Source: Trichosphaerium sp. ATCC 40318 | Taxonomy: Eukaryota > Protista > Tubulinea | Reading direction: 5' to 3' | Assembly: GCA_038496445.1 (NCBI GenBank) | Contig: JALMLS010000516.1 | Coordinates: forward strand, 124,001 to 188,000 | DNA length: 64,000 nt | Shown: positions 1 through 64,000 of the stretch, one piece after another | How positions within the stretch are numbered: position 1 is the first letter of the stretch | Layout of the letters: each line of letters begins with the position of its first letter | Translations under genes and position numbers: made by a program | The notes under the pieces: model-generated | What the model was told of the DNA's origin: nothing | Database searches by the model: none | The model's input: only the letters and a program-made list of their open reading frames with translations

Positions 1-375
1 CTTGAATCCTTTGGACTTGCATCTAAACAAGTAGGTACTTGGTAAGCAGAAAAGAACACAAACTTTTGGAGTTAAAAAGAACGTTTTTTTTCAAAGAATG
101 AAAGTGGCTTTTTGTAAACCGACGTACCCTCCAGCGGCAATGTGACCAAAGTCAAGGGTGACTTTGTCAAGATCACCAGAACCTCCACAAGTCATGACCT
201 CAGAGTGGAAAGGAGAGTCTTCATCAACATCGACATAAGCCAAGCAGTCGGTGATTGGGATTGGGAGCTTATTGGTAAAGTTGACTTTACAACAGTATGT
301 TGTCTTGTCATCGAGGTTTGCTGGTACGGTGTACTCAACTTTAACGCATGCGTCTTCAACACAGATAGAAGTCAT
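1..375 (-). CDS. Hypothetical protein, 5' part; gene runs off the window start
   Basis: ATG at 375 (MTSICVEDACVKVEY...DFGHIAAGG), then a GTACGT donor at about 127 and an intron-like T-rich tract. No family recognised. Confidence 0.55.
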
Positions 376-1630
376 TGTTTTTATGAGTTGTTGTTTGTTG
401 TTTGGGTGGATGGTGAGAAATGAACGCATTTTAAGCAAGATTAAGTCATTACCATGTCACCTTTCTCCGTTTTGAGAGTACTGACAACCACGGAAACTTG
501 TGGTGAGTAGGTGTTTATACATCAAAGGTAAAAGTAAAGGTAAAAACCAAGATAAAATTTGCGTTCGTCCGTTTAATGTTCGTTCAACAATTGTGAGTGT
601 GCTCTTTTGGCTAACGATGAACTAGTCTACTAACAGAATAATAACAAGGCACGTTTTGGTGAAGGGCAAAAAAAAACGTGATAAAGCTCACCAAACTTGC
701 GTAATTCAACTTGTTTCAGGGTTACTGCTATAGGAGAAACCATGTCAATAAGCAAAACGTGGATGACATTTTGTGAGAGCTGACAATAATGTTATGATAA
801 CAGAAATGTTTATTGACTTGCAGTCAATAATCTGCGAATGTCATATTCCTTGCCATGGGACTTGGTTGCAGATCTAGTACATACCTCCACGCCAATACCA
901 TCCTTCTTCCACTACAATTATCTAAGGGTTACAGTACAAAATTTCGTATTGGAATAGTTGTAGACATGAATTATCCACAGTTGAACGCTAAAATCAGTGC
1001 ATTACTATATAAGGCTTTTGACGTTGTTGAGCATGTACTTGTTTGTAAACACAAGGAACTTTTAAACAAATAGTAAGCGCTGCGGTGTACCAGTGCATTT
1101 AGTTCCACTAGCAATTCGTAAGTAATATATTAATACTTGTTTCAACACTATGATGATTCTGGTATACTTTGAACGAAAACAGAAAAGAAAAACGTGGAGT
1201 GCTTGTGGCATGTACAAAGACATTAGGTTGAAGTTCAACTGTCAGCGGAAAAATTGGCGGAAACAGAAACTGTTAAAATCTGAACTTTGACCCTAAATAT
1301 CCGAAAAGTGTAATTTTTGCCCAAAAAAGGTATCTTGGAGTTGGTGTGACGTTTTATGCTGTCATCCTATTTGTGTATTGTTGATCAATGCGTTGCCCAT
1401 TTGAAAATCGCCTGGTGTTCCTGCCAGAACAGTAGTACCAGGCTGTCCAATTGTAAAGAACAATCTTTGGCATTTTCCAGTGGCTCAAATAGCGATGTAT
1501 GACGTTGTGGTGTTCTTTGAATAACAACCGTTGAGTTCGTTGCGTTTGCTGACGAATTCGTTACTTTTTGAGATTCGTTTGACTTTTCCGACTAAAAGTG
1601 GCGTAAGCATAAAAACATTTATAAGAAGCT

Positions 1631-2833
1631 ATGACATCTCTTGTTTACGCATTGCTGCCCTTAGTTGTTCTATTGGGTGTTAATGCCGTTTGTCCTGGAC
1701 AATACTTTGGTACTCCACCTGCAAACCACTCACCAATACCTACAATCGCGCAGTACAATGCTCTTTTGGAGAATATTGACATAAAAGCCATAATGACCGA
1801 TATTACCGCTCTTTTTACTGAATCTCAAGACTGTTGGCCTGCTGATGACTTTGATGGCTTCCAAACTTACGGTCCTTTTTTTATTCGCTTAGCATGGCAT
1901 TGTTCTGGTTCTTTCAGGGACACTGATGGCGCTGGTGGTTGTGGCGGCGGTAGACAACGTTTTGAACCCGAAAGAAGTTGGGACGACAACACTAACTTAG
2001 ACAAGGCTCGTGGTCTTTTATGGCCTATCAAAGACAAGTACGGTGATGCTTTGAGTTGGGGAGACTTATTTACTCTCGCTGGTACAACAGCAATTTACCA
2101 CATGGGCGGCCCAGTTACGCAGTTCTGTGTCGGACGTGTTGATGATTCAAACGGCACTAACAGTCTTCCTCTTGGACCTGGACCTAAAGCTCCTCCTTGC
2201 CCTGTTCAAGGTAACTGTAGCAGACCTTTGGGTACTTCTACAATCGGTTTAATATACGTCAACCCAGAAGGTTTCATGGGACAACCAGATCCAAAAAGAA
2301 GCTCTTTCCAAGTTCGTGATGTATTTTCTCGTATGGGTTTTGATGATAGAGAGACTGTAGCTTTAATCGGAGGTGGACACGCCTTTGGAAAGTCTCATGG
2401 CGCTTGTCCTGCAGGCGCAGGCTTGCCTCCTAAGGACGCTCCTTTAAATCCTTGGCCTGGTTTATGCGGAACAGGTAAAGGAAACGACACCTTCACAAGT
2501 GGTATTGAAGGTGCTTGGACTACTATTCCTTACCATTGGGATAACGAGTATTTTAATCTTATTCTTAATAACGAGTATGTATCACACAAAGGACCTGGTG
2601 ATAAATGGCAGTGGAAGTTAGCGAATAACCCAGAGTCTAAGCTTATGATGATGACAACTGATATTTCTTTGATTTATGATGCTGCTTTTAAGGCTATTGT
2701 AGCTGAGTTTGCAAATGATCAGAGCGCACTTGATAAAGCTTTCGGTGCTGCTTGGGAAAAGTTGATCACTGATGGTGGCACGTGGGCTGAAAATAGTCGC
2801 TGTTTTCAGTTTTCTGATATCTTTGATGAATAA
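1631..2833 (+). CDS. Secreted single-domain catalase-peroxidase-like class I heme peroxidase, intronless
   Basis: Signal peptide; distal RLAWH; GGGRQRFEPERSWDDNTNLDKARGLLWPIKDKYG; GLIYVNPEG (adduct Tyr); FSRMG (adduct Met); proximal GGHAFGKSHG; TFTSGIEGAWT. Only 400 aa, with no KatG C-terminal domain. Confidence 0.92.
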   Translation: MTSLVYALLPLVVLLGVNAVCPGQYFGTPPANHSPIPTIAQYNALLENIDIKAIMTDITALFTESQDCWPADDFDGFQTYGPFFIRLAWHCSGSFRDTDGAGGCGGGRQRFEPERSWDDNTNLDKARGLLWPIKDKYGDALSWGDLFTLAGTTAIYHMGGPVTQFCVGRVDDSNGTNSLPLGPGPKAPPCPVQGNCSRPLGTSTIGLIYVNPEGFMGQPDPKRSSFQVRDVFSRMGFDDRETVALIGGGHAFGKSHGACPAGAGLPPKDAPLNPWPGLCGTGKGNDTFTSGIEGAWTTIPYHWDNEYFNLILNNEYVSHKGPGDKWQWKLANNPESKLMMMTTDISLIYDAAFKAIVAEFANDQSALDKAFGAAWEKLITDGGTWAENSRCFQFSDIFDE

Positions 2834-3809
2834 ACACCAGTTGATTTACTCTTAAAGGTTTGTCTTGTTTTTTTTTGTATGAGCATGTGAGTACCAGTTT
2901 AAATTAATAATTTTAAGATATAGGAATGTTAAGGTTATAGCACGTACGCTGACACTATTGCTAGACCTTTTATTGTCTTAAATTAAAAAGCATAACTCAT
3001 CTGAGAGGGTCCAAACTTTGTTAAAGAACCAGTTTACTTATTCGCTAGCACAAGAGTTGGTTGCAGATGTAATAAGCTACCTAGGACTAAAGTAGAGCTA
3101 CACTTGTGTACAGGGAAACAAATCATTTAAGTAAGACAAGAAGTACAAAGAGCAAAGTGTAAATCACTTACCCTCAAATCCCCACGCGATCGTTGTAGTC
3201 ATTTACATACAACTTTACACCAGGATATATGCTTTTGCATCTCTATGCTTATTTGTTGTAGTAATTGATTCTGTGTCGCCTCGTTGTTGACTAACAGAAA
3301 ATACTAAGCACGTTTTTCCTGTTACAATCAATAGCTTACCATCCATGTACCAAATACTTATTGTTTTCCAGTGTGTCGATCAAGTTTATAAGGGAATTAA
3401 AAAGTAGATAATCCCTTAACCCAATCTTGAACAAACTAAGAAAAAAGTAAGAATCAGAACGTAATTTGTACACCTCAAACAACTAGCGACTCACAATCAG
3501 CCATTTTAGTCTGAGGCACTTTGGCATAATACTGAGGCGCAAAGTCCATTGACTCATCTATTTAGCCTTAACTAGCCTTAGTGTCTAAGTGCAAGTCCAG
3601 GTGAGCTTTTTTACTCAGCTTTTCATTTGTTGTAAAAAATCATTAAAATTTAAATTCTAAAAACATCTCTTTTTCCATTAATTACTTACGCGTGTATGTA
3701 GACTCATAACAACAAAAGCGGAATGTGTATTTTTGTAAAATACTACATTGTAACGTGGAACAAATGCAAATGAACCGTTTATTATCTCGTTGTCTTACAA
3801 CAAAGCACG

Positions 3810-4497
3810 CTATCTCAGAAAATCCATATTACGCTTCCTGCTATTCACTCTATTAACGGGTATGCATGCTCCTGGAACAGCCGGGACGTCTATCACGTAA
3901 CTAAGAGTAGCACTGTTTATGTTTGGCAATTCGATACTTTGAGAAAGATTAGTTTAAAATAATGTTGTTTGGGAGTACGTACGATAATTGATTCGGTGAT
4001 GCAATAACGGGCGGAAGTAGTGGTAGCAGAGGTGAGGATGTCTCTGATACTAGTACTGCGCCTATTGTACATTTGAATAAGATAAAATTGAATCAGATCA
4101 GAAAAACAAAAAAATTGCTGTATGTACCCAAAACGATGGCGCTATCGAACGTGCATTCCATTACAGACATCGCTGAAATACTAATACCTGCTGATATAAT
4201 AGTTACATCAATTTGCGATGCGCTTATATCTATCGTTGCCGTCAGGGTAAATCCAAGAACAGTATCAGTAAATGTAGCTTCAACAGCAGGAGACACGGTA
4301 AAACTTTGGGGACCACCAAAAAAGACACTGCCAGAACTGCTCATAAATCTACATTCGCCTGTATCTCCTAAACCTACAAAGGCATTAGAGTTATAACTAT
4401 AACTTCTCTTCTGTTACGTACTAATTTGCGCAGATATTGTTAATACATTTAATGTACACAGCAAGAACAGCGTGAATGTAATTGTTCTGAGATACAT
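3810..4497 (-). CDS. Small secreted hypothetical protein, about 4 exons
   Basis: MYLRTITFTLFLLCTLNVLTISAQ signal peptide. GTAC-donor introns join ORF 4093-4344 to downstream exons ending ...NMDFLR-TAG. Confidence 0.6.
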
Positions 4498-4887
4498 TGC
4501 TTGTTGTTGTGGTTTACTACTAAAAATCTGATAAAATCACGGGATTATTTTATCCCGCATTGGCACGTGTGTCTGTATGTTTTGTTGCTGTTCTATTTTA
4601 TTCGTTTGTCACTGTTAGCTGGAAGATCACACCACAATTGAACAAACATTAACGGACGAACGCAAAGTATCTTGTACTGCAACTTTATTTCTAGCATGTA
4701 TAAAACACGTATTCACCAGTTTCTGTGGTTCAAGCTTTACGCCAGCGACTTTAACAAAAAACATCCAGTTTCTGCCTGCTCTGTCAGATATGAACGATAT
4801 GACACTTCTTACAGCACATTTTCCAGAAATTTTTTTTGCGAACCACTTGATTCTAAAAACTGTTTCATATTTGACCTAGCGGCGTTT

Positions 4888-5010
4888 ACAAAACCCACAG
4901 CACGGTTGGTAGTATTTTGGGAGGTTTTCATGCTATTATACCTGCTTTGCTGTTTGCGCACTTTTGTTAGCGTGGGTAGGCGCCATTGTCAGTGCTAGTA
5001 AGTTATACAT
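4888..5010 (+). repeat. Repeat family C copy 1; GC-rich end followed by CTAG
   Basis: Diverged inverted match to 5268-5403 (ttttgttagcg-ggtaggcgcca...gctagtaagttatacat; attttgggaggtttt). Confidence 0.8.
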
Positions 5011-5088
5011 ATAAAAACAAAATTTTTTTTACCAAAACAATCCAGCAAACAGTGTTGTTCATACCGTGTTTGCAGTAGCAGCAGAAAC

Positions 5089-5143
5089 ACGTTTTTTTTC
5101 AAAGAATGAAAGTGGCTTTCTGAAACCGACATACCCTCCAGCG
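5089..5143 (-). pseudogene. About 55-bp copy of the exon-end/intron-start junction of the gene at 1-375
   Basis: acgttttttttcaaagaatgaaagtggcttt...aaaccgac-taccctccagcgg matches 81-137. Confidence 0.8.
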
Positions 5144-5267
5144 GTGCAAACCACAATATTTTACCTACACTGTATACGGTACGATCAAATTAGAAATTAA
5201 GTCTTCAATAAGCTAAGTGAACTAAAAACGTTTGATGGAAATTAATTAAAAATCAAGGTACATGTAC

Positions 5268-5403
5268 ATGTATAACTTACTAGCGCTACGCTGGCGCCTA
5301 CCCCGCGCTAACAAAAGCGCTCTACGCAGCATCCAAACATCAAGGCAGGTATAATAAAGGTAAAAACCTCCCAAAATAGTACCAATGTTGCTGCAGGCTT
5401 TGT
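5268..5403 (-). repeat. Repeat family C copy 2, inverted relative to 4888-5010
   Basis: atgtataacttactagcgctacgctggcgcctaccccgcgctaacaaaag...aaaacctcccaaaatagtaccaa. Confidence 0.8.
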
Positions 5404-6017
5404 TTAAAAATTGGTATGGGTTGTTAAATCGGGCGATAAAAAAAGTGGTTTGAATGGTTGATTAGTGACTGGTTTCCAGTACCGCACAATAAACCATTTT
5501 GCGTTAGAAAACTGTTGGCTTTGATATGTTGGAAATCATGTGGAGTGACATTGTCCTAAGTGTTACAAAATCAAAAGCTGCATCACATACACCAGTGAAT
5601 ATTAATGAATGAATATTAATGAATATGGCAGACAGGACAATGAATATGAGTATTGCTTATATTCCTAACAGAAGCGCATTAGTTTGAGGTTCAGATGTCA
5701 ACCTAGCATAACAACCAACGGCTTGTGGCAACTACGCAAATGACTACAAGTTCCCAAAAAAAGTTTTCGATATTGACTGTGACTTTAAATAACAAAGGGT
5801 CTCAGGCTTAATGACCTCAAGCCAAGAGATAGGTTCTCATTCAATTACGTTTTTATCTAACACGAAATTACCAAACAATACAAAATTGTTGCAGGATAAA
5901 TTAGTGTTCTGTACAACAAATAGAATTTCAAATGAATACCAGTAAATCAATACTGAGTACTGTTTTAAACGGAAAGAAGTCGCCACCTTACAACTTGTTT
6001 ATTTATACACATTTTGC

Positions 6018-6293
6018 CTACATTTTGCGTACTACAAGCTTGTACAAACCTTCTTCTCCTTCTGGGACATCTTTTAACGAAAAAGCCCAATCTCTCTTCA
6101 TCTGCCACTCACAGCCTTTCATAAACTTAACACTCATGTAATCTCCATTTATTTCCATCTCTATTATACGTCTCCTTGATTGAGGTATGTCTTTGGTGAA
6201 TTTCAGGGTTGTACCATCTTCAAATTTAAAGAGATCACTTGGTACACTTTTAACAACAAAGGCGTCTCCATATTTAACTGATATACTTGACAT
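6018..6293 (-). CDS. Small intronless hypothetical protein (91 aa)
   Basis: ATG-to-TAG ORF with globular composition, divergent from the F-box gene at 6682. No family recognised. Confidence 0.55.
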   Translation of the reverse strand: MSSISVKYGDAFVVKSVPSDLFKFEDGTTLKFTKDIPQSRRRIIEMEINGDYMSVKFMKGCEWQMKRDWAFSLKDVPEGEEGLYKLVVRKM

Positions 6294-6681
6294 AAAGCTG
6301 GAGTATTAGGTGTGTTGATATTGTTACGTTTTAAGAAATGTACAGGAATTCTATTGACTTCTTCGTGACTGTGCCTCACTATGGAATGTACACGTTGATA
6401 CAGGTTTTTCAAAGAATACGTGCCATGTATTTTGCCACGTTGCAGAGTCACTCAGTCCACAAACACAGCCTTGTCTGGCATACATATAGCTAACAAATAT
6501 ATTGTCTTGCATACGCAGTCTAAGGCACGTACGAACCTATGTTTTTCGAACCTCAGCGTAGCTTGAAAAAATGTAGTTTCAAACTGTTTTTCTTGACATC
6601 TTCTTAAATAAACTTAAAATACTGTATGTCCTACTTAACCATGCACGCGCTGTCGTCTTAACACAAAGGTAACGTGTATAA

Positions 6682-7753
6682 ATGGGAAACAAACAAAACG
6701 GGGGCTTACAACGTGATACCAAGGCTGAAAAGTCGTCTCAAAAATCAGAAGACGCTGTAAACGCTAATATAGCACCTGAAGAGTTTGTTCCACCTAACTA
6801 CACGCACCAAACTTTTTTTCTATCGAAACTAGGCTTTACTCCAGCGTATGCGTCTTTACTGCCAGTCAAACATCTTTTATTTGGATTATAGGCGTTTCTC
6901 TGCACCTGTCGTCAGGTCAAATCCAGAAGGCATTGATTTTATTTCAAAATTACCTGGTGAAGTATCGTTGATTATTCTTGAATATCTTTTTCCTGTACAA
7001 ATATTGCTTAACGTACAACGTGTTTGTAAAAAATGGAATGCCGTGTCATCAGACAACATGTTGTGGAAGAGGATTTATGGCAATTTGTACGTGTAATTGT
7101 TGGGGTAATCACCCTCTAGTACATTAGGATATTGCTAACTTTGGGGGTTTTTTAGGTTTGATACTGTGCCTTTTGCTGCTTTATCTCAATCTCCTATTCA
7201 GTGGAAGAGTGTCTTCAGTCACCAGACCAAAAAAACTTCATTACCGTATGTGTATTAACGCCAAGGATACAATTAATTTAACTGTAGTTATCATCATGCT
7301 CCACAACGTATACATCTCAATAGCGGAATTACAGTAATCCTTTTTTTTCTTTTTTTTTTGTTGATCTTTTGTTAGGTTAAAGTTGATGAGTTTCATTTCG
7401 ATTACACATACAAGAGTATCATCCTTGGACATCCTACTAAAGATTTGAACAGAAGGATTATTGAGGATCTACCTATGCGCTCAAAAAGACTTTTTGCTTA
7501 TGTAGGTAATGTACATGTCATTAAGCCAACAAAGAGTCAGGTTATGATGGTTGATAATTATACATACTATCCTCCAGTTATATGTTCTGTTGTACTTGTC
7601 GGACCTCCAAAAGATCCAAAAATAGACGATGGATCTCATTTGATTGTGACTTTCTTTTGTTTCTATCAGGATCTTGCAGATTATCAAGGATATCTTCATA
7701 AGGTTTTAAAAGACATTCCGTACCTTGAAGAAGCTATTGGTTGGGGATTTTAA
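6682..7753 (+). CDS. F-box protein, spliced, with an uncharacterised C-terminal domain
   Basis: F-box DFISKLPGEVSLIILEYL...VQRVCKKWNAVSSDNMLWKRIY. N-terminal MG (possible myristoylation). Last exon ends EEAIGWGF-TAA. Confidence 0.8.
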
Positions 7754-8358
7754 ATTATAAAACAATTCAAATGCGAGAACAATCATCCTAAGTCTATGTC
7801 CAAATAAAAATGTGGAAGTTCTTTTGTGTGCTTTGGTGCCAGTTCGTATTATTAAAATCTGGCGTATCCTAAAAATGGTCTAGTTTTGCCAACATGAAGC
7901 AGTATGATTCGAGCAGGAAGTTTGAAGTTGTAAGAACGCGGTCACAATTTATGCTACAGCTGTCTTAAAGTCTGGTGTATTTTCGTAAAATGATTTTATA
8001 AATCCCTGCAAAGCTATTGTAAAACCGAGAACGCCACCCAAAGACTCACAAAGTTTTCCAAAAAAAGCGCTCAATCACGTGTAGGTGTCCTATTTTGGAC
8101 AACACTTGAGACGTTCATATACATTTATAAAGCATACAACACAAGGTAGAGTTTCAGTAGTTGTGGGCTAAGATCTTTTTTGCTTTTTCTGCTCACTACA
8201 CTTTTGCCACTGACCTGTATGCTAACAAAATCAAATGTAAGTGTGGCACAAATAACGAATTCGTTGGTGACGTATTCGTTTTGCCTGGTTGCCTTAACAT
8301 ATTATTTTAAACCTCTACTCGTTTGCCATCAACTTTATAGCCAACGTTTTGATTTAAT

Positions 8359-9463
8359 ATGAACGCACGTGAACAACGAACGAAAGAAAGAGGATCATAT
8401 TGCCAAACACTCGAACTAACAGCGCTGCCAGTTGAGGTTATTGTTCATATTCTTAAACAAGGCAGGTATACACTCCGCGCAGCCCAAACGTGCCATATTT
8501 TGCGAGATATAGTTCACAACCACGTTGGTTACGATGATATTATGGTAAGGAACGAAACCGAACTCGCTAGACTTTCAGGAAGCCCTCTGCTTCAAAATAC
8601 TAGAATATCGTTATTTCATGGTAAGAAATCCTTCAACGTCCCTGTTGGTGACAGTCACATGTATTTGCTTTCGGGAGTCCATACCATTGATGTACGGGGT
8701 TCTCAAGCGTTAACAGACAAGGGTATTAAGGCATTATCAGGCGTGAAAAATATTAATCTAACATCGTAAAACAATTACAGATGACGGCATCAAAACATTA
8801 TCGGGTGTGCACGTGATATATTTAGATGGCACAAATGTTACGGACGATGGATTAAAGTCACTAAAAGGCGTACATACTATAGGCTTGTCTCATTGTGATG
8901 GTATAACAGATGAAGGCGTCAAAGTACTCAAAGGCGTGAAAAATATTGATTTATCTGTGACAAGAGTTTCTGATGAATGCTTAAATGAATTGAAAGGCGT
9001 ACATTGTATACACTTAGCTTATTGCGAAAATATAACAGATAAAGGAATCAAGGCATTGAGCGGTGTACATGAAATTAATCTAGCGTATACAGCAGTTGGT
9101 GATGAAGGAATTGAGGCGTTAGTTGGTGTACACACAATTAATCTGCAAGCAGTAAAAGTGACAGGGATAGGATTAAAGGCATTAAAAGGCGTGTATAAAA
9201 TCAACTTAGCTCACACAAATATCACAGATGATTGTTTGAAGTACCTAGCTAGTGCGCGCACAGTCAACATCTCCAGTTGTTCGCAAGTTACAGACTTGGG
9301 TATTGCACAACTTGTTGGAGTGTGTAGCCTTAATATTAATTCATGTCCAAATGTAAAAGGTGAGAGCTTGTGTACACTCATAGGTTTAAAGGAATTGAAG
9401 CCTAGCAGCACTGTAAACGAAGATATCATTAATGATTTGAAAAACAGAGGTGTAAAAGTATAG
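8359..9463 (+). pseudogene. Intronless F-box/LRR gene split by a frameshift at about 8767-8770
   Basis: F-box-like LPVEVIVHIL...AAQTCHILRDIV, then LxGVHxIxLxxCxxITDxG repeats. ORF1 stops at TAA 8767-8769 and the repeat register resumes in the +1 frame at 8771. Confidence 0.8.
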
Positions 9464-9639
9464 ACGCAACACGTGGTATCTAATAAATTAAAAGTAGCTA
9501 AAATATTAATTCGGTATTTTCTTCCACCTTTGGTTCAAAGCAAAGTTGGTATTTTACAGGTTCAATATGACAAAATAAGCTGTACTAATGGACCAAAATA
9601 TAGTAGATGTTGAAAATTGCATTGCTTTATTCGAGTAGT

Positions 9640-11864
<2,225 letters not shown>

Positions 11865-12173
11865 TAGTGAGGTATGATTTGACTCCTTTACCAATTAAGC
11901 CGGTCGCGTGCTTGCCACGCGCCACTAGTATACAACTATCTCTCACTATATGCCACTGTGGCGTGGCTCTGTTTTACCATGCGCAATATTAGCAATACCA
12001 AAACTGTTACAAGTTTTGCTATCCCGTGACTCAATACCTTTATTCTGAGTACTAGATCGTAGATACGAGTGCAACTGGTTTTCCACAAGTTTAGCCATTA
12101 AGGTGCTGCAAGCAGTGTCACTTTCCGGAACGAATAACTTCAGTCTGCCTATCAGCTTTTCTACACTCCTTTG

Positions 12174-13100
12174 ATGTGTAACTTGTTTTTAAGCTCCTGG
12201 AGAGAACATACATGGGTTGAGGTGCCCTGGGTGGCTCACAGCATCGCAGAATCATACAATAAGTAAAAATAGAGCTTTCCTCTTTTTTTCTGATTTAGTG
12301 ACTATCTATTTAACAGATAGACTTAGAGGAAACTTCTCTAACTCTTCTTAGTAACAACAATCATGCGATACAGCGTTTGTACTAAGAAGATTAAAAGGTT
12401 ATTGCGTGATTCAAGATTACCTCTTCCTGAGTAATTACGAAACTTATCTAAAAAAAGAAGTTCTCGTTTAGTTGCACGCTTTTCGATACAAAACTTGTCC
12501 AATGTGGTTTCCACGCGTGTAAATAGCTATCACAGGCCTTTGGGAGCGTTTTGAAATGTGCATTATCCATATTTGAGTAATTAAAATAGATTTTTCAGTG
12601 AACTAACCTTCTAGAAGCTTCTATTAATACCACAATTTATTTTTTCGACAACTTTATGGGTATAAAAAGAAACGAATAAATTCTAGATATCAGATGGAAG
12701 TAGTTCTCCACAGCTAGTTTCGGTTTGACTAACCGAAGCGACTCACATAAACCCCCCTTAAACCTTTCGTAGTGGCTGACGAAAGTAGACACATAATGGT
12801 CAGTCTATAAAACCAACACAAAAATCCAAAAAAAAAAAAAAAAAAAAAAGTAACAAATCTATGAGCGGCTTCCGTGATCTTAAAGTATCGGTGAACATAG
12901 AACTTACTTGGTACCCAAAAAAAAAAAGAGAATTCTCAAAAAAAATAACCAGCGGCCTTACCTAGGAAGTGCATCTGAATGAAAACAAATAAAAATACCG
13001 TGTCCTCACCTAGGGAGGATACTTTTGTTTTTGTTACAAAGAAAATATGTCCCCAACTCGTATTAAGAAGCCCCATACCATTAATGTAGTAACTAAAGGC
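12174..13100 (+). repeat. Dispersed hairpin-rich repeat family A, copy 1
   Basis: 12174-12297 and about 12609-13100 are near-identical to the reverse complement of 38652-38775 and 38052-38545. The middle segments differ. Confidence 0.9.
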
Positions 13101-13267
13101 ACAGCGAACTGTTTTTATGGACGTAAAAGGCACGTGATTATGGCCACAGGGCAAAAATGTTGATTCCAAGCGTATTGAAATCGCACTTGCAAGCAAGAAC
13201 AAATTCTAGTTTTGACAGCCAAATCCGAATATTTCGGCTACAATAAAAAAGACAACATCTCGACCAA

Positions 13268-14450
13268 ATGACAGCTGTGCGTACTTTTACTTCCCTAAAA
13301 CGCCTAAATATACGTGCAGTTGTTTCCACGCGTAGCTATGAAGGATATTTTCACATCTGCATGTGACGCTCTTGGTTACAAGGTTTCTTTTCACTCACAT
13401 AACTGGATTACAATGATAGAGGCGAATGGCAAGCACCAATACATATATGGCAACTTTTTGCCATTAAACAGCTCGGTAACCAATAAACTCTGCTCTGATA
13501 AGGCTGCAACCGCTACAGTACTCAAAATACACGGTGTTCCGCACTTTGAGCATCATCTCGTGTCAGCAAAGCTCAGAACAGGCCTTTGGATGCAAATTAA
13601 CCCAAAAGCGAAAGAACTGGGGTTTCCAGGCGTACCGTTGATAATTAAAGCGTGTACAGGATCAGGTGGCACTCTTGTCTTCAAAGTGCGTAAAACGCGT
13701 TTATAATAATTTAAACGTCCCGTTACGGTTAAATTAGCTCTAATCAAGCGTAGGTAAACGACCAAAAAGAGCTTGAAGATGCTGTACAAATAATTCTCGA
13801 TAAAAAAAGAGCTTTTTGTCTCTGTCCGTTTTACGAGATGGGTGACGAGTATCGCGTTATAACTCTTAATGGAGAGCCTCGTATAACTTTTGCAAAAATA
13901 CACAGGGTACTTTTAGCCGTAAAAATCACGTGCCAACCACGTGATGTTGCACCTGTTTTGTTATGTAGTAACATCCAAATAGAAGTTGATTGGTGATGGC
14001 ACTTCGACTGTGAAGCAGCTTTTTTTGAAGTTTCTCAGCACTATCGATAAACCAAAACTGAACGAAGAAATGAAAGATTTGTTTTCAGATAAAGTGTTAG
14101 CTGAAGGAGAAGAACTTGTCATAAACTTTCGTCACAATCTTGGTAAGAAACAACTTTTCCTAATTGCAATACTTACAGTGTTCAAAGGCCAAGGCGCTGA
14201 TATGAGTCTTGAAATACCACAAGACATTAAGAAAAAGGTTGAATATATTGCCAGGAATGCAGTAGCAGCTGTACATCTTGGTTGGGGATCAGTAGACGTT
14301 GGTCATGTTCCGGGAGATGAAAAAGAACCATACAAAGTTGTTGAAATCAATAGTAACGTTGTTGTCTTTCATTACATGAGGATGACTGGTAATGTTGATG
14401 AAGTTAAAGAAGTGTACAAAGACGCTATAGAATTAATAATGAAATTATGA
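13268..14450 (+). CDS. ATP-grasp ligase (RimK / cyanophycin synthetase / GshAB-like), spliced
   Basis: NSSVTNKLCSDKAAT...GVP, PLIIKACTGSGGTLV, EYRVI, IGDGTSTVKQL, HNLGQGA, SVDV, VVEINS. Short canonical introns. Confidence 0.8.
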
Positions 14451-14668
14451 ATACCATTTTCAAAACCACGTGACGTGTTTATTTAAACTAAATAGTACAA
14501 GTCATCTGAGGTTTGGTCAAAATTTGTACACTTTTGAGGTGCGACGATAGTGACGTTTCAGACTAACGGTGGGTCTTGCAAGACACCTGTGGTTCTACCT
14601 TCGAAATTGAAACAGATTTAGTTCTGTAAAAATTGTGTGAATTTTGTAATTCTTTAAAATTCAAGATT

Positions 14669-16971
<2,303 letters not shown>

Positions 16972-18009
16972 CTAGTTGTCAATAAAAAAGAAATCGACTT
17001 TTCTAAACAATGTATCTACATAGCCACATTCTTAAATGTAGCGATTTGTTACTTCTGAAATGCTATGTACCTGGCACTAGAGCAACTTTTGTTAAGCATT
17101 TCCCGTTCACATAAAAATTCAATACACTAAGCCATGTGCTTGTACATCAAAAATAGTGATGTCTTGTAGCTACATGGATGTAGGTGTGTTATGCCAGAAG
17201 TTTGGTGCCAGATGCCAAAATATGTTGTAGACATACTTTACCATGCCGTAAAACTGTTCCCCTAATGTGTTAATTGCAAAAAAAGAAGTGACAGTTGTAA
17301 TAATTGCTTTTAGTCAGCGTAATAGGTTGCTTTCGAAGATTTTCCAGTATGGACAACAAATCAAGCAACGGCAGCCAAATATAGCTGAAAGGATATAATC
17401 TTATGTGACCTGTAAAATGGTACGTTTAGGCAGCCGTTGGTTCATTTGTCTTGAAATAGTAGAGTTTTTTCATTAAACACTCACAAAAATCCGTGTAAGT
17501 AGCTAAAAACAAGTACCTGCGCGTACGTAGTACATACATACAATATGTGTATGCTAAAGCTAAAATAAACTTGTGAAGCCTTGGTTTTCAACTGACAAGT
17601 ACTATGATCTTTTTTGCAATAGATATCTTAATTTCAAGGCTATGTATAGTCGTCAAACAGAGAAAAATGATTAAATGTGGAACAGAAAAACAATTTTCAC
17701 TGATTCTGAGATATACAATGTTTAACTTTTATTGATGTTACAACTCCACAAACAACAAAAAGAAAGATCACAATACATTTAGCACATGGATTAGCGTCTA
17801 TGTAGAGAAAGAACTGCTTAACAAAAGTTGCTCTAATTGGTGGAGGTGGTGGGTTGTATTTGAAGGCTGAGAGTGCGCTACTAATTCCAACCAACATCCA
17901 AAGTTCAATTTTCATTTGGATCAGAAACCTGGTTTTCAATTCAACAATCGGTTACTTACCCGTCACTAAAAGTGCCTTGACCACAGCGGCTTTCAAAAAA
18001 GGAACCACA

Positions 18010-19035
18010 ATGAGTAAAGCACGGCTGTTGCGTGTAGTAGACGATCACAACCTGACACGTCTTCCTTACGAACTTATACATGTGATATGTAAGCAATAAC
18101 CTCTTCACACGTTACTTTACCTCACAGAGTATTGTTGTAGGTCATCTAGGGTGTCTTAACAATGCTTTGCTATTATCATGTACTTGTAGCGCTTTAAACA
18201 AATCGATAGGCCATGAATCTTTATGGAAAGGTACCTAGTCACGTGTCAAGTTGTTTATCTGACAATAGATAAAAAACTAGGCTTGATGAATTCAAGATGG
18301 GGTCATACAGTAAAACAACAATCAGAGAGTTATTTTCAAGCGTTTAAACGACTTCATATGGTGCTTCACTGAAATCTGTTACAAATCTTTTTCTTACAAG
18401 ATACAGTGCCAACAAAAAGTACCTGTTGATAGTAGGGTACTTCATTGCGGAGAAGATAAGTCAGTTTTTATTTACGTGCGTACCCAGTAGTCTCGCAAAC
18501 GGTGGTGACAGTCTTGCGACTTTAGTTTTGACTTTTTTCTTTCTCAGAACTCTTACAACCAGTACTACATTGAAACAGATCCCTCATATGAAAGGAAGTA
18601 TTTCTATCTCACAGGTACGATCAAATGTTGTTTTAAACACTTAACTAATAACATCTAGATGGCAAGATAGCACCTACTTTTGTGGAAGAGCTGAAAGCAA
18701 TGCCAAATGAAGAATACTCCGAGTATAAAATAAGACGAGGTTTTAAGACGATGACACGTGTTTCTAAGGAGTGCTATTGTGTAGAAGTAAAAATGACCAC
18801 AAAGGAGAGCTATACAAGAATAATTGACCCAGGAGAAGGATGTCCATACATAGGGACATTCCATAAAATGATAGCTGAAGTTCTATATCAAGGGGTGAAA
18901 GTTGGAGACTTCTCTTTCACTACAGAAGACGAAAAACACGATATTTCATTCTTGTCTACCGAGCCGTGCCAGCCTAGTGAAAATCTTGATAAATATTGTT
19001 ATCTATTTGTATCTCCGTACGAGAGTTGTTTTTAA
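18010..19035 (+). CDS. F-box protein, spliced
   Basis: LTRLPYELIHVIC|GHLG...SCTCSALNKSIGHESLWK across introns. Last exon is ORF 18682-19035. Confidence 0.7.
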
Positions 19036-19284
19036 AAAAAGGTCTACTTTTAATTATTATTCTCGTTAAGTTCTTGAGTAGGTGTGGTCTTTATTTACTC
19101 CTTTTGATGTACAACCACATGTCCGGTTCATCTATCAACGGTGTAGTGAGCTTTCCAGTGCACCCTAATAACACTTTGGGTAAATAACATTATCTTTCAC
19201 ACATATTTTGTAGTTGTACAACGTTTATGATACATTCGTTCTTAGACAATAAACTCCTTCCAAACTACGTAGTGCTTTATATGG

Positions 19285-19821
19285 AACAAAAAGTAATCAA
19301 ATGGTGAGTATGATACTGTCCATTGGACAATCTTCTCATTACAGTACTACGTTTTAGTAACCTTTGCTCTTACGTGTCTCGAGAATATATTTACATTGTT
19401 TTCACCATGTTCTATCGAATGTAGGCTGGATTAGGAAATGGTATAAACAATCTCTATTATGTTTGTCCATTAAGGTCTTCCTTTTCGAACAAAAACGCAC
19501 CACAAGAATAGAAAACCAAAAATATGTGAGTTTTCTAGTTTCATGAATGGATAGAAAAATCAATGCAGCTACCAGATAGCAGCTTTTGTTAACTATGTCA
19601 CTTATTTGTTGTGCATGTAATGATTAGACAGTTGTCAAGGGCAATTAGTAAAAAATTCTAACCACTTTTTTTTTTAATTGCGTTTGATCGTAAATAAAAA
19701 CTCTGTGACATCCTTTTTCTTCCAGATCCATCAGTAATTTACTTACTTTATCGAATTAAAATATTGGAGCTTCGGCTCTATGGATCTTTTTTTTGTTACA
19801 TTCTATGTTTTTATTGCAACC
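19285..19821 (+). repeat. Dispersed repeat family B copy 1, left arm
   Basis: Inverted match to about 32522-33068 that stops abruptly after ttattgcaacc. Confidence 0.9.
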
Positions 19822-20203
19822 TGGTCCGACCAAAACACTGGAAATACTTGGTTGCGTGAAACTTGTAATTTTCAATGATGTGTCTGACCAATCTAAATAC
19901 CAATTGTAGAAGTGCCTCACTCTTATTGAGATACCCCAGCCAAATGAAAACCCCTCACCATTGGCACTATGTGATGGATGACTGTGGCACATAAACACTG
20001 GACATTAATAGTATGTTAATCAGTTCAGTTAGACAAATGACTCAATTCAGCGCTCAGAAGTATATTTTATTGCCCAAAACTAATTTTTATATTAAATCGC
20101 GCTAGCATAGTTAACAAAGCAACGCTTTACATAAACCAGCCTTTGTAACAATTTTCCAAACTTGGAAAATACAGTTCTTTGGTTTTTTCTGTTTTTTGGC
20201 AGT

Positions 20204-21094
20204 TCAATACACACCATATTCAGCCGCAAAAAAGCCACATTGAACGCCGGTATGAGTGATACCCACTAACCAATAACAATAAAATAACAATGAAGAAGAG
20301 TTTTTGTAGCCATGTATTTCCTTGAAGAGCGTGCCTTCCAAACTTTTCATCTCAGATATTGTTTTTGAAAGATTGAGTTCCCACTCCTGTTGCTTTTTCT
20401 CACAATCGTCACCATTGCGGTATACTCCCACATCTTTAAAGTCCTTAGTTACACCATGATATTTCATCTTAGATACAGTATTATCAACGTCAAATTCCAA
20501 CAAACGCTGTGCTTCATATTCAGTAGAATGTTTATCTGCTTCCTGTTCTTTGTCTAGAAACACCCTCGCTTCACCAATCTCATAATCATCAGGGTCAAAG
20601 AACTCACCTGTATCATCAAACTGAAATGCAACATACTCATATAATGAGTTAAAACCCTCACAAGGTTTCAAGAAAAAAGAATGACACTCAGACTCACCAG
20701 CTGTAAACTCTAAATTAGTTGACCATTTTTTAGCCAACACGTGACAATGAATGAGATCTCTTGATATTGATTCTTCTTTTGAACAATCCATTGGCACTTG
20801 AGGTGGTATACCTTTACTTTTAAAGTATAATTCGCCCCTTCCAGAGACTGTAATGCCGTTGTGGGATGTATACGTGCAAAGTTGCTGATCTTGCTTAAAA
20901 CACGATGCCTTGTTTATATAACTGCTCCAGAAGTGTTTGTCGTCTCTAACAATGCCTTGATTGCTTTTACAAGCCATACTAAAGTGAACAACATCTTTTA
21001 CGCTTATTTGTACAAATATTTCTTCCTTGTAAATCTCATTGGGTATTTGGAGAGTTGTTAAAGGTTCTGCGGATAGTAACAGCTTCTTTGCCAT
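20204..21094 (-). CDS. Intronless F-box protein (296 aa)
   Basis: LQIPNEIYKEEIFVQISVKDVVHFSMACKSNQGIVRDDKHFW F-box. The C-terminal region is not recognised. Confidence 0.75.
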   Translation of the reverse strand: MAKKLLLSAEPLTTLQIPNEIYKEEIFVQISVKDVVHFSMACKSNQGIVRDDKHFWSSYINKASCFKQDQQLCTYTSHNGITVSGRGELYFKSKGIPPQVPMDCSKEESISRDLIHCHVLAKKWSTNLEFTAGESECHSFFLKPCEGFNSLYEYVAFQFDDTGEFFDPDDYEIGEARVFLDKEQEADKHSTEYEAQRLLEFDVDNTVSKMKYHGVTKDFKDVGVYRNGDDCEKKQQEWELNLSKTISEMKSLEGTLFKEIHGYKNSSSLLFYCYWLVGITHTGVQCGFFAAEYGVY

Positions 21095-21555
21095 CTATGC
21101 TGGAAAAGTATGATGTTCTTACTTTCTTTGACTTTTTTATTTGCATGCAACATCAGATGTTCAAGGTTTTTGATGCAATTGTTCTATACTATGAATGTTC
21201 TTGTTGTACACGATACCAGTTAGCTGTGATAGGCAATATTTCAAAACGAACATAGTTGAAATTTGACCAAGGAATGTCGACTGTATACAAAAATGTCATG
21301 ATACAGTTTTTCTCTGCAGTGCTCTTGAGAGAGTAGCTACCGTACAAATAATGCAACAAGAACAATGCCTAATAAAGCCAAACTACTCAGTTGTATTGCA
21401 ATTGATGTTGGTGGCAACGGGTCTTGAGTGTAAGTGACACCATTGAAACCAACTCGGTTCCACACTGACAAAGTTGCATTTCCTTTTCTATCAGTTTCTG
21501 GGTTTGCTAATTATAGCACGTGTTTTACTAGCTATTAAGAATTCGAAGGTAGTAC

Positions 21556-21786
21556 CGTGCAATAGACTCATTTTCCTTTGTTCGGAAGATTTCCACATAA
21601 CATCGTGGTGTACTTTACAAATATCTGTCACGTGCACAGTACCATCAAAGCCTGTTTGACAAAGGTCAGTAAAAAAAAACGGTTCTGGAAATCAATTAGT
21701 ACCTCCGCTTGCCAACAAGGCGCAATTAAATTTGTTACCAGCCATCTCACGTATAGTATCAGTATGGTCCTTTATTGGTATAAGCT
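21556..21786 (-). pseudogene. 5'-truncated, intron-containing WD40 gene fragment
   Basis: Exons 21703-21786 and 21556-21651 splice to LIPIKDHTDTIREMAGNKFNCALLASGGFDGTVHVTDI. Upstream there is only a partial intron and then the repeat B junction, with no start codon. Confidence 0.6.
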
Positions 21787-21835
21787 CTAAACATAGAGTA
21801 AGAGAAATACAGCGACGATTTAACAAAAAAGTGTG

Positions 21836-21908
21836 ATCACAAGACAAGTGCTATTTCTAATAAAATCAAAAACAATTGACTTGTTTATGACACTTTTAGC
21901 ATTTGAAG
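21836..21908 (+). repeat. Dispersed repeat family B copy 1, right arm
   Basis: caagtgctatttctaataaaatcaaa...ttgacttg-ttatgacacttttagcat matches the reverse complement of 32445-32521. Confidence 0.85.
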
Positions 21909-22178
21909 GATCTAGCCACTTCTGTCAAAGCTACCACAAATACGAACCCTTTCACCTACCATCACAACTTAGGATTGTAAAGTCTTATGTACCTCATCAT
22001 AACTCATACAATTCACTAAAACCATGAAAATGAACAATGCCTAAAGCTGTACGAACCCCTATTGGCAGTAATCTTAACCGGCAAGCAAATCACCAGCCTG
22101 ATTTTATTGTAAGAACGTTTTTTCTGAACGTCTGTAAAAAGATACGATAAAGTCAAACCGTTTTCACATATACGCCAA

Positions 22179-24327
22179 ATGAGTCGCTCTACGAGAAGAC
22201 GCCGTAAAGTACAACCGCGAAAGACAAAGAGTAAGCTAATTACACAGTTTTAAAGTATTTACACAAAAATAGAGCCAACACAAGCTCCTGTACCATACGT
22301 TGGTGGTCCCAACTTGTTTATAGAACTACCTGATGAAATTAAATTCCATGTCTTTGGATTTTGTACGCGCAACCGCGTAGTTCTTGCTCATAAGGATTCT
22401 AGTGGCTAGTAGTCAGCTTGCAAAGTGTATGCGGGTATGTTCTGATTGGAGAGGACTTGTAAGCGATAATTACCTGTGGCAAAGGATCTACATAAGCCGC
22501 TGGACGCCAACACAAGCATTTTTAAATGGAAATAGCGATTTTGGTAAACGTTTATTTCAATTAAAGCCAAAAACGATCTTCCAAGAGAAATAATGCCTCC
22601 TTGATCGCTACAACAATAGTTTACAACGATTAGCTTAACCATAAACCTCTTTTGATCCTAATTTCTTTGGTAGACTGGAGAATGCTCTACAACGTAAAGT
22701 TACGAATAGAATCAAATATTTCGAACCTTTCTCTACGGCTTGATCGCATCCTTCACCAATCATCAATAAATGACATGGCACACTGTCCAAGGCATACGGC
22801 AACGTTTGATTCACCTTCATATGGCCGTAGTCTACTTGCTACAGCATGTGGGAATAAAAATGTTCACTTGTGGGACATGGATAACGTCAATTTTTCGAGA
22901 ACATTGACAGGACAAAAGTACGTTTTTTCTTCAGTGAATACTTTTGTTGCGGCTGTTGTTCCTCTTGTAGTTTCACATGCTGGTTTTATGTGTCCAGGCA
23001 TTGCTGTCTAAAACATATATTCGTTGTATAAGCCGTTAGTTTTAATTTAGTTATCACATACGCGTGACGTTTAAACGTTGTGTTGTTCTTTTTTTTTTCT
23101 TTTTTCGTTCTTTCTTGTATTAGTCTTATACTCGTTTAGCTCTCCTGTTTTATGTGTTAGTATATACGGTAAATCTTGTGTATCTGGCGATGTAGATGGC
23201 GGATTAGTTTTGTGGGACCTTAGTAAGCCTCCAGCATCACTTCCTTGGAGTCCAATAAGGTTACTTGTTTAAATCCAAAACAAAAGGCTTTACATTTTCT
23301 AACACAGTGGTAGTGGCGAGTATGTCCATAAATGGCAAAGAGTGCATGCAGGTGCTATAAACGGTGTTGCTATAACAGAAAGCAAACTCTATACTTGCTC
23401 TAGCGATGGCTCACTTAAAAGTAAGTTTGAGGGCGTAACATGGCTTGCCTTCCCTTCTCGTTGAACGTACTAATTTCATGTTAGATTGGGACCTCACTCG
23501 GTGTGCTTTTGGCGGTCTTTTTGAAGGTAAGAGAGGTCATTGATGGCTATTTACTAAGATAACCAGCGTACTAATGTTTTGTAAAAGGCCATAAGGGACC
23601 TGTGAATTCTATTGCACTACATGGTAACTTGCTTCTATCCGGATCAAACGACAAGACTGTTAGAGTTTGGGATATGTCCACTACCAAGTCTTGTTTTCAA
23701 ATCGAACTACACACTGATACAGTCACACGTGTTAGAGCTATAGACGAATACAGGGTACACCTGATTTTCACGTGATTTTTTTTTTCTTTGAAACAACAAC
23801 AAAAATACTCATAATCTTTACTGTAGATAATGACGGCTTCTCTTGATGGTTTTGTTAAGCTCATTGACTTGCGTTATGTTAAGAAATCAGAAAAAGACTT
23901 TTACTTTACTCAACCTGTTACAGACTTTGTATTTGATGGATGTAAGGTTATTGTACGTTTTACATATATGGCTCGATTTTAAAGTTCTAATTTTTTTTTC
24001 TTCACAGGCAGGTCAGCGAGCTCAGGTTGGTATGCAATATTTGAGTACTGCTTTTCCTAAGTATGCTGATGATGATGATTCTGATGACGTCATGGAAGTT
24101 GATGACCAGCTTGATTCTATACTTAACGAGAAATCGCCAGTAGTTAAAGGTCGAAGTGTAGTTCAAAATTGTGCAGGTACTGTTTTTTGTATTGCTGCTT
24201 TTACTGTTCCTTTTAGTACTAAAGGTGTTTATTCCTTACTTTTGTAGGTGTTAATTGTATGTTTATGCATGGTAATATATTATACTTTGGTGATAATAGT
24301 GGTGTAACTTTGTGGGATTTTTCATAA
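22179..24327 (+). CDS. F-box/WD40 protein (FBXW7/MET30-like architecture), multi-exon
   Basis: ELPDEIKFHVFGF...MRVCSDWRGLVSDNYLWQRIY, followed by WD repeats (GHKGPVNSIALHGNLLLSGSNDKTVRVWD). Confidence 0.88.
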
Positions 24328-24687
24328 CAACAAGCAAATAAAAAATAATGATTGGCACTTATTAATACAATCTCAAAAATATATTTTCCCTATTCACGTA
24401 GCATCTTGAAACCACCGTATATACGCTGAAAACAGTGTAATGAACCTTGTAGGATTAAAATTCAGCTTATCCACTAAACATAGAGGCGACATAGTTTGGC
24501 TTATTGTTTTTGTAAATGGAAATAAAATACAACTGTATTTCTGTTATTTTATTGAATAAAGTGCAAGGAATTGTAAAATGAACAAATAAGACTTCTCTTT
24601 CAACATTCGCCAAAATGATTTTGTTACGTAAATGATGTCGTATTATGTCAAAAGTTTGAGAACCTTGAAGATATTTTTTTGCAAAAA

Positions 24688-24918
24688 TGCCGGTAAGACA
24701 GACATCTGTCCCTCCACTACTAGACCGTTAGGTACATGTAGGGAACGATCATCAAACGTCCATTCCCAGGTGAAGGCGTGAGCCAAACCTCAGAAGGATC
24801 TGCTTCCCGCTCAGAACAGAGGTCTCGGGTCGTCATCCAGGCAATGCTGTTATGGCATATTGCAACAGATAATAGTGACGAATACTCCTACAGAAATGAA
24901 CCTGCGAAGTAAGGTCAT
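24688..24918 (-). ncRNA. U3: U3 snoRNA (variant copy)
   Basis: The minus strand reads AUGACCUUACUU (GAC/A'), GGUUCAUUUCUGUAG (box A), AUGACGA (C'), GAGCGGGAAGC (B) and UUGAUGAUCG (C), with terminal stem UGCCUGG/CCGGCA and then a T-run. About 231 nt, boxes in the correct order. Confidence 0.9.
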
Positions 24919-25409
24919 TAGAAAAAATGGGTGGAACAGAATTTAAAGAAGCGAGAATACAAAAGAAATTTATTGTGGTATTTGATCGTTTGATGCTACA
25001 TATGACATATGGTGCTATTTACGTTGCGTTGGTAACGCTGAGCCGGCTGTAGATAAATAATTCTTCGCGATTTCCATTTTTTACAGTTTTCTAATTCTTC
25101 GCTCGTGCACGCCTAATAGACACCCGTAAGTAATTATAACGCTCCGCGGGAGTAAGGCAGTCGTTTAATGGTCTTTTAACGAAAAACGGCACATTGCGCA
25201 CTCTACCGCGCAAGAACATGTCTTGTACGTCAAAATACCTCGCAAGACCGAATCAGCCCTTCTACTGGCTCTTTCTTTCAAATTCCCTCGTAGTGTAATT
25301 ACACAAGACCACGCACTATTGAAAAGCTGTACAACATCACGTATTTAACAAAAGTATCATTTACAGTTTATTATTTTTACTTGTTTCGTTTTTTTTACGT
25401 ATTTTTGTT

Positions 25410-26599
25410 TTACACGTTAAACGCTACTTTACGCTCACTTTTTGCCTTTCTACGTTGTTTCTATGGCGAAAAGTAAGAATAAAAAAACAAAGACAAAAAA
25501 AAATTGGGTTTTTCAAAATTTCTTACGCCTCTCTTTGATGTTTGATCTCTGCGCTCTAGAGCCTTTTCTCTTGCGTCAATCTTTCTGTCTATCTTTTCTT
25601 GACGTTGTTCTTTTACCATTTCAGCCATAGAGGACCAATACTCCTCTTTATATCTCTAAAGAGAACGAACATCAGAATTGCAAACAAAATGTAAGCTTGG
25701 TTTTTTTTTTTGTTACCTCTGTTTTAATTTTAGTTTCACGCTCCTCGTCTTGTGCGTTATTTGTCTAAAAGATAACATGTCAATAATCTACATTATAGCT
25801 ATTTATAATAGGTACCTCAAAGATGATTCTCATCGCAGCATCATCAGTAATGAGCTTTTTTCGTCTTTTCTTTTTCTGTTTCAAAAAAAGCTTGGTGAGA
25901 TGATGGTTCCCCTCTACAAACGGTTCGTTTTACGTACAGGTTCTTTATCATCCCTTGCTTTGCGCTTCTTTGGGTTTTCTTGTGATTCTTGATCATCAGA
26001 GTCGTCGTTTTCGATTCTTTTTGGTTTACGTTTCTTTGCTTGTTCATCTCCAGATGCTTCTAGTTGCTTTGGAGGATTCTTTTTCTTTAAAGGTGCAGCG
26101 CCTTTAGGTCTTTTCTCAAATCTTCCTGTTTTACGGTGCATCTCTCGATCACAGTCCCATTTAAAAAATTGTTGGTCTACAAGACCAGGTGTCTTGATAA
26201 ACACCTTTTTCCCTTTCTTTTGATCGTATAGCTCGGAAATTGGCATAGATACTGTTAGTGTATCTAAACGTATTGTTAGAAGGTGTTATGATCGTTTGTA
26301 GAGGGATTTACCGTGATTGTATTGTACGTTTGTGTCATAAAATAGAACGAAGATCTGACGTGGGAATTTGAATCTACTACGCGTAAGGGGTTGTTTTTAT
26401 GGTTTTTGGCTGTTGCGTACTCCAAGAAATAGCGGTGTTCGCATGTAGTGCGTAATTTAAATACGTCACGCGTTATTGTGAGATTAACGGCGTTTTTAGT
26501 AGGTGTTCCGAACAAACTTACTTTCACAACAACTCTCTTTTTCTTCCAGTGGAGGTGTAGGCGGAAAAATGGTTGTTTGTAGTTGTTTGGAGGCTCCAT
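25410..26599 (-). CDS. Lys/Arg-rich hypothetical protein with a possible N-terminal CS/HSP20-like domain
   Basis: ORFs 26276-26599 and 25914-26246 plus small downstream exons ending KSERKVAFNV-TAA (RVxF-like). The domain call is inference. Confidence 0.6.
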
Positions 26600-26977
26600 A
26601 GCTTAAAAGAAAAGTTATTTTCACCATGTTTTCTCAGTTTAAACAATAAAGCGCACTGGCAACTTGTAATTCGGTCATCTTTGCAGGACAATTACTTGCT
26701 TTTACTTAATTGTAGAATTTAATGCTGTATTAATTCAAAAACAGCCTAAGATCAAGTACGTCGCGTGGGCAATTATCAAATGTCAACAACAAACAGGTTT
26801 TAATGCATGTCAAGCGAGGTCAAGGAAATTTTTTGGTTTATTACAATTTTTCTTTTAAATATCTGGAATGGGGTACATGGTCCATGCTGTAGGCATAAAA
26901 AGCCATATTGGTAATCTAGGTAGTTATATCTTACTGTTACATGAAAATACAGCCTTGTCATTTCGAAATGAGGCTTT

Positions 26978-27984
<1,007 letters not shown>

Positions 27985-28242
27985 CTGTTGTTTCTTTTCG
28001 TAACTTTAAGCCAAGGCCAAATACACTGTAAGTTATACTGTCAAACTAACACCAATCGCCAAGAAAGGCCTGTAGTAACTTTACGAAAGAGATACAGCGT
28101 GTACTGTTTATGTTAACTGTTAGCTCAACTAAAAATACTCCTATGCTGTTTTGCGGTATTAGAAAACGCTGGTGTTGCCACTTGCCACTTATCAGGTGTG
28201 CTAGTGCACAAACTTTTTGATGTTTTCAGCAATTCACCAAGC

Positions 28243-31200
28243 ATGCAGAGGCCGTTGCAGAGCGTTGAGTATACGTCAGCAAAGATACGTATCCCTGACG
28301 CAGCGCGGTCGTATCCAACACGCAAAGGAGAGAACTTGAAGTTGTCGCGCTCTACAGAGACTTTAGGACCTTCAGCGGTCAAAAGACTCCTTAAAAGGAG
28401 ACAAAGACGCTCACAGAGCCTGAATCCGGCACTCCTTGCACAAAATAAGATAGAGGATGAAAAGCCAAAAGTAAAATCACCACCATCACCAAAGCCTCTG
28501 CCAAAGCACAATGTTCAGTCACCAAAAGGGTTACGGAAATTCCATACTCTAAGGAACCAAGACAAGGCGCAAAGAGGCCAACACTCGTCTTCATCGCCAC
28601 CACGACCATTGAAATCAAGTAAAGCTAAACTTTCAAAGAGTAACTCATGGATTAAAGCAAGTCCTATCTCACCGACAAACCAAGGCTCAGGTGGGTCTTA
28701 TTTAACAAAAAACAAGTTCATCTAATGGTAATTTATAGAACAAAATGTAGACGAACTTCGTCTCCGTCTGGAGAACCTTATTGCAGAGCACGCTAGAACG
28801 GAGATAAAAGTAGGGGTACGCATAAACAATAGGCGAAAATTTTTAAAACGGGAAATGAAAAATGCCCGTCAACATCATAACCTTTACAAAAAAGGCTATT
28901 CAAAAAAAATTATGCGAGTGGCAAGAATAAATCACGTGATTAAAATTTTTCCGGCAATTTTTTTTTTTGTTTTGGCTTGTCGTATCACTCCACTTTCTAA
29001 CGGTTCCTGTTAGCATATTTTAAAGACTATAAAAGATACGCGTGTCGAGCATAAGGCTGCGAGGAAAGAGATTATTCGTGTTCAAAAGCAAAATGAAAGG
29101 TAAAAAATCGATGGAAATTTTTTTTGATTTATTTATTTCTACGTTCTATTTGTTTTGATTTTTTTTTAAAAGCCTTCGTGAAGAGAAATATGATAAGGAG
29201 TTAAGTGTGAGAAAACAACAGCTTGAACAGTTTTTGGAGTGTGATTTTAGCGAGTCTACAATGGAGTTTGTTAATATTGCTAAAGACGCGCGAAATGCTC
29301 TTTCCACTGCTATAGAACAAACAGTTGTACGCTCTCATATTACTTTTCAATATATTATTTCAATATTTATCGGCACATTCACGTCATATATAACGATAGG
29401 TCAAGCTTACTAAGCAAAAAAAAAGAACTTTATTTGTACTGACGAGTGTTGTTAGAAAAAAGCAGAGCACTTGACCAGTTCTCGGGGGAGTGGAAATTTA
29501 TCAAACGTTAAAGGACGCAGTTTATTACGTGTTGGATCATTGAGGTCAATGAAAGGAAAAGAAGAACCTGTTTCACGTGAAGATTTGCTTGAAAAGATTG
29601 TAGTTTCACAAAAAGCTATGCAAGAAGTTGAAGGTACTTATCAAGTAAATATTTTTTTTTCTCGCTCCTTTTTGGCTGCTACACCACGTGATTACTCGTT
29701 TCCTGTTTCATGAATATGATTATTATAAATGTAATTATTACTAGATTCTCTTGTTGTCCTACAATTGCTTGGTGATCAGCAAAGAAAGATTTATGAGTTT
29801 CAACGTGAGCTACGGAAGGAAAATTCCGAAATGCAGCGGGAACTCAAAAAGCTTGAGGAAGAATCAATCGAGCTTGATAGACAAACATTACGCCTTAGTA
29901 CTGCTCATGGTGGATTATCTCTAGCGTGCCATGATGGATCTTTACATGCTTTGAAGGTACCTATTTGACGAGTCATGAATGTCTATCTCCCTACAGTGGA
30001 CGCCATTGATTTTCTTAATAGAATGCTCTTGATAAAAAGAGACTAGACAGAAAAACAGTCGAGGAAATTCAAATCACAGGTGCCAGTTTTAGGAATAAGT
30101 TAAGCGATGTTTGTAATATCAAGGTACGCTATGTTTTGTTTTGGTACTTCCTGAAATACCTTTTCTCCTTTTTTTGAATAATTTTCGAACTAGAAAATCG
30201 ATAGCCTTTTCGCTGTAGCTGAAGATACCTCAACAGAAGATATTCAACTCAACACTACTGTGTCCCCACCTGTTGTACGTTTAAAAAACATTTGAAAAAT
30301 ATTTTGCACGTGCGTTTTTATTGAAAGAAAACGTGCTGCTAGAACAATTTGTGTTTATGGTTTTATTAGTTTTTTTTGGTAACATTTTACTTTTTTGTTT
30401 GTTTGTTTCCCTTGTCATAACCCTTGTGCCAAGATTATGGTTGCTTCTCCACAAGGGCTTATTGATAGACTTACAAGCGCAAATTCATCAGACTTGAAGT
30501 TTAGGGATGCATTCTTGCTTACTTATCGTTGTTTTATGACGCCTACTGATGTTTTAGAAAAGTTGATTTTGCGGTACTAAAATCTCAATGTTTCTTGTTT
30601 CATTTGACTGATTATCGTTGTATTAGATATGTATTGACTCCAGATGATAAAGATATATCAATAAAAGATTTAGCAAAGAGTAGGATAGAACGTCAGAATG
30701 TCATACGACTGAGGTACGTCTTTTATTGTTAAAGATTCGAAATTTTTTTATCAATGTTTTTATTGTGTTTTGTACTCCCTCCCGAACGCTTTATTCTAAG
30801 TATGAAATAATAGAGTTCTAAACTATATTAAAATATGGGTTGAGTATTGGGAAGATTTTAGGAAAAATAGCAGGACACTGGTTGAAGTTTTGCTTAATTT
30901 TTTGAGAAACACTGCAAGCAAGATTAATCCAAAGATGGTTAGTCTTCGTTAGCTTTCCAGTTTTTGGCGTTGTTTGTTAGGTTACTAATATCTCACTCAT
31001 AGGCGAGAGGTATTATTGCGACATTAGCGGGAAAAGCAAAAGAAATTAGCTTCGAGAAGAAGAAATCAAAGCGAAGAAGACCTGTTTCTGTTGTTTATAA
31101 GTTAACTCAATTATTTAATGTTGTAACTGGTATTTATGATCCAGATACACCAGAGCATATCTCAACTATCACTGGTATAGCTCGTGAGTTAAATGTACTT

Positions 31201-32157
31201 GACTTGGATGCAAAAAAGGTACAAAAAATAAGAACGAGATTTGACAAACCTACTTTTTATTTTTTGGTTTCATTGCTTGCTGTCGTCATCTTATCTAATC
31301 TTGTAAGGTCGCAAGACAACTTGCTATAGTAGAAAGTCAAGTGGTGAAGCTTGTACAGCCTTCTGAGCTTCTAAAACAAGCATGGACGAAGAAATCAAGG
31401 GAGGATTTAGCACCTAACGTACTAGCGTTAGCAAGACTTTCAACAAAGGTACAGTTATTTCTTATTTCAAACTTTTCTCGATCACTCATTTGTTTTTTTC
31501 TATTTAGATAAGCGGATGGGTTATGACAGAAGTACTTAGTCAGCCTAATGTAATGCATCGCGCACTAGCAGTCAAAAAGTTTTTGGCCATTGCAAAGGAA
31601 TGTAGAGTATTACAAAATTTTAATGGGTTGATCGAAATAGTCGCTGGACTCCAGAATGCTGCTGTTTATCGACTTAAAAAGACATGGCAGGTTAGTATAA
31701 TAGTGAATAAGTGTTCATAGATTTAATATATTGATGTATAGGCTGTTGGTGCTGACGAGAATATCGGTGTGATTGAAGAGACTATAAAGTTACAAGGAAA
31801 CGGATTTAAATTATTACGAGAAAAAATGAGATCGTGCAAGCCTCCTATAATACCTTACATGGGTAAGTATTTTGTATTTATATTCCCTATTATTTACTCA
31901 TACTAGGATTCTATCTTACTGATTTATTACATATTGAGGAATCGGCAGAGACTTTTGTTAATGTCAATGATAAAAAATGTGTTAATTTCTTTAAGTTTAG
32001 AAAAATTTCTCAGATCATTAAAGAGATACAAGGCTATCAAGCTCATGGTTATAATATTTCTGTTGATAGTATATTACAAAAATATATTATTACATATAGA
32101 CCTATTACAATAGAGGAAGCTTTTAGAGTGTCTAAGGTAATCGAGCAAAAAACATGA
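28243..32157 (+). CDS. Ras guanine nucleotide exchange factor (coiled coil + REM + CDC25)
   Basis: FRDAFLLTYRCFMTPTDVLEKLILRY (REM); ECRVLQNFNGLIEIVAGLQNAAVYRLKKTW, PPIIPYMGFYLTDL, VNFFKFRKI (CDC25). Confidence 0.92.
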
Positions 32158-32444
32158 GGAAGTAAAAAAAAAAAGAAATACAAAAAATACATGCTGTACA
32201 TTAAAAATAAAATCTCTAATTGTCGACTAAACAACTCAATATTTTTTGTTTGTGTTTAAGAACTGTATGGGTAGAGGCAGTTTGAAATGCTTAACGAACA
32301 TTTGAGTAGCAAGGTAAACAATTTGACAGCCAGATTCTCTTTGGTAAAGAAACCTTGACTTCAGACTTATGTCTTCTAAGAGCTGGAGGCAAATCACGTG
32401 CTAGAAAAGGCATTTATTTGAAATACTAAACTTAAAAAGATGAC

Positions 32445-33068
32445 GTCTTTCAGTATGCTAAAAGTGTCATAACCAAGTCAATGGGTTTGATTTTATTAGA
32501 AATAGCACTTGTGTCTGCGATGGTTGCAATAAAAACATAGAATGTAACAAAAAAAGATCCATAGAGCCGAAGCTCCAATATTTTAATTCGATAAAGTAAG
32601 TAAATTACTGATGGATCTGGAAGAAAAAGGTTGTCATAGAGTTTTTATTTACGATCAAACTCAAATAAAAAAAAAAGTGGTTAGAATTTTTTACTAATTA
32701 CCCTTGACAACCATCTAATCATTGCACGCAAAACAAATAAGTGACATAGTTAACAAAAGCTGCTATCAGGTAGCTGCATTGATTTTTCTATCCATTCATG
32801 AAACTAGAAAACTCACATATTTTTGGTTTTCTATTCTTGTGGTGCGTTTTTGTTCGAAAAGGAAGACCTTAATGGACAAACATAATAGAGATTGTTTATA
32901 CCATTTCCTAATCCAGCCTACATTCGATAGAACATGATGAAAACAATGTAAATATATTCTCAAAGGATAAGTAAGAGTAAGTTTACTAATACGTAGTCTG
33001 TAATGAGACATTCTTGCATATAGCGTACAGTGGACAGTATCACACTTACCTTTTGATTACTGTTAGTT
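32445..33068 (-). repeat. Dispersed repeat family B copy 2, uninterrupted
   Basis: Contiguous reverse complement of 19285-19821 joined to 21836-21908. Confidence 0.9.
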
Positions 33069-33309
33069 TCGTATTAATTATCCAATCTACAATAAACAGA
33101 GTAATGTGCGAAACTATTGTGGTTTATCCTCTTCGCCTTGAGCATAAAGTAGGTACTCACAGCCTGATAACGAATAAAGAGATTCACCATAAACAGCTAT
33201 TGGTTGTAATACTTTGGTATTTCGAATAATTACTCATTTGCTGTTAATCTATTGTAGAATGTTTTATTTCTTTTTTTTTAATTTTTTTTCCTTTTGATAA
33301 AACACGTGT

Positions 33310-36300
33310 TTATGGTAGCATCATTACATAACAGATCATGAAGGAGAGTATTGTTACAAAAGATATGAGGGATGTAGCACCCGATGAAGGTTGATTAGGA
33401 TCTACTATAGCTTGTGTAGGTTCACTTGGTGCAACAGGTGAAACAGGTGCTATAACAGGTTCTCCCCATTGTCCTGATACTGATGTACCATCAGGACAAC
33501 GTATATTTCCGTTTCTTGTACCATCTAAAGTACAATATCATCAGTCGAAGAACAAGTAAGATAAAAAGCAAAGTCTGTATTGCACGCACCAAGTACTTCA
33601 ATATGAGGAATAGTCTCAAGAGCTGTTAAGTAATCATCACATTTCATAACCTTCAAAATATCTTCTCTTGTAGGTGTACCAGCTGTTACAACAGTTGTTA
33701 GTAAATGATCATTGAAGCATTTATGGTTTTGTTACCTGCAATTGCAATTGTGATTTCAGCAAAATTAGGTTGTGTTAGTTTAATCCGATTTGGATCAACA
33801 GTAACAACAGCAAGAGATACCTTCTCTATTCTAGCTGCCAATAGGGTTCGTATCTGAGTTAGAGCCCACTAGGAGACAATAGTGAGCACAGGATTTGCTA
33901 GCTGGTTGAAGACAAAACAGTTTCTTCAGTTTACTTTTCTTGCAAGAGCAAGGCAGTAAAGAAAAATCAAAAAGAACAAGAACTAAGCTTGATTTTGTAA
34001 AGCGTTATAGTTTGCTAAAAAAAAACGTACTTTGGTGAGCGGTCCAGTGAGGACTTTGAAACGGAAAGTTCCAAGTATATCAGCTGATGTCGCATTAGCA
34101 GCAGGGTCTGGGTTTGAGTCTACAATTGTTCCACCGACATCCACAACTCCTTCTCCTGCTGGAACTTCTATCTTTTTCACAGGCTTGGTTCCTGGAGGGT
34201 AAACAAATGCGGTAAAGCCGACTAAACAACAAAAAACATAAGCCACAACCAACAGCAAAAAAAAAAAGTTATTTACCGTTGTTGATCTTCCATGGGTCTT
34301 CTGGGTCAGGCACAATATCATCAGGTCTTGCTTGCACGTGGTCTACTACAACAATATCTTCAGGAGCTACGTATCCATCAACACATTGAGAAGGTCCTCT
34401 GGTAGACATGGATGGTCCAAAAATGGTCGTTTTATCAGCAGGGATTTCAGTGCTGTTTTTGGTAATAATGCAACGATCGACTGTACCACCATCGTCTTTC
34501 AACTGAAAGAGAAGAGTTAATACTGAAGAACTATGTTCCCACTTAAACTCTATATGGCGTACCCAAAGATTAAACCTGTGCATGCCTACATCGAGGTTTG
34601 CTGTGATTGTTTTTGGGTTCCATAGCCAGAACCATCGTCCGCCTCCCGAACCTCTTTCATCTTGATGAAACGTAAGCAACTTTCGCTCTAAAGTTTTGCA
34701 CACGTGTGCTCCTTACCTAAGACTTTACCATCAATACCAACATAATAACCTTGGCCGCCATCTTGAATAGCAATAGCTCTGCAGGCAACAGTATATTCAC
34801 CAGCCTCTGTGATCTATAAATCATTGTTTAGTAAATATGAGAATCTTGATGACTAACCTTGAAGTTGTAGTCTAGTCGAGGGGCTGTATCAAGATTTTCT
34901 GGAGCGATAACTAAGCCTTTCTCGTCAGTTACCATTACAGCATCACCAGCTACGAGCATTGTGTAAGTATAACATATCTCAGAAACGTGGACGAAAAAGT
35001 TTCCAGTCTCATTGAGTATTGTTTACCTGCTCCTCCTTTTTCTAGTCTAACCCACTCGTGTGTTGCAGACCTGACGTTGTTATCGTAAAGTTCAACTTCT
35101 ATAACAAGTGTGCCATCCTTTTCTTCATAGTACTCACATGGTTCCTGGACACGCATAAGATCTTGCAATAAGGAAAAAAAAAAGAGCTAATCTTACAGGT
35201 ACATCTGGTACTTCGTTTGGACCAGGAGGTGTGTTATCTGTTAGTTGTAACACATGAAAGTAACCAAGACCTTCAGGATACCACCATCTATTGTATCTGT
35301 CTGTAGCATGAGCTATTGATTTTGTGTCATCCCACGCATGAACCTGAACAAAATGTTATTGGTACAAAAAGACAAAAAAAAAAGTTACAACGAGCGTACC
35401 CAAGCAATATCTCCGTTAGGCAACTCCTGGAATACACTGTTTCTTAGTGGAAAGAATCCTTTATCAGTGATCTCTTGAGGGCCACGTTGGAAGACACCAT
35501 CTATACCAGAGTTAATCTTCTCAATCCACATGTTTCAAAGAGCTCTCACCTTTGTTGATTTCTGCTACATAATAATGTTTTGGTCCAGTAACAATACTCG
35601 ATTTTGGCGTAGTATACCAAAACAACAAGTAATTATCGCGTTTGTACTTTATCAAACGGCCACCACGTGCCCAGAGTTGGTTGTAATCTGTGATCCAAAT
35701 TTTTTCAACAACATTACCGTGTATATCAAGCTAAGAAAGTGTAAGTGGTATACTAACTTACTAAAAACAAAAGGTGACGTTGGCTCTTTTTATACCTTTA
35801 TAAGGGCGACATCAGTTCCGTCATCCTCGTAGGTCTTTGTAGGACCATATGTTTCATATCTAGGAGCACAGAAAGTGACCATGAAGCCATCACCTTCGTG
35901 GTTCAATACAATATCGCCTATTCAAACAAATAGTGAGTTTCTTCTTTTTTTAACAAAACTGAAAAGGTTGGACCTAGAGCAGCTTCCGCGTTAATGTTTT
36001 TGGTCTTAAACTTAAATAAAGTCACACTGTTATTAAGAGGGTTTATGGTAACAATAGTCGCTAAATCACCAAGGTGTACTAGGGTTCAAATATAAGTCAC
36101 AAAAACGCAGGACTCATTAAACATGTTTACGGGAAAGAATAAGTTTGTGCACGTGAATGAGGCATATTTTTCTTTTGTTTGTGAACGTACCAGGTATGAT
36201 GTTTCCTGTTTTTGGGTCTACGCCCACACGACTGTCTACAGGGTGACCATTTCCACCTACGTTCGCAATTAACCGCTGAATAGTGTACTGCATTTTTACC

Positions 36301-37619
36301 CCAACATTTTCCATAAACAGGGTTTGATGAGTCGGTTGTAACCTTAGTTTCAGCGTCGAAATCTGGTGGTCCAGTAGCACTAAAGTAACGCCATGTTTGT
36401 GCGGTATGTCCAACACTACCAGTGCCAGTACCCAAACCTAGAGCGATAACTGTTAGATCAGTTTTTGGGTATAAATTTCCGTGTACAAGATGGTGCGCGT
36501 CCATTAACAACATGTGTTGCCAAATAACTTGGTCCGTTACCGTATAAATTAGGAGAGTATGCTAGATGAGATTCACCAGATAGCCTACAAGACCAATCAG
36601 AGGAGAGATTTCAAAACCAAGAGATTGTAATTAAAAATAAAATCCAGATAACTTACCACGGCCAACCTCCAAGTCTAATAGCACGTGTTAGTTGTCAATA
36701 CTAGTATTTAGAGATTACCTGTTTTCGATAATTTTCTCAACGCCTCTATTACCGTTTGCGTCCATTTTTAAGAACCACATGTCCTTCCAATCCTCAGATG
36801 TTTGATTTTGAAGGCCTTTAGTTAGCAAGGATTGATCTTCAAGTCGACTAAACATGATAGCCATTGAATCATCGTCATGAAGAACAAATCCGGCTGCTCT
36901 CTTTGGAAGCTTATCTGTAATAGCAATATTGCTCTAAACATCGGAGTTAAATTATAAAAAAGAAGAGAAAACATTTCATAAAAAAAACGTGAACAAAAAT
37001 CAATGCCCAAACATCCCATACCATTTCATATTCTTGGTTATTTTTAAGGGCTCACACGTGAGTTTGAATGGTTTTTTAGAAAGTAGTTTTGAAAATACGA
37101 AGTTGGTTTTTTTTATGTTTTTCTACCTTTACAGACCAATCCGCAGTACTTATAGTAGTTATGTGTACTGCTCTGACATCTTGAAACGCGAGGTTGTTAC
37201 AACAGGAATATGTACCCTCTGTCCAAACGACAACAGCCTCGTTACCGCTTGATTTAATTCTGAACCACATTGGCGCTACTACGCCTATGCGATGAAACCC
37301 GTTTACTCTATTTTGGATTAAAACCGTAAAACTCGACTACTGCAAACGAATTCTGGTACACTATACGTGTAATGGTGGTTTTAGATGGTTTTGATAGTTA
37401 ATAAACAAATATAGCGCACATAAAATAGACTTACTGTAGTGTATTTGTAAAGCGCGCTGTGCTAGATTCCCATAGTATAGGCTTGTTCTCTGGTGTATTT
37501 ACCCTCGTAACTTGAACGCTGAAAGGCTCCCACCATGATGGAAATTCTGTAGCGCAGCAAAGCACTACTAGTGTGGCTAGCACTAATTTAAGCCCGAAAG
37601 AGTTGTATGAGCTGCTCAT
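33310..37619 (-). CDS. Large secreted, probably GPI-anchored surface protein with a carbohydrate-binding-like beta-sandwich
   Basis: Signal peptide; many exons; YYEEKDGTLVIEVE...APRLDYNF...GMHRFNLWLKDDGGTVDRCII (resembles GH115 C-terminal/CBM-like modules, inference); P/T/S linker and hydrophobic C-terminus. Confidence 0.75.
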
Positions 37620-38051
37620 TTACACTCTTTGTCTTGGAGAATCTTTTTTTGGCTTTACTTAAGAGCGGAAAATTAAGTTTCCCGTTCACACGGTCCAAAC
37701 ACTTTAACCCGTGCCGAATCAGTGTACAATGGAAACCACCAGCTTTCACCTCAGCGTTGTAAAACTTCATTGGAATTTACCTCTGTGCACTATCACGTGC
37801 GTTTGACTTGCAATGTTACACACATCATGTCACTATAGTTGAAGCGTATAAACTATCTGTGGTTGCTTTTAGAATCCTTCAAGTTGAACATGTGACAAAA
37901 AAATGTAAACGAAGAGGTGCCCATTCCTAAAATAAGGTTTTATTAATCCAATCTTTTACGCATTGGTTGTAAACATTAGAAGTACCTGACACGACGAAGC
38001 GTAGTGTACCTATTCAGCCTATCACAGGTAAATGTCTCTTGATAATGCCAA

Positions 38052-38775
38052 TGCCCTTTGTAGTAGCTACTACTTAATTGTTTGGAGCTTCTTAATCTCC
38101 AGTACTTAGAGATACGTTTTCTTGTAAGAAAAACAAAAGTATCCTCCCTAGGTGAGGACACGGTATTTTTATTTGTTTTCATTCAGATGCACTTCCTAGG
38201 TAAGGCCGCTGGTTATTTTTTTTGAGAATTCTTTTTTTTTTAGGTACCAAGTAAGTTCTATGTTCACCGATACTTTCAGATCACGGAAGCCGCTCATAGA
38301 TTTGTTACTTTTTTTTTTTTTTTTGTATTTTTGTGTTGGTTTTATAGACCGACCATTATGTGTCTACTTTCGTCAGCCACTACGAAAGGTTTAAGGGGGG
38401 GTTTATGTGAGTCGCTTCGGTTAGTCAAACCGAAACTAGCTGTGGAGAACTACTTCCATCTGATATTTAGAATATATTCGTTTCTTTTTATACCCATAAA
38501 GTTGTCGAAAAAATAAATTGTGGGAGATCGAAGCTTCTAGAAGCTTTTATTTTTTCATAAAAAACAAAGCACGCTACTGGCGTATATCGCGCATAAAACT
38601 ACCAACGGTGTCGATTTCAGTGGTTTTCGTGCTGTGGATTTTTTGGATATTTAAATCAGAAAAAAAGAGGAAAGCTCTATTTTTACTTATTGTATGATTC
38701 TGCGATGCTGTGAGCCACCCAGGGCACCTCAACCCATGTACGTTCTCTCCAGTAGCTTAAAAACAAGTTACACAT
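38052..38775 (-). repeat. Dispersed hairpin-rich repeat family A, copy 2; contains a family C-like segment at about 38570-38645
   Basis: Reverse complement of 12174-13100 apart from the middle segment. Confidence 0.9.
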
Positions 38776-39215
38776 AGTGTTACGACAAAACTACGACGTA
38801 GATTAATCCTATGATACAAGCAGGCGTTACCGACTGAAACTGGAACGTTTTTGGATCATTTATCATTGATGCTCCTTTACTACGTTAATCATTAGTATGT
38901 CCCTTGTACGAAAGTGCATCTGTAAAGATGACAAACAAGAAAAACTATACTATTGTTAATAATCTGAAGCACTGACTCATAATACTCCCATTCGCCTATG
39001 TGTAGTGACTGTACACGAAATTCGTTCGAGAAAAAAAGCAAACAAACAAATCTGCATTTAAAAAGTTGCTAGGTACCATTTTCTTTTTATTTTTGTGTTT
39101 TTGACATTTAAAAGCAAGTATATGTAGTAGGTTTGTTATGAACACTTTTGGTAATATATTCTACAAGCAAGCGTAGTCATTAACTCACGTACATACACAT
39201 GACGCATCATTTTTC

Positions 39216-40510
39216 CTACTTCTTTGGTTTTGTACTTGTTCGCGTGTATGTGACTGTTACGCGGAACGCAAACTGTGTAATATTATGGTACTCGTCAAGC
39301 TTAGGAATACAGAGCTGAGAATATTGGACTCCTTTAATCAATTCTCCTGCTGTTGTAACCCAAGAAGTGGCTTCTTTCATTACACCATGTAGTAGCGCGT
39401 CAACATCAACACCAGGTGGAGAAGCAAATATTTCAAACTAAAGCAAGGAGGTTTAGAGAAAAATCGTGTTTTAGTCGAACTGAGCTGTTCAACGAAATAA
39501 ATAAAAACGTAAAGCATGTTTACGCGTGCACTCGCACGTACCCCTTGTGTACCAGCCGCCATAGATCCAATTGTATCTCGATGAGACGTTGCGCCAGCGT
39601 CTACCTCTGTAATTTCAATCTCGCACTCTATCGTTAGAGGTATATCATCCAAGTTATCACCAATAAGTACTTGACCTTTACTTAATTTGATAGGACTCAA
39701 TACTGAAGTGAGTTTGCTTCAGAAAAAAAAAAAAGTCAGTTTGAGAAGATAAAAATAATCAAAAGTGTCATTAGACGCGTTCAAAAAATACGATAGAATA
39801 ATACTATTAGGAATTAAGAGAAAAAGAGCTTGTAGAAAAAATACAGACAGATTTTCTTGTTTTAAAGTTTTAAAACGTCACTTACAATCTCTTGTTGATG
39901 CCTATGGGCGCAAGGGGTTGTGATACTCCTCTGGTTACTTTTTGTTTACTCTCAAGCATCTAGCATCCCAACGTTACAAAAGTCATAATAGAACAGTTAA
40001 CACGTACAAACATGATGCATACGCTTGCTGTGCGTAAGTTGCCTGCCGCTTTGATTACAATGGGCGACTTGAATTGCGGATTAAAGCCCGCAACATACGC
40101 AGAGCTCTTTTGGTTCTTTTGGTCGACTTTACCATCTTGTATAGACCAACGAAGTTTGGATTTGGTCTTTGATTTAGAGCCGATCTATAGCGACGTGAGA
40201 ACGAACTCAAGGCACTTGTACTTACCAACGGGTTATCAGCTGACACGCCAATAATGCGAATGTCAGAGATTGTAACGTTATACTCCGAGAAGTTATGCTA
40301 TAGCAGTTTAGCGTCGTTGTGGTGTTTCTTTCAAAGTAACGCGTATGACAAAATAACACGTACCTGAGAAGACTCCAAGTTCACGAAAGGATTATCTCCA
40401 GAGTCTGGTACAGCAACACCGGTTGAGAACGGGTTATCACCAGCAATTTGAGGTTCTCCTCCTTCTAAGCCGTTAAGATCGGCGTTAGCGTTTCTAAAAG
40501 GGTTGTCCAT
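39216..40510 (-). CDS. Hypothetical protein with three N-terminal DNPF motifs
   Basis: MDNPF...GDNPF...GDNPF. Spliced through ORFs 40055-40246 and 39380-39700, ending TKPKK-TAG. NPF is the established EH-domain ligand. Confidence 0.65.
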
Positions 40511-40824
40511 CTCTCCTAGTATGCTACCGCGTGTAAGTGTATTTTCAAAGCTGCGGGGAATAAATGGCTTTTGATGCAGGTTTGACTGAGTGTCAGCAAT
40601 GGTCTTGCTGTTCGAATCACAAAGCGCAAGAGTACATATTTTTGGGTTTTGTTGTCGCTAATACAAAAATACGCTAGCGTACCCTGTTTTCTCCGCCATA
40701 TTGTATTATTACGCACTATGCAACTATTGTGTCTCGTTTGCAAAGAAATATAAAAATTCTTGAATTTCTGTTGAAATGATACACAAGAACAGTTGAGACA
40801 CAGGTTCGGTGTAGTGCGGCTCTA

Positions 40825-41933
40825 ATGGCCCAATCTCAAGTCGTTGGTAAGTAGAGTAGAGAGCCAATACAACAACTACTCTACAATTTGTAATATTAAA
40901 TTTTATTGCTTTTAGAGGTTAATGTTGGCGGTACTATATTCACAACGTTACTGTCAACGCTGACAAAGTTCCCTAACTCCTTATTGGGCGCTATGTTTTC
41001 TGGAAGGCACAATTTGTGCCGCGATGCAAACCAAAGGTACCTGGCACTATATTACACTATTTGTAAACTTACTCTCAATTATCAGAGTTTTTATTGACCG
41101 CTCTGCATCGCATTTCGCTAAGATACTCAATTTCCTACGAACAGGACTGTTTATATGGCCAGAGAATAACGAGTCGGAAAGTTTCGAGCTCAAGATGGAA
41201 TTAGACTACTTTGGCCTTTCGCCGTACGGTGCGCCTTCTGACGGTGCCACTGAACCAATCTAATTAATTTCACAGTTTGCCTGCCAAGTAAAGGAAACAT
41301 TCTGGTTGTAGAGGATGAAAAAGTAAACGCCAGCGCTGTAAAACACTTGCTGGAGAAAATGGTACACAACTAAACAAAAAGAATACCAACCAAAAGTTGT
41401 TGACACTTTTTTGAGGGTTATTCTGTTCTGGTTTGTGAAAATGGTGCTGAAGCTATTGCTTCGTATCAATCTGAACAGGTTGATCTCATCTTCATGGATT
41501 GTTTGGTACGTTATAAATTATTACCACGTGAAAAGTACATTCATTTACAATCGCTTTGTATTTACGTTTTACGGTTTTTATTTTTATTTGTGACAAATAC
41601 CACGTTTTTAATACACCGTTGTGATACAATTTTATCTGTCAATAAAAAGAGTTAAATATTGGCTCACTGTGTATGCGCTTATACGACTTGTAGATGCCTG
41701 TAATGGATGGTATTGAGGCTACAAAAACAATACGAAAAATTGAAGCACAAAAAGGATTGCCTAGAGTGCCAATCATAAGCTTGACAGTATTAGGGTATCC
41801 CAAAGTAGAACAGGAATGTCTTGCTGCTGGTACAGACGCTCATCTTATAAAACCATTACGTAATGGCGAGATTGAAGTTGTTTTGAACAAATTTATGAAA
41901 ATACCCCAACAAAAACAGCACCACGGCAACTAA
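40825..41933 (+). CDS. KCTD-type BTB (T1) domain fused to a response-regulator receiver domain
   Basis: VNVGGTIFTTLLSTLTKFPNSLLGAMFSGRH...FIDRSASHFAKILNFLRTG...ELDYFGL, spliced in frame to ILVVEDEKVN...NGAEA...DLIFMDCL|MPVMDGIEAT...PIISLT...LIKP. Confidence 0.85.
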
Positions 41934-42080
41934 CTCAAACAAAAAATTGTACTAATAAACACTATCTATTAAATACCAGACAGTACATATACACATACAA
42001 AGTAGCAATCCCCATCCAAGCACGAAAGGTAATGAGGAATTAGTATGACATCAAGACTTCCTTTGGTCAATCGAGTTGTA

Positions 42081-42748
42081 TCACGTGGAGTCTTTGTTTA
42101 CATAGTCAAAGCAATCTAAAAAGTGTCAAAGTTGCTAAAAAAGACTGGTACCTGTGCTCCATTCATTTCTAATCATTTCTAAGCCGTTGTCAATGTCACG
42201 CGTTGTTAGACCTTTGTTTGGATTGACTCGTATTGCGTATGCTCCATTTTGTCTAACGTCCTGCACATGACGTAAAGTATCGTCAAAGAATATGATATTA
42301 CACGCCTCAGTATCTACAAAAAATGCGATAAGCTTACCTATTCAGTATCAATGAACTTACCCCAACGTCTACAAATGTCTTGGACCATTTTCCATTTGCT
42401 GTGGAATTTAATGAAATTACTGCTTGTTAATGAGCTTGCAGTTTTAGGAGATAGAACAACATCGAACAGTGGTGCGAAATTCAAGGTTGATAAGACCTAC
42501 AGTACATTAGGTAAGTATCAATTAAAAACCGTTACTTCTTTTGCTTGAAAGTTGTGAGACGCTATTGCGAGCTTGTATTTCTTTGTTTTTAAGCTATTCA
42601 GAATTTCTTCGCATTGTGGGTATGTACAAACTTGATCTTGGTTTAAATCGCGTAGTACACCATCTAGATCGAAAATAAAGTACACTGATCGCTTTTTCTT
42701 CTTGACCCGACGTCTTTTTTTTGGCCTCTTGGCTTCAGGCGATGACAT
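42081..42748 (-). CDS. HAD-superfamily phosphatase, MDP-1-like
   Basis: FIFDLDG (motif I), LAIASHN (II), KWKM (III), IFFDD (IV). Basic NLS-like N-terminus. Confidence 0.8.
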
Positions 42749-42850
42749 GTGCGCTATGAGTTGTCATGCTTGTAACGCTCAAAATATTACGAATGCGCTA
42801 TGGTCAACGTCAATTTAAACAAACGTTAAAACGTCTGAGGTTTGAACACA
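42749..42850. promoter_or_regulatory. Compact (102 bp) divergent intergenic region, probable bidirectional promoter
   Basis: Lies between ATGs at 42748 (-) and 42851 (+). Confidence 0.5.
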
Positions 42851-45562
42851 ATGCGGCTAAACACGCTTGGGGTGCTCATCTTATTCCTTGTGGCTGTTCT
42901 CCTGCCGCAAACTTGGTGTTATGTCACGAAATATGACAATTTCCCTGTGCGTGGCGTGGTTGTATTATTGGTGGTATTACGTACTAAAAAAAAAATAGTT
43001 AAACCAAGGCGTGGATTATCAAGAAGAAACAGCCATGTACGCGCACGACGACGCGCCAGCTGGTAGTCGCTGGCCTATTGTCGAAGTGAAACGTAAGTTT
43101 TTTGTAAATTATCTTGATGCAACGTTGCATGTTATAACAACCCACATTTAATACCGGGCATCGCGTTTACGCTATAGAAATCACGCTAGAATTTTTTTCA
43201 TCTCGAATTAATTGATTTAACCCCTCAAACTAGTCAACTTCAAACCAAAAGACCAGAAGGAAGCGAAGAAGTGTTCTAGTGAAAAGTGTCTCATTAGCTT
43301 CCTTTTTCTCCCAAATGCGTATATTAGTGAATTAGAAGACACTAAAGACCCAGTAAGGCCTTTTTGATAGCTAATACAGATGACACCTTTCAAACTGTAC
43401 TAACGCATTCAATCCTTTAGAAGAACCCTACAGCAGTACAATGCTGTGAACAACCGAGCTGTGGACCTGTAGGACACGCAAGGTTCAAGTAAGTCAAATA
43501 AGCGTTATTTTTGTTTTTATTAAAGTAATTCTCGTCGCTTTGTTTCTGGATTTGTGGTGCTGATATTACTTGTTTAAGGCCACCTAAGGGTGTTGAAGCA
43601 CTTAGGGCTGAAGCTGTATTCGTAGAGGATAAAAACGGCGATTTTAGCGCCTCTGTAGACCACGTGCGGGTTTTTAGAAGTTAAGAATTTGCAAATAAGA
43701 AAACTAATTTTGTTGTTGTAGGTTTTTAATGTCACACAGACTGGAAAGCATACACTTGTAATTCTTAATTGTAAAATGAATGGACCAGGTTCAGTAACAT
43801 TTTCTGGCAGTATTTCATGGTTAAACCCGTAAGTAGACAAAGGCATATTGTTTAAGAACATTATGTATCTTTTGTTTTTTTTTTTGAAATAATGAAGTCT
43901 TTAGGTATGGCTACTTACCAGCGAATGAATATGGTCTTCTTCCATTCCACGGTGTTGTATCAGGCCTTTATCTCGTTGTAGCTATTCTTTTTGGTATTTT
44001 GTGTATCGTATACAGGAAAAAACTACTCAGTGTTCAGGTACCTTATTAAATTTATATTTGTTTTTGAATCCAACTCTATTCAAATAGAAAGCAATCCTTG
44101 GTGTTATTGTTATTGGTATTGTTGAAAATGCAGCTTGGTGGTTCTTTTACATCAGTGTTAATAAAAGCGGAGATAACAGTACGTTGTTTGAAGAGCAAAC
44201 ACATGTTGTTCAAAGAAATAGTCTAAAAAAGGAAAGAGAGAAAATGTTTCGACTTATATCTTCTTTTAGACTTTCCTGGGTTGGTCTTTGTTATTATTAT
44301 CAATGTATTCAAACAAACAGTATCTCGTGTACTTGTTCTAGTAGTATCAATGGGATTGGGTGTCGTGAAGTTCACTATTCGTAAATCTGTTAAGAATGTT
44401 GCCGTTCTTGCTTCATTATACTTTTTATGCTTTACTATTTTCCAAATTCTTGAAAAGAGGCGTATTATGTCAAAGACAAAGGAGGTATCTAAACAACTCA
44501 TCTTGACTTTTTTGATACCTGTTGCTATTCTTGATACAACATTTTATTGGTGGATGTTTTTGTCACTTATCCGTACTATACAACAAGGTACGAATATGTC
44601 AACTCATATTTATAGCTCTCAATACACTTGAGAACTATTTTAAGAGCCAACCAAGACTTTTATTATTACTAGAGGCTCTTGGCCTTACAAAAAATACGAA
44701 AAAGATTTTCTTTCTTTTTTTTTCTTTTTGCTGTTTATCAATGATAACTAACTCGTCTTGTTAGTTAAAATGCGACGTCAAGTTGTAAAGTTACAATTGT
44801 ACAAAAATTTCTTTGCTGTTTTGGCTATCACTGTAGTATTATGTGTTATTGTCGTACTCTACCAGGTACGCACATTCTAGTCTTTGTATTTCTGTTTTTT
44901 ATGTTATTGGCTTGCACTCACTTAAAATTCTTCGTAGGGCTTTGCTACTCTCATGAATCAACTTTCATGGCAAACTGAATGGGTGTGGAAGGGATTTTGG
45001 TATGTAAAATGATTGGCAACGACCTTCAGATTCAGTTTTTCACTCTCATGTTGAGTTGTTTATTCTTTTTAGGGAGTTCCTATTTTTTGTGGTTCTCACT
45101 GCTATTGCCTTCCTTTGGAGGCCTACAACAAATAATACCAGATATGGGTATGCTGAAGTATATGACTACGATGACGAGGTTGAAATGCAACGTAAGTATC
45201 AAGAGACGTTAAACGTAGCTTTGAAGTTTTATTCTTACTTTTCCCTTAGCACGTGATGAATCTGTTGCACTTGAGCAAGTTACTGTAACTGCAGGAAATA
45301 TGAAAAAGAGAGGTAAAGAAACAAGCCCTGAACCTGTAAAGAAGGCTCCAAGAAAGAAAAAGCCAGTAGCACCTAAGGACGAAATTGATGAGGTTCTAGA
45401 GAAGTAAGTTTTTTTCTTCTTTTTTTGCTGAATGTTTAACGTCTTGGCTGTGCTTCGTGTATTAACAATGTATTAATACTAATTTTTAGGACAATTGCTC
45501 TTGTTATATCAGACGACGAAGAGAGTTTGCTTGCTGAGAAGGAAAGAAACAAAATGGATTAG
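42851..45562 (+). CDS. TMEM87/PTM1 (GOST, lung-7TM family) membrane protein
   Basis: Signal peptide, WLNPYGYLPANEY, KQTVSRVLVLVVSMGLGVVK, PVAILDTTFYWWMFLSL, RRQVVKLQLY, AFLWRPTTNNTRYGY. Confidence 0.92.
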
Positions 45563-46012
45563 AAAAATTAAAAACAAAAACCTCAAAAAAAATTAATAAA
45601 AGACTCACTATTGCAAGGTATGACTCTTTTATCCTTCCAAAAAAACCTTTACTTCAAGAGCTTTTTGTAGCCTTCTTGTTAGTACATAAAACTCCTATGA
45701 GAACGCCTTCAACTGTACTACCAGTGTGTACAAGTTTTCTCGCCTAGACGCCACAGTACTAGCGTCTGCAGTCTCAGCAACTAGGAAATGCTGAAATAAG
45801 GTTAAGTTTTGTGATGCACAAAGCGTGCTTTCTATACTTTGGTGCACTATCGCCTATCAGATTTATATTTATTACAGCACGCCAAGTGAATTCCGTATAC
45901 AGTCGACTACAAAGTACTTTTGACGTCAACTAAGTCGCGTCATTTTCGTCCACTTTAAGTCATTTAAAGCAGAATTAAGAACGTAAAAGATCATTCAGTG
46001 CAGGGCGCTAGC

Positions 46013-47177
46013 ATGGATTCAGAAATATACAGAGGCATGTGTGTAAAAAAAGGAGGTATAAGACGGGTACGTAGCGAATAAAACGCGAGAAACAAAAAAA
46101 AAGAAAATAATTTAAATCACATGAAAGCTCTCCTGAGGTGGAATAATCTCCACCTCAAGACGTTTATATGATCTTACCACATACCATAGACCTTTAATAA
46201 GGGCTTTAAACCAACATCCTCATAACACCACGTGAACACTCTTTCTAATTGAACAGAAATTACGACAGTGTTCTGATGGGTAAAAATGAGGAGTAAAAAA
46301 AACATTTTTGTGTTGGACACCAATTTAATGAACTTCCCAATGCAAATTTACGTTTTTAGTTTTGTTGTCTCCGCTCTGTCCCTTTTCTTAATTATACTAT
46401 TAGAACTGGCTGAAGCGCGAATTTATACTCACTAAATCGTACATACTCTACTTTGAAAAGAAAAGGGTACCCTTGCCAAAATAACCCAAAACAACCAGCT
46501 CACGTGTTTTTTTGAAGAAAAAACGAACATTGAAGGGTCGTATACCTGTCAAGTCAATTGTACGAGCAACGTTAAAAGAAACGCGAGGGAAGTACAGGTT
46601 ATTCTATATAGACACTCTAACTAGAGTGTACTACGTCCGTGCAGGTATGGCAACAAAAAAAAAGCTTATTGTTTGAATGATTTTTTTCTTTGCGTTTTTT
46701 TACCTCTCAACGTTATAATCACGTGCGAAAACGGCGTAAAAGAGTAGACTTTCGTTATTGTGTATAATACTTATATGTGATTTTGTAGTACCTGCGGAAG
46801 CATCTAACTGGGTAAAACACATCAATAAATTAGCTATACAATGCTGTAAGTGGTGTTTAACTTTTTTCAGCAAAAAAAAACGTTTCGACGTTGCGTCAGA
46901 CTTACCGTTATTTTTTACAGGTGAGCAAAGTAAAGGAAGGCTTAGTGATAACAAAGAAGATATAAATACAAAGAGGAAAAAAAAGAAAAAGAGTGGTATA
47001 GACCTCCGAAGTACAGGTGGAGGAGGAGTTGATGTTGGTGTAACAGAAACGGATACTGAAGATAGCAAGTTTTTAGAAACAGCTTCAATGCCAACATATA
47101 GACACTCAGTTTATGACAACGATCAGGTTGATAATCCTAAATTAGACGAGGATATTCTAACTGGGTCTTGTATGTGA
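46013..47177 (+). CDS. Small PH-domain protein
   Basis: Spliced: YRGMCVKKGGIRR|NWLKREFILTKSYILYFE...GRIPV...TRVYYVRA...EASNWVKHINKL. Confidence 0.8.
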
Positions 47178-47504
47178 CGAGGAAGGCGAGAAACGTTTCA
47201 AAAGGGAACCTAAAAATAAGCCTTTTTTTGAAACTTCTTTTCAGGTTTTTTTCGTCTCACCTAACACACACATACATACCCAAAGCACCAAGTGTATGCT
47301 TGGCATTGTTTTTTAAAATGGGAAATGACTACACATAGCGCCATATGACAGTACCAGATACTTGTCAAAAACTGTAAAATAAAAATTAAAATACTTCTTT
47401 GTACAAAAACATCGTATCTAGGCCCCATCATAAATTGATTTGATACTTACTGCTTCGAGTCCATTACACAGAACAGGCCTTTTATTTTTTCCCCAAAGAA
47501 TACC

Positions 47505-47840
47505 TTAAGCAGGTGACAATAATCTCAAAGCCACTTGTGGTGATATACTGTCTCATGAAACCTAAGCGAAAGCAGTAGCTTCCAACGATATCTATTGACA
47601 ATCTTCCTGACGAGATAATTGCTGGTTCTGAGTCACAGTTAACCCTGCAAATGACAGATAAAGAATCAAGCGACCCAATGTACATTGCGAAGGACAGTTT
47701 GAGTGTCACTATTTCAGGTGAGTGCCAGTCACAGTTGAGTCTGTTGACGTGATCCAAATGAAGTGTCAATCTCCTTCGCTACTGAGTCTGTTGGGCCTCT
47801 CACAATCTCCGCAAAATATAGTTGTCATCATCTCGTGTCA
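47505..47840 (+). pseudogene. Degenerate filamin-type Ig repeat fragment
   Basis: IIAGSESQLTLQMTDKESSDPMYIAKDSLSVTISG, then after frameshifts DPNEVSISFATESVGPLTISAKY. An in-frame TAG lies upstream. Confidence 0.4.
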
Positions 47841-48733
47841 TTGATAACGTAATAGCTAAGAGTCATACAGAAGCGGTAGACAGCGCCTTATGATCATCAC
47901 ATTAGCCAATCTAAATTCGGTTGGAAGCAAAACAACTATGCCTTAATTTTGAGCTGTTGAGATTTGACTGCAAATAAGCAAGTGAGGCACAGATTTTCTA
48001 ACCACAAAAATGCAAGTTTTTTTACTCATTTAGCATGAGTTGAAGCGATCCCTTAGTTTCTGCAGTCATTGAGGCATTAAGTCAGGGCGAATACTAACAT
48101 CAGAAATTGGATTTGTGTCTTTCTCGTAAAATACAACAAACGACCTTAAAACCACACCACATCTACTGTTCTACAGCTTAAATAAGCGAGCGTATGAAGC
48201 TTGGTCCTTTTTATCTGAGAAACGCTACCGGATATTTTCTGTATTTGGAGAATAATTTTATCTGATACTTTTGAAAGAAGAGGTGTTGATTTTGATCTAC
48301 AGCTACAACACTACTGATTTACGAATCTGTGATTGAAAACTACAGCGGAATTCTAGTGTTTTGTATAAGCTCAGGTACATTTCCGACAATTTCTACGCGT
48401 GCATAATGGTATGAAAGCAATTAGAACAGTTTTACAAGAGTTTGAAGAAAGAATAAAAAATTTCATCGTCTTAGAGTTTTCTATGCTTGATACACGTTTT
48501 TGTAGTGCTAGTAAATGATGAAAAGTTGGTTCGCCCGTTTTTTTGTACATTTTCTGATGTTATCGGATATTTATTTTAGTTCGATGCTTACTTTCACTCA
48601 TATTTAGTCGCACAGCTCCAACGCATCGTACACGCTAAGTTTTGAGCGACGGAAAAATTTTTCCAAGTTTGGCAAGTTCAGAAAACTAAGCTTGACTTAA
48701 CGTTTCTTTTGTTTAGAATTTAGAACTAAAATT

Positions 48734-51659
48734 ATGTGCACAATGCTTGCTCGTTGTTTATTTATCACAATGTGTGTAGTTATCGCTAAAGCTGCTCTTC
48801 CCGTTTATTATGTAGCAGTTAACGACACTGGTGGTGACGGTAGTAGTATACAGACGTAAGCAGTTTTAATCGAACGACAACGGCAACTACCTTTTTTTTT
48901 GTTTTGCTAGCAAGCACATTTTTGTTTTATCCTAAAAAGCCTTTCAAAGCACTAACTTATGTGCTTTCTAGTGCTATGTCGTATTCTAGGCTCGCTGTGC
49001 TACTTGCAAACGATTCAGATGGCGTTGAGAGGATTTTCTTTCTCGGAGGCGTGCACGCATTAGAGATGGATGCAACCGACAATGAAGCGACTGTGGAAAC
49101 TTCTTTTGTGCTACAAGGAAACAGTAGCTCACCAATTATTATTTCAAACTACGGAGGTACTTAATCACTTCTCTTTTTTTTTGGAAATCCGAAAAACGGT
49201 TGCTACTAAAAGTTAAGCGTTTTATCTTGCTTAGTTTCAGTTGATTAATTTTAACAGGGGAACAAGTTGATTTAGTACTACGCTACGCCAATGGTGACGT
49301 AAAATCGCCATCTCCCATCCAAGAACACTTGAATTCACCCCTACTGGAACTTCTACCAGGATCAAGGAACGTAATTATTACTGGGATTAATATCTTGGGA
49401 AGCATTGGTACGAGTTAATTTCACTTTACAGAATCTACCTTTTTGCACTGTGTTGATATCTGTTAGGTCGAGGTTTCCTTTTTAATGGAGACAACATTAC
49501 GCTTTGTAACTGCTCTATATCTAATGTGTATGGATCTGCTGTAGACCTTAGGGACTCAACTGATTCATCCATTGATAGCGTGGTGTTTCACAAAATTCTC
49601 CTTCGACGAAGTGCGTTTCAATTATTTTATTTTTTTTGTTCTATTTGTTCACGTGTTCTCGTGTAGTTGTGTACAATGAGACTGATAGAAATACGACAAG
49701 AGCTGGTATGTGTTCTTTAACTCAAAGAGTGTTTTTTGTGTTGCTTGAATCTAACGTATTGTTGGTAGTCATTGGACTTATAAATCCCAGCAATCCGTCT
49801 ATTACTAACTGTGGATTTAAAGAATGCTATGGTTACGGTATTCAATCTCGTTCGAGTGTAACAAGCTTGGTACGGGTGTTTTTATTTATCAATTATTCAT
49901 ATATTTGACAGCAGTGTACTGACCATTGTCTAGATAATATCAGATTGTGTCTTCGAACTTACTGATGGATTTATCCACGCTACTGAGAGGCACAGTATTG
50001 ATATTTCAAGGTGCGAATACCCAAAAAAAAAACAGGCCATACACTAAGAACATTTTAGATGCTTATATTCAGGGTTCCCTCAGAACTCTAGCCATAGGTT
50101 CTCTATCGATGCTTTACATCTTTATTGTACCGATGTGGTTATGGAGAATACGTTGATTGCAAATGCGGATAGTACGCTGATTAGTCAACCCTTTTTTTTT
50201 GTACTTATTCTCAAAAATCAGGGCTTATGAGAGTAGAAACTGTTGAAGCATGCCTGATAAGACCTAATATTGCCTTTAAATACTGCGTTTTTAGAAATAT
50301 ATCTGCTAGTCAGTTATTACTTATTGATGTTGTACCTCCTTTATCTATAGCTTTTATCAACAGCATTTTTGATAGGTACATACCTTAAAGCAACCAATCC
50401 TAAAGCTCAACTCTAACTTCTTTGTTTTGCAATAAAGTGATGTTCAACTGATTGGATCACCTTACCGTAAGAAAGAATCTCTCTAATTTGACTAATGGCT
50501 TTTTTGTAGCACTCCTTGTTTTCGTGGAAAATGTATTTGTTCATGGTGAACCAACTGATGCGGCAGGCAGAATTTCCGATAGTAATTATTATATTGATCC
50601 TGAATTTATTGATAAAGAGGATATCCATAGTTTCGAAATAAGTCCTACGTCTCAGCTTCGTCTACACGGGACAGGGTCAGGAGATATAGATTATTTCAAA
50701 GTATCAAGAGGATCATCACCAACAACCATAGGTAACAGGGCAATACCCATGTTTGTATAGCGTTTTTAATTGAACATCAACATGCTGATACCAGTTTAGG
50801 CATGCAGTATAGGTTTGAAATACCTCCTACAACCGACGCTCCCACTATCCCTCCCACGACTATGCCACCCACAACTGAGGCACCACCGACAACTGAAACA
50901 CCACCCACAACTGAAGCTCCGTCCACTGAATCGCCAACTGATGCTCCAACTCAGAGTCCGTATTCGATTGACATTATTCTTGGTATTAAAAATGGCACTG
51001 TTAAAGACAGGATAGTAGTTACCGAGCCAATAATTGTAGCAGGTAAGAATTATTTGTTGTGAACAAAACGAAGATATGACTGTACTTTTAGGCAATTTGA
51101 TTCAAGGTGGAGGTGTCATTGTTTTGAAACCAAGTTCAACAATCACTGTTGTTGGATGCTACGACTCTACAGTGCCTATCATCCTTACTATTGATTCAAT
51201 ACCTGAAGAAAATAATGTGACACTTATAATGTATGACAGATTGTGTGATATCAGTGCTACTGCTACAAGTGTTGAGCTAGACATCAAAGATAAAAGTTGC
51301 AATTTCGAATATGAAACAGTTGTAAAAGCAACAAGACTGGAAGTTATCTTCACATCCAAGAAATGTGATCAAGACAACGTTGCAAACGGCAACAAAATAT
51401 GGCCTATAATAGTTGCTGTTGTTGTTATATCACTGGTTCTTGGATTGGGACTATTCTTTTTGGCAGCAAGGTAAGATTGACGTCAATGTTCTTTTTCTTT
51501 GCTCAGACTTTTTGGTTTAGGTGTATACCCTGCGTTCGTGTTAGAGTGATGCCTTTTGGTAGTAGAGGTAAAAGAGCAACCCAAAAAGCTTTGCAAAAAA
51601 GACTAGGAATAATTAACACCAGTAGCCAAGGTAAATCTACTAATGATGTGTACATATAA
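48734..51659 (+). CDS. Type I membrane protein with pectin-lyase-like beta-helix ectodomain and P/T-rich stalk
   Basis: Signal peptide; YYVAVNDTGGDGSSIQ..PFKAL start typical of beta-helix proteins; NVIITGINI, NITLCNCSISNV; TM IWPIIVAVVVISLVLGLGLFFLAA. Confidence 0.75.
50823..50960 (+). repeat. Coding 18-bp degenerate tandem repeat (PPTTEA)
   Basis: PPTTDA PTI PPTTM PPTTEA PPTTET PPTTEA PSTES PTDA PTQSP. Confidence 0.8.
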
Positions 51660-52269
51660 CTTGTTTAATATTACCAATAAACACCATCATTGTACATATA
51701 ATAATAGACTTCAATGTTGATCAACAGATTGACTATTTACTGGATTTTTGGTATGATTTTGTTTATCACTGTGAAGCGTTGTTCATGTTACTACTAATAG
51801 CAATTTTTAAAATTTTACATGCTTCACCCGTCATACAGGCTATGGTGGAACGAAAACTGTTATGAGCGTATAACTAACAAAAAATTTCCATAATAGAGTT
51901 GCTTGATATTTTTACGGAAAGTTTAAGGGTACTTCGCCTGATGGACTCACTATCTTAATTATTTTATGACGCCTTATTAGTTAATTTGGACAAGAAATGT
52001 TGTGTATTGCAATTCACTTTATATTTAGCATTGATTATAAGTGTAATGCAGTTATAGCTGCTTTGTTCTGCTAAAGAGATCTTTGCAGGTGGTACAAACC
52101 CTAGTATAGAGAAGGCTATAAAGGTTTCAAGAAATATCTTCTTCAAATAAAAACAATACACGGACAAGAAATACTTTGCAGGTCATTGAAGCTTTTGTAG
52201 TACAAGGTTGTTTTTATTTAACATTTGAATGACGACATAACATTGTGCTTTTCCTCTACTAAGAAAGTA

Positions 52270-52606
52270 TAGAATCATTTTCATTTTGCACATATAGCCT
52301 GCACAGCAGCTTTTGTACACTTTGTACCATCTATAATAATTATAGAAGCACCTTGAAGAGCTGATATCCCTTCATCTGTTACAAGAGAACAATTCCTTAG
52401 ACTTATTGTATGAACGCCTGCTAGAGCTTTAATACCTTTATCTGTTATCTTGGCGCATCGATTCAACCGTATATTGTGTACACCAGCAAGATGAATAACA
52501 CCTTCATCTGTGATATCAGTACAATCATCCAAGTGAATAGTATGCACCCCTGCAAGTGATTTCAATCCATTATCAGTTACACCTTTACAGCCACCCAAGT
52601 ATATTA
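52270..52606 (-). repeat. 337-bp direct duplicate of the 3' end of the F-box/LRR gene (52985-53321)
   Basis: Offset 715 bp. Three substitutions noticed (two silent, one A>D). Confidence 0.95.
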
Positions 52607-52995
52607 CCTGCTAATAATGTTTGAGTTACAAGCATGTTCAATGCCGTAGACGTAGAAATAGTGAGGTGTTCCTTTAGGAAGTTAGTTTGTTGCTAAAAAG
52701 CAGTGAGAAAGGTAAAATCGAGTTAGTGTAGTTGATTTTAGCGTGTAAAAGCAGAATAGAGAATTAAATCAGATTACCAACGAAATACAAAAGAAAGGCC
52801 AGCGGTGTGACTAAAAGTACTTTAGCATGTCAAACAGAGCTATAGCATTAAACTGTGTGCACAGGAGTGCTTTGGGCCCGTCATGGGCGTAAAGGGCTCT
52901 GGAGAGTGTAGAGATAACCTAAAGGTGTAAAATAAAAGATATGCTGAAGAGAAGCTGCATTCACCGGGCAGTTAAGCCGGCCTCTAGAATCATTT

Positions 52996-54297
52996 TCATT
53001 TTGCACATATAGCCTGCACAGCAGCTTTTGTACACTTTGTACCATCTATAATAATTATAGAAGCACCTTGAAGAGCTGATATCCCTTCATCTGTTACAAG
53101 AGAACAATTCCTTAGACTTATTGTATGAACGCCTGCTAGAGCTTTAATACCTTTATCTGTTATCTTGGCACATCGATTCAACCGTATATTGTGTACACCA
53201 GCAAGATGAATAACACCTTCATCTGTGATATCAGTACAATCAGCCAAGTGAATAGTATGCACCCCTGCAAGTGATTTCAATCCATTATCAGTTACACCTT
53301 TACAGCCGCCCAAGTATATTATGTGAACCCCTGATAAAAGGTCTAGCCATGAGTCGTCTATTACTAACCCTTCCAAGTCGATGGTGTGAATACCAGAAAA
53401 GGTTGATATTGATGCAATAGTTAGGTTTCTGCACCTGGCCAAGATGAGTTTGCTTACGCCAGCAAGAGGTATGATATGTTCATCTTTAACCATCAACTTA
53501 CGTAAGTTAATTTCTTGTACACCTGACAATTGTTTCACTTTATCTAGAATTACGCGAGAACAGTTACCAATATCAATCACGTGAAGACACATTTCACCTT
53601 TTCTATTTTTAGCTTTAGCCAAGTACTCAAAACAAGATCCATCAATATCTCTACAATCCGACATTTTTATTGTGTGAGCTCCAGCGAGTGCTTTTACACC
53701 ATTGTCAGTGACTTTGCAAGAACTGATATTTATATAATGAACTCCAGCAAGATATTTTAATCCTTCATCAGTTATCTGGACACATGACGCAATATTTACG
53801 CTATAAGCACCTGAAATAGCTTTCAATGACTTATCTGTCAAGTGCCGTATATAACTCACATCTATCGTATGTACACCTGACAAGAATTGTATACCTTCAT
53901 TAGTGATATATGGGCACTCATATATATCTATTTCTTTAATACCAGCGTGTGCCTCAAGGCACTTATCAGTCACCTTCAAGTACCACATGGATAATTTCTT
54001 AACACCAGCCAAAGAACATATTTCCTTGTCTGAGGCCTTGAACTTCCGGATTGATACATATGTATTGTTTAAAAGCGATTTCTGATCGCTTAAACGCTTT
54101 ATGGACTCTGATGATGTAACAACGATTTTACCGTAACCAACATGTCTGTGAATAATGTCGTAGAATAGCCAGCACGTCTGAGCAATAGAATATCGTGTTT
54201 TATTCGGAGTATGCTCAAAAACGGTAGCAATGAGTTCTGTAGGTATTGTTTCGACGAACCGAGGATTTATACCATCACGTTGTACAGCACTAGCCAT
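52996..54297 (-). CDS. Intronless F-box/LRR protein, paralog of 8359-9463
   Basis: Probable start MASAVQ at 54297; IPTELIATVF...IAQTCWLFYDIIHRHVGY; LAGVHTIxLxxCxxITDEG repeats. Confidence 0.88.
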   Translation of the reverse strand: MASAVQRDGINPRFVETIPTELIATVFEHTPNKTRYSIAQTCWLFYDIIHRHVGYGKIVVTSSESIKRLSDQKSLLNNTYVSIRKFKASDKEICSLAGVKKLSMWYLKVTDKCLEAHAGIKEIDIYECPYITNEGIQFLSGVHTIDVSYIRHLTDKSLKAISGAYSVNIASCVQITDEGLKYLAGVHYINISSCKVTDNGVKALAGAHTIKMSDCRDIDGSCFEYLAKAKNRKGEMCLHVIDIGNCSRVILDKVKQLSGVQEINLRKLMVKDEHIIPLAGVSKLILARCRNLTIASISTFSGIHTIDLEGLVIDDSWLDLLSGVHIIYLGGCKGVTDNGLKSLAGVHTIHLADCTDITDEGVIHLAGVHNIRLNRCAKITDKGIKALAGVHTISLRNCSLVTDEGISALQGASIIIIDGTKCTKAAVQAICAK

Positions 54298-55159
54298 AGG
54301 TACGCAACAATTGGAATAAAGCTTGCTTAGCAACCCGGTTAAGCAAAGACAGCTGAACCCAGGAAGTACGATATCAGTGAGCGCAACAGCTGGTAAAAAA
54401 ATTTTGAAAACTTCAAAAATTCCAACCTCCATTAGTCTCAAAAGTCCATAAAACCGGGTGTACAGCCATTAAATACGCTTTCGGACAGCCTTTTCGCTTT
54501 GCTCAGTATCTGACTTTCACGCATATAAATGTCTCTATCTTGTTTCTTTCTAGGTATGAACACTTTACAAGGGACATAGCTGAAGAGTTCTTTTCAATTG
54601 TCTGTCTCATTCAAGTTTTGAGACAGTCAAAACAAGCCAATGTCTGCCTGACTCAAACAAGCATACTACAGGTACAGTTCAATTTGATTCAAAACTATAT
54701 TTTAACGTAGAGCTCTAATGGATTTGACAGAACTTTAAATCTCAAATTTTCAAATTGATCTGCGTCACAGCATCCAGTCAAGCGGAAATTTTCGCAAATC
54801 CAACGTTTAACCCACGTGATTTAAAACCCAAAGCTTCTATTTGATACCTTGTAGCGTTTGCAAAGCCCCGTACATGACATTGGTTTGAATAGCTGGCTAA
54901 TGTTTATTCGCGCTGTAGACTGTACGTTGAGAGCGCCAATGCAAGCGTAAGTATCGCTAGTACCACCGATGTTAAATTGTCTGTTAGGTTTAAAAATACA
55001 GCAAACAGCTCTCGACTCTATTCATACCGTGCTTCTTACAACGAACGTTATTACATAGCTTTTCTCTAGGTAATTGAGGACATCCTTTGCACGAAAGACT
55101 ATTGTTAGAAAGCATGTTAAGGCAGCATGTTGTGAATCCATCAATTCTTTATTAATATA

Positions 55160-55465
55160 TCAAGCTGCTAGATCGTCTTGGGCTGCTATCAAAAAGTGAT
55201 TGCTTACAGATCCAGCTGTCCGAGCCTTCAGATGAGGTACATACTCTGCGTCTTTCATAAAATCTAAGGCTGCTTGTTTTGAAGGCCACCAAAGTATTAT
55301 GCGTAATCCTACTGTTTCTCCGCTACCCTCTATTTATTCATGTGATGCTGTTCTAGCGATATACTTTCCGCCATACTTTTCTACAATCTTGTCAGACACA
55401 GCGACGTAGTCTGGTATCCACGACTCAGTTGTAGGGGTTACATCAAGTACAGAGTAGTAAGCCAT
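55160..55465 (-). pseudogene. Bacterial-type DUF1330 gene with an in-frame TAA at codon 44
   Basis: MAYYSVLDVTPTTESWIPDYVAVSDKIVEKYGGKYIARTASHE*IEGSGETVGLRIILWWPSKQAALDFMKDAEYVPHLKARTAGSVSNHFLIAAQDDLAA. Shows the YGGKY..R / EG / xPS..AA..F....Y.....R pattern. Confidence 0.85.
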
Positions 55466-56456
55466 TTGATTCGTTTATGAAAATAATGTATTCTCATTCT
55501 GCATTCTGTTGTTTCCTTATTCTTTGAATTTGGGTCTTTTTCCGAGGAAGCACCACAGTTTTCACTTAAAGAGAGAAGCTACAACCTAAAAGAAACACAA
55601 ACTTTGTAGCTTTTTCATTCAAACTTTTGATTATTTTGGGTATCATTATCAAAGGGGCAGCATCGCTTTTGATACAGTTTCGAATTACATAATTTTTGAT
55701 ATTTACTGGATTTCGAGAATCTTTGAGACGTTTTCACTCACCTCAGACCGTCTTATACTTCAATTGCTAATTTGAACATGTAGCAAGTATTCTATACTTA
55801 TAGGTATAAAACCATTTTGCGATTCGTTCGTGCTGTGCCGAGGAAAAGTACCGACAGTCAAACCCATTTTTTTCAAAACAAACTTTTTCGAAATTCCTTC
55901 TAAACAAGCGTAAAATATACATTGTTGTGGCTTTTTTGATACTCTACAAGCAGCCTGATTACAGAAAACCTGTCCTGAAGTTGTTGTCAAACCGTAAAAA
56001 TGTTAGAAACTTCCAAAATCTACCAGAACGTTTTCTTGTGCAAAGACAAGAATCTTTTCGATGTTTGGAACTTTCGTTTGTAAACTACGTTAATGAGAGC
56101 ATCTCCTATCACCACGGAACTCAATTCCCAAACGAGAAGTAGCTTAGACTCCTGAGTAAGTACTTCTTCCTAAAAAAGTATGTCACCGTTACAGTACTTC
56201 GCTGTAACTTCTTGTCAAAACAAACAGGCTACAACAGCGTAATCTTACAACGTATTCTACCAATGGCATTTGAACACTAGTGGAACTGTTTAACCCAAAA
56301 CGGAACTACCCGCTTTATAACTCTAACTGACCCGTAATCGAGTACTCAGCGCTTGAAATTACTGATATACGCTTTCAATGCGGATTCCTAATAACTTCCG
56401 TATTCTTTTTACGAAGTACTTCTACGAAAGTCCTCAAAGTTCACAAACAACACTCA

Positions 56457-56819
56457 ATGCAACTCATCTTATCAACTCTAGTACTCTCTCTATGCTTCCT
56501 TGCAGTAGCAGAAGCTGGCCCATGGCCTGGTAGCAGGACTGTTTGCCCAGGCTTAGGAAAGACATTCTGGCAAGTACACGTCATTGTACCAAGAGCTTCA
56601 GCTGGATGGAACCCTGATATTGACTATTACACTACAATGCATTGCTACTATACCGATCAATCTGTACATGTTATCGACTTACAGGGTGTTTACGTTGAAT
56701 CTGTTGCTCCAGGAGCAAGCAATGTTTGGGCTTTTTCGCATAATTTAGATAGTTCTCGTCAAGTAAACTGGTGTACTAATAGTAGACGATCTTGTGCTGC
56801 ATGGGCTGACTTTGATTAA
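56457..56819 (+). CDS. Small secreted intronless Cys/Trp-containing protein (120 aa)
   Basis: Clear signal peptide ending AEA; four Cys in the mature part; AATAAA shortly downstream. Confidence 0.75.
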   Translation: MQLILSTLVLSLCFLAVAEAGPWPGSRTVCPGLGKTFWQVHVIVPRASAGWNPDIDYYTTMHCYYTDQSVHVIDLQGVYVESVAPGASNVWAFSHNLDSSRQVNWCTNSRRSCAAWADFD

Positions 56820-57269
56820 ACAGAACAATAATTGGAAACACAATAAACATATGAGTTTTCAACCGCCCTTCTCGCAGCACTTTATTTTGAAGCTGTCAAC
56901 AAAACTAACAGATTATTCAATTTTTTTTTCTTTGTTTTTTACAAGTTTCTGGCTTCATTGCTCCCTTTTAGAGTAACAAAAAACTCTTGGTCCGAAAATA
57001 TAATTGTCAATTAATTGTAACACCGAGTTTGTAATTTCAATGGACTTGCACTTTTTCTTTTGTTTTTTACCCAAAATTGCACAAAACGCAAGAATACGTG
57101 AAAAACAAAAGAAAAAGTGCAAGTCCAATGGTCTGGTTGATCCCTTTTCAGTTAATGAGAGTGATGTATGTACGTTCGTTCTATAAACTTTTTGAAATTG
57201 AATACGAAATATTGTACTTCCTTAATACAAACGGATACTGTTTTTTATGTACAATTGGGATAGTTTTAT

Positions 57270-58688
57270 TTAAACAGTTTCTTGTGTTTTGATTGTCGTT
57301 CTTGTGTTTGTGGTATGTATTGTTTCTTCGAAAATAAAAGGAAACACACGTCTCCGTAATGAAGGTACAAGGAGAATAATAACTAGTATTACAATTGATA
57401 CGCCTATTACACCACCACACGATAAAGCCATAACATAGCCAGGAACCTTATCTTTTGTGTGACACTTATTTCCGAAAATAATTGATAAGGAACCTTCAAC
57501 TGTCAAAATATTAGGTCTACAAACAAATAAATACCAAATAATCAACGTACAGAGTTCTATACATGCATGTGAATCTAGTACACTGAGATTTTCTACCTTT
57601 ACTTCGCATGATTCGTCAAAGTTTAGAACCGAATCAAGTTGTTCTTTTGTTCCCTTTTTGGTAATTAAATACGAAAAAAATGAGATGAAAGCTCTTCAAT
57701 TAAAAACCAAAAACGAACTTTAGCGTCCTTACGTTTACCGCACTAGTATCTATAGAAGTTCGATCATAAAATTTTGGGCATCCATCGATGTATATACGAG
57801 AATCACCATCAACCAAAATAACAGTTCCGCCAGAAAAAATAACATCGCCTGATATCCGGATAACTGAACCTGTCGCATCAAGTGTAACATTATGATAAGG
57901 AGTTACAGAGCAGAAAATATTCGTATTTGAGGTTGTAGCATTTGTGGAACAATTGAGAGTTGTAGTTAAGTCCTTACAAGAAGGTCCTTGAGAGCATAAA
58001 GGTCGACTTGAAGAATTACAAGTTGTATCAGTAAAATAGACTTTCGAAGACCAAGGATCTACAGTCTATTAGATGAAGCTTTTAAAATCGTACACATACA
58101 AGCCAACCTCATATCTAGACATTCCTCTGATAAAGGTCCGGAAGTAATGAAGCTACCAAAATTGAAGAACTTCAGAAGGAAACTGTGAGTGTCGTTTGAT
58201 GAAGATATCAAGAAAAGAGGTGTATCAGTCAAACGTGTACGACTTTTTTGCCATACATAGTCAGATAGGGCGCCATAGCAAGTTATACAGTGTATGTTTT
58301 TGTTCCAACATCTATGACAGTTGTTGTTATCTCTGGGTGGTCCCTCACGTTTTAGGTTTATCCAAAATTGTTGTGAAGGAAGTTTATCATAATCTTCCTC
58401 AGTAAGAATCTCGACCAGCGATGTATTTCTACAAGCTAAAATTTAGTACACTGCCTACACTAACGTGTAATAAAAGCAATAAAAAGGGTATTTGTGTTGA
58501 AGGAAATAAGCCACTTTAAGAAAAGTCGTCCGAGTATAAAAAAAAAAAAAGAAACGTCACCTTGATTTACAGTACTCAGCTGATTCTTCCATTGTACCTC
58601 TATCGCATTCTGAAAAAATGCCGTCAACAAACGCCACAAGGGTTATAGATACTAAAATAACTAGTAGAATAAACAAACGCGATGCCAT
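57270..58688 (-). CDS. Type I membrane protein with a C-type-lectin-like domain
   Basis: Signal peptide; TMEESAEYCKS..SLVEI...FWINLKR...YVWQ...ECLDM...DTTCNSSSRPLC; TM GGVIGVSIVILVIILLV followed by RRR. Confidence 0.7.
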
Positions 58689-58983
58689 GTGTAGGCCATA
58701 TACCGAAATATGAAGTAGGTTGACTAGCGTCATCCTGTAAAAACAAAATCAACTAAAAAAGGTTTAACAATTAAATCACGTGTCCACAGCATGTTAATAT
58801 ACACTTCTCTACGGAGGGATAGCTGTTTTATATCATGCGTACACAAAAACAATAAAACCGCGTACCTTTATATCGCACACTTCAAAAGGGAAAGAATTAC
58901 ATAAAGTTTCTCCTCTAAAAGTATTCACGTGTTGTTTTGTTTGAGGGGTTGAATGGTTTTTTACAAGTTACAATATTACAATT

Positions 58984-61900
58984 TTACACACGATGACGAT
59001 AACGTTTGCGAGGAGGAAACCTACTGATATACCTTCTATTTCGTTCTGGAGAGCGTGATCTTGAGCGACGATAGTGGCGCTTCATTATTGGGCGCCTACC
59101 ATCTGGAGATCTGCTTCTGTATCTTCGTATAGGTGACCTCGACCTTGGAGAGCGCCTTCTTGAGCCTCTATATCTTGTGTGGCCTCCGCGTGCTCGTAAA
59201 TTAGGCCTAGAGCGCGGTATATACTTTGGGTTGGGCTTTGACAAAGGACGGAAGTGTGGAGGAGGTCCTCGGCGCTCACTAGGGTGTCTTCTACGAGGGG
59301 ATCTAGCTCTTCTTGGTGGTGTTGTTCTACGCCTGTAAGGTCCTCGTCTGTTATGTTCATATAATGGAGGAGGGTCTCTATACGGAGGTGGCCGTATGGG
59401 TGGTCTATGGTATTCATTAGGCATCGGTCGTTCAAGAAGTGTTGGTGGCATATGAACATTATCATTTGGCGGAAGCAAAAGGTGTTCTGATGGAGGAGTA
59501 TGAGTCTCGCGAGGTGGCGTTTGTGTTGGTTGTAAACTAATCAAGTTTTGTTCTTGGTTTTGTGGTGGAGGTATATTCATAGGAGCTGTATCGGGTAATG
59601 GTAAATGAATAGCTTCAGAAGGTGGCTGAGTTCTAATACGACGTGTTCCATGACGGAAAAAAACTGTTGTCTCAGGATTATGTTGTGGTTCGTTTTGGTC
59701 TTGTGTAGGGAGTAGTAACGAACTTTCATCGCCTTGTATATCATCTTCCATGTTTCTTCGAAGTAGGTTTGTATCAGGGACAAAGCGTACTTGACTAAAG
59801 AAACACAAGGTAAGAAGTTTGAAATTAAAATAGAAAAAATGTAAAAAGTTTTATGTACACTTGTTCCCTGCCGGAATAGACATCCTCTTCATCACCATAT
59901 GGCATTTCCATCTCACCCTGGTCTTGATGTACTTCTATTCTGATATCCATAGGGTCGATGGGATGGTTATTGAGTTGATTATTTGGTGATTTTTTGTTGA
60001 CTAACGCGACTGCAGCATCAAATCTGTCAAGATGTCTGAAACTGTTTATATGTGTGAATACAGCTTTCTTTGGGTTTGGATGAATACTATGACATAGACT
60101 ACATAAGTAACAAGTAGTCCACATACGATTCTTATCAGCATAACCAAAATCCATCCATCCACGTTCGTAGGCGTAAAGCATATGATTCCTATTTTTTTCT
60201 TCCACATTATTCAAGTACTTTTTTATCCGCTTTTTTGTTTCTAAATCACGTGATTTTGGGTATACTTCTCTTTTGTTTGCAGTATCTATATGTAGATCTC
60301 TTCTAGAATGGCAGTGTTTATGCCAGAAGTTCTCCTTGACAGGGAAGATTCCACAAAGGTAATCAATGTAAAAAGTTTGTTTTTCGCAGATTATACGATT
60401 AACCCATCCAAGCTCTATTAGTCGCTCTGTTGTTACTTCAAAAGGTTCATCAAATTCATCTCGCTCCATGGATTCTATATCTTCTTGGTATTGTCCTTCA
60501 TCATACTGATCCATCTCAGGTGTTGTAGGTACATCTTCAAGACCTTCTAGTTTAATTCCGTCAAAACCTGTTGCTGTATCTTCTATTTCCATTTTAATAT
60601 CTGGTTTGATTTCTTCTTCACCATCAGATTCAAGTAGTTCATATACAATATCTGGAGAATCGTTTTCATCGTTCTCTTCATTATCGGATGTCAAATCAAC
60701 AATGAAAACGCCTACAACTTAAGTAATTAATGATAAGTGAGACATAAGTAAATTAGATTGTAAAACAGCATGCGAAAAAGAGTTTTGCGTCATTTAAGGC
60801 CTTTTTATGGTACTACAAAGGATACTTGTTCGATGAGTTATTATTGTCAAAAGGTCAATAAAGTACTTGGTAATCGCGGTTTATGTCAAAAAAAAAAAAG
60901 ATCATTTCAAAGAGGAAAGTTTTGTTTGTTTCAAAAAGAAGTTTATCTGCTTGATTTGAGGTGCCTTTATCGGTTTTTTCATCTTCTTTTATAACAATTG
61001 TGTCTTGTTGATGTCCTTTAATAAAAGAGTACGATGCATCAGGTTGTAGTATAGCTTCTTTGTACTCATTTGATTGTTGAACAATTTCCAAGAAGTATTT
61101 ATCTTCTACCAAGTCCCTAAAGTATAGATGCTTGTTACATACAGGACAGTACCATTTCTTAGCCTTATCGCAAACAGAAAGCCATGTGGTTAGATCAAAG
61201 CACTAAAACGAAGCAATATAAGCACAAAGAAACACAACATAAACCCATTGTGTTAAAAACTTTGGACGTACTTTAATGTGTGCACATGATTTGCCACGAC
61301 AAGGTATTTTTATTTTTAATAGACTCAAAGGGTCTATTAAAGCCATTTTACGCTCCACTTCAATCACACCAAAAGCAGAAAACGAGGCACGAACTAACAT
61401 CATTTTCAACAAAAAGTACGGCAAAAAACTTTACGATTGTTTTGGCTTAGTAATCTAACCTTGTTCTTTTGCTTCAGGTACTGTTAAAGGTGGTACCATA
61501 GATATCAGCTCAGTCGCACTTCTCTTTCTCATATATTGTATAACGCCAAAAAATCCCTTGATTATTAGAAACAGTAGAAAAACATACATACCTCTCTATG
61601 TGCTTCAACGCATTTTATAGTTATTTTGTTAAAACCTGAACAAACTTCGCTTGTTAAATGCCATGCATCCTAAATAATAGATGAGTATCAATGATAACCA
61701 ATAGTTATTGTACATGGTCTGGACCCACTGTACGACCATTCATCTTCACTCCAGACAGCCCTGAAGGCTTAACATTTTGTGTTGTTTTCTCACTATTGAC
61801 ATAACATCGAAGTAGGATTTCATCGGTATTCCTCCCATTGTGCACAAAAGAGCACGTGTGTACGCCAATCTGTGATATGTTAAAGCATACTAACGGGTTC

Positions 61901-62619
61901 TTATCGACTGGATGACGAAAAGGATCGTGTTTTTCTCCTTGAACAATCAACCGTATAATATTTAACGGAAGCTGATTTGATTGTAATGTTTTAGCTTCTA
62001 TAGCCTTCTCTCCAGTGACAGGAGGTAAGTTATACACTGGCTTACATCCGCTGTTAGCGCTGAAAGTATATTAGAGATGAGTACGAGAGCGTAAGAGTGT
62101 ATTTTGTTCGATTTTTGGATAAAATGTTAAAAAGCATTTTGTTAATTTCCTGCTTTGGATTCGTACCTGATCAGTGCAAACGCCCGAAAAACTGATCGTA
62201 AGTCTCTTTCGTCGTTATAGCCAGGGTTTCTCTTTTCGCAATACTTGTTGAGGGTTGATAGAAGAAATGATTCTAGTTTATCTACACAACTCATACGATT
62301 CATTTTAGAGCATCCACGAACAGATAACTTTCTATTTGTAAAGATTACTTATTATTCCCTGCATTTGGTGCTATATTGTTCTAAAAAGGTACTTACGACA
62401 AGCATGCGCGTAGTTCCTTTACTCTAAAGGCATTGCGGATAATAAGCTACAATTTGTCAGTTTAACTCAAGAAATGGCCTAATTAGCTAAATTATAGTCA
62501 TTTGACGCGAAAGCGGGGTGAATTGTAGAAAAAAAACTGTGACATGCCAACACTTCGTTGTAATTATATCGCTCCTTCAAGGCTTGCAGCCTAAGCTGAT
62601 GCTCTCGCCGATTTGCCAT
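58984..62619 (-). CDS. Siz/PIAS-type SP-RING SUMO E3 ligase with SIM, C2H2-like finger and RS-rich tail
   Basis: LIDPLSLLKIKIPCRGKSCAHIK|CFDLTTWL...WYCPVCNK (zf-MIZ); VFIVDLTSDNEE SIM; CSLC...H.....H; RSRSP repeats. Confidence 0.82.
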
Positions 62620-62805
62620 AACCTGGTGGCGCAGATAGCCGTTGGATGATATTATGGAATTAGAATGACTTTTTCTGGCATGTATCACTCAAGAGTTATC
62701 AAAATAATTCTCCACGCGAGTGTATCAACAACACAGCTTGCAAGAATACATTTACAACATTGTGAGAAAAATTGATGTTTATTGTAATAATTATAAGTGG
62801 GGCAT

Positions 62806-63914
62806 CTAACCTGGCATTGGGAATGTGCTTGCGAAAGCCTCAACTTCTTTTTTCAATGTCTAAGTAGAGGATGAATAAAACAACAGAGTAATTTTTTTCT
62901 CAATTTTTTTTGATTTACCTTGATAGCATCGCTTTCTTCACAACCTGCAATGAAATCGACCAATTTCTTACCTTTAGCTTTCTACAATATATGTTAATAT
63001 CCAAGCTATTTCCACACTGAAAATAATTACAAAGAGGTAACGTACTTGGATGTCAAGAGCAATTTTCAAAGCGCGATCAAGGAATCCTGCGACTTTGGTG
63101 AAATCTGCTTCTTTGAAGCCACGTGAAGTCAAAGCTGGAGTACCCAAACGAATACCCTTTGGTGATACAGCATTGGCGTCACCGTATATTGTGTTCTTGT
63201 TGGCAGTAATGTGGGCAAAGTCGAACAACTTTTCGAGTTTGGAACCAGTGATTTTATGTGGACGCAAATCCCACAAGATCAAGTGGTTGTCAGTACCTCC
63301 AGTGACAATAGCATGACCGTTATCTACTAAACCCTTTGCAAGAGACTTTGCGTTTGCTTTAACTTGCTTAGCATAATCCTTGAACTCTTGAGTGTTGACT
63401 TGTTTGAGAGCAGTGGCAATTCCAGCAATTGCATGTTCGCTAAAAAAAAATTAACTTCAAAGGCACTGTTCGAGGATCCAAAGCAAGCAAATGTGATGGA
63501 TTCACGTATGTTGATGCAATGGGTTATGAAGGAATTTTTTTACGTACTGTGGACCTCCTTGGAGACCTGGGAAAACAGCTTTGTTGATCTTTGTTTCAAA
63601 ATCATAGTTATCTTTTGATTTACCACCGATTGGTCCTTTTCTGTAAAAGATAAGGGCAGCACGTGGTCCTCTAAGAGTTTTATGTGTTGTAGTTGTAACA
63701 ATATGACAGTGTGCGAAAGGATCATCGGCTTCCTAAAACAAAACAAGTAAGATCTTTGGTGCTTTTTTTTTAATGCTAGCTCAGACAACAAACGTACCTG
63801 AGCTGCAACAAGACCACCAATATGAGCGATATCAGCCATCAAGTAAGCGCCAGCTTTGTTTGCGATTTTTCTCATAGTAGCGTAATCCCATTCTCTTGGG
63901 TAAGCAGAACCACC
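62806..63914 (-). CDS. SHMT: Serine hydroxymethyltransferase, 3' part; gene extends beyond the window end
   Basis: [80 protein letters not shown]. Confidence 0.97.
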
Positions 63915-64000
63915 CTTGTTTGTAGAGTTAGGAAAAAAAAGAAAAATGAGTAAGAAAAACGCGGTAGGCGTACTGCAATAAGCATTTTAGGCTTGAAAGC

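What the first reader, a model, noticed from the sequence alone, without database searches (positions are those of the whole stretch)
40825..41933. BTB(KCTD/T1)-receiver fusion: a possible His-Asp phosphorelay-controlled Cullin-3 adaptor or oligomeric scaffold
Seen: three separate ORF-track fragments splice into one frame. The GTGCGC donor at about 41229 joins the CAG acceptor at about 41274 to give DYFGLSPYVCLPSKGNILVVEDE. The receiver keeps the ED pair, the phospho-Asp (GAT 41497-41499, MDCLMP), the beta4 Thr and the KP lysine. There is no kinase or DNA-binding output domain. Established: KCTD BTB domains oligomerise and many bind Cul3, and receivers are switched by HPt/His-kinase phosphorylation. 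Inference: two-component signalling wired directly to ubiquitylation or oligomer state. I do not know this architecture as characterised, but I cannot search for it.
Basis: partly seen in the sequence, partly recalled or inferred. Interest (0 to 1): 0.78.

Follow-up and report, generated by a model that had tools for sequence, protein, structure and literature searches.

The report
BTB domain fused to phosphorelay receiver
An amoeba-like protist expresses one small gene that joins a KCTD-type BTB domain (the kind that self-assembles and often recruits the Cullin-3 ubiquitin ligase) to an intact two-component receiver domain; I found this layout described in no paper, and it could link histidine-aspartate signalling to protein assembly or degradation, though that is untested.

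Summary
Window 40825-41933 (+) holds one six-exon gene of 702 coding bases (233 aa). Pfam finds BTB_2 on exons 2-3 and Response_reg on exons 5-6. One 786-base contig spans the whole mRNA.

The receiver keeps the acidic pair, the phospho-Asp, the Thr and the Lys-Pro.

The fusion is a small conserved family. It has two full-length transcriptome ORFs from other protists (P0019 and P0151; P0019 is 46-69% identical to our exons). It also has environmental contigs, one of them an uninterrupted BTB_2+receiver ORF. No named or annotated protein and no paper with this architecture turned up.

The genome encodes hybrid histidine kinases, an HPt protein and a Cul3 orthologue. The only other non-kinase receiver I could detect is a RegA-type phosphodiesterase.

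The BTB is closest to the Cul3-binding KCTD7, KCTD10 and KCTD13. One of the four known Cul3-contact positions is Leu, as in non-binders. Cul3 binding and oligomerisation therefore remain inference, and the single complex prediction gave no verdict.

Verdict: a real new variant of a response regulator, mechanism unproven.

The parts
40781..40824 (+). 5' UTR (approximate transcript start 40781-40785)
   Evidence: Contigs of X5 and X2 begin at 40781 and 40785; X2's is preceded by adapter letters. No ATG lies before 40825, and an in-frame TGA lies at 40777-40779.
40825..40846 (+). Exon 1: start codon plus 7 codons and 1 base (MAQSQVV, then a split Glu codon)
   Evidence: Sequence. The joint 40846|40916 is in X5 and X2 contigs, and exon 1 appears as a loose end in X1.
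40916..41036 (+). Exon 2: first half of the BTB_2 domain. It holds Leu 40981-40983 (equivalent of KCTD7 M76) and Arg-His 41005-41010 (equivalent of R84/H85).
   Evidence: Pfam BTB_2 profile 3-32, E 2.6e-6. Alignment to KCTD7 chain 8i79. Cul3-contact residues are defined in PMC10348674.
41086..41228 (+). Exon 3: second half of the BTB_2 domain (FIDR...ILNFLRTG...ELDYFGL). Tyr 41207-41209 is the equivalent of KCTD7 Y131.
   Evidence: Pfam BTB_2 profile 44-87, E 7.5e-10. Alignments to KCTD10 and KCTD13, and via P0019 to KCTD7.
41229..41275 (+). Intron 3 (47 nt, GTGCGC...CAG), the intron that joins BTB to receiver
   Evidence: The joint 41228|41276 is in the contigs of X1 and X5. Unspliced, the frame stops at 41261-41263.
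41276..41361 (+). Exon 4: linker of about 9 residues (V-CLPSKG) and receiver beta1/alpha1, with the acidic pair Glu 41311-41313 and Asp 41314-41316
   Evidence: Translation. It is colinear with residues 93-122 of P0019, where Pfam places Response_reg positions 1-22.
41416..41505 (+). Exon 5: receiver beta2-beta3, with the phospho-acceptor Asp 41497-41499 (motif FMDCL)
   Evidence: Pfam Response_reg profile 22-50. The joints on both sides are in X1, X5 and X3.
41694..41933 (+). Exon 6: receiver alpha3-alpha5, with Thr 41784-41786, Lys-Pro 41850-41855, a short tail and the TAA stop
   Evidence: Pfam Response_reg profile 52-107, 32.1 bits. The nearest solved chains are receivers of hybrid histidine kinases.
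41934..41973 (+). 3' UTR, with AATAAA near 41955
   Evidence: The X1 and X5 contigs both end at 41973; sequence.

Best explanation
This is one expressed gene for a 233-residue response regulator whose output domain is a KCTD/T1-type BTB domain.

Shown: the gene model, the single mRNA, both domains, an intact receiver active site, and conservation of the fusion in at least four other protist sequences.

Inferred mechanism:
1. The protein is a terminal acceptor of the organism's relay from hybrid histidine kinases through the HPt protein.
2. The BTB domain assembles the protein into a ring-like tetramer or pentamer, as KCTD BTB domains do.
3. The receivers, tethered by a linker of only about 9 residues, then sit where KCTD proteins carry their substrate-binding C-terminal domain.
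4. Phosphorylation of the Asp encoded at 41497-41499 remodels the receiver's alpha4-beta5-alpha5 face and so changes how the ring packs and what it binds.
5. The most likely partner is the genome's Cul3 orthologue. That would make Cullin-3 ligase assembly or target choice depend on His-Asp signalling.
For: - Gene and mRNA.
- Receiver residues all present and invariant in the relatives.
- Orthologues with BTB_2 plus Response_reg: P0019 (71.6 and 82.9 bits), P0151 (75.1 and 80.7 bits) and the uninterrupted ORF L088:3-809 (48.4 and 85.9 bits).
- The environmental locus L004 has an intron at the same place as our intron 2.
- Relay parts in the same genome: hybrid kinases and an HPt gene with the HSIKGAS motif.
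- Apart from this gene, only a RegA-type receiver-phosphodiesterase lacks a kinase.
- The receiver resembles HPt-facing receivers of Sln1, CKI1 and fungal hybrid kinases.
- The BTB is nearest to the Cul3 binders KCTD7, KCTD10, KCTD13 and SHKBP1.
- R84, H85 and Y131 equivalents are kept (with PMC10348674).
- A Cul3 orthologue with ...LSFEELYR / NAYNMVLHKYG... is present.
- In KCTD proteins the BTB mediates multimerisation and Cul3 binding while the C-terminal domain gives specificity (PMC5664961).
- An AlphaFold model of P0019 is confident: pLDDT 93.6, pTM 0.73.
Against: - No binding, phosphorylation or oligomerisation was measured.
- The equivalent of KCTD7 M76 is Leu here, Ile or Val in three relatives, and Met only in P0019. 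PMC10348674 lists Leu or Thr at this site for KCTDs that do not bind Cul3.
- P0151 has also lost the R84/H85 pair (it reads G-Q).
- The four-copy BTB prediction gave no verdict.
- A receiver is not a known substrate-binding module of any Cullin-3 adaptor.
- The window's own full-length protein was never searched or folded, because its exons may not be joined here. Structural statements rest on the orthologue P0019.
Confidence: 0.45

Rival explanations
1. Cullin-independent oligomeric response regulator. The BTB domain serves only to multimerise the receivers, as in KCTD1, KCTD12, KCTD15 and KCTD16, which do not bind Cul3. The protein would then act as a multivalent phosphate sink or buffer for the HPt protein, or as a phospho-dependent scaffold for some other partner. 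Ubiquitylation would not be involved.
For: - Leu sits at the KCTD7 M76-equivalent position, and Ile or Val in three relatives. This is the class PMC10348674 associates with non-binders.
- The R84/H85 pair is not conserved in P0151.
- Single-domain receivers that act as phosphate sinks are well established in bacterial chemotaxis and in phosphorelays (own knowledge).
- There is no additional substrate-binding domain.
Against: - Overall sequence and fold similarity is highest to Cul3-binding KCTDs.
- R-H and Tyr are kept in the window's protein.
- P0019 has the binder-type Met.
- A sink needs no conserved BTB, yet the BTB is as well conserved as the receiver: 61-69% against 46-63% identity to P0019.
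Confidence: 0.3
2. Feedback adaptor. The receiver is itself the substrate-recognition module. It docks its natural partner, the HPt protein (or a hybrid kinase), and the BTB-Cul3 ligase ubiquitylates that partner, which tunes the relay.
For: - The receiver occupies the position of the KCTD substrate-binding C-terminal domain (for that principle).
- It resembles receivers solved in complex with HPt proteins, such as Sln1-Ypd1 (2r25) and 8pdc.
- The genome has one detectable HPt.
Against: - Receiver-HPt contacts are transient and weak (own knowledge).
- No precedent was found in papers.
- It depends on Cul3 binding, which is itself unproven.
Confidence: 0.1
3. Annotation artefact: two separate genes or an untranslated read-through, so that BTB and receiver are never in one polypeptide.
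For: Unspliced, the BTB frame ends at a TAA at 41261-41263, 33 nt into intron 3. The receiver alone would have no upstream ATG of its own until 41359.
Against: - Full-length spliced contigs in two runs and partial ones in two more, from four studies, join all exons in frame.
- Orthologous complete ORFs carry both domains.
- The exons tile these ORFs without gaps.
Confidence: 0.03

Closest known systems
Human KCTD7, KCTD10 and KCTD13 (BACURD) - Cullin-3 adaptors with a T1-type BTB domain
   Same: N-terminal BTB_2 domain without the dimerisation extension or the 3-box. For the orthologue P0019 the best solved matches are KCTD7 (8i79, 65 bits) and KCTD10 (5fta, 44% identity, TM 0.81-0.84). The equivalents of KCTD7 R84, H85 and Y131 are kept in the window's protein.
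   Different: The KCTD C-terminal domain, which binds substrates, is replaced by a receiver domain. The M76 equivalent is Leu. Oligomeric state and Cul3 binding are untested.
RegA of Dictyostelium and other Amoebozoa (receiver + cAMP phosphodiesterase)
   Same: It is a eukaryotic, non-transcriptional response regulator fed by hybrid kinases through one HPt protein. A RegA-type gene is present in the same genome. RegA-type genes are reported for Dictyostelium and Physarum in PMC4758236.
   Different: In RegA the receiver is N-terminal and controls an enzyme. Here the receiver is C-terminal and is attached to a protein-interaction and oligomerisation domain with no catalytic activity.
Bacterial response regulators that act as proteolysis adaptors (RssB/SprE of E. 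coli, CpdR of Caulobacter)
   Same: Concept only (own knowledge): phosphorylation of a receiver decides whether a protease or degradation machine is engaged.
   Different: They are not homologous outside the receiver. They serve ClpXP, not a cullin-RING ligase, and they have no BTB domain.
RhoBTB proteins (GTPase switch domain fused to BTB, Cullin-3 adaptors)
   Same: A signalling switch domain is fused in one chain to a BTB domain. Other agents report G-alpha-BTB fusions in this same genome (unchecked).
   Different: The switch is a small GTPase, not a phospho-Asp receiver. The BTB domains are of the dimeric PF00651 type, not the T1/KCTD type.
Single-domain and type-A response regulators of eukaryotes (e.g. 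plant type-A ARRs, yeast Ssk1 receiver)
   Same: A receiver with complete active-site residues that takes phosphate from an HPt protein. The nearest solved receivers are HPt partners.
   Different: None of them carries a BTB domain.

Membership tests
Response regulator receiver domain (CheY-like, PF00072) | Sequence or profile match over the whole (beta-alpha)5 domain | tested here: met
   Exon 5 covers profile 22-50 and exon 6 covers 52-107 at 32.1 bits, above the 30.2 cut-off. Exon 4 aligns to positions 1-22 through P0019. The orthologue model has five strand-helix pairs and matches solved receivers at TM 0.8-0.9.
Response regulator receiver domain (CheY-like, PF00072) | Acidic pair after beta1, phospho-acceptor Asp after beta3, Thr/Ser after beta4, Lys(-Pro) after beta5 | tested here: met
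   VVEDE (41311-41316), FMDCL (41497-41499), SLT (41784-41786) and IKP (41850-41855). All are conserved in P0019, P0151, L088 and P0270.
Response regulator receiver domain (CheY-like, PF00072) | Actual phosphorylation by an HPt or a histidine kinase | not testable with these tools
   Only the presence of donors could be shown: an HPt gene and hybrid kinases.
KCTD / T1-type BTB domain (PF02214 BTB_2) | Profile match to BTB_2 rather than to the dimeric BTB (PF00651), with no N-terminal extension and no 3-box | tested here: met
   BTB_2 on exons 2 and 3. The domain starts 8 residues after the start codon and is followed by a linker of about 9 residues. No PF00651 hit was reported.
KCTD / T1-type BTB domain (PF02214 BTB_2) | Homo-oligomerisation (tetramer or pentamer) | tested here: inconclusive
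   A prediction with four copies of P0019 residues 1-96 scored 0.60, but one control scored 0.41, so there was no verdict.
KCTD family protein (BTB plus KCTD-type C-terminal domain) | C-terminal domain of the KCTD type (the three-strand plus helix unit that oligomerises and binds substrates) | tested here: not met
   The whole region after the BTB is a receiver domain.
Cullin-3 substrate adaptor | Cul3-contact residues as defined on KCTD7: M76 (Met or Phe in binders), R84, H85 and Y131 | tested here: inconclusive
   The window's protein has Leu, Arg, His and Tyr at these four positions. P0019 has Met, Arg, Phe and Tyr. P0151 has Ile, Gly and Gln at the first three. L088 has Val, Arg and Val. 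L004 has Val, Lys and Val. Sources; definition in PMC10348674.
Cullin-3 substrate adaptor | A Cul3 orthologue with the BTB-binding H2 helix in the same organism | tested here: met
   At G000:C86 (L089), one exon ends ...NASGLSFEELYR and the next begins NAYNMVLHKYGDKLY.
Cullin-3 substrate adaptor | Physical binding to Cul3 and delivery of a substrate | not testable with these tools
   The Cul3 N-terminal domain is split by introns, so no unjoined reference could be given to the complex predictor.

The most novel reading that the evidence does not exclude
The protein is a phosphorelay-gated Cullin-3 adaptor. Aspartate phosphorylation of the receiver ring switches assembly of a BTB-Cul3 ligase, or its choice of targets. 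That would be the first direct coupling of His-Asp two-component signalling to cullin-RING ubiquitylation. With RegA, it would be one of only two output branches of this amoeba's relay.
Probability: 0.3. Interest if true: 0.82.

Novelty: new variant of a known kind. Interest (0 to 1): 0.62.

Why it matters
Eukaryotic two-component relays have very few known outputs: transcription factors in plants, MAP-kinase control in fungi, and the RegA phosphodiesterase in amoebae.

Here a conserved, expressed gene puts an intact receiver on a KCTD-type BTB domain. In animals that module builds Cullin-3 ligases or regulatory oligomers. In this genome it is one of only two receivers I could find that are not part of a kinase.

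If phosphorylation controls the BTB assembly or Cul3 binding, it would give a new output logic for His-Asp signalling. It would also give a small, natural, phospho-switchable KCTD-like protein in which to study how events at the C-terminal position of the ring act on BTB oligomers.

If it does not bind Cul3, it is still a new kind of multivalent response regulator.

Tried and rejected
1. Complex prediction with four copies of the BTB domain of P0019 gave no verdict: score 0.60 against a control at 0.41. It is not used as evidence either way.

2. The scan of metagenome contigs with the family alignment chose receiver motifs as patterns. It returned only receiver-only matches, none covering the BTB part of the query, so it added no members.

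3. The ESM Atlas look-up of P0019 returned only bacterial receiver clusters.

4. I suspected the nearest BTB paralogue (C100/C406, L002) carries a SPRY domain. Pfam found nothing there, so the idea was dropped.

5. P0308/L086 looked like another member but is BTB_2 plus TLDc, so it was excluded.

6. The junction between BTB and receiver in the environmental locus L004 could not be resolved into a clean intron. It counts only as adjacent ORFs on the same strand.

7. A regular-expression search for the Cul3 H2 motif failed at first, because an intron splits the motif. Reading the exons by eye found it.

8. Species identity was not established. Earlier agents call the genome an amoeba-like protist. 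The RegA-type gene fits Amoebozoa but does not prove it.

9. No search, fold or look-up was made with the window's own full-length protein.

Full report
**1. The observation**

I read 40500-42300 and listed the ORFs. The + strand carries six coding pieces that fit together with GT..AG introns:

| Piece | Coordinates | Note |
|---|---|---|
| Exon 1 | 40825-40846 | |
| Intron 1 | 40847-40915 | 69 nt, GTAAGT..AG |
| Exon 2 | 40916-41036 | |
| Intron 2 | 41037-41085 | 49 nt |
| Exon 3 | 41086-41228 | |
| Intron 3 | 41229-41275 | 47 nt, GTGCGC..CAG |
| Exon 4 | 41276-41361 | |
| Intron 4 | 41362-41415 | 54 nt |
| Exon 5 | 41416-41505 | |
| Intron 5 | 41506-41693 | 188 nt |
| Exon 6 | 41694-41933 | ends in TAA |

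The exon lengths sum to 702 nt, or 233 codons plus the stop.

Pfam was scanned exon by exon:
- BTB_2 (PF02214) on exon 2: profile 3-32, E 2.6e-6.
- BTB_2 on exon 3: profile 44-87, E 7.5e-10.
- Response_reg (PF00072) on exon 5: profile 22-50, E 3.5e-4.
- Response_reg on exon 6: profile 52-107, 32.1 bits.

**2. RNA evidence**

Nine public runs were listed, seven of which held part of the stretch. I laid four runs from four studies on 40600-42100. All five joints appear exactly at the predicted bases.
- Run X5 has one 786-nt contig covering 40781-41973 with every intron removed.
- Run X1 has a 740-nt contig with four joints, and exon 1 as its loose end.
- Runs X2 and X3 have partial contigs with two joints each.

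The joint that fuses BTB to receiver (41228|41276, the GTGCGC donor) is in X1 and X5. The alternative GTAC donor was not seen.

Each exon has only one 100% match in the 70.3-Mb genome. The intron-less form therefore comes from RNA, not from a second DNA copy.

The contigs begin at 40781-40785 and end at 41973. ATG 40825 is the first AUG in that transcript.

So there is one mRNA and one open frame, with BTB and receiver in a single polypeptide.

**3. The receiver is intact**

The acidic pair (Glu-Asp, 41311-41316), the phospho-acceptor Asp (41497-41499), the Thr (41784-41786) and the Lys-Pro (41850-41855) are all present.

The nearest solved chains for exon 6 are receivers of hybrid histidine kinases (PA1611, GacS, CKI1, Sln1), which exchange phosphate with HPt proteins.

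**4. Relatives**

An exhaustive HMMER search of 1.84 billion representatives with exon 6 was dominated by multi-receiver kinases. It held one short protein at 64% identity, P0019 (221 aa). Pfam finds BTB_2 at residues 6-91 (71.6 bits) and Response_reg at 101-215 (82.9 bits) in it.

I then ran three word-index searches of 5.8 billion proteins.
- They found one further full-length protein with both domains, P0151 (227 aa, 65% identical to P0019). Both are ORFs marked complete from EukProt transcriptome assemblies.
- They found environmental JGI fragments.
- On contig L088 the frame 3-809 is one uninterrupted ORF with BTB_2 (48.4 bits) and Response_reg (85.9 bits).
- On L004/L005 a BTB_2 ORF (46.2 bits) is followed about 70 nt downstream, on the same strand, by a receiver ORF. 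Its BTB is interrupted by an intron at the same position as our intron 2.

The window's exons tile P0019 colinearly at 69, 61, 46, 50 and 63% identity. The linker is short and conserved, reading P-S/A-K-G and then the first strand of the receiver.

After these members, the next hits carry only one of the two domains (BTB_2 with TLDc, or a receiver alone). None of the dual-domain proteins has a name from NCBI or UniRef.

Full-text searches found no paper describing a BTB-receiver fusion. The Physarum survey of amoebozoan response regulators lists only bare receivers, leucine-rich-repeat forms and RegA-type forms (PMC4758236).

Caveat: the word-index searches reach only relatives of this family within set length windows. 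Independent fusions elsewhere cannot be excluded.

**5. The signalling context in the same genome**

Six-frame family scans of the window's own assembly gave:
- at least 86 BTB_2 exon matches;
- only 12 receiver matches;
- this locus as the only place where the two families meet.

All other receiver matches lie beside HisKA and/or HATPase_c, so they belong to hybrid kinases: C11, C13, C17, C19, C159, C214, C245 and the C83/C250/C338 copies. The one exception is at C140, where the receiver is followed by PDEase_I exons. That is a RegA-type gene.

An HPt gene lies at C5. It scores below the Pfam cut-off (22.9 bits), but it reads ...YVHSIKGASMYMGASR, the canonical phospho-His motif.

The BTB-receiver protein is therefore one of only two kinase-free receivers I could detect. 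These scans work exon by exon, so the counts are lower bounds.

The closest receiver paralogue is that of the hybrid kinase at C17 (46% identity). The closest BTB paralogue is at C100/C406 (53%).

**6. Can the BTB bind Cullin-3?**

For the orthologue's BTB, the best solved matches are, in order:
- KCTD7 in its Cul3 complex (8i79, 65 bits), KCTD10 and KCTD13;
- a Kelch protein (4yy8);
- SHKBP1;
- only then KCTD1, KCTD16 and KCTD15, which do not bind Cul3.

Foldseek on a confident AlphaFold model of P0019 (pLDDT 93.6, pTM 0.73) gives KCTD10 as the best BTB match, at 44% identity and TM 0.81-0.84. No solved chain spans both domains.

The KCTD7-Cul3 paper (PMC10348674) defines the primary interface:
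- M76, which is Met or Phe in binders and Lys, Arg, Thr or Leu in non-binders;
- R84 and H85;
- Y131.

Tool alignments map these positions as follows:

| Sequence | M76 position | R84/H85 positions | Y131 position |
|---|---|---|---|
| Window's protein | Leu | Arg-His | Tyr |
| P0019 | Met | Arg-Phe | Tyr |
| P0151 | Ile | Gly-Gln | not read |
| L088 | Val | Arg-Val | not read |
| L004 | Val | Lys-Val | not read |

The window's protein keeps three of the four positions, but the most discriminating one is ambiguous.

A Cul3 orthologue exists at C86. One exon ends ...NASGLSFEELYR and the next starts NAYNMVLHKYGDKLY. That is the Cul3 H2 helix with its aromatic triad, split by an intron.

The one complex job, four copies of the BTB domain, gave no verdict.

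**7. Mechanism**

In KCTD proteins the BTB domain mediates multimerisation and Cul3 binding, and the C-terminal domain gives substrate specificity (PMC5664961). Here the receiver sits exactly where that C-terminal domain would be, on a very short linker.

The best-supported model is a terminal response regulator whose phosphorylation changes the packing or the partner binding of a BTB oligomer. Cul3 is the most likely partner.

Which steps are shown and which are inferred:
- Shown: the gene, the mRNA, the domains, the active-site residues, the conservation, and the presence of kinases, an HPt and Cul3.
- Inferred: phosphorylation, oligomerisation, Cul3 binding, and any effect of one on another.

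Rivals are:
- a Cullin-independent oligomeric sink or scaffold;
- a feedback adaptor that uses the receiver to present the HPt to Cul3;
- a gene-model artefact, which the RNA evidence has essentially excluded.

**8. Limits**

The window's own full-length protein was neither searched nor folded, and the structural statements rest on the orthologue P0019.

Earlier agents call it an amoeba-like protist, and the RegA-type gene agrees with Amoebozoa.

**9. Verdict**

It is a new variant of a known kind. It can be seen as a response regulator with a BTB_2 output, or equally as a KCTD-like protein whose C-terminal domain is a receiver.

It is conserved in a small protist family and is undescribed in what I could search.

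Noticed in passing
G000:C140, about 67.7-70.6 kb, minus strand (L094:247-3033): A RegA-type gene: receiver exons followed by PDEase_I exons (53.5 and 38.9 bits). Besides the BTB-receiver gene it is the only receiver in this genome not attached to a kinase.
   Followed up: partly
G000:C5, about 619.5-620.1 kb, minus strand (L001:1150-1800): A candidate HPt gene split by introns. The Pfam score of 22.9 bits is below the cut-off, but the exon reads ...IYVHSIKGASMYMGASR, the canonical phospho-His motif.
   Followed up: partly
G000:C86 (L089:2603-3081, minus strand): A Cul3 orthologue whose BTB-binding H2 helix (LSFEELYR / NAYNMVLHKYG) is split by an intron. Four other cullin loci lie at C31, C66, C47 and C37.
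   Followed up: partly
window 41949-42750, minus strand: A convergent neighbour gene with a HAD-hydrolase-like DLDGVL motif (ORF 42518-42748). Its transcript contigs reach 41949-41952, so they overlap the 3' UTR of the BTB-receiver mRNA (which ends at 41973) by about 20 nt.
   Followed up: no
window 41543-41573 (inside intron 5): A 31-nt stretch occurs inside an unrelated 388-nt contig of run X5 at higher depth. It is probably a short dispersed repeat.
   Followed up: no
window 24689-24918, minus strand: A U3 snoRNA gene (Rfam RF00012, 75 bits, full length).
   Followed up: no
G000:C100:215720-215848 and C406:20412-20540 (L002): The nearest BTB_2 paralogue (53% identity to exon 3). It is present as two identical-scoring copies, like many other loci in the scans, which suggests haplotigs in the assembly. 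Its C-terminal ORFs have no Pfam hit.
   Followed up: partly
L086 and proteins P0152-P0268: A large environmental family of BTB_2 plus TLDc proteins is the closest BTB relative outside the fusion family (about 50-55% identity over the BTB).
   Followed up: no
window 8807-9463 (+) and 52996-54441 (-): Long ORFs made of leucine-rich repeats of the GVH.I.L..C..ITD type. The second has an F-box-like start.
   Followed up: no
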